From assembly GCA_021613535.1 (NCBI GenBank), contig CP075492.1:12462001-12526000 (forward strand): a DNA stretch of 64,000 bases, in the 5' to 3' direction. Position numbers and translations under genes: made by a program. This document shows, in pieces, positions 1-64,000 of the stretch (the first letter of the stretch is position 1; the number at the start of each line of letters is the position of its first letter). The notes under the pieces are model-generated. The model was given only the letters and a program-made list of their open reading frames with translations. It was not told the origin of the DNA and made no database searches. Source of the stretch: Adineta vaga (Eukaryota > Animalia > Rotifera).

Positions 1-434
1 AAAATCGACGAGTTCGACTTTGTCGATTTGTTTTTGTTTCATTTTTATTTCGACTTTGACCATTTGAATGAAAATCTTCGATAACACGTTGATTAACATC
101 AGCACCATGTTTAATCAAAAGTTGAACAGACGCAAGATCATTGAAAAAAACGGCTATATGAAGCGGTGTTTCTCCTAAGAAAAACATTTTAAAATATGAT
201 TCTAATCCCTAATGTTATCCTACCAATAACTGTTAATTGAGTAGTATTAATATTTGGTATCGGATTCACACCATTTGTTGTTATATCTTTATTCTTTGTA
301 TCATTGTGATTAGTCATCGACAACTTTTCATAATGCTCTGCACGAGATAACCGATGAAAATCTTGACTATTAATCGTCACTGGCCGTCCGAAGACATCCA
401 GCAATGCTGTATTTGGAATTTTGATAGCCTTCAT
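1..434 (-). CDS. 5' part of an ankyrin-repeat protein, probably a TRPV-like (OSM-9/Nanchung/Inactive-type) channel; continues beyond the left edge
   Basis: ORF 434-224 splices over a GT-AG intron (223-175) into an exon reading G-ETPLHIAVFFNDLASVQLLIKHGADVNQRV, a canonical ankyrin repeat resembling TRPV ankyrins. No channel domain is in the window, and the true start may lie further upstream. Confidence 0.55.
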
Positions 435-554
435 ATTCTAACAGGAAATGGTGATCAATAATAAAAAAAAGAAATGATTATCATGTGTTTTATTTCTCCT
501 CGTTTTCAGTTACGATCAAATGTTAATAATGAACAGAAGAAAAGAATTTTTTCG

Positions 555-593
555 CTTCTTCTTCTTCTTCTTCTTCTTCTTCTTCTTCTTCTT
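555..593. repeat. (CTT)13 microsatellite
   Basis: Perfect CTT tandem run read directly. Confidence 0.95.
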
Positions 594-1724
594 TTTCCTC
601 AGCGATTCAATTAGAAAAGTTTAAGAGAGAAGGAGAAAAGACAAAAGCTCGTACCGAACGTTTCCTCTGTCATTCTACCGTTTCCACCAAGATGGGATAC
701 GGAGGAAAAAAGAACGTTTTTTCAAAAATCAAATCAGTGCATTTTCTTTTCTTTCTTTGACAGTTCCATTTGTAGTGCATTCTTATTGGAGATACTTCAA
801 TTAACTTTAGTCTTCACGGCCGAAGTTGTTGTTGTTGCTATTACTAGAAGAAAATACTAAAAAAAAAGAAGAAGAAAAAAAAATCATTTTTATTCGTCGT
901 ACTCAATCGTTTAATTGCTATTGAGAGACGAGAAGTAGGAAAATAATAGAAAGAATAGTGTATCTTATAAAAGTATTGTGAATAAATGATGAATTTTCAA
1001 ATGAAATCAAGATCTATTGCTAGTCTAGGTAATATTTGAAATCAATGAATAAGTCGAATTCTAACTAGTTTACATATCTATTGTTACTAGTCAAGCGAGA
1101 AAAGCTTTCCAGGTGTCAATCAGTCCTTATCGGAAACAGGCGTATATGTGTGAACGTAATGACTTGATAAATGACCTTGAATGATCTGATTTTAAAATAA
1201 GAATTGTTATCCATCGTTGAATATCAATATTTTTTCTTTCAAGTATAGAATTCACAATGTTTTTGTATCCATTAGTAAAAAACAGCTAAAGCTTGTAGAC
1301 AAGTAGGATATTGGAAATGCAAATATCTCATGAATTTGAATGTTAACTGTTGATGGATACAATCAATAGATTAGAAGAACATATATAAGTAGTCAATTGC
1401 TTTTAGGAATGACATTGGAAGATATGGTTGAATCAAATATATTGAAATAGATGGATAATATTCGTTTATATCATTCAAACAAAACGTATGTTCTCGATTC
1501 ACCATCGAGTGTTGATTTAGCTAATATTTAGTAGTTATTGCGTCGATGAACAAATAGAAAAAAAAGTTAAAATTTTACTATTGTCTTTAAAAAAACAAAA
1601 GAAGGAAATCTTTACTGTTTCGAATAGTTTGAATTCAATTGAATAGTAAAAAAGGGATGATGAATATGTAGTTTTAATTTATTTACAAAAATTCTACGAA
1701 TAAATAATTAATTCATTATTTTTT

Positions 1725-3403
1725 TTAAAATCGATATCTAACTTTATCAAAATTACATCGTCGATACAATAGCATAGCTACAACATATACAGAACCAGCT
1801 AGAAATAAGCCTATAAACCAAGCATAGACATAAATTTGATCAAAAAAATTCTTCTCTCGATGCCGATCAAGATCTAAACTTCGAATAAATCCCGGCATAT
1901 TTGGTACAATACCAATAACAAGTGCAAACATAGCACTCCAATTTACCGCTCGATAAGTAAAGATTGGATATGCATCACAATATAATTCTGCGATTTCTAA
2001 ATGACATTTTTTTAATATATAATAATCACCAATCAATATTCCAGCTAATGGACCTAGTAATGCTGAATATCCAATGAGCCATGTAAAAACATATTCTTCG
2101 GAACTGGATAATAATTTCCAAGGCATAATTACAACAGCTAATATACACGTAATTAAACCTCCTATTTTAAATGAAATATATCGTGGTGCTAAATTTGCAA
2201 AATCATTCGCTGGTGAAACGACATTAGCTGCGATATTAACTGATACAGTAGCTATGAGGATACCTATTAATGAAACAATAGCAATAATTATACGTATTGA
2301 TGTAGAAAAAAATCCTTGCGATGGAGAAGTTATAACTGAAAGTAAATAAACAGGATCCCATAAATTTCCTGATGCAGTTTTTAGTACATCTTGTGCTGTA
2401 CTAGTAATAACAATTGCCATTGCACTAAATAATAACATTGTCAAAGGTAATCCAAGTGATTGACCAATAATTTGATCACGTTGACTTCGACCAAATCGTG
2501 TAAAATCAGGTATGTTCAATGCTAAAGTTGACCAAAAGCCGATTGTACCTAGGCGAAACAAAATCAACTCAACAATCTATCTCATTCATATGAAATATTT
2601 ACTTGTTAAGGAAGGAATAAATACAATCCAAAAATCATGAAATGTTTGAAATTTTGATGGACGATGTAACATGGAACCTAAACCTTTTGCTTTCACAACT
2701 AACCAAACAAGAAGAATAGCAGCCATTATAAGAACAATAGGTGCTGCCCAATTTTCAAATTTTTTCACTGTTTCCATACCATAGCAAATAATAATAATAT
2801 GCATAAATAAACACAATAAAAATGTAATCCAACTAGGAATCGATAAACTTAAGAATGTCCAATTATTACCAAGATTTCCATAACTAGGCCAAATAGCGAT
2901 AGCAAATGTTTTCAATGCTTCACCGCCTAGAAAAACATTGATTCCAAGCCACTAAAATATTCGACAAAAGAAAAGATCATTTTACTTTCGGCTCTTTACG
3001 AAATACTTACACCACAGGCAACGAATGCTCGAAGCAAAGCAGGTATATTACTTCCCCATGTTCCAAATGCTGATCGAGCTAGCACAGGAAATGGTATTCC
3101 ATATTTTGTACCTGGTTGAGCAATAAGTAATATTGGAATTAATATAATTATATTTCCAATACCAACTGTAATTAATGCTTGATACCAATTCATTCCACCT
3201 GTGATTAAACTACCACATAAAGCATAAGTTGGTAAACAATGACACATTGAAATCCATAATGCAGCATAATTCCATGTTGTCCATGTTCGTTTGCATGATG
3301 GAGTAGGAGCAAGATCTTCACTATACAATCGACTATTAACGAATTCATTTGGAACAATAGTTGTAAACGATTTCATTTGTTTAGGTAAGTTCACCATCTC
3401 CAT
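1725..3403 (-). CDS. NCS1-family nucleobase:cation symporter (uracil/allantoin/cytosine permease type), 3 exons; candidate horizontally acquired gene
   Basis: Exons 3403-3011, 2951-2603 and 2548-1725 join in frame over GT-AG introns of 59 and 54 nt. Motifs LYSEDLAP, RTWTTWNYAALW, GTKYGIPFPVLARSAFG, GFWSTLALNIPDFTRF, NIAANVVSPANDF and many transmembrane helices. Confidence 0.93.
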
Positions 3404-3542
3404 GATTGTTTCTATATGAAATGTAACGACATTTTTCTTTTCGTTTCTTTTTTCTTATCGTTTGATTTGAATCAATTCGAATTTTATCGTTTCTATCTTA
3501 TTCTGTCCTTTTATTCATTGAAATATCAAAGATATTTTGTCA

Positions 3543-3555
3543 TGCCCTGAGGGCA
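3543..3555. promoter_or_regulatory. GC-rich palindrome TGCCCTGAGGGCA, AP-2 (TFAP2)-type site, about 140 bp upstream of the NCS1 ATG
   Basis: Perfect inverted repeat TGCCCT-G-AGGGCA in a very AT-rich intergenic region; matches the GCC-N-GGC AP-2 palindrome class as I recall it. Confidence 0.45.
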
Positions 3556-3944
3556 CGGCTTGTTCATCTTCAATTTATTAATCATCATGTAGAGAATATA
3601 GTAGAACGGTTAGTTTTACTTTTTCTCTTTGTTCATTCGATTTCACATATGAGAGTAAACGAAATAAACTCTTTGTTATAATGAAAGAATTTTCAAAACA
3701 TATGACAAAAGATAGATACAAATTGTTATCATGTGTGATTCATCGAGTGATTATTTATAAATAGAAAAAAAGATATATGTTCGATTTGTTTCAATGAATG
3801 ATGTGTGCAGCTAACTTAATGTTTTCTATATCAGTTGTAAAATAGAGGACGCTAATTTTATAATAGTGATTCAATCATTTATTTATTCTTTCTACGATAC
3901 GATTTATTTATGAAAAGAAAAAGAAATGGATTACATAGAAAGTT

Positions 3945-4895
3945 TTAGATCGTTACTGGAACAGGATAGATTGGTTGTTCTCCATTCATTACACGTAAAA
4001 TATCTTGAATCGCCTTTGTACGTAGTGCACATTCCGATTCTCGAGTATACCACGCTGCATGTGGAGTTAATTGAATACGATCAAGTTTAATTAGTTCTGA
4101 ATCAATGTTTGGTTCATCTTCCAATACATCAAGAGCAGCATAAGAAATTTGACCATTTCTTAATGCTTCTACAAGTGCTTGAGTATCAACAAGTCCACCA
4201 CGACTAACATTAATTAATATAGGTTTTCGTTTCATACGTTTAATAGAATCGGATGAAATAAGATGATGATTTATTGCTGTCAGTGGAATATGAAGTGATA
4301 TAATATCACATTGATCATAGATTTGATCAATTGAAGTACAATTTGAAGGTATGAATGGATCATAGGAGAATATTTGTTTAACAAATGATTTCATTTTAGT
4401 CGCAAAACAGGATCCAATACGACCCATTCCAATAATTCCTAAATTTAATGTACTTAAACTATGTAAACAATCACCAGGTATTTCGTGATGCCAAATCTTT
4501 TTTTCAATAATTGTTCGATGATATAATGAAAGACGACGATGTGCAGCAAAGACAAGAGCAACTGCATGATCGGCAACTTCATTTGTACCATAATCAGGTA
4601 CATAACAAACAGTAATATTACGTTGTAGACATGTTTTAACATCGATAATATCAAAACCAACTCCTAAACGAGTAATAATACGACATGAAGATGAAATATG
4701 TTTGACAACATCCGCTGTAATTGCTGTATCAGTTGTAATAATTGCAATAACAAGCGGATTAGATACGTATGAAAGAAGATCAGTGTCATCATGAACTACA
4801 ATAAGTTCATAGGATGTTGAAGCTAGAAGATCATGCTCAATGGAAAAATCTGTAATACCCGTTTTAAGAAAGAGAATTTGTTGTTTATCTTTCAT
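3945..4895 (-). CDS. D-isomer-specific 2-hydroxyacid dehydrogenase of bacterial CtBP-like type, intronless, 316 aa; candidate HGT
   Basis: RLGVGFDIID, YVPDYGTNEVADHA, Rossmann GIIGMGRIG with downstream YDPF (NAD-type Asp), catalytic R (VSRG), E (LEDEP) and H (TPHAAW). Lacks the metazoan CtBP N-terminal segment and C-terminal tail. Confidence 0.9.
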   Translation of the reverse strand: MKDKQQILFLKTGITDFSIEHDLLASTSYELIVVHDDTDLLSYVSNPLVIAIITTDTAITADVVKHISSSCRIITRLGVGFDIIDVKTCLQRNITVCYVPDYGTNEVADHAVALVFAAHRRLSLYHRTIIEKKIWHHEIPGDCLHSLSTLNLGIIGMGRIGSCFATKMKSFVKQIFSYDPFIPSNCTSIDQIYDQCDIISLHIPLTAINHHLISSDSIKRMKRKPILINVSRGGLVDTQALVEALRNGQISYAALDVLEDEPNIDSELIKLDRIQLTPHAAWYTRESECALRTKAIQDILRVMNGEQPIYPVPVTI

Positions 4896-5628
4896 TGTAG
4901 TATATTAGTAAAAAAATGTTTTTGGTATGAGTTGTTCTTTTGAAAAGATCATAAAAATGAATCTTTTGATTGAGTTGTTATTAATGACCTTATCGAGAGA
5001 AGAGATCAGATAAATTCCTGTACATGTGTTCGCATGATATTTCAATAATTATATACTAAATATAAATTTACTATCGGTCTAAAGATCAGTGCATTATCTA
5101 AGATTCAGTTAGACCCATGTTTTATACCTTTTATTTAGAATGCGCAGTTATATAAACAAATACGAACATCCCGATACAAAAAAAAAGACACTTGGTTAAA
5201 AAAATCGTTTATGAAAGTATGGAAAAACAAGTTCAGATTAATTAACAATTTGTATAGATGAACGGAAAGAGAAAAAAAAATATTAGTTTGATCAATGAAA
5301 TGATTATAATACAAAAGAGAGAAAAGAAATTTACACCGGCATATCGGAGTAAAGCAGATCGTTTATCTTTGTCACAGGTGGAGACATAAATGAAAAAGTC
5401 TATACTAGTAAGAAATAATTGCTGTAGAATAGAAAATTTATCTCTTATTATTTGTAATTGATCTTCATGTTTCCATTCTAAAATGAAACATGAATTCGAT
5501 TATTTAAAAACAGCAAATAACAAAAGCAAAACAAAAATAAATAAATAAATCAAGCAGGTATGATATTTCATATGAAATAATAATAGCAGCAGGTCATTAC
5601 TGGGATGCAGCAAAAGCATTTTATGATA

Positions 5629-8600
5629 TCAATATCGTTTGGAAACACTGCCTACTTGAAGAATGGAAGGGCATTGTTCAACAATTTTAACAAGTAAACC
5701 ATCTGTATATTGTTCCAGATCTTTCACACGAGTATCACGTTTCTTTATTAGATCAGTTTGATATGCAATGACATGAAGAAGTTCCTTTTAAAGAGAATAA
5801 AATTATGTATAAACGATATTATAACACGACAAATATCATACTTCACGGTCAAGATAATCAAGTTCTTGACGAACCTTTGGATTTACTACTACACTTTTCA
5901 CATCTGGATAACCAAGTACATTCAAACCATTAGTAGCTGGTTTTTTCGATGGTGGAAGTGGAGCTGAATCTAAATACATATTGTTTTGTTTTAACAAGAT
6001 GATAATTGATTTCTAGGAAATATTTTAACTGCATACTTTTGCCTGTTGGTTCAAAAACAATATCTGGTAACATAGTATTTTTCTTTTGAGTTAATGGTGT
6101 TTGATTGTATACATTGGAAGATTTATTATCGGGCTAAATAGAATACAATGAAGATTTCTATCAATTACATATTCATCTGTGTATTCTCGTCATCTAGAAA
6201 ATCTATTCGACTAAGGTTACCTCGAAAAATGATGGTTGCATTATATCATGTGTCGGTTGTATTTTACGTCTAACAGAAGAACGCATACTGGATACTCGCT
6301 AAATAAAATTAGGTGTTTCGTTTTACAAAGAAGAAGTTTTTGAATAGGAAAATGCACCGTACACATACATACATACATACAAACAATAAAGCAACAGAAA
6401 GAGAGAAGAAGAGAGTAAATGTTAAAAGTCTTATTGAAATCAAAATTAGGAAAGTCATATGTAAATGAATGTATGTATGTATGTGTGTGTGCATTTTCCT
6501 ACGATAGTGATTACCTCTAATTTGCCGATGATTTCATCGATATCATCATCCGTAGAATTATGTTTGTCTTCAGATTCTTGTCGAGAAGGTAGAGCGCTAA
6601 TAGACGTAGCAGTTGTATCGTTTTTGGTCGATACGGAAGCAGATGGTGTATAGATATTATCCGATAGAGTAAGTTTAGAACGATCTTCATCTTTTGATGG
6701 TTGAGTTGTTTTCGAAGGTTGAAAGACAGGTGCCGTTCGTTTTGGTTTCTTTTCTTCGATTGTTTTTTGTTGTTGTTGTTGTTGTTTCGTTTTATTAAAA
6801 TAGTTATCAAAATTAATTTCTTCTTCAATTTGCTGTTTTGAACTGAAAAAACTTTCATCCGCATCTTGCTGTTCTTTTATTGTTGATAGACCAAAAAATG
6901 AATCCGCAATTTCATTATCTTTCGATTTATTTTGTGAAGATTTATATTCATTTATTGAATCAAATGCTGCTTCAATATCATCACCTGTTACGGATGAATT
7001 TCGAGTATGATCTGTTAATACGGGTGAATCTGAATTTGGTCTAGTTGTAATGATTGTTGGTACAGATTTTGCTGGTGGTGATAATGTTTCTTTTACTCGT
7101 CGTTGTTTTGGAGTCTTTTTCCATGAGAAATCATCATCAACAGAAACTTCATGTTGCACTTGTTGTGGCCGTTCAGATGGTAATGGTGCTGATGCATCAT
7201 CACCGCCATACATCGATGCCGAATCGAGTATAGATGACGTTTCATAATCAGATGTAACGGAACGACGCGATGAATATGGTGTGACACTATCCAACGTTGT
7301 ACCAAGGCCACTAGTACTCGTCGGAGCACGTGATTTCTGTTAAAAATACGTTTGTTCTTTTTTTTGTACTCAAAAGAAACAATGGAGGATTTCTGCCAAA
7401 GAAAACCCACTCACACATACATACATTTACTCTACAGTCAAAAGGATTTAGCGCAAAAGAAAGCAAACTTCAATAGCTACCTGTCTAGAACATTGACCTT
7501 GTCCTCTTTCCCCCCTCCTCCAAAACGAATACACTTAAATAGAATAAAAACTATGAACTTACCTTTCTCGGTTGTTCGGTTGTATTATTATTGAATGACA
7601 TACTATTCAACGACATGTGTGAACCAGAAAATGATGTTGTCTAAAAAAATTGAATATTAGATACGCAAAATTCTTCATTTTCGATAGAATACAATTTCAC
7701 TTACATCAGATATCGAATCTTCAAGAAAATCACGTCCATTGCCATCTTCACCACCACCAAGTCGGCGACGTTGATCACCTAACTAAAATAATATCACAAT
7801 CTTTTAAAATGTCTATGTAGAAATATTCAACCTACTTGATTTTCACCAGTATATTTCTCAGATTTACGATGCTTTGAAGCTGTTTTTAATTTATCACCTA
7901 AAGAAAACTCTTCAGTAATTTCCTCATATTTCAATCTAATCTTTTTTTCTTACCTAAGGAATGTTTTATATCTTTCAAAGATAAATGTTTTTTCTTTGTA
8001 GCTAAATCTAATACACTTCCCGTTGTATTATTCTTTGAATAAAATTGTAATGTAACATTAATTTCACCACGATCTTTATCGACTCGTCCTTCTTTATTTG
8101 CTAATGGATACCAACTGAAAAAAGACAATCTTGTTCGAATTATTCTATTTTAAAGCTAAAGCTTTTCTAACTTTGTATGAATACGATCATAATCTTGTAA
8201 ATCACGTAATGGTACATAGGCACGTCCGATGAAATCTCCTTTTGACAAAGAACTTTTATTACTATGATAAACAGTTAATTTGATTGTTGCATCATCAACA
8301 ACTGGCCTAGAACGTATATATATTTATCTTCGATTTAAAAAAAAGTATTATCTCTTATTTCATCTTACATATCGCATTGCTCATGCCAATCAGGTGTAGT
8401 ACACTTTTCACGCACAGCAGTGGCAAATTTCTCTTTTCCCATACCAATCGTACAAAATGCATCTGGTCCTGTTAAATACAAGGAACGTCTGCTGAATTTA
8501 TTGTCTATATGATACTCACCGCCATTTTTTCCTTTATCCGGTAAATTTCGTGCTTGATTAACTATTAAACAAAAGGATAAATGTTGAAAACAATCAAAAA

Positions 8601-8655
8601 TTGCTTTCTTACCAGTACAACTGCAATAATTTGGAGTTAACATTAATCTTGACAT
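5629..8655 (-). CDS. RAB11FIP: Rab11 family-interacting protein, class I (Rip11/RCP-like): C2 domain plus C-terminal Rab11-binding domain; multi-exon
   Basis: N-terminal exons give LTPNYCSCT-VNQARNLPDKGKNG-GPDAFCTIGMGKEKFATAV and WYPLANKEGRVDKDRGEINVTLQF (C2). Last exon ELLHVIAYQTDLIKKRDTRVKDLEQYTDGLLVKIVEQCPSILQ matches the FIP RBD. Stop at 5629-5631. Confidence 0.88.
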
Positions 8656-9355
8656 GATGATTTTTTACAAGAATCTTAAAGAATATAATCGAAAAAATAA
8701 CCTTACGTTAAATTACTCAGCATTTATACTTTTACAACTGACGCATCTCTAACAACAAAACATCACGAAAAGAACGAAGAAAGGAAAAGAAAAAGAAAAT
8801 TTTTTCTTGCTCTCTCTCTCTCTCTTTTTCTTTTTCTTTCTTTCTGTCTATTCACTTAATCAAGTTGCCCGCCGTCGTAAACTGAAGACATAAATAAAAA
8901 AAAGGATATGTTTAGTGAGCAAACATTTGATGACGAAAAGAGAAAGGCCTGATCAACCGACACAAGTATGTACTTCTTTCTTTTCTTATATCATCTCCAA
9001 AATTCAAAACGTTTTTCTTTCTGTAGGAAAAAAGGTAATGCAAAGAAATCAATAGATGAATCATCTTTCTCTCACATAGACGTAACAAAATAAAAATAAT
9101 ATTCATAACGAATATTCAGGTGGGAAATTAAAAACACCTTCGATTTTCAATGACAAACAAGGCATAGCACGATAGTTTAACTATTGTCGAACGTCATAGG
9201 TGATTGAGTGAGACGTGTGTCCTTCGACTAGAATCAATTATCGAACGTGCAAAGCAAGGAGACAAAATGGATGAAACTTAACACATTTTTGTTTATCCTT
9301 GCTTTTTTAATGACACTCAATCTGTTTGTATTCTTTATTCATTTATTCAAGTGAA

Positions 9356-11321
9356 TTATGAAGGCATAAAATGGTGAGAATCACGTGGAAACATTGACAC
9401 GTCTCGAATATTTCGCACACCTAAATAACCCATGACCACACGTTCTAAACCAATCTTAGCGCCAGCATGTGGTGCACAACCATAACGAAAGGCTTCAATG
9501 TATGATCTTATCTCATCTGTATCGATATGATGATGTTTAACACGTTCGAGTAATAAATAAACATCTAATGATAAAGGAAAATAGTTTGGATATGATTGGA
9601 TTTATTATCAATATGATACCATGAATACGTTGCGAGCCAGAAAGGATTTCTTCACCACGCATGAACATTTGATAGCTGTTCGAAAGTGTCTATTCGTAGA
9701 ACAAAATAGAGTACATAATAAAGATTGTAAATGTTAATCAATATTTACTGCATTTTGAGGATCTGGCATTGTATAAAATGCTTGATTACTTAATGGATAT
9801 TTGTTAAGAATATAAAAATCTGTATGGTACTAGAACAACGAACAATCTTAGGTCAAGGACAGATGGAAAGATAAATTCACTTTAGTTCTAACTATTTGAC
9901 CTAATTTTTCTTGTTCTAAAACATTTAATTCATCATTGAAAAACGTTCCAGTTTCATTTTTAGCTAATAATTTAATAGCATCTTGAAATTCTAAACGTAA
10001 ACTAAGAAAGCGAGATGGTTTATTTTCAAATAGAAATATTCTTTCAATTATACGTTGGTTTCAGATATTGAAATGGTTTACAATTATACAATTTGAGTAT
10101 TTCCATCTCCTTTGTGAATCTACAGAAAGCAACTCTTCATCACAATAATCAAATGATTTTCGCTAACCGTTGAGTTAGTTCTTCAAAAATTTGTACGAAC
10201 AAGTCTCCGAGAATATCTAATACTTCATGATAATGGTATTGAAATGACATTTCAAGATTAAGGCCAATAAATTCCGTTAAATGTCGTCTGGTACGACCAC
10301 CAAAATATCGAAATGCTAAATATAAATCAATATTGCTAGAGCTAAATTTGATCTTTAATCGGTAGTCTTTTACCGGTTCCAATAGTATAAACCTTTTCAA
10401 AATCAGCTGCTATAGCCATTTGTGTGTGGAATTGTGATGAAGGAGCTAGATATACTTTTGAATCGAAGTAAGGCATATAAAAGACATTTTTATTACGTTC
10501 TGATGGTGCTAGCCAACAGGAAGATTCATTATTATAAACTATAAGAAGAATATTTTCCTACCGAAAAGTATCTTGGGTGTATGAATTTCAATAAAACCTT
10601 TTGCATCAAGTATTTCATGAAATAACTTACAAATACCTGCTTGTATTCGAAAGATAGCTTGAGGGACTGGAGTACGTCTGCATATATGTACAATATTTCG
10701 ATCTTTATGAAAGAGGTACATTTACTTACAAATCGGTTACACGATTATTATATTGTGTAAATATATTATGAAGCGATTTTCGTTGATCTTCTTCGAAGAA
10801 AACAGGGCAAAATGTAGCATAATTCACAATAAAAAACTGTATAGAAAAAATACAAATATAGAAATTTCTCACAATCAACAAGAGTACCTTTTTCACATGT
10901 AATTCCAGATTTTTTTGTGTATTTAATTCAGTCGAAACAGGATTATTAGCTACTTCACCTTCTACATCAACTATACTCTCCCGTGTTGTACTAATCAAAG
11001 AAAGTTCAGATATTTTATTCTTCATATTAAATTGATCGTTTACTTAGCTACAAATTTTATCATTGATTTACTAACATCTTCATTGACAGAAAGAACAGCT
11101 GTCATTGTTTCTGTTTGGCTTCGAAGAGTTATAAAAGCTCGTTTACCATGATTACGAATCAAATGAATACGACTACGAATCCATATGACTTGTCCCAACA
11201 ATGTTTCATTTATATCCCGCATTGAAACCAATGAATGACTGAGCTGTTCTTGGCATTGAATGTATGATCTTATACCATAATTTTCTTTTGCATAATCATC
11301 TTCAGTAGATGTCGAAACCAT
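9356..11321 (-). CDS. Divergent paralog of cytoplasmic aspartyl-tRNA synthetase (DARS-like): intact frame, altered catalytic motifs; about 10 exons
   Basis: Spliced product is colinear with eukaryotic AspRS: OB-fold ([11 protein letters not shown]...ESIVDVEG...LELHV), motif 1 ([10 protein letters not shown]), [24 protein letters not shown], motif 3 (IGLERV) and SMFPRD. All junctions are GT-AG and in frame. Stop at 9356-9358. Confidence 0.9.
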
Positions 11322-12736
11322 ATCAGAAGATTGTTATCAATCAATTCAACTGAAAAGGAAACATTTCATCAGGTATCAGTGAACGATATTTATAAGTAAT
11401 CGAAGCAAAAATTTTCAAAAGCATTATTACGCATTCAACAAACAATTCTAGTTTTAAATCTTGTGTTCAGATTGATTTCTAAGATCATAAATTGATATAA
11501 ATTCTTTCTTGATATATCAAAAATCTGTTTTCATCAACATCAATCAGATGAAATTAATGTTTATGTGTTTGTTTGCTGTATTCACCTTCAATGTAACGAT
11601 TTCTATCAAAACTATAAAGCAATAAGGAATGAGTTATTTTCGAACTCATTTCTATGATTAATATCCAAAAATTTCATTCTACTAAAAACTATCGTAAGAA
11701 TTTCTTCGTTTCTCCTCTCCAGATATGAATACATTGTAATCAACTGTCTTTTTTTTCAATACCAGACAATAATATTCATCATATGATATGGACAATACAA
11801 GGTGACACTTTTTAGAATACATATCACTTTGTTAATGCATCACTCATGGTCACACGCATATCAAACTTATACAAAAAATAAATGTTCTACCCTCTCTCTC
11901 TCTCTCTGTCTCTATACATATACATATCATCAACATTGAAGACCGTTGTCAAAAGTAGTTGCCTATCTTTCTTCTTATATTCTGTTTTCTTTTCAATGTC
12001 ATTCACTAAACTTGTATGTCGTACTTGAAAAACCTAATCATCTATTTCGCTATTCGATCATTTCTATATTCTTTTTTTTCTGATTATTAATAAAGAAAGT
12101 CGAATAACTGCTTCAATTTGTATGGAACAGTTTTAGAACTCCAACAGACTGAAAAGGTAAACTAAGGCTAAAAACATAATTAACATATTTTAAAATAAAT
12201 CATCAATAATCCAATCTAACTTAGATTTATTCATTCACTTTTTCCTGTCGAAAATTTGTCAAAAACTGAGATTAGAAATTTCATTCACTAACCAATGAAT
12301 TCGTATATATGTTATAAAAACTTGACTAACGACATCTTTCAACATCTATAATCTAATTGGATTATTTTCTTAACCCAATAAAATCTCTTTATTCATTTTT
12401 GCATTCAAATATGTCAACAATTTGTTTGTTTTTATTTCTTTTTTTTTATTGAAAAATTAAAACGTGCAACTATGTCTAAACAAGTTTTTTTTATCTTTTT
12501 CTTTGAACTGAAATAATATTTTCTATGAAATAATCACACATACGTTCTCGTTTTCTTTTTTCGAGTATTTGATGTATTCATCATTGCAATGACAATCGCA
12601 GTATATTTTTCTTTTCAAGTATTCCCTTAAGGCCTTCGTTTTTTTTGTTATTTGAACAATAGAAAACAAAACATTTAGATTTACTACCTATTCATATTTC
12701 TAGATGTATATGTTGTCCTTGAATGGATAATTTATT

Positions 12737-15700
12737 ATGTCACATTCACCACCACACTATCATCTTTCGATCGTTAGTTTCGATCCGTTCGTGGGTAAAT
12801 CATGTTTATGTAAACGTTTAATTGATTCAAATCTTGATAATTATCAAACATTTTTATCGAATACAAATCCAAAAATATGGCCATGGTTTTATTGGGGTTC
12901 AATCAAACATCGACGATTAGATGAAAAACGTGAAGGAATATTTCATTTAATTGAACAAGCGTCCATTGATATTCGTAATTATGAATCATTTGAAAATTAT
13001 TGTAAACGAATATCAATATTAACATTACGAACAGATGATCGAAAAACGTTTCCAAAAGAAAAAATTCCTATTGAAGCATTTCTATGTCTCTATGATTTAT
13101 CATCGAATAAACCAGTGGCAGATTTTCTCATTTTTCTTCATACATTATTGAAAACTCGTCGTCCAATTATTCTTGTTACAACAAAAAATGATCTTGTTAC
13201 TAATCAATCGATTCTATCACTTCAATTTCAACATACAATTCATAATTCATTACCACAAATTCCAATTATACATACATCCGCACATGAACATGTGAATATT
13301 CAATCTGTCCTTGAACTTGCGTTATATGCATGTGATGAAACAACTAGAAAAGCTTTTCATACAAAATATCTTCCACCAAATTATACTGATGCTTATAAAA
13401 ATGAACAATCATTAAAACATGTTATTCAAACCGAATATCGAGCATTATTAAGTCGACATGTACCCGATTGTCGTATTGCTTTATGGGGAAAGTTTTATGA
13501 ACGATGGCAACATCATACAAGTGTTCAAACATTTATTGATATGTTCGGTAAAGAACAAGCTCAATGTTTATATAATGAACATATTGAAGAATTAACGAAG
13601 AATTCGCGACAAAAACTAATCGATGAAAGATTAATTCCAATTCTTGATATGCTTTTAAATGATCAGAAAACAAAAGTATCACGGTAAATTTTATCAATTC
13701 TTTCTTTTAAATTACTTTAATTAGTTCATATGTCATCCATCGAATGGAATTTCTTCGTCTTCTTTCGCTATGAGGGATGTTCAAGAGCCGGAAGTCAGCT
13801 TTGAAAGATCTTATGAGCTGAGAATATATTCTCAGGCTATATAGTAGTCTGATTACAAGTTAAGAATGAAAAATGTTGAAAGAAATCTATGATTCGTTTA
13901 ACAATAAAACGATATTCTCATAAAGATGATGCCGCAAGTCATACAACTATTGATGATGTAATATATCATTTGTCATAGAGAACAATATTCTCTTTTTTCT
14001 AAGCAAAGTCTAAGTATTAAAATTTCAGGAAATGGTCATTATACACTTGAAAAAGTAACAATGCTAGGATTAGTTCAGTTGTCCATTGAATGGAAATGGA
14101 AAAAAAAAGAAAAAATTCCATGTATTCTGCATGAGATGTTACAGATTCGAATAAGAAATGAAGATGTTCGATTCACTGTTATTGCATTTGGACTGTTTTT
14201 GTAGAAATTGGGATTATGCTCGTTCACAAATGCAAAAACATCCTCATTATTCTTCAACTGTGATATCGACTTCAATGTGGTCAGATTTGGAACGTAAAAA
14301 TACAACAAATTCTCTTATCATTCCTGAAGATTTATTAGATACACTTGAAGCACGTTTATGTTTTGAATCTTATATGAATAATCGTCAAATCGAACAAATT
14401 CGTCGAGTCAATTGTCGATCATTCTTTGATTTATTAAATCGATTTTCTGATGCTGGTCTTGTTCATTATGGTGATTCATATGATAAAGATTGTGTTTATT
14501 TTTTGGGTCGTGAATGTTATGAATCATTGAATGGACAAGATCGTTTACGAGTTTTTGCATTACATCAATCATATTTATATCGTTTAATATGTTTACAATT
14601 TGTTGAATTATTATTTGAATCATTGGAAATCTTTACAACAACATTTGAAAAAATGAATAAAGCAACGAAAGTACCAAAAGAAAATCATGGAAAAACAACA
14701 ATGGTAACGATTGATGAAATCTTTCAAGAGGAAATTATTGAACATATTAAACATGATCCAAGGTAAGTAATCATTCTCCTCGTCCTATGAAAAAGTAGTA
14801 ACATAATGGAACTGATCACATAGTTAGAGATACTTCAGATAAGAATGAAAAGTTATCATACTAATAAAAGAATTCAAGTATATATCTTTTAATATAGATA
14901 TCAAGCATTAAACAAACGTGAATCTGATCGTCATCGTTTAATCATGTGTCATTGTCATTTTCTGTACGATAGTATCTACTATCCATCATTGAATCTGAAT
15001 CGTTTATTAAAACAACGTCGACGTTCATTTAAACATCGAAAATCATCTTCATTGTCATTAACAAGTAATGTTAGTGTCGATGAAAATTTCTGTCCATATA
15101 CTCGAATAATGGTGTCTAATGATGATAATGAAGGAAAATCAAAGAAAAAATTAGAAATTGCTTGTCCAATGGAAAATAATTGTGCAGATATTCGAAATCT
15201 CAATGAAATTTTATTGAAATTGAAATTTAAAAATATTCAAAAGTAATTTAAGAAAAAAGAACATTTCTTGTAAAATTTCATGTAATTTTTCGTTGATTAG
15301 GAATATTTTAATTTGTGGTCATGATACTGATGTACAACATTGTCTACGTTTATATTCCGTATGTGATAATAATCGAACTATTTCAACGAAACATGTTTTT
15401 TTTTGTTCTTCAATTTTTAGAATGATTTAACCGATATTCCAGTGAATTTAATCACATTCAATACGCTTAGATCTGAAAGAATCGATGGTAAAACATTTCA
15501 CTTTGTATAAAAGTATTTATTTATTTAAGAAATTTTTTTCTTCACGATAGGTTGTCGTTTGTATCATCTAATGCTCAAAAAATCCTACGAGATATTGTTC
15601 AACAGAAAAAAATTCAGTTAAATACTGATCGTAAGTTTTATTTCCATCGAACGATAAGTATCTGATGATTGTTTTGATTCAAGATATTCCAATTGTGAAT

Positions 15701-18700
15701 CTTTACGCTCAATTTGAAGCAAATACTGTTTCAAGTGAAAGCCTTCGATCATCCATTGAACAATTTCTATCGAACGACGAATCGACAACAAAAACTTCCG
15801 AATCGAAACATCTGAGAATTCTTCTTTGTTTTATGTGTGGAAGTGATAAAAATGACGTGGAAACATTCTTTTCTCAATTGTCATCACGATTTTCTCTAAC
15901 AATTACGAATCAATCAACATTTATGATTAATACATTTCTCGGTCGATCAAATCGAAAAGTAAAACAAATCAAATCGAACGTTTAGAATTATAATTTCTTT
16001 GATATATTTTTTTGTATTAGATTGAACTAGTTCCTGTTTCATTTCATTCGTTATTTGCAATGGCATTGACGGAATTTGATGGATTTATTCTATTCTATGA
16101 TAGAGATCGAAAAGCAGCTTTGAATACTATGATGTAAGTTATATGAAAAGTTTACAGAACATAATAAGATCGTTTAATCGAAATCCTTTTGTTCTATTTA
16201 CAGGTATTTAGAGAAACATATTTCCACAGTATTACAAAATGAACTTCATGAAAAAGAACAGGATCATGAAAATACCAATGGAGTTGTCATTGTACGTCCA
16301 CCTATTTATATCTTATCATGTGTTAAAGATCCAATACTATCGAATATTAAAAAATATTCAACGAACATTCCTCAAACGGACTATTGCGTTCAATGTCATA
16401 GTGGAACGATGCGAAATTTTCTTGAATGTAAGAAGATATGAATTGAAATGGATAAATTACATTTGAATGTTTAATTTTTAGCACATTTCGTACCTTTTCT
16501 TAATCAATGTTGGACTTGTAAGCATGGAAATACGGCTATTAATGATCATTACCATTGTGAAGAACTTCTTGCTGGTGTTACATCTTATTTTGAGTAATGT
16601 TTATTTATTTTTGATTCACACACAACAAATTTGTTTTTCTTCTAGTCGTTTTACTCATTCATCTACAAATGATATAATGACATCTAGTCTTGAACGAACG
16701 CGTCCACCCTTAATCAATCAGATTAATAATGATCGAATTGTTTCCTTAACATTATCGAGTCGTTCAAATGAAAATTCTCCGAAACATTATCAATCATTAT
16801 TAACTCCAACGAATAATGAACAAAGTAACATTAATTTTTGTAAAACAAAACAATTCATTTGATATGTTTTTGTTTTGTACAAATAGTATTTTCTTATCGA
16901 TCCTTTCCACATTTATCAAATTCGTCAAATGGTGCTGACTGTACCATTGTTCCAACGACTCCTGTTGAACCATCAATACCTAATCTATCTTTTATTTCTT
17001 CATCATCAATTTCAACGACTTCCATGCCTGATTCTCAACAACAATATTTCCAAAAATCAACTAGTATGCGTTTCGCAAAACTTATGGAACATCCAAGTAA
17101 GTTGTAGAACCCTTTGGCTGCTAGTTTCGTAGTTTGTAATCGATAAAACAACTTCTATTAGTTCAAAACTAAAAAAAAGAAAGAAACAAACCTCCTATTT
17201 ATTTATTCTAGTTAATCATTTAACATTTAATGGTAATGTAGATTTCATGGTGCTTGTAATCCTTTCTTGCTTATTGTTCTGTTGTCTAAATCGTTTTTCT
17301 TTCTCACATATTATCACTCTACGATAACAAGAGAGAAAGAAGAAAATTTGTGTTGACATCTTGCTATTACTTTTACTAAATATATTCTGATAATAACAAT
17401 TTCTTTTCTGTTTAGCAAATCGAAATAGTTACCAACCGACAAGAAATAATGGAAGTGTAAGTTGAAACATACGAATATGGATATTGATTCTAGGTGAAAA
17501 TCTTTTTAGGTATTAAAAGATCAAATGATTCGTGAAGTTGATGAAATGAAATTTCCTTTATATAAGCATCGATCAGCGGCTCATGTTAAAGTACCATTAG
17601 CGACACCAGAAATAATTGAATTAAATGAAACAACAGCATGTTCAACACAAAAATGTTACAAAACATCATCTCCATTATCAGATGACCTGATCTATTCTTC
17701 TTCATCGATTGTTCATGATAGTGTTATTGAAGATTCCGTTACTGATTCATCGAAACAAACTCAAGGTAGAATCTGTTATTTACTCATCCAAATTTCTCTC
17801 TGATCAAAACGTTTATTTTATTTGATATTAGTGACTGATTCATCATTAGATAGTTCGAGTGATGAACGTTTGAAAACATCATCAACTACATTACAAAATA
17901 CAACAGTTACATTACAACGTAAAACATCTGATAGAAAAAGTAAACGTATTCGAGCGAAACAAAATGATACAACTGGTTCAGCATCGAGTAATGAAGTTTT
18001 GAAGAAACGTAAGAGAATCTTTTGTTTTTTGATTGAATTGAGAATGAAAATTGATTCTCTCGTGTTTTAGCTGGTTCGGATGATGACGTTTTGAATCGTG
18101 AAGATAAACGTAGTCAGAAAAAGAAACGTCGACCAAGTTTCAAACGACGAAAGAAAAGTATTTGTGATCAAACACAAACAGATTCTGGTATTGATTCAAG
18201 AATGGGTATGTTTTGTTTTCATTTTCAATGAAAACATATGAACAAATTTGTATTTAGATTCAAATAAAATTAATAATACTCCTGAACCATCGACAAGTAT
18301 TGTCTTATCGAATGAAGATGATTCAAGTGTTGGTGATTATATAAAGGATAGCAAAGTAAAAGAAAAGAAAACGAAAGAATAGAACTATTTGAATCGATTT
18401 TTAATTGTTTTAGAATGCATCTATTGAAGAACTTGAAGAACGACCAACTGCTAATTGGATTCGACGACAATTACAACATTTTGCTCAAGTTAGACGTGAA
18501 GTAAGATTAAAAGAGATTATTTGATGAATCGAGATAAAAATCCATTGTCACTTTGATGACAGTGAAATACATTAATCATGCGAAATTAAGTGATAACACA
18601 GACACTTCGATTTTTACAACATTAGCGATTCTATTAAAATATGTTTTTCTTTTTCTTAGAAAAGTGAAATGAAATCTCGTTCTTCAATACTCACAACTAT

Positions 18701-19518
18701 TACAACTATTTCTTCTCCTCCACTTTTCAAAGCCAATATTTCATCCACATCTCCATATTCATCTCATGATACTTCTTATCATCATGTACCGATTCGTCTG
18801 GTACTTAGTCGATGCATCTTATCGAACGAACTAAATATACCATTATTTATCGAAAAATGTGTTCTATATATTGAAGAACATGGTTTAACTATTGAAGGAC
18901 TCTATCGTATATCTGGATATAAAAATCAAGTCGAATTAGTCATCAATAAACTTAGTCAAAATCCAAATTTTGATTTAAATTCATTACAAATACCTGCAAG
19001 CGCTGTCGCAACAGCATTTAAAGATATGATGAGGAAATTAGATGAGCCAATTCTATCGTTAGAACAATTTGATGATTGTCAAACATTGACAAGTAAATAG
19101 ATAAATTTTTTACTTGATCTATTGAAAAAAAAAATCTTTACATTTCTAGCTGATCAATTACGTGAACAAAATTTTCATCCATTGCAAAAAGCTTTACTAC
19201 GCACAAGTGATTTGAAATATCGAACAAATAAATTTATATTTAAACATCTGAATTTGTAAGTTAAAGAATAATTCAATTTCAGAGGAAAAACAAACAATAC
19301 ATTGATATTTCGTTTCTAGTGTTTCTCAACATGCATCCTTAACTCATATGGATTCATCGAATTTAGCAGTATTATGGTGGCCAAATTTATTTCAACCACA
19401 ATTTCATGATCTACGCACAGCAGAACAAATTTGTCAAAAAGCTAAACCATTAATTCAAACAATAATTGATAATTATTCAATTATATTCACTTCTGAGCAA
19501 CAAAAGGAGAAAAATTAA
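12737..19518 (+). CDS. ARHGAP35: p190-type Rho GTPase-activating protein (ARHGAP35/ARHGAP5 family); multi-exon
   Basis: N-terminal GTPase-like domain (VGKSCLCKRL, WFYWG, IEQ, TKND, TSAHEHVNI), FF-like helical region, middle pseudo-GTPase-like segments, C-terminal RhoGAP with arginine finger (IPLFIEKCV...GLYRISG...MDSSNLA). Stop at 19516-19518. Confidence 0.88.
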
Positions 19519-20212
19519 ATTGAATTTTCTTCATAATTTTATTTTTGCGGTTGATTTTTCGTTCTAGTCAACAACGGGTGCTTCCGTGTTGTGATTTTAT
19601 TGTTTTCTTTTTCTTTTTCTTCTTTTATTGTTCGTTAATGGAGAATTATTGTATCCATGTGTATTTGCTAGTCGTTATCGTCTCCTCCTATTCCATACGC
19701 AAAAAACAACACGTTGTTTTCATTCTCCTTGTCACTAGAACAGTAGTTTTTGTGTTTTGTATTTTGTACATGTTTTCGGGGAAGTTTTTTTCTTCTTGTT
19801 GATTCAAACAGTATCAATGCGATTGTTGAAGGATATTAAACTAAGAATTCCAATTGAAGATGAGCCTCTATGTGCATATATGTATGGAAATTTAAATATA
19901 TATATATATATATGTGTGTGAATGTGTGTTTTGCTTGTTGTTGTCTATTTTCGATGTATCTTTTTGTTCTTCTCTTTTTCTCCTATAAAGTTTCACAAAA
20001 ATATATATATATATATACTATTCAATAAGAACCACGATTTATCTTGCGAAAAATAGACCTCTATAAGAAAAGCTAGTGGCATATTGGAAATGCATCGTTC
20101 GTTTTTATTGTGCAGTAATTAGGATGAAAAATATTTCAGTCTCGATTAAACTATTCTTCATTTGAGAAATAATAACAATCTTCTTATCTATATATCACTG
20201 TTCCGTAGAATT

Positions 20213-21115
20213 TTAATCTATTTTACGTTGTTCTGTTGTGGTTATTAATGGGCTTGATTCGCAGGAGTTATCTACTATAGTATCGGGTAATGTTTGTTCA
20301 TCAGTTTGTACGTCTGCACGAAAAGCTTTAGTATTCTCTTTAAAATTCGTACTTCCAATAGGAAATGATGCTGAATAATAAGGTTGAATAGCAGTTCTAG
20401 AACCAAAGAAACGATAAATACGCCATAAATTAACCATAATCAATGTAAAAAAATATGCTCTTGCATGTGCCTTTTGCTTTGTGCACATGTAATATACAAT
20501 AGTTGGAATCCAAACAGGAGACAATAATATAACTAATAAGAGTATTTCAATAATAACTAAAACCATAATTGGTTTATTACGTTCAATAGATGGAAGTGAT
20601 TGTAAATATTCAATATATAATGGATGAATTTTATGATGTGCTGCTCCACTACGCAGTAAACCAACATAACGAGCACTTGGTAATGCATGATGTGTTAGTA
20701 TAGATGGACTGACCTGACGAACTACTAAGGTGTAAGCTTCAATTGTTCGTCCATCATAGGCATGTACATTGACTCTATATGGAATGTATCCATTAGCATC
20801 GACTCCACTACCACCTTCAGTAGTCAGTAAATATTTAAAATCTGTATTGGTCATTTTATGTAAAATACCATGAATTTCCGATTCAGGATTTTCTTTGATA
20901 TTTCCAAAACATGGTTCAACACCTGGAATACCACGCAAATCAAATGTCAATTGCCATCCTTCCAACACACCTGGAATTGATTCTAATGGGCGAATTTTTC
21001 GTCGACCAGATAAAACTTTTGGACACATATTCGAGCCATAAGCGAAGTTATAGACATGTTCTGGATAATGAGTAGGAAATAAAGATTCAATACTCGATTG
21101 ATCAGATGTAGTCAT
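20213..21115 (-). CDS. Gamma-glutamylcyclotransferase-fold protein of GliK-like type with C-terminal membrane segment, intronless CDS, 300 aa; candidate HGT
   Basis: FAYGSNM GGCT signature, LTFDLRGIPGVEPCFGNI, IHGILH, conserved acidic TEGG motif, PSARYVGLLRSGA, then a long hydrophobic helix (IMVLVIIEILLLVILLSPVWIPTIV). Confidence 0.82.
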   Translation of the reverse strand: MTTSDQSSIESLFPTHYPEHVYNFAYGSNMCPKVLSGRRKIRPLESIPGVLEGWQLTFDLRGIPGVEPCFGNIKENPESEIHGILHKMTNTDFKYLLTTEGGSGVDANGYIPYRVNVHAYDGRTIEAYTLVVRQVSPSILTHHALPSARYVGLLRSGAAHHKIHPLYIEYLQSLPSIERNKPIMVLVIIEILLLVILLSPVWIPTIVYYMCTKQKAHARAYFFTLIMVNLWRIYRFFGSRTAIQPYYSASFPIGSTNFKENTKAFRADVQTDEQTLPDTIVDNSCESSPLITTTEQRKID

Positions 21116-21396
21116 CTAAAAATAGAAATACAGTGCTTTACATAACATTTCTTACATTTATAGAAAATAAAAGAATGACAAGGCAAAAATGTGTACTTTG
21201 TCGTACTTTGTTTCACGTGAGGGCTTGTCTTTTATACTTCTTTCCGTTCTGTCATTGATTCAACAACTGATAAATATGAAACTCAAGCTTTTTCTCTTCG
21301 CCCTTTCTGTATATAGCAGAGATTAATGAACAAAGAAAAGAGTTAGCAAAATATAAAATTGATTTTTATTTATAAAAACAATAATGATAAAAGAAA

Positions 21397-22527
21397 TTAC
21401 GTAAATATTTTGACAATGAAAAGACTGATAATAATCGTCAATATTATTGTCATAATCAGTAATAAAGTTATTGATGGTTTTTGAATTCTACGGGTTATGT
21501 TCTGTAAAGATTGTATACTAACGATGGATAATACTATTTCGACTATTTTGTAATACCAGGCTATTGTTGTCAGTTTCAATAGTAATTTATTTGAAGGAAT
21601 TGGCTGAAAACCTAATTTTTTATAAATTTGTAAACCCATCTCACTTCCTTGCAATACTATATAACGATAACCGGCTTCTTTTGCACATATCATTGCAGCA
21701 AGTGATAATGCTTTTCCTATACCTTTTCCTCTTTCAGTTTTCAATGTTGTTACATTGAATAAAGAAGCAATTCCACAAGCGAAATTAACATGGCATCCAC
21801 CAACAATACGATCATTTATTGTTGCGATAAACATTCGTATTTGTTTAGTTGGTCCAACATTAACTTTACTCCAGATATTCGAGTAGAATGGTCCATAGAT
21901 TTCAGGATTGTGAAGGCCAAAACTTTTACATAAAACATAACCCCATTCTGATTTTTTCTTCGAGCAATCATCTTGTGTTGTATCATCAAGTTCAGTTATT
22001 ATAATATCAGAACTAAGATTGATTTGTTTCAACTTTTGTTCAGTATGATAAAAATCAACATATTGAAATGAATCATTTTGAATAGGTAATTCAAAGAATG
22101 CATGATGTTTTAATAATTTCAGTGTATCAATAGCAGTTGGCTTGACTAAGATACGTATTGGACATCGATAATTTGATGCTAATGACAACATTTTCTTCAT
22201 TATTCGATCAGCATCAACTTCACGATGCGACTCTTTCAATGTGTGATAAAAGTCAGTGTCCATCGCAGCATTGTAAAAACTCCATTGTTTATTTGGTGAG
22301 AATATACAATCGATCATGTTTTCAATTCGATGAAAACGTAATGGTCTTGTATCATCTTCGATGTTGTTGTTTGTAGCAGTATATCGAGCAATGTAATTAT
22401 AAAATTCTTGTTGATTTTTACAAAATAAATCAGTCAATTCCGATGGTGCAATATTTTCTGTTAGTATTGCTGTATGAGACATTTGTTTGAATGAAACAAA
22501 ATCATGAGGAATAGACGTATTTTTCAT
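21397..22527 (-). CDS. GNAT-family N-acetyltransferase of bacterial type with C-terminal hydrophobic anchor, intronless, 376 aa; candidate HGT
   Basis: Acetyl-CoA motif A (LFNVTTLKTERGKGIGKAL) and motif B (IVLQGSEMGLQIYKKLGF); C-terminal ITLLLIMTIILTIIISLFIV helix. Confidence 0.85.
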   Translation of the reverse strand: MKNTSIPHDFVSFKQMSHTAILTENIAPSELTDLFCKNQQEFYNYIARYTATNNNIEDDTRPLRFHRIENMIDCIFSPNKQWSFYNAAMDTDFYHTLKESHREVDADRIMKKMLSLASNYRCPIRILVKPTAIDTLKLLKHHAFFELPIQNDSFQYVDFYHTEQKLKQINLSSDIIITELDDTTQDDCSKKKSEWGYVLCKSFGLHNPEIYGPFYSNIWSKVNVGPTKQIRMFIATINDRIVGGCHVNFACGIASLFNVTTLKTERGKGIGKALSLAAMICAKEAGYRYIVLQGSEMGLQIYKKLGFQPIPSNKLLLKLTTIAWYYKIVEIVLSIVSIQSLQNITRRIQKPSITLLLIMTIILTIIISLFIVKIFT

Positions 22528-23472
22528 GTATATAGTAATCTACAAACGAGAAGAAATAGCACTAAATAAATGAAATAACAGTGACGGTGGTTTGTCCTCT
22601 TGCGTTCTCACCTATAAATAATTTTTCAAGCATTGGCGTATTTTGCTTCGTCATGATTTAGATGACGTGCTCTTTTGCTTGTTAAATACATATGAAGACT
22701 CTTTATATATATAATTGACGACTCAAAATCGTCTTCTTTTTAGGAATGTCTGATTTTGAATTCTGTTATATATGTTTAGTCAAATATCATGATTGAGATT
22801 TATCTTTTCAAATCTTGCATTACAATTTCGAACATGCTGGCAACTAAATAATGATTGAGTCTATATTCTGATTGCTGATATAAATAAGCAGATGAGAAAA
22901 ACTTTCGCACACTTCTTGCTCGATTTTATACTACAAACGATTTATTCAAACCTGAAAAATTTATCTAATTCGTGTTTGTGCAGATTAAGTTCACGTTCAA
23001 ATTCTTTCAGAATGATTGGAGAGAATTTCATTTCAAACTTTACCAATAATCAATAGATTATATTTATAGACGAATGCTTTTACAATACGATAGAGACTCA
23101 TTACTCAGAGATCAGTCTGTATTGTAAGTGTAGTACTATACAATACATACAATTCTTCGTCGAAATCAGAACAGTTTTTATTGATTGGTCGCTAAGCAAT
23201 CCAATCATATTCATTGTCCTCTAAAGAAAAACTTTCGTAACTAATAGTTTAATATTAAAATCATTTGCAAATATAATTTCTAGCTAAGAAAAAATTTCTT
23301 CAATAAAATTTATAATAAACTTAAACATATTTATAAGTCAACCAATCAAAATGAATCTATACAATTGAATGTTGTTGGTTGTTTTTTTTTTAGGCACTTC
23401 ATTTTTATTTTAAAGCATATGTAAATTGATAATCTATACTTGTTCATCCTTTCTAGATCATATTAGGCAAAC

Positions 23473-24185
23473 ATGCCGCGAGTTCCGCTCGTATACAATA
23501 AGACTTATTCAACACCGCGCCGTCCATATGAAAAAGAACGTCTTGATCAAGAACTTGAACTGATTGGTAAATTCGGTTTGAGAAATAAACGTGAAGTCTG
23601 GCGTGTACGTTATACATTAGCAAAAATCCGTAAAGCTGCTCGTGAATTACTTACACTTGATGAAAAAGAACCAAAACGATTATTCGAAGGTAATGCTTTA
23701 CTTCGTCGTCTTGTTCGAATTGGTGTACTTGATGAATCAAAAATGAAACTCGATTACGTTTTGGGTTTAAAAGTCGAAGATTTTTTGGAACGTCGTCTTC
23801 AAACTCAACTCTTACGACTTGCTCTCGCTAAGAGTATTCATCATGCTCGTGTACTTATTCGTCAACGACATATTCGGTATGAATAGGAAGAGTTTAACAA
23901 AAAGATTGTCATTGGATGATTTCATTTTTTTCTAGTGTAAGAAAACAAGTGGTCAATATTCCATCATTTATTGTTCGACTTGATTCACAAAAACATATTG
24001 ACTTTGCACTTCGTTCACCATTATCCAGTGGTGGTCGTCCAGGTAAACTGAACTAAAAAAGTTTTTTTTCGTTCTTTTCTATATTGATAATTCGTATTTC
24101 TTTTGATTTATTAGGTCGTGTTAAACGAAAAAACATGAAAAAAGGAGAAAAGACTACCACTGAAGAAGATGCCGATGAAGATTAA
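23473..24185 (+). CDS. RPS9: 40S ribosomal protein S9 (uS4), 3 coding exons
   Basis: Exons 23473-23876, 23936-24042 and 24115-24185. Near-canonical sequence: [75 protein letters not shown]. Confidence 0.98.
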
Positions 24186-24631
24186 ACATTATTCAACTAA
24201 ACACACATACAACAGTTTTCAAAGACTAACATCGTTCTATTGTTTCTATTCTTGTATTGTGTGTATTATTGTTTTGTCGATTCGACTTTCATCATGAAAA
24301 AACGAAAAAAAAGAAGATTATCTATTCTCTACGCGGAGAAAGAATTGAATATCTATGCTTTCTTTTTGATCATATCAGATAAATATCATTGAACAACCAG
24401 ATTTAGAAATCTCTCTTTTCCTTTGCTTTAGCGAGATAGTCTCATATATTCCATGAAGTTATATAATTTAACTATTAGAATAGTATTATGACGACTCGAT
24501 TATTAGTTCTCAATGAATGACATGAGATCGATACTATGTGCGTAAAAATATTTTGAAATATTAGAATAGAATTGAGTAGTAGTAATGGTTTATGAAGATA
24601 ATTATCTATTTCTAATTCTAGATTAATACCA

Positions 24632-26177
24632 ATGGGTAAGTCACGTAAAAAACCGACTTCAAATAATCGATCAAAACAAAATGATCCTAATATATACTTA
24701 TCCAATGGCAATGACGATAATGGTCATGATATTGGGGATGAAATAGATACATTTTACGAAGAACGTGATGAAAATCTTCGAACAGCTGTAGCAAAAACTA
24801 CGAAAAAATTTTCCAAAAACAAAAAAAGTGTTTCATGGGCATTAGATAATGGTTCCGATGAAGAAAATGGTCGCGATGAAGTTCTTGCATTTGATGACGA
24901 TAACGATTCTATGGGAAGTGATGATGAAGATGATGATAATGAATATCAACAAATATCAGGTATGGGTGGTGGTGATGATGATGATGAAGATGGAGAAGAA
25001 ATGGATGAAGATCTTAGTGGTGCATGGGGAACATCTCGAAAAATGTTCTATAATGAAGATGTGAATGCTGACGATGAAGATGCGAAATTAGAAGAACAAG
25101 AAGCTGTACAAATTCAAAAGAGATATTATGATATGTTAGAAAAAAATGATTTCGGTCTTGATTTATTTCAAGTGAAACCATCGACAAAACTTGCATCTGA
25201 TCATCCACTTGATGAACAAGCATTACGTCGTCATATCATTTTACCAGACAATCTTTTAGAATTAAGTTCAAATGAACGTTTACAATTAATTCGTGATCAA
25301 TCACCTGAGTTAGAACCATTATGTAATGAATTTAAGAATATATTTGATGACTTGAAAATATATCTTTTACCATTCGTTCAACTCGTTATTGATACATCGT
25401 CGTTAGAAGATTTTCATTCCTATTCTGGTTGGCAATTTGTTCTATCAACTCTTGAACTTTATTTAACTTATTGTTCATATTTAAGTTTATATTTAATGAT
25501 GAAATCAACTGATTTGAACGTTACAAAACATCCGATTATAAATGATATTGAACAATATAGAAAACTATGTCAATTAGTCGATGACGAATTTCAATCAATA
25601 AAACCTGATTTATTGAAATTATGTGAATTACTACAAGAAAAGAAAATCAAATTAAATCAATCATCTATATTGAAACAGAAAGAACAAATATCCAAACCAC
25701 GTTTAATCATGACTAATGGAATTAAACTACCAACAAAATCAACGGTAAGATTCAGAGAAAATAAAGCATACAATATTTGATTATTGATTTCATCTGGGGA
25801 AAAACAGTTGATATAATTATTTTTGTTTTTATTCTATTTAGAGTGAAACTTCTGCTAAACCATCTCTTCGTGATCGTATGATGAAGAGACGTGAACAACA
25901 AATCAAATCAGAAATTGCAATTCAATCTGATGAAGAAAAAGAAACGAAACCAGAAAAACGTCGTATTACATATGAAATTGAAAAGAATAAAGGTTTAACA
26001 ATCAAACGTAAGAAAGAAAATCGAAATCCTCGTGTTCGTCATCGCAATAAATATGCACGTGCTTTAATTAAACGTAAAAGTCGTGTACCTACAGCACGAA
26101 CTGAAGAAGATCGATATATCGGTGAACCGACTGGTATTCGTGCTGGTATTAAACGTGGCATTAAACTTAAATCTTAA
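24632..26177 (+). CDS. UTP3: Sas10/Utp3 SSU processome component, 2 coding exons
   Basis: Acidic N-terminus with AWGTSRKMFY and LEEQEA, SPELEPL, HPII; intron at about 25745-25842; C-terminal Sas10 domain KRRITYEIEKNKGLTIKRKKENRNPRVRHRNKY...YIGEPTGIRAG. Confidence 0.93.
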
Positions 26178-26247
26178 TGTTTTCTGTGTTTATTTGTTTT
26201 TTGTTTCATTAATAGAAAAGAAAAAAAAAGAATGGAATGTTTTTATT

Positions 26248-26929
26248 CTAAATTTCACAACCACCTTGAGCACAGATGGTTTCCAAAGTTTTGATAGCTT
26301 CTGGTACACCTGCTTTCGCTGCTTCTTCGATCAATTTACGTGCTTCTCTAGAAAAAATATATTCACGAAAGTAAGTTCTAATTCAATCAAAGCAAGATAA
26401 TCATACCCTGGCTGAAGACCTGTATTAAATCCACGTAAATGTGAAATAGCTAAATTATATTGCGCTTTCGGATGACCTTGATCTGATGCTTGTTTAAGCC
26501 AATAGACTGCCGATTCGGAATGATGATCAGCACCAACACCTGAACAAAAAAAAATACATCATAAGACAAAAGTCACTAAATTTCTATGATATTTTACCAT
26601 GCATATAACTATGTCCAAGATTATGTTGTGCTTCTTTATAGCCTAAATTAGCATAGAAACGATTGACATGAAAATGAACATGTTCAAAATGATAATAAGT
26701 TGCATAGAGTAATCCAATACCAAGACAAACAAGAAGACCCTATGAAAAGAAATTTTTGTGTTGGGTAACAATTGATTAGTTTAATTTTTACTTCAGCAGC
26801 TTTGATATACCATGGATCAGGTTTTTTTCTTCGAGCTAAACGAACTCGACCATGAAATGGTAGAGATTCATTTGGTTCGGGCGCAATATCTAAAAGTCGT
26901 CGGCGTATTTCTTCTTCGGCTGTTGACAT
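26248..26929 (-). CDS. Small membrane-anchored Sel1-like repeat protein, 4 exons
   Basis: Spliced: MSTAEEE...WYIKAAE/GLLVCLGIGLLYATYYHF (TM)...LGYKEAQHNLGHSYMH/GVGADHHSESAVYWLKQASDQGHPKAQYNLAISHLRG.../EARKLIEEAAKAGVPEA...GGCEI*. Matches Sel1 consensus A..GH..AQYNL. Confidence 0.82.
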
Positions 26930-27580
26930 TATATCCTGTTAATGATATTAATATTAGTTGACACGATTCCTTTGTTGTGTCTTTATTTGAAGAGAATAAA
27001 GTGTTTTTTTTTTCAAACGCAAAAAAAAAGAAAGAATATTAGAATAGTTTTCAACTATTTTTTTCTCCTTTATTATATACTTTCATCAAAACAATGTAAA
27101 AAAAAAGAAGCAGAAGAAGAAGAAGGAGAAAAACTCACTTGGGAAATAATAAGAAAAAAAAGACAAATATGTAATAGTCATACTAGGTAGTTTCTGAATT
27201 GACTGAGTAATAGCAGAGACTTTTTTGCTTTGTCTTCTTTCTTCTTTTCTCTCTCTCCTTCTCTATTTACTTGCAAACGTTTGTATGTTTGTTTTTCTAG
27301 AATACATTGCCGATCTGTTGTTGTCATTACTTTCCTTTTGTTATAGAACAAATTAATCAGTTATCTTTTGACATTAGTGATAAAATATTATTTTTGATAA
27401 ATGGAATTTCTATCGAGATAATATTCAATTATGTCGATGTCGATGTCGATGAAAGCTTGTTCTTCTTACTGGACACTAATGTTAATGAGAAAAAAAGGGC
27501 TATTTTTGTTTATTTTGAATATTATAAAATCATTGGATTGTTTCTTTTATGGCAAATCCTATGAAGAACTAAAATAATTT

Positions 27581-29399
27581 CTATACTTTCTCCCTTAATA
27601 TCACATAAAATACAATAAACAACAACGGAAGAAATGTCTGACGAAATCTTGTTTCTGTTCGATTGGGTAAAGCAATTTTGCTTATTTGAATAACAAAATG
27701 TTCATTCGGCGAACAGACACTTTTACAATCCATTTGTGGACATAAATTATTATAATATTTATAAGCATTTCGACATGTTATTGATGTATTAACAAATTTT
27801 TTTCCTGATCCACGATTCATTTTACGTATAGCTGGTGAAGAAAATTGTGTTTGAATCTGATATGCATATCCACCTCGACATTCTTGACCTGTATATGCCA
27901 ATGATTTTTGATCATGTAGGAGATAATTTAATGTACAATTACATATTAATGGATTATTTTCAATATGTATAGTTGAACGTGCAAATTTATCGAATGTACA
28001 TGGATGAAGTGTTTCAAATTGATTTGAATGTAAATAAATATGTAATGATGAATGAGATGTTGAACGAGAAAGACCATAGAATGCACATGTATCAAGATTT
28101 GAAAGATTATTATTACCTGAAACAAAAGAGAATAGATAACTGACGAATAATGAAATAAAATTACATACTAAGATCGAGTTTATTCAATGCTTTTAATGTT
28201 AGAAATTCACATGAATTCAATTGACTTATATTATTTGATGTTAATTTTAATTGATTTAATTCATTTAAATATGCATTATAGAAGATTTGAGTGATATTTT
28301 CAATAGAATTATGTGATAAATCAAGATATTTTAAACGATATAGTCCAGTCCAAACATTAGCAGACAATGAATAGATTTGATTATGTTGTAATTTTAATAA
28401 ACGTAAATTAACTAGATAAGAAAAACAATGTGATTTTAATATTGTTAATTGATTATGTGATAAATCTAAATAGTCAATTAGAAATGGACCTGCATAACCA
28501 TGTGGATGTCGTTCAAATGTTAAATTATCTATAGATGAAATTTGATTATAAGATAAATCTAGTCGAGTTAATCGATGAGAAAATCCAAAGGCATATGCTG
28601 GTAATGAACTGATGTTATTATAAGAAAGATAAAGTTCATAGAGACCTGTAGCATTATATAAAGCTTTCAATGGTACGGAATCCAATCGATTATGATCAAG
28701 ATAAAGTATTGAAACTGAAGATGATTCACCCGATAGAGATAAAGCAAATGTATGAATTTGTTTGCTTTTATCACGTAATTGTAATGTTAATTCAGTAAGG
28801 AGACGTGTATATTCATAATTTGAATGAGAAATTGAACGTTTTATTATCTCTTCAATGTCATCATCTTCTTCTTCTTCTGCTTCCTTTTCTTCTTTGTCCT
28901 CATCTCCATTATTTGTGATGAATAAATGTTTTTTATTTGGCCACTGATCGATTAAATGTCTATGAGTTAAATTTAATTGAACGATAAGATCGTAAGCTAA
29001 TGAACCTGAGAAAATTAAATAACGAATTCGCATATTCTTTGGTATCCATTGTAGATTTGTTAAATTTTCAAATGAATTAAAAGCTAAATCAATATTCCAT
29101 TGAAGAATTGTTTCATTTGTTTGAATCGTTTCAAAAGTTGGTAGAAATTTCAATTGACGAGAGAAACAATCAATCCATAAGCGATTATTTTCCATGTCAC
29201 ATAAACATTGACAAGGATGAGAAACAGGACATGGTTGTACATATTGATGACGAGTACGAATATCGATATTAATTGAAAATAAATAAGGTGAACATGTTGA
29301 TTTCGAGAATGAATGGACGGATACTGGGAAATTAAACATAATGAAGAGATATATCACGGGAAAAACAAATGATTTTGGAACTAAAGAATACCATTGCAT
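27581..29399 (-). CDS. Secreted or cell-surface leucine-rich-repeat protein (signal peptide, LRRNT, LRRs, LRRCT, C-terminal hydrophobic tail), 2 exons
   Basis: Hydrophobic N-terminus, CPVSHPCQCLC cap, repeated LxxLDLSxNxI, intron 28168-28117, NNPLICNC LRRCT, terminal FLPLLFIVFYVIL. Confidence 0.87.
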
Positions 29400-30784
29400 T
29401 GTTCTTCATAGTGTTACACTTTCATAGATATTGATTGATGGTAAGTGTTGATTCAACTATAGGAGAGAAAAGAAAAAGAGAAAAAGTAACAATTTTCTTT
29501 TTCCTTTATTTGCTTTGCTTTTCACATGTGCATGTCTACTATTATTAACGTCACTCAGTGATTAGTACTCTATCATTAACAGGCATATAACCTTGAATAG
29601 TTATTTGTCAAAAAGCTAGACATACATTTTCTTAAAAGTTTCTCAAATAATCACAGATAGAACGAAGAAGCTAAATCGAACTTACGAATAAATTCATTGC
29701 AGATTTATCAATATGAAATCTTGGTCTTTCGTTTATTCAATGATAGGAGTGGGTAGTAGTTAGATTGATGGTAATGGATTATTACCGTCATTGAGAGAAT
29801 GAAAAATAATAGAGAGAAGAAACAAGTCTAGTGAGAAACCGAATCGATGCTATTTGCCATCTATGTAAAAAAAAGATCGAAGCAAAGAATAGAAGAACTA
29901 GAGAGAGAGACAGAGAGAGAATAGAAGAAAACGAGAGAATTTTTTTCTGTTCTCTTAGGGTCTTTCTCAATTAAAACTATATAGAACAACGTCACTAAAG
30001 AGACTTACAACAGAAATATTAGATCGTTTTCCGTTCTCTTTCCGAGTATGTTGGAATGAGAAAACAAGTAAGCAAATCGCCTCAAGTCAATATAGCTCTT
30101 TTTTTTCATCATTATGATGACAAAAGGCAATATTGTATCATTAGTTCCAACTTGATGAACCGTACCAATTCGGATTTTTATCATAGCCATAACGCTGAAA
30201 CGAATTCTTCATTCTATTGAAAGGTTTCTAATTCGTTTGTTATTTCTTTTGGATAAGATATGAATAAATCAGGCATACGTTTTGATAGAGAATTTATTCG
30301 ATTAGAGATCCTTTCGACTAGTCCGATTCCGATCTAATCCGATTAATTATATTCTTCGTTTTTTTTTCATCGATCAAGAATGTCGATTTAATATTAATAT
30401 TTAACAGTTCTAGCATAACTTGGTATGAAGATCAAACTAATCTATTTAATACTTGCCGATGAGCTCCATATCAAGGTTATCGAATTTCTCAAGTATACTG
30501 TTTGTATTGTCTATGATATAGAAATATTTCTACTTAATAAATAGTTATCATTGTATATCTGATACAAAAACAAGTTCCTTGTTTGCTTATATATACAAAA
30601 TCATGAAATCTACCACTAATCAACTAATGGTTTTCTAATAAAAAGAAAAATATGTTTATAATCAGAAAGATAAACAATACTTGAAATCAAATTGATAATT
30701 ATAAACGAGAAAATCAATGTTTGATTTTTCTTTTCTATTATTTGAACTCGTTTTAAATAAATGTTTATCAGTAATGTCGATCGA

Positions 30785-30810
30785 ACGACGACGACGACGA
30801 CGACGACGAC
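30785..30810. repeat. (ACG)n microsatellite
   Basis: Perfect ACG tandem run of about 8.7 units. Confidence 0.9.
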
Positions 30811-32024
30811 ATATTTTTAATTTACATTATTGAAATTAACATTGGCAATTAAGTAATTTGATCGTTGAAGAAGATCATATTTCCTATAGAAATGTCCTAG
30901 ACTTTTACATTGACAATATTCTTGAATGTCCTTGGAGAAAATAATAGCAAAGGAATTCTTATGAACTATTTAAATACGTGTATATATTTGAAATGAAGAA
31001 GTTATCATTTAATCAAACTAATGGATTTATGTGAATATTAGTTTAGAAATAGTAAAGAATAAATGGGAATGAAGGATGTGAAATTTTGCTCATAAACTAG
31101 TTGTTATTAGTCTAATTCTGTTAGAAGTAGAATGAAAGCTGTACGATTGCAGTAAATAAAATAGAATTTAATTAACTACAATAACAATAAGAGCAGAATG
31201 TATCTGTATCATTATTATTTTCAAAGTATTTCCAATTGGTTTTGTAAATATTTCAAAAGAGAACAAGTCTCATTTGTCCTAATTAACATATTCTTCTTTA
31301 GAGACGAAGATCTGTTATATTAATTAGTAGTTTAATCATATTTCGTCTTCGAGCGATTTAACTAATGAATCAACAAAAAAGAAGTAACAAAAATGAATAC
31401 TTAGTGATGCATGTGGAAAGACATGCACTTTACACTTGATGATTAGAATTGAAATCCAATTAGTTGATGGAATGAATGACTGGAGACAGAAAAAGAAGAA
31501 GAAGAAAACCTACTGATGATCATCAAGCATAAATTTATCATTATTAAGATTAACGTTAGTTTAAGAAGGAACTATCTACACAATGAAAAGTAGTCTATGA
31601 GTATTGTACGATTTACATTCGTACAAAACTTCTCATGTGAAAATATTAACAATCAATACAGACATTCTCAAGGGAAATTAATGTGAACTGTATCTATTAT
31701 TGCAAAATAGAAAACATCTTCTATTCATAGATATATGCATTTTACGAATAACGTTTTTTGATTGTATAGAGAATATAAACAGTTAGAAAAGGCAGATGAT
31801 GAAAAGTACATATTTCTCAAATCGAATAAAACAAGATAAAAGAAGAGAATGAGTTTCTTCTGTCTTTTTTTCTTCTTCTTCTTATTACTTACTTCCGTAT
31901 TGGTGTATATACTTTCTCATACACGAATGAATATGAGAGAAAGAAAGAAATCAACCTGTATGTCTTTTTATTTAATTAAAAAACAAAGATAAGTGTTTGT
32001 AGAAACATTTCAACATTGATAAAT

Positions 32025-33562
32025 ATGTCATTCAATAGTGAGACAAATACCAGTATTGGAAATGAATATCATACAGGTAAAATACATATTATCTTTCGTT
32101 GTGTATTAAATTAAAATATGAGTATTGTTAACTGAAGAACGCGAATCGATCTACAGGGGTGCCTTTTCGTTTTTGTTTCTTACAACCATCGTAAATGACT
32201 AGTTTAAGACTCAAGAGATTGTATGTAACTTACTAAATATCTAAAAGATTAGAAGTAAAGCCATTCAGAGCAAAGTTAAAGTGCCAACCCTAAATCGATC
32301 TTTTCAATTATTTAATGTATAGGTTTAAATAATTCAACAACAAATACAATTTATGACTGTTTCGTCTGTTCATTACCCATTTGTGATCAAATTGTATTTC
32401 GAATTAATGGTAATCATTATCATAGTTTATGTATCAATTGTTCGGAATGTCATATGGAAGTAGTTGATAAATGCTATTCTCGCAATAGTATTATCTACTG
32501 TAAAGAACATTATTTCAAGTAAATTGAATTCATTTTGAAAGGCACTGGTAATTAAATTCATCATTCATTTAGTAAATTTGGCAGTAAATGTGCATCATGT
32601 GGTTATGGTATATTACCTACGGAAGTTGTTCGACGTGCAAATGATTTCGTGTATCATTTACAATGTTTTACTTGTTTGATTTGTCATCGACAACTGAAAA
32701 CAGGTGATGAATTTTATTTAATTACAGATCAAAAACTTGTTTGCAAATATGATTATGATGCATTAAAAACCAAAGGTAAATTTGTACATTGAAAATGTAT
32801 TTAGTATAGTTTAAATTTGAGAATGAATTTTGTTCTAGCATTTGATGATAGTAATAAACGACCACGTACAACAATATCTCAAAAACAACTCGATGTTTTG
32901 AAACAAATTTATATAACAACACCAAAACCACCACGACATTTACGTGAATCTCTAGCTGTTGAAACTGGTTTAGATATGCGAGTTGTACAAGTTTGGTAAG
33001 CTTGGATTTTCAATAGAATCGAGATAATTTTGAATCGCTTTTATTCAACAATACAAGGTTTCAAAATCGTCGAGCAAAAGATAAACGAATAAAAAAAGAT
33101 TCAAATCGACGATGGCCAACAACTACACATAAACAAGGAACGACTAAATCAAAGAACAAAAATCAATCTGAAACTCAAGAAAAAGACGAAGAAGATTCTA
33201 GCGATGACGGCAATGTCATTGCATCAGATGAGGGTAATTGACATTCTCTTGAAAACAAAACAAGATAATGTATATTGATTTATATTTTCATAGAATTCTC
33301 TGAACAAGAATCCGACAATTCATTATCACATATTCATCATAAGAAATCTATCCATCCAAATGCTCATCGATCGACTCATGATTCAGTTTCATTTCATTCT
33401 AATTATACAGAATTAAATGGATTACTTGTTGCATCATCATATCCACCAATATCAGGCTTCGTTTCAAGACATCAGTTTTCACCATCATCGTCAGTAATAA
33501 CTATTAATGATGATCTTGGTTCATCACCTGAATTGGAATTTCATCCAATTACAAGAAAATGA
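32025..33562 (+). CDS. LHX3: LIM-homeobox transcription factor Lhx3/4 (Lim3); about 6 exons
   Basis: Two LIM domains ([11 protein letters not shown]...[10 protein letters not shown]...YCKEHY; [34 protein letters not shown]...GDEFYL) and homeodomain [17 protein letters not shown]...[26 protein letters not shown], typical of Lhx3/4. Confidence 0.93.
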
Positions 33563-33727
33563 TAAACTTTCTTTCCATTATTCATAATTGTCTTTTATTA
33601 ATGGTAATATGTGTATTGTTATTGTCGTGTATTACTTATAATAAATGTGCTTAAATAATATATTCTCTCTTGTTTTCTAACATTTATTTATAAAATCAAG
33701 CAAAAACACATCAATATCGGTTTTTAT

Positions 33728-34842
33728 TCAATCCAAATTTGCAGGACAATTAAACCATTTGTATATTCTTAGACACAAAATTGGATCGATAACAACTACA
33801 GAATTATTAAAATTCGATTTTTGTGATGAGAATTTCGAACCATCGAACCACATCTTTAATTTATGATATCGATAATCACTACTAACATTCAATGTAATTT
33901 TTGATAGAATCATTCCCATGAATGGACCAATTGGTGTTAATTTCGAACTAACTAAATGTAGTATAAAACTATTTCGATCGATCATATCAAGATTATCCAT
34001 TTGAAATAGAGGTGATAAAGTTTGAATAGGTATTTTCTTCTCTATTGATGATTGATCTTGATTGGAACAGAATTCGAAATAATAATTATATAATTCACGT
34101 TGTGTTGATAATTTGGAATACCATATACGAATACAGCGAGATGAAACAAGAAAATGTGGATCTTTTTGGATAGCATCAGCTTTGTTTAAACGATCTTGAA
34201 ATAATGGATAAGTTTGATAAAAAGATTTGATAATGTAAGTTCGTACGATAGACGGATGTTCTCGAACAAGTAGACGACTCCTTCGTTTTGCTTCAGATTG
34301 ATTATATCTAAACGATAGAAATTGATTATGAATACACGATGGCAAAAAAGTCAATAATGTTACCTTCGAAATAGAAAAATCCAAAAAGGAACACTATTAA
34401 CCACTTGATTTGTTGCTCGACAAATCAATGCAAATCTTCCTACATCTTCTGGTGCAATATGACTCGCAATCAGATACCAAAAATCTAATGGATATGTTGT
34501 TCCATTATAATCATCTTGTTTGATAATAAGTTGTTTTCGTTTTGATGGAGGAATTGTCCGTTTTACTATAAGATTGTCATCTGAATTCTGGAAATCATCA
34601 AATTCATCTAAATCTTTCTCATACCAATCTTGATCGTCCATAAGAGTTTTACTTAATTGAGTTAAACTTCTCAATGAAGACTCTTTCGTAGAATAAGATT
34701 GATCATATATACTGAAATCTAAAGTGTATGTGCGCAAATATATACACGTGTTATTACGTAAGTTTTGATTACCTTTGACAGCAAAATGAAGGAGCGTTCT
34801 TTGATTCTGATGACGACTTTGTTTATAAATTCGGTGGGTCAT
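33728..34842 (-). CDS. TMEM183: TMEM183-family protein (F-box-like segment); 2-3 exons
   Basis: YPLDFWYLIASHIAPEDVGRFALICR...FWIFLFRR/Y, RTYIIKSFYQTYPLF, FMGMILSKITLNVS and VIDPILCLRIYKWF match remembered TMEM183 motifs. Confidence 0.8.
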
Positions 34843-35492
34843 AATTTGTCGAATGAATCAAAAGTTTTGTTTTTGCAAATGTTGTAAAGTGGATTTGATG
34901 AATTTCAGTAATTAGAATCATTATGAATTTGAAGACGAGTTTAATTTTTATCAATAGATAAAAAACGGTTTGAGTCATCGATATAAATTTGTTTTTTTTA
35001 CGATAACTGATTCAACTACTTCGTTATAGATGCCGCTATATTTATATCCTCAAAAAGTAATGATAATACGTTGAGAATATTGTATCTGGATAGTACTTTC
35101 ACTTTTGATGTATGTTCGCTCACTATACTTTATTGCTCCCTATATTTGAATTTGACCATCTAAATTATGAAAATCTTATTTCTGCAAACATTGTGATACT
35201 AAAACGATCATTGACTACAGAATTGGATGATTTTACTCGGATAATCACTTGACTCGATTCGAAACTCGTCTAACTATTTTATTTCAACTCAATCTTTAGA
35301 ATAAATATCTACTCGATATTTTATCAGAGAATATTTTCAATGAACGTGCAATCAATGTCACATGTCGTCTACAATTAGACTAATGTATACTTTCTTTCAA
35401 ATTTGAACTCAACTATTTAACTATAATAGCTGAATTCGATTTTTATTTCTACAGATGTCGCTATGTTCGTTGTAAAGGAGTATGAATAAGAC

Positions 35493-35505
35493 GTTACTTA
35501 GTCAC
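35493..35505. promoter_or_regulatory. Candidate RFX X-box, about 86 bp upstream of the dynein-2 ATG
   Basis: GTTACTTAGTCAC; the reverse complement GTGACT-A-AGTAAC fits GTNRCY-N(0-3)-RGYAAC. Position is typical of X-boxes of intraflagellar transport genes. Confidence 0.6.
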
Positions 35506-35590
35506 CAAATGAAACGTTCATCTGTTATGAGAGTTATCAGCTGTAACAAAATATAGTGCAAATTAATTTCCTTTTATTCATGTTTTAAAC

Positions 35591-52560
<16,970 letters not shown>

Positions 52561-53139
52561 AGAAAACCTCGCATTTTCTATTTATTTATCAATAAAAATC
52601 TAAATCAAGAAAGAAAATGAAATTATTCGGAACGAAACAAAAGAGAAAATTTGATTATTCGAAGAGAATCGCTTTCGATTCAACCAATCTATTCTTAGAT
52701 GCATTTGCATTATTAGGAAATGTCATGTAAGAAGATCATTTATAATCATATGAATAGAATTTCAAATAGGATAGACTTCAAACACAATCGAGAAAATATG
52801 AGCATTTTATGTATGCCTTGTCAAAGATATGCGAAATAACTAATCATTCTTTCATTTTCATACAAAAATAACTTGAACAATGAGCTAAAGATTACATATT
52901 CATTCTCTTTTTTTTCCACTCTTTGCTCTTCAAAGATATAGATCGAATTAAAGAGAGAGAGAAAAATATATAGATTAGATGACTAATCAAGTTACGGCAA
53001 TAATCGTTTCTTTTTTCTCTCTACTAGCATTGAACATTGCAGAGAAGAATATATATCTATATATAGTTGAGAGCATCTATTTCTCAACTTACACAATAAA
53101 TCTACAGATTTATCTTAACAAGTTTTGAACTATTCACTA

Positions 53140-53500
53140 ATGGAATTTTCGAATCCTAAACTCTGCTTCCTTTTTATCCTTATTATCGTACGTATAATTA
53201 CATGAGACAATTTCTAAATGACGAATTATGTTTTTCTTTGATTAGATTGGCAGTCAATTGTTATATGTTTGCAGTGAAAGTCCTTCGGATACTTTAATTT
53301 TAAATAAACGTTATCGTTTTGATAAAAAAGATAGTTCAACATCGAATGAAAATGATGATCTTAGTGATGAAGATCATGATTTCTATCCCATGAATAAACG
53401 ATATCGTTTTGATAAACGTTATCGTTTTGACAAAAAACAAGTGAATACAAATGGATTTAACAAAAGATATCGCCTGGATAAACGTTATCGATTTGATTGA
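53140..53500 (+). CDS. Neuropeptide precursor, 100 aa, 2 exons, encoding 4x YRFD and 1x YRLD
   Basis: Exon 1 (53140-53187) MEFSNPKLCFLFILII plus exon 2 (53246-53500) IGSQLLYVCSES... form a signal peptide. Repeats are flanked by KR/KK dibasic sites and there is an acidic spacer (NENDDLSDEDHD). Confidence 0.88.
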
Positions 53501-53724
53501 AAATATTCAAAATAAAATAAAACTTCCATAAAAAAAAGAAAAGAAAGAACATTTAAAAACTTCTTTTTTTTCCCTGTTTTTCTTTGTTTATAAACATTGA
53601 CATTTATCTTATTTTACAACCTGAAAAACAATATATATGATTCTCTATATTATGTAAATCATTTTCACAAAAAAAGAATGAAAAGGTTATATAATCCAGT
53701 TTTTATTTCGTTTTCAATGACAAG

Positions 53725-54912
53725 TCATACTTCATCTTCGACTAGTATTCGTAGTTTTTGTTGTTTTTCATTATGTAAAGTTATATCATTCGAAGTCAAT
53801 AGTGGTGGAGATTGAACATCATATGGAATACCTGTAAATTGAGATAATAATTGATGGTCTTCATTTTGTGAGGATGATGATGATGACATCAAAGTAGTGC
53901 GCACTTCTCTTTCATTGTCATTATCCTTATTTGGCAATCGACATGTTGTTAATAATAGAATTGCATCAACAATTGAGAGAATAAATGCAATCCAACCAAT
54001 GATTGCTGAATAACCCATACGAATTTGAATACTTGCCAAAAAACGATCAATTGCTGTGTTCGTATCTTGTGATAGTTTATAGATTTGATTCGAACGATAA
54101 TGTTTTTTAATAGCAACTAAATAATCTATGGATTCATATTCCATGTGTTGAAAAATAATGATTAAATTCAACATTAGAAAAAAAACGGCCGATATTGTTG
54201 TTAAAAATCCAAAACATCGAATTTTCACACGATAATGTGAATTCGTACAAACGAGAATGAAAATATAAAATAGGCTAGTAAGAAATAAAAGTATCAATCC
54301 TAATGATCCTAATATACGACAAAGTGTCACATAGGGTGGATAATGGCAATCACAGGAAAATGGTGAATCGGAATCTTTTTGTATAGGTGAGAGATCAAAT
54401 GTTGCACGAAGATAATCATTATTGATATCGAAATTTTTTGCATTAGCTTTGGCACAGAATTGATAATACGATAAACTATGACATTCATTGAACTGTTCAT
54501 CATTATATGATGGTAAATAATTTTTCGAACATTTTCTTCCTTCATGTATTCGAAAGATATTGACAAGATTTACTTGATAATCGAGTGTGGAAGAATTACT
54601 TAGAATATATTCACATCGTTGAAATAAACCATAGGAATGACGAGTTGAACGATGTATGGTATTAAAATAATGTAAAACTTCAGTACGAATTAATGCATCA
54701 ACACCATCGACATACAATGAATTTGTATTAGGAGAAATTTCTTTCCAATGTGGTGTGAAAAATGCAATACATTGAAGTGCAATTGTAATGCATGTTAAAA
54801 CAAGACCAATTGCAATACTAATTTGTATTTTGCCTTTGGCTACGTTCGCTTTTTTGTTCGATTCAGAAGAAAAATCATGTATTGAAGAATTTATTTGTTG
54901 TTTTTCAAGCAT
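53725..54912 (-). CDS. Claudin/PMP22-superfamily-like four-transmembrane protein, intronless, 395 aa
   Basis: TM1 followed by FTPHW...YGLFQRC (W-GLW-C-like signature), three further hydrophobic helices, MGYSAIIGWIAF in TM4. Confidence 0.75.
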   Translation of the reverse strand: MLEKQQINSSIHDFSSESNKKANVAKGKIQISIAIGLVLTCITIALQCIAFFTPHWKEISPNTNSLYVDGVDALIRTEVLHYFNTIHRSTRHSYGLFQRCEYILSNSSTLDYQVNLVNIFRIHEGRKCSKNYLPSYNDEQFNECHSLSYYQFCAKANAKNFDINNDYLRATFDLSPIQKDSDSPFSCDCHYPPYVTLCRILGSLGLILLFLTSLFYIFILVCTNSHYRVKIRCFGFLTTISAVFFLMLNLIIIFQHMEYESIDYLVAIKKHYRSNQIYKLSQDTNTAIDRFLASIQIRMGYSAIIGWIAFILSIVDAILLLTTCRLPNKDNDNEREVRTTLMSSSSSSQNEDHQLLSQFTGIPYDVQSPPLLTSNDITLHNEKQQKLRILVEDEV

Positions 54913-57729
54913 TGATCATTTCTATAATATAAATAATCACAATTATTAATTTAAACCACCGAGATCTCTTGATGTTTTCATATTCATTCTTGCATTTCTT
55001 ATCTTTGTTTTATTATTTAATACTAATGATAAGAATAAACGCTTCTTACAGCTCCAAATACTCATACATGATAAATTTTATTTAGTTTGATATTCGTTTG
55101 CCTCTACATACCTATGATGAACTAAAATAGTAGATGACTTGTTCGCTGATGAAGTTTTTACCGTACTCTGAACTAAACCTTGTTGTATTCATGCACTTTT
55201 CTTTTCATTTGCATGCTTACCTCACCTTTCTTTCATCTGCCGATAAAACGAACGAAGGAACGAAAAAAAGGAGAGAGATTTTTCGTTTATACGGAAGAAA
55301 AAAGGAGGAACCTACCAAATTGAATACCGACGAATCATATTGTCATGGTAGATTTTACAATCGAACGACATACATTGACTAAAGAATAAAAGTACAGTTG
55401 ACAATGACAACATACAAGGTTACTTCTTTTTCTGTTCTCTCTTTTTATTTGAAAAAAAATCATTTCGCAACTGGAAGATATTCTTGACGTTTTACAGATT
55501 AAGAACAGTAAATATCGAAAGTATAAAAACAATAACTAATGCCATTTAGACAAGTATATATTGTACTTTTTTTGTTCGTACTCGAATTTTATGTTAAACA
55601 AAGTCATCAGTTATTTTCATAACCATAAAATATGGTTACATCATATTTAACTATTGACCTTCTATCAAAACGTACGGTCTATTCGCGAAGATTGGCAGTG
55701 ATTTTATAAGATTGCAACGAGAGAAAAAAAAGAAGCTGTAATTCAACAATGACGAAACAAATGTGCCAATCTTTCAATCATCATTCCAAAAATATAAATC
55801 AAATAATAATGTTTTTCATCCTATATTGTATCAATAAACTATTCTGAAAAATATTTGATCAAATCAGATAAAATACATTTGTTCTCAAGGTTACATACCT
55901 TTGCAATATCGAATCAGTAAGATCATCAATTACTTTTTCCACAATGATACGATCAACAAGAGTATTCGATTGAGTTTTACATACTTAATTCAATCATTCG
56001 AGTGTTTAAAAAATCTGTCGCATAAGTGAAAGAATGTGTAGATGATTTGTATCATTTATCTTGAATATGCACTAAATATTTATTTAGGAGCTATATGTTC
56101 TTTTATTTTAAAAGTTTTAATGTCAATATTTATTCCTGACAAGAGTACAAATGTGTTAAAAGCACCATGCACAATAATAGTTAATCATATCTCATAAATA
56201 TTCTCATCAGATAACGTGTTTTCATTTCGCATAGTTTTGTTCGTGGTTGATAAGAGAAAAAGAGTTGATTAATCTTTACAAAATTGAATTTAAAATTGAT
56301 TGATCTATTAGACAAATACGATGTCCTTTGAAGCAAATTAACTAAAAGAAGAGATAAATAGTCGTCTGAAACTTCCTATCAGCTATCAAAATATTAATCA
56401 AATCAGACAAGTTTGCAATGGAGACTTGCTTTTCATCGAATTGTTGTGTGTGTGTGTGTGTTCTAGTTTTCTGGTAATAATTAGAGAAATCGTCTGTCAC
56501 AAGAGATTTTGTTTTCATATCATCAATAATGAAATGTGCAAAACGTCAACATCTATTCTTTTTCTTTCGTCTTCCTAAAATAGATATCTAACTAACATGT
56601 CTATATTTCATTCACTTGATATATAGACGAAGAACAATATGAAGATATAATTCATTTTGATTACTGACATCAATGATCTTCTTCGTTTGTTGTCATCATT
56701 GATGAGAAAAACATAAATATATCTACAGATGTTTGTATCACTCATCTTCTCTATCCAGATACGAAGTGCTTACATTCTCTAGTATATCTCATTCTCTCAT
56801 CAACTTGTCATTCAAGGTAAATCAAACAAGTTTTACTTTCTTCGTTGGAAAAACGTTTTTCATCTGATATTATCAACGAGATTCGATTTCTTATTAACCT
56901 TTTAGTCTCATTGACAAAATCTGATCTGTTGTTGTCGTATTTTTGTTTTGATTATCGCATCTTGCAACGATTGATATATAAATAACGATAGAAAAAAATA
57001 TGATCTTCAAACTTTTTTCTTATTTTCGACTATCTTGAAAAAGATAGAGCACAAGCAAATTTTGACATATGCATATTGCTTATGTGTCAATGAACTAACA
57101 ATAGGGAAGAAAATCTAACGAAAGGAAACATTACTTTTCTCTCTCTAGAGAGAGAAATAAATCAATTAGCATAGCAAAAATGATATATGAAGACGAACGT
57201 TTGTATGTACACTCGTCTCGAAGATAATCATTTACTAACATTTTTCCTTCTCTATGTTATCTTATTACATATATGAAGGCACGTTCTGTCGCTACTTATT
57301 TTTGCTTCTACGACGTAATTAACAGTTTAAAATGACTTTCGAGTATTAAACGTAAGTTCATGAATTCTGAGAATTGATTTTAATTGAAGAAAGTTTGACA
57401 GAATTTTGATCATATGTTGATAAATCTATTTTCCTTTCAATATACATCGTTGATTATAATGAGATTTTGTTTTTTCCACCTGATCACACATTGATTTAAA
57501 GAATATCTTTTCCGAAAACATCATCTCATTTTCAAAAACATTGATGAATCATATTATTGATATTGTATATCTTTCTCTCTTTATATTTTCTTCTTCTTCC
57601 AGAAGTGTCCATCTTAATAAACAAACAACATTTGTACATTTATAACTGATACACAAGTAAGATAATTGACAAAAAACTATTTATTCCAATTAATTATTAC
57701 ATACAGATTCTCGTATTTAGATCATTAAC

Positions 57730-59549
57730 ATGTCGAAGAAATTCAATATTGACGAATGGATGCTATCTTTCAAGTATGTCTTTGTTCCTTCGAGTTTTCG
57801 TTGATTAATTTCAATTGTTGTTGTTGTTGTTTTTTCCAGATATTGGTTATTACTTTTTATTCCTCATATTTCAATTTGTATACTCTTTACAATGTATATG
57901 ATAATCGGTGCGAGTATCATTCAAGAAGTCGAATCTGAAGAATTGCCATTCAATTCTTCTGTATTGAAAAATCTTCAAAAAGAGCGAGAACGTCTTCTGA
58001 TAAAAATCATTGAAAAGAGACAAATACTAGATTTACAACAATATACTCGATATGTTTATAAACATCTTCGTCAATATGAAAATGAACTGAAAAAACAAAC
58101 CAATATTCAAGAAAATTCAACATGGAATTTTTCAAATTCGTTATTTTTTCTTGGAACAAGTTTAACAACAATTGGTAAGAATATTTTCTGAAAGAATTTT
58201 TCGTAGATTGACTTCGCTTACTTTTTTTCTTCTCAAGGTTCAAATGAATTGATTCCGAAGACAAATCTTGGTAAAATCTTCGTTATTATCTATACAACCA
58301 TTGGCATTCCATTAACATTAGTTTTCTTAACTGATCTAAGTTATTTAGTTCAAGAATTAATCGAATATATTTCATTGATTCTATTCGATATTTATTCCAC
58401 GAAATATTTCCTTCGATTACGTCGATTAAGATTATTTTATTTCATTGAATATCGATGTGAGAATTTCTTTCAAAATGATCAAGAAATTTTCGAAACAAAT
58501 CTAACAATTCTACAATTGATTATAACATTGATTATTTATATTCTCTTTGGAACATGGATTATTCCATCGAAATCATTTTTCGATAGTGTTTATTTATGTT
58601 TTACAATTATATTTACAATAAGTTTTAATCGAAAGATTCATGATGCGAAACATTTATTTTTTACAAGTATTTATTTATTTATTGGTTTAGCCATTGGATT
58701 TCTATATGTCAAAGCAGTTAAAGCTCGATTGGAAAGATTTTTAGAAACTTGTGGCAAACAATTATTGAAAAATCTTGTCGAATTTACTCAACAATTGGGT
58801 AAGATATATGATCTAAGAATCAAGAAGCTTTATTTTTGACAGTTGACTGTTTATTAGGTTATCATAATTTAAATCCAGATGATTTATTGACAGATAATCA
58901 TATCAATTTGTATCGAATGAAGAAATATGATCATGCCTATAATTCTCATATGCCTCGAGCAAGATCCGTAGAGCAACAAATATCTTTACGTCCAGTTGGT
59001 ATTGCCGAACCATTTCGTCGTCTTTCAACTGGACTCATTGGTCGATTAAAAACGATTGAAGGCGAAACGGATAGTCATCTAGATAAAAGTGTACAAGTAA
59101 CTACAATTATTCGACGATGTGGTCGTTGTGCTGATTCAACACTTCCGATATTACCAGTGAGAAAACATAGTGCAGTTTCCACATCGTCATCTTCAATAAC
59201 TGATAACAGTTCAGGTGGTGATGATGATGAAATTATGGATTATCCTCCGCCTAATTTAGATCGTATACGTCAAAGACGTGCAACATTAGTAGCCAAAACG
59301 ATTATTAATCAAATGGTTACACAATCACAAACATCATCGATAGATGATAGCTTACCATCATTAACACTTCCAGCAAATTCACGTCGTCGTTCACCGAATT
59401 CATCGTTAAGTTCAGTGACCTGTTCAGTTAAAGTATCGCCATCACCATCACCCGAATCAACGAGAAAATATCAAGCTAGTCAAGAAGAATTCTCACAACT
59501 TTCGAAACAAATCGCAGCTTTATTAACACCAAGTGATGATGAGAATTGA
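57730..59549 (+). CDS. Two-pore-domain (K2P/TWK-like) channel with non-canonical selectivity filters, 4 coding exons
   Basis: M1 PHISICILFTMYMIIGASIIQEVE, cap region, P1 WNFSNSLFFLGTSLTTIG/SNELIPKT, M2 LGKIFVIIYTTIGIPLTLVFLTDL, M3, P2 SFFDSVYLCFTIIFTISFN, M4 YLFIGLA, long Ser-rich tail. Confidence 0.87.
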
Positions 59550-60184
59550 ATGAATAGATTTTTTTTATGGATTCTAGTCTTTCGTTATATTGTGTTTCTT
59601 ATTGTATTGTTTCATTTTGATGTAGAGAGAGAGAAGAAATAATCATGGTTTGTTGTTTTTTTTAATGCTTTGATAGTTCTACTTATTAAAAAGAAGAGAA
59701 TATTTTTCATACTACAATAAAACAAAATTTATATGTAAACAATCATTAACTTCGAATAAATCTGATTATGATCAACGCGTACATCAATTGGTAATGATAC
59801 GTGAACTGAAGAATAGTTTTACAAGATATATGTAGATGCCACTAGTGTCCAATTTCTTAAAAATCCTATTGTTCATTCTTTCGTAATAACAATTTTAATT
59901 ACGTAATATCTATGATAGAAAAAACCTTAAGCATTCGAAATATAGCATCGTCTCTGCTTTGTTTAAGAATTGAAATCTTTTACATAATAACAACCAATCG
60001 AAATAATTACAAATTTCGTCATCAAAGATTGGGCTGGACATCTTTCTTCAGCGAGTCGATATAAGATACGAATATAATAAATCGAAATCAAAAGCATATT
60101 TTTTATCTTTAAAAATCAATATTGACTTATTTAAATACTCAAAAAATCGATTTATTGTCGTTTTCTTATTTTAGATAATCAAAA

Positions 60185-63100
60185 ATGGTCTTCATGAAAC
60201 CTGAAAGTGCTCTTCGACGAGCTGATGGTAGATTTATTTCTTCTATATACTTAAATTAGTACTAACCTATTGATATTTATATATTCCTTTAGAATTAATT
60301 GATGTCGGTAAAAAACAACGTGCTTTAGAAACACTTTTCGAAGTAATTACATCTCGTCGTCATCGAACATGGACGAAAACGCACGAACCGCTAATGGAAA
60401 AATTCTTAGAACTCTGTGTGGAATTAAAGAAAAGTCAAATTGCTAAAGATGGTCTTCATCAATATAAAACAATTTCACAAACAGTAAGAATTTAAATCTA
60501 GTTAGACAAGAGTCTTATCTCTTGTATTGATAGGTATCAGTGAAATCACTCGAAGATGTTATTATGAAATTTCTTAAATTGGGTGAACAACGATGCTTAG
60601 AAGCACGACAAGCAGCGACTAATGCTCTCGTTGATATCGATGATTTGGAAATTATTCAAACACCAGAAAGGTATGTGAGCATGAATCGTAATGTAACGAT
60701 TTCAAATAACGTAGTTCGATAACGACTTTTTTACTTTGTTTTCTAGTCTTTTACTCAGTGCAGTTAGTGGCGAATCCCAACAAGATCGTACTGATCGTGA
60801 TATGCTTGCACCATGGTTAAAATTCGTCTGGGAATCATACAAACAATGTTTAGATTTATTGAAAAATAATAATCGAGTTGAAAAAATCTATCAAGAAGTT
60901 GCTCAAATGGGATTTCGTTTCTGTCAACAATACAATCGTCGACCTGAATTTCGAAAATTATGTGATACAATTCGAACGCATTTTGTACAATCACAAAAAT
61001 ATTCTCAACAAATGTATAGCGTGAATTTTCAATTACCGGAAACTCAAGCTCTTCATTTGGAAACACGTTTAGTTCAACTTGATACAGCTATTGCTATGGA
61101 ATTATGGCAGGTAAATACACATTAGAATAGTTATCTATGATCTATGTGTTTACTCTTCTAGGAAGCTTTTAAAGCTGTTGAAGACATTCATGCCTTTACA
61201 ACAATCTCCAAAAAGACACCACGACCACAACAATTGGCTTCGTACTATAATAAAGTTGCTCTCGTTTTTTGGAAAGCTGGAAATTATGTCTTTCATGCAA
61301 CAACTGTTCTTAAACTTTATGTTTTACATCGAGAACAAAAGAAAAATATTACTCATGCTGAATTAAGTCGTTTGTCAACAAAAGCATGTAAATATTATTT
61401 TCAATTGTTAAACTTTTCTTTAATCTTGTCTTCTTATTTGTAGTATTATCGATTCTTTCAATTCCATTACCAACACCACGAACACAGATTGATGAACATT
61501 TAGAAACGGAAGAAACAACAAATGAAAAACAAAAACGTTTAACAAGTTTATTATCGTTACAACAAATTCCAACTCGTGCAAGTCTTATACGCGATATGAT
61601 TAAACAAGGTGTCTTGAATTTTGTCTATCCAGAATTAAAGAATATGTATGAATGGTTAGAAGTTGAATTTAATCCATTGAAATTATCGAAAAAAATGGAA
61701 GAAAGTGTTGAATTTATTGAAAAACTTGCACAACCCGAATATTCGCAATATATGCCTGCATTACGTGATGTAACTGTTGTTCGTTTACTTCAACAAATTT
61801 CTCAAGTTTATCAAACAATTGAATTGAAACGCTTTATTGATCTTGCTCCAGCCATTGATAAACATCGATTAGAAAAAATTATTGTTAATGCTTCAAAAAA
61901 TAATGATGTTCAAGTTCGTATTGAACATAAAGCAAATGCATTAACATTTGGTACGGATTTAAATCTATCAGCGGGACAATCGGCTGCAAATCAAGCGGCA
62001 TCGAAAACGAATGTTCTTCAAAAGATGCCGAATGAACAAATACGTAATCAATTAATGTCGATTTCACGAGCACTCTATTCATCTATGGAAATCGTTAATG
62101 AAAAAGCAAGCAAAGAACGAAATGATAAATTAAAATTAGAAATCGCTCGTACGTATTATCGAGATGAAGTGAGTCAACGAAAAGAAATTCTCAGACGACG
62201 AGAACTTATCGAACGTTATAAAGAAGAAAAAGAAACGGAATCGAAAAATAAACTTCGTGAACGTGAAATCGTTTCGTTTCCAAGAAGATGAACGTGTTAA
62301 GGAAGATGAAAATCGTCGTAAAGCTGAACAAGCACGTCGAAAAGCTGAAGCTGCATTAGAACGTGAAAAAGAAGAACATCGTTTGAATATGAAGATTGCT
62401 ATTGATAAATTACGTGAATCAGAAATTGGCCGTCGTATTATTGAACTTATTGGTGATGAAGAATTATATAAATATGATCCTGATTCATTGAATTCTTTAC
62501 ATATTGATGCCGTTATAAAACATAGTCGTGAACAAAAAGAAAAATTGAAAGTTCAATTTAAAAAAGTTGACTTTTTTGTTCGTGCATTACATGAAGCAGA
62601 AGTTCCATTTATACAAAAACATAGTGAAGCTGAAGTACAACGTCGACGTGAAATTCAACAGCAAGAACGTGAAAATGCTATTGAACGACGTGATCGTCTT
62701 GTACGAATGGAAGACGATAAGCAAAGTTTCCTTCAATCAATTCGTGGTCAACGACATGAAGATTTTATTGTTCAACGACAAGAGTTTGAACAACGTTTGA
62801 ATGTTGCCCGTCAACAACGTTTAGAACAGTTACGCAAAGAAAATATTGAAAAACGAAAACAAGAATGGAGACGACAAAAACAAGCAGAAAAAGATGCAAA
62901 AATACGACGTCAAGAAGAAAAACGTTTGGCTGAAGCACGTGCAGTAGCTAGAGAACGAGATGAGAAATTGAATGCTCAATCACAAATTCAACGTCAACGT
63001 GAAGAAGAAATTCGAGTTCGATTAGAAGCCGAACAAAGTGCTTTACGAGCTACTTCTACTACAAATCGACGTTCAGCTGTTCCTGAAAAAGATAAAACTG

Positions 63101-63907
63101 ATAGGTTTGTTGATGAAAGAAAGAAAATTTGTTGATTTACTTTATAAAAAAAACATTTTAGTCGACCATGGCGACCAGGACAACGTGATCATGGAGATAA
63201 TCCACCATCGCAGGCTGATAATAAGAGTAGTTGGCGTAATCGAAATGAAGATCAACAACGGTACGAATATGCAAACTTTAAATGAAATACTTAGTTTTTG
63301 TTCTATATTTAGTGTACGAACCAACGATCGACGTATGGATGAACCGCCATCAAATAAAGGTTCCTCAAATGATTCATGGAGATCGAAAACAAGAACTGAA
63401 CAAGTAGATCGTGATGATAGACGAGTATCATCCCAACAACAATCATCGCCATCATCCGAACGATGGACGGAACGAAATGCTGATACAGCAAGTAGTTGGC
63501 GAACAGTTGGAAAAAAACAATCGAATCCGTATGATTATAGATTTATTTTGTTCATCTGAAATTTTCCTCTTCGTATAGCTCACGACCTGAAAATGAACGT
63601 CCTTCTCAACAACGTCCAGGTGAATCATCATCATCAGATGCTTGGCGACCCAAAACACGTCCAACCGATGAAGTACGCGATAATGTTCGTAGTGGTCCAC
63701 CACCCTCAGAAAGTTGGGGACGAGCGGATACGAATAGTAGCTGGCGTACACGAGAAAAGACACGTTTAAATAGGTATATTGTGTTTTTGTTTGAAATCTC
63801 TTCATTTTCTTTTATCTCTATGAATGAATTTTAGTTGGCGTGCCAATGATAGCGATGATGAAAATGAACGTCCTTCATCTGATAATCGTCGACCTGGTGG
63901 CAATTAA
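60185..63907 (+). CDS. EIF3A: Eukaryotic translation initiation factor 3 subunit A; multi-exon, apparent +1 frameshift near 62270
   Basis: [85 protein letters not shown] domain, charged coiled coil, C-terminal SWR/DD-rich repeats. Stop at 63905-63907. Confidence 0.95.
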
Positions 63908-64000
63908 GAATAGCAGATGTAGTGAAACAGAAACAAGAACTTTTTTAAACCTATAGTCTAACTGAAAAGTGTGGTTGTTTTATTCTATACACACTATCAG

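What the first reader, a model, noticed from the sequence alone, without database searches (positions are those of the whole stretch)
9356..11321. Intact aspartyl-tRNA synthetase paralog with a rewritten amino-acid pocket, motif 2 and anticodon contact
Seen: the gene has no stops or frameshifts and is colinear with cytoplasmic AspRS, yet near-invariant motifs are changed. Flipping loop SEGGA>SERNK; AQSPQLYKQ>APSSQFHTQ (about 10419-10446); motif 2 FRAEDSNTHRH>[11 protein letters not shown] (about 10281-10313); GLDIEM>GLNLEM; RPFY>QAFY; NSYDMF>NSYQMF; pocket-floor HAGGGIG>HAGAKIG (about 9449-9469); OB-fold NVQA>TMTA. The motif 2 and motif 3 arginines, EEILSG and QRIH are kept. Established (recalled from yeast AspRS structures): the YKQ Lys and QRIH Arg bind the Asp side chain, the GLD Asp binds the alpha-amino group, the FRAE Glu contacts ATP and tRNA, and the OB-fold Gln reads anticodon U35. 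aaRS paralogs have been repurposed before (EpmA, HisZ, SLIMP, AsnA-type synthetases). Inference: this is not the housekeeping AspRS but a retained pseudo-synthetase or neofunctionalised ligase/tRNA-binding factor. The new Lys in GAKIG might replace the lost Lys from another position, giving an altered substrate pocket.
Basis: partly seen in the sequence, partly recalled or inferred. Interest (0 to 1): 0.82.

Follow-up and report, generated by a model that had tools for sequence, protein, structure and literature searches.

The report
Expressed AspRS duplicate with ablated pocket
In the rotifer Adineta vaga, one of the two cytoplasmic aspartyl-tRNA synthetase genes left by an ancient genome duplication is still intact, transcribed and correctly spliced. 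It has lost the residues that hold aspartate and magnesium, so it is most likely a repurposed 'pseudo-synthetase', and related rotifers have broken or deleted this copy.

Summary
Window 9356-11321 (minus strand) holds an 11-exon, 477-aa gene. It is identical to NCBI protein UJR10555.1 (Adineta vaga) and colinear with cytoplasmic AspRS.

It is not the housekeeping enzyme. A canonical 503-aa AspRS lies on chromosome 6 in a colinear (homoeologous) block and shares all ten of the window gene's intron positions and phases.

The chromosome-3 copy has replaced yeast-numbering K306, E327, D342, D471 and G526. It keeps both class II arginines, E478, R485 and motif 1.

RNA-type contigs from three studies splice all ten introns exactly as modelled. 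Selection is relaxed but not absent: dN/dS against the homoeolog is 0.1-0.3, allelic pN/pS is about 0.3, and indels occur only in non-coding DNA. A neutral ORF would carry stops after 0.1 substitutions per site.

The orthologous position is a stop-riddled pseudogene in Rotaria and is deleted in three other bdelloid contigs, including the closest relative found.

Best reading: a lineage-specifically retained, catalytically ablated AspRS homoeolog. It keeps its fold and dimer interface and may pair with canonical AspRS or bind RNA. A new ligase activity or slow decay remain possible. This is a new member of the known class of synthetase-like pseudoenzymes.

The parts
9356..11321 (-). Whole coding region of the divergent AspRS homoeolog. 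Eleven exons: 11321-11044, 10990-10888, 10836-10730, 10677-10562, 10508-10374, 10315-10168, 10119-10054, 10001-9881, 9829-9749, 9689-9620, 9564-9356. Product 477 aa.
   Evidence: model; identical to P0001 = UJR10555.1; all 10 introns skipped in RNA-type contigs X10, X13, X18; none in DNA run X8
11322..11350 (-). Short 5' UTR. RNA contigs end near 11348-11350. An in-frame stop lies upstream of the ATG, and there is no upstream coding exon. The canonical copy has an extra 39-nt first exon.
   Evidence: records 4 and 6
11097..11108 (-). OB-fold strand TMTA. Yeast Q138, the anticodon U35 contact, is Thr74 here. R119, F127 and E188 equivalents are kept.
10730..10836 (-). Hinge exon, 36 nt (12 codons) shorter than in the canonical copy (107 vs 143 nt). 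The DTRLDNRV stretch is rewritten.
10563..10592 (-). Motif 1 ([10 protein letters not shown]), kept. It is part of the predicted dimer interface.
10489..10503 (-). Flipping loop SEGGA -> SERNK
10420..10446 (-). AQSPQFYKQ -> APSSQFHTQ. Yeast S301 and Q303 are kept; K306 is Thr230.
10281..10313 (-). Motif 2 FRAEDSNTHRH -> [12 protein letters not shown]325 and H334 are kept; E327 is Phe251. The loop gains four positive charges net.
10248..10265 (-). GLDLEM -> GLNLEM. Yeast D342 is Asn266; E344 is kept.
9773..9784 (-). RPFY -> QAFY
9621..9680 (-). [19 protein letters not shown] -> [19 protein letters not shown]. Yeast D471 is Gln392. E478, S481, Q484 and R485 are kept.
9440..9469 (-). Motif 3 HAGGGIGLER -> [11 protein letters not shown]525 is Ala and G526 is Lys445; R531 is kept.
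12737..13687 (+). Neighbouring RhoGAP-FF1 gene, used as the synteny anchor. On the other side lies a C2/RBD-FIP gene at about 5600-8700 on the minus strand.

Best explanation
The gene is the chromosome-3 homoeolog (ohnolog) of the cytoplasmic aspartyl-tRNA synthetase of Adineta vaga, left by the ancient bdelloid tetraploidisation.

Shown:
- The chromosome-6 copy kept the enzyme function.
- This copy kept the OB-fold plus class IIb fold, motif 1, both ATP-binding arginines and most of the dimer interface.
- It replaced the residues that hold the aspartate side chain and alpha-amino group (K306T, D342N, E327F), one Mg2+ ligand (D471Q) and a motif 3 glycine (G526K).
- The flipping loop and motif 2 loop were rewritten into basic sequences, and the hinge is shorter.
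- It is transcribed, spliced and kept open by selection in A. vaga.

Inferred:
- It no longer makes Asp-tRNA(Asp).
- It acts as a pseudo-synthetase through what it still has: dimerisation, possibly as a heterodimer with canonical AspRS as SLIMP does with mitochondrial SerRS, and/or binding of tRNA or another polyanion in a cleft that has become about seven charges more positive.
- The function is lineage-specific, because other bdelloids have lost this copy.
For: - **Homoeology.** Window 1-24 kb is colinear with C6:2590-2625 kb. The two genes share all ten of the window gene's intron positions and phases. Chromosomes 3 and 6 are published homoeologs (PMC8494291).
- **Canonical copy elsewhere.** It is 503 aa with all motifs intact and is 90% identical to the A. 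ricciae enzyme. The other class IIb loci are a mitochondrial-type AspRS, AsnRS and LysRS.
- **Residue map** onto yeast 1ASY/1ASZ.
- **Expression.** All ten introns are removed in contigs of runs X10, X13 and X18 from three studies, and both alleles are seen.
- **Selection against the homoeolog.** dN is 0.30-0.33 and dS 1.06-2.6.
- **Selection among alleles.** There are 13 nonsynonymous and 11 synonymous variants, pN/pS about 0.32, binomial P 0.006-0.056. All three indels lie in intron or flank.
- **Neutral simulation.** The chance of no stop codon is 0.5% at 0.1 substitutions per site and 0 at 0.2 or more.
- **Conservation.** 78% of canonical-invariant columns are kept.
- **Fold.** AF2 mean pLDDT is 78 and pTM 0.70. 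Low confidence is found mainly at the termini and in the hinge, flipping loop and motif 2 loop; those three regions are also disordered in the human crystal structure (PMC3824080).
- **Dimer.** The complex model with canonical AspRS P0160 scores 0.90 against a best control of 0.00. That mark was reached by 51 of 78 solved complexes and 2 of 108 mismatched pairs. Runs agree in at least 61% of contacts and partner pLDDT is at least 83. Predicted interface residues are 73% identical to the C6 copy, against 58% in the rest of the catalytic domain (P = 0.028).
- **Charge.** Net charge over the active-site motifs goes from -2 to +5.
Against: - The orthologous copy is a pseudogene in Rotaria sp. Silwood2 and is absent from the same interval in three other C3-type contigs, including the sister lineage L032. 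No conserved function across bdelloids exists.
- No close ortholog (above 57% identity) turned up in the protein collection.
- The allelic selection signal rests on 24 variants and is marginal if the transition bias is high.
- Logan contigs show that a spliced RNA exists. They give no expression level and no evidence of protein.
- The complex pass may only reflect likeness to solved AspRS homodimers, and it cannot separate homodimer from heterodimer. The partner was also the A. ricciae enzyme, not the A. vaga one.
- Loss of activity is inferred from residue roles that I recall from yeast AspRS work (Cavarelli et al. 1993, 1994). It was not measured.
- Active-site positions are not clearly more changed (6 of 20 that I listed from memory) than canonical-invariant columns overall (22%).
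Confidence: 0.55

Rival explanations
1. Decaying duplicate. The copy lost its enzymatic role long ago and is on its way to the pseudogene or deletion state already reached in other bdelloids. Transcription and splicing simply persist, and the protein does nothing useful.
For: A Rotaria pseudogene with in-frame stops lies at the syntenic site. The gene is deleted from L028, L033 and L032. Its branch is 27 times the median. 22% of canonical-invariant residues are changed, including catalytic ones. pN/pS of 0.32 is relaxed for a synthetase.
Against: The 477-codon ORF and 20 splice sites are intact although synonymous sites are saturated against the homoeolog (56% of 4-fold sites differ). Neutral simulation gives no more than a 0.5% chance of no stop at 0.1 substitutions per site, while the sister lineage L032 differs by about 33% in neighbouring coding DNA. 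Indels occur only in non-coding DNA. The predicted interface is preferentially conserved. At most a very recent loss of constraint is compatible with this.
Confidence: 0.2
2. Neofunctionalised ligase. The ATP site still works (R325, F338, H334, E478, R531 equivalents kept), and the rebuilt pocket (K306T, D342N, E327F, D471Q, new K445) adenylates a different carboxylate, one without the alpha-ammonium group or with different charge. The product is transferred to tRNA or to another acceptor.
For: Both class II arginines, E478, S481, Q484, R485, S301 and Q303 are retained. Purifying selection is present. The charge change is directional rather than random. Precedents exist among AspRS/LysRS relatives, namely AS-A and PoxA/EpmA (PMC9437257).
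Against: One of the two Mg2+-binding acids is gone, and a lysine replaces a motif 3 glycine that lines the ATP site (recalled). Retention of the kept residues (14 of 20) is no higher than for invariant columns in general (78%). The gene has been lost in relatives. No assay was possible.
Confidence: 0.12
3. A still-active, specialised AspRS isoform, for example for stress or a particular tissue, that tolerates the substitutions.
For: It still scores above the curated cut-off of the archaeal/eukaryotic AspRS model TIGR00458 (386.8 vs 368.4 bits). Anticodon-binding residues R119, F127 and E188 are kept. Ciliate proteins annotated as AspRS carry similar changes, and whether those ciliates also have a canonical copy was not established.
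Against: Four charged residues that contact aspartate, its amino group and Mg2+ in yeast AspRS are replaced at once. They are invariant in the 27 canonical sequences compared. The score is 125 bits below the canonical enzyme.
Confidence: 0.05

Closest known systems
Canonical cytoplasmic AspRS (yeast Dps1, PDB 1ASY/1ASZ; human DARS1, PDB 4J15/6IY6; A. vaga chromosome-6 copy)
   Same: Same domain order (OB-fold, hinge, class IIb catalytic domain). 49-57% identity. Same intron positions as the A. vaga chromosome-6 gene. Motif 1, the motif 2 Arg and the motif 3 Arg are kept. It still passes TIGR00458.
   Different: K306T, E327F, D342N, D471Q, G526K and Q138T. The flipping loop and motif 2 loop are rewritten, the hinge is 12 residues shorter, and there is no N-terminal extension exon. 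The branch is 27 times longer.
SLIMP, the seryl-tRNA synthetase-like paralog of insect and other animal mitochondria (PMC10570016; PMC9437257)
   Same: A full-length synthetase paralog in an animal whose active site is ablated while the canonical partner is kept. SLIMP works as a heterodimer with the active paralog. Here a heterodimer model with canonical AspRS passes the test and the predicted interface is preferentially conserved.
   Different: SLIMP derives from a different parent enzyme (SerRS), is mitochondrial, and is conserved across many animals with experimental support. This gene is cytosolic-type, so far found only in A. vaga, and its orthologs elsewhere are lost. Heterodimerisation is only modelled.
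HisZ (HisRS-like regulatory subunit of ATP phosphoribosyltransferase)
   Same: A class II synthetase paralog without adenylation activity that survives as a binding or regulatory subunit (PMC9437257).
   Different: HisZ is bacterial, lacks the anticodon-binding domain and has a known partner. None of this has been established here.
AsnA / AS-A and PoxA (EpmA), catalytic AspRS/LysRS-like ligases
   Same: They use the class IIb catalytic core for a non-tRNA reaction (PMC9437257). P0001 gives weak hits to their models.
   Different: Those proteins lack the OB-fold and keep a complete amino-acid and Mg-ATP site. This gene keeps the OB-fold and has lost pocket and metal residues.
Degenerate AspRS copies in Adineta steineri (P0176, P0177) and AspRS-like proteins of ciliates (P0057 Tetrahymena XP_001011634, P0096 Paramecium)
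   Same: The same motifs are hit: motif 2, SYD, the motif 3 glycines and the flipping loop. Tetrahymena also has D342N.
   Different: These are independent events. The A. steineri copies sit at a non-syntenic locus with an intron-less 3' half and a motif 2 deletion. The ciliate proteins are only 38% identical.

Membership tests
Functional archaeal/eukaryotic-type aspartyl-tRNA synthetase | N-terminal OB-fold anticodon-binding domain plus class IIb catalytic domain | tested here: met
   PF01336 and PF00152 are precomputed for P0001. TIGR00458 scores 386.8 bits against a cut-off of 368.4. The AF2 model has a confident OB-fold and catalytic core.
Functional archaeal/eukaryotic-type aspartyl-tRNA synthetase | Class II motifs 1, 2 and 3 with the invariant motif 2 and motif 3 arginines | tested here: met
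   IEIHTPKI is present. R249 (= yeast R325) and R450 (= yeast R531) are present.
Functional archaeal/eukaryotic-type aspartyl-tRNA synthetase | Aspartate-binding residues (yeast K306, D342, R485, with Q303/S301) | tested here: not met
   K306 -> T230 and D342 -> N266. R485, Q303 and S301 are kept. The residue roles are recalled from Cavarelli et al. 1994 and were not re-read (paper not held).
Functional archaeal/eukaryotic-type aspartyl-tRNA synthetase | Acidic residues for Mg2+/ATP and the motif 2 Glu (yeast D471, E478, E327) | tested here: not met
   D471 -> Q392 and E327 -> F251. E478 is kept.
Functional archaeal/eukaryotic-type aspartyl-tRNA synthetase | Forms Asp-AMP and charges tRNA(Asp) | not testable with these tools
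   Needs an enzyme assay.
Synthetase-like pseudoenzyme paralog (SLIMP / HisZ kind) | Arose by duplication of a synthetase whose canonical copy is retained in the same genome | tested here: met
   The canonical copy is at C6:2609254-2611446, in a colinear block with the same introns.
Synthetase-like pseudoenzyme paralog (SLIMP / HisZ kind) | Catalytic residues ablated while the fold is kept | tested here: met
   Loss of activity itself is inferred, not measured.
Synthetase-like pseudoenzyme paralog (SLIMP / HisZ kind) | Expressed and under purifying selection | tested here: met
   Spliced RNA contigs come from three studies. dN/dS is 0.1-0.3, pN/pS about 0.32, and neutral simulation rejects an unconstrained ORF.
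Synthetase-like pseudoenzyme paralog (SLIMP / HisZ kind) | Binds a defined partner (the active paralog or another protein) | tested here: inconclusive
   The complex model with canonical AspRS scores 0.90 against a best control of 0.00. This may only reflect likeness to solved AspRS dimers.
Synthetase-like pseudoenzyme paralog (SLIMP / HisZ kind) | Conserved across a clade of species | tested here: not met
   It is a pseudogene in Rotaria sp. Silwood2 and deleted in L028, L033 and L032. No ortholog above 57% identity was found.
Pseudogene (unitary or processed) | Stops, frameshifts, lost splice sites or loss of introns | tested here: not met
   The ORF is intact, all ten introns are GT..AG and are used, and no coding indel appears in any allele seen.
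AsnA / AS-A type AspRS-like ligase | Catalytic core only (no anticodon-binding domain) with a complete Asp and Mg-ATP site | tested here: not met
   The OB-fold is present and pocket and metal residues are lost.

The most novel reading that the evidence does not exclude
The protein is not dead but a new class IIb ligase. It keeps the ATP-clamping arginines and R485, and it uses a pocket stripped of three acidic residues and lined with new basic ones (K445 and the R254/R256/R257 loop). With this it would activate or bind an anionic substrate that lacks an alpha-ammonium group, or clamp an RNA 3' end without catalysis. That would give A. vaga a lineage-specific activity born from the bdelloid genome duplication.
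Probability: 0.12. Interest if true: 0.8.

Novelty: new member of a known kind. Interest (0 to 1): 0.5.

Why it matters
Synthetase paralogs that lose catalysis yet persist (SLIMP, HisZ) are among the clearest examples of how essential enzymes are repurposed. A 2022 review table of duplicated synthetases lists only AS-A and ErdS for AspRS (PMC9437257). A search of the held literature found no full-length, active-site-ablated cytosolic AspRS paralog.

This case has an unusually clean natural history. It has a dated origin in the bdelloid tetraploidisation and an intact canonical partner in the same genome. Natural 'knock-outs' exist in related species, as a pseudogene and as deletions. A. vaga also has a chromosome-level reference genome.

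The gene is therefore a tractable test of whether asymmetric homoeolog divergence produced a regulator of AspRS, an RNA binder or a new ligase, or whether it is a very slow death. It is also a practical warning for annotation: family models still call it an aspartate-tRNA ligase.

Tried and rejected
1. The word-index search with exon 1 by reference found nothing (one search was a coordinate slip). The length filter hides full-length kin, so this blank means nothing.
2. Searches used the exon-1 reference and then database protein P0001, which turned out to be identical to the model. Exons were joined only inside local scripts from window.fa.
It was redone by recomputing the segments from references.
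4. The tree placement of P0001 inside the bdelloid clade is unsure because of its long branch. Its pairing with P0156 (89/83) was not used.
5. A. steineri P0176/P0177 were considered as orthologs and rejected. Their locus is non-syntenic and the 3' half lacks introns.
6. I tested whether the active-site rewrite predates the Adineta-Rotaria split. Only 2 of 11 co-derived positions share the same residue (G->K in motif 3; I/V->T), no more than chance would plausibly give, so timing is left open.
7. The Cavarelli 1994 paper is not held, so residue roles rest on my recollection plus the numbering map. PMC3532385 gives a garbled role for D342 and was not relied on.
8. Whether the ciliates with similar AspRS-like proteins also have a canonical copy could not be settled.
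9. The complex prediction passed. It cannot tell homodimer from heterodimer and may be memory of solved AspRS dimers, so it is used only as compatibility evidence.
10. Earlier scan notes added nothing.
Full report
**What is there.**
- The window is G000:C3:12462001-12526000 of a 100.8-Mb, six-contig, 30% GC genome.
- On the minus strand between 11321 and 9356 I built a model of 11 exons separated by ten GT..AG introns of 48-59 nt. It gives a 1434-nt CDS and a 477-aa protein with no stop or frameshift.
- A search of protein representatives with exon 1, given by reference, returned a 477-aa database protein, P0001. It is letter-for-letter my model.
- Its source name is 'hypothetical protein I4U23_014755 [Adineta vaga]', UJR10555.1.
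- Searches used the exon reference and then P0001.

- Translation of the exact coordinates gives SERNK (10489-10503), APSSQFHTQ (10420-10446), [11 protein letters not shown] (10281-10313) and GLNLEM (10248-10265).
- It also gives QAFY (9773-9784), NSYQMF (9663-9680), QRIH (9621-9632), [10 protein letters not shown] (9440-9469) and TMTA (11097-11108).
- The HMMER alignment to the yeast crystal chain (1ASY/1ASZ; chain index + 67 = yeast numbering) maps the residues as follows.
  - Kept in the catalytic domain: R325=R249, H334=H258, F338=F262, E344=E268, S301=S225, Q303=Q227, E478=E399, S481=S402, Q484=Q405, R485=R406, R531=R450.
  - Replaced in the catalytic domain: E327->F251, D342->N266, K306->T230, D471->Q392, G525->A444, G526->K445.
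  - In the OB-fold: R119, F127 and E188 are kept; Q138->T74.
- The roles of these residues are my recollection of Cavarelli et al. 1993/1994, a paper that is not held here. K306 and R485 bind the Asp side chain, D342 and E327 the alpha-amino group, D471 and E478 Mg2+, R325 and R531 ATP, and Q138 reads U35.
- PMC3824080 confirms that the flipping loop and motif 2 contact the tRNA 3' end, that the hinge contacts the D-stem, and that the N-terminal helix handles tRNA.
- In an alignment of 27 canonical AspRS sequences, 182 columns are invariant. 40 of them (22%) are changed in this protein.

**It is not the housekeeping enzyme.**
- A six-frame scan of the whole genome with PF00152 found seven loci.
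- The closest is C6:2609254-2611446, a 12-exon, 503-aa gene with every canonical motif: SEGGA, AQSPQFYKQ, FRAEDSNTHRH, GLDLEM, RPFY, NSYDMF, HGGGGIGLER.
- That gene is 90% identical to the A. ricciae enzyme and 54-56% identical to the window gene.
- The remaining loci are a bacterial/mitochondrial-type AspRS (C6:12.34 Mb), AsnRS-type genes (C4:12.53 Mb by model; C2:11.83 Mb by eye) and a LysRS pair (C1:6.67 and C4:6.31 Mb).

**Origin.**
- Window 1-24 kb is colinear, inverted, with C6:2590-2625 kb.
- The two AspRS genes share all ten intron positions and phases of the window gene, and seven of its eleven exons match in length. The canonical copy has one extra 39-nt first exon and a hinge exon 36 nt longer.
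- Simion et al. 2021 state that A. vaga chromosomes 1, 2 and 3 are homoeologous to 4, 5 and 6. They also give a mean homoeolog nucleotide divergence of about 13% (PMC8494291).
- The pair is therefore a product of the bdelloid tetraploidisation.
- Its CDS divergence is 33%. In a maximum-likelihood tree the window protein sits inside the fully supported bdelloid clade, with an end branch of 1.66 against a median of 0.062.
- The divergence is thus strongly asymmetric.
- Neighbouring homoeolog pairs in the same block are also fairly diverged (62-68% amino-acid identity in aligned segments, dN 0.19-0.27). The AspRS pair has dN 0.30-0.33.
- So this copy now evolves like an ordinary protein rather than like a synthetase.

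**Expression.**
- Twenty public runs of the same organism hold the stretch.
- Contigs of three RNA-type runs from three studies (X10 2024, X13 2018, X18 2022) skip every intron exactly at my boundaries, with CT..AC ends on the plus strand.
- One 1539-nt contig spans almost the whole mRNA. DNA run X8 shows no such joints.
- RNA contigs end near 11348-11350, so there is no upstream coding exon.
- A second allele, for example R356/T357 -> E/A through changes at 9886, 9888 and 9889, is present in the RNA contigs too.
- Because these are contigs, nothing can be said about expression level.

**Selection.**
- Against the homoeolog, dN is 0.30-0.33 and dS 1.06 (NG86) to 2.6 (ML). 56% of shared 4-fold sites differ.
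- Among the alleles and strains laid on the gene there are 11 synonymous, 13 nonsynonymous and 9 intronic differences. The three indels are all in an intron or the 5' flank.
- pN/pS is about 0.32. The binomial P is 0.006 at kappa 1 and 0.056 at kappa 6.
- I simulated neutral substitutions on the canonical CDS, ignoring indels. The reading frame stays stop-free in 6.7% of runs at 0.05 substitutions per site, 0.5% at 0.1 and none at 0.2 or more.
- The frame has therefore been protected for nearly all of its history.

**Relatives have lost it.**
- The gene lies between a C2/RBD-FIP gene and a RhoGAP-FF1 gene (window 12737-13687).
- RhoGAP-FF1 proteins fall into a chromosome-3-type clade (SH-aLRT 100). 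The chromosome-6-type sequences lie outside it, and the window's gene is sister (99) to a Logan contig, L032.
- In Rotaria sp. Silwood2 the chromosome-3-type interval (L026, about 5807-8447, minus strand) holds an unannotated AspRS relic. It has in-frame stops inside exons, and both class II arginines are gone.
- In two environmental bdelloid scaffolds (L028, L033) and in L032 the interval is only 0.6-1.3 kb and holds no AspRS remnant, against 3.7 kb in the window.
- Apart from P0001 itself, no protein in the large collection exceeds 57% identity to P0001.
- At least two independent losses are needed to explain this. The copy is dispensable outside the A. vaga lineage.
- The Rotaria relic shares G526K with A. 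vaga, but only 2 of 11 co-derived positions agree. Whether the site was rewritten before the families split is open.

**What the protein still has.**
- 78% of canonical-invariant columns are kept.
- The AF2 model has mean pLDDT 78 and pTM 0.70. Confidence falls below 50 only at the two ends, in the hinge (139-158), the flipping loop (199-224) and the motif 2 loop (250-259).
- The hinge, flipping loop and motif 2 loop are also unseen in the human crystal structure (PMC3824080).
- A complex model with canonical AspRS (A. ricciae P0160, residues 40-505) scored 0.90 against a best control of 0.00.
  - That mark was reached by 51 of 78 solved complexes and 2 of 108 mismatched pairs.
  - Runs agree in at least 61% of contacts and partner pLDDT is at least 83.
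  - This shows likeness to the class II dimer. It does not prove binding and does not separate homodimer from heterodimer.
- The residues in that predicted interface are 73% identical to the chromosome-6 copy, against 58% in the rest of the catalytic domain (Fisher P = 0.028).
- Over the seven active-site motifs, net charge moves from -2 to +5, while the whole protein changes by only +4.

**Interpretation.**
- Shown:
  - it is a homoeolog;
  - a canonical copy exists;
  - the catalytic residues are replaced;
  - it is transcribed and spliced;
  - it is not evolving neutrally;
  - it has been lost in relatives.
- Inferred:
  - it cannot activate aspartate;
  - it works through dimerisation and/or binding of an anionic ligand.
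- The closest worked example is SLIMP, a SerRS paralog with an ablated site that functions as a heterodimer with the active paralog (PMC10570016; PMC9437257).
- I put 0.55 on the retained pseudo-synthetase reading, 0.20 on slow decay, 0.12 on a new ligase activity and 0.05 on residual AspRS activity.
- Family models still score the protein above the AspRS cut-off (386.8 vs 368.4 bits; the canonical enzyme scores 512), so automatic annotation would mislabel it.

**Novelty.**
- Synthetase-like pseudoenzymes are a known kind.
- I found no described full-length cytosolic AspRS example in the held literature.
- With a single species and no assay, it ranks as a new member of that kind, of moderate interest.

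Noticed in passing
L025:10001-11645 (Adineta steineri CAJNOM010000216.1); proteins P0176, P0177: A. steineri has two further degenerate AspRS copies: motif 2 partly deleted, NSYN, RCEE, QHIH, GGSIG. They sit at a locus with no synteny to either A. vaga block, and the 3' 228 codons have no introns. They look like independent retro-type copies annotated as 'Aspartate--tRNA ligase, cytoplasmic'.
   Followed up: partly
L026:5807-8447 (minus strand; Rotaria sp. Silwood2 CAJNWK010000006.1), also L027: An unannotated AspRS pseudogene with in-frame stops lies in the gap between the C2/RBD-FIP and RhoGAP-FF1 genes. It is the chromosome-3-type counterpart of the window gene.
   Followed up: yes
P0057 (Tetrahymena thermophila XP_001011634) and P0096 (Paramecium tetraurelia XP_001437523): Ciliate proteins named aspartate-tRNA ligase carry analogous changes: the motif 2 Glu becomes Leu, SYD becomes SYK, the motif 3 glycines become Cys/Ala, and Tetrahymena also has GLD->GMN and K306->S. 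Whether these ciliates also have a canonical AspRS was not established. If they do not, the motif losses may be less disabling than assumed.
   Followed up: partly
window 9881-9893: A cluster of allelic differences (9886, 9888, 9889, 9893) changes Arg356-Thr357 to Glu-Ala at the end of exon 8. Both forms appear in RNA-type contigs, so both alleles seem to be transcribed.
   Followed up: partly
G000:C1:6673431-6674753 and G000:C4:6312028-6313384; G000:C6:12344642-12345843; G000:C4:12533301-12534751; G000:C2:11834579-11835662: The other class IIb synthetase loci of the genome are a LysRS homoeolog pair at matching positions on chromosomes 1 and 4, a bacterial/mitochondrial-type AspRS, and two AsnRS-type genes.
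   Followed up: partly
P0151, P0152 (Entrophospora sp. SA101, 687-691 aa, PF22152 + PF00152): Two proteins from a fungal assembly rank directly after the self-hit by bit score (51% identity over 68% of the query). This may be a fused gene model or non-fungal DNA in that assembly.
   Followed up: no
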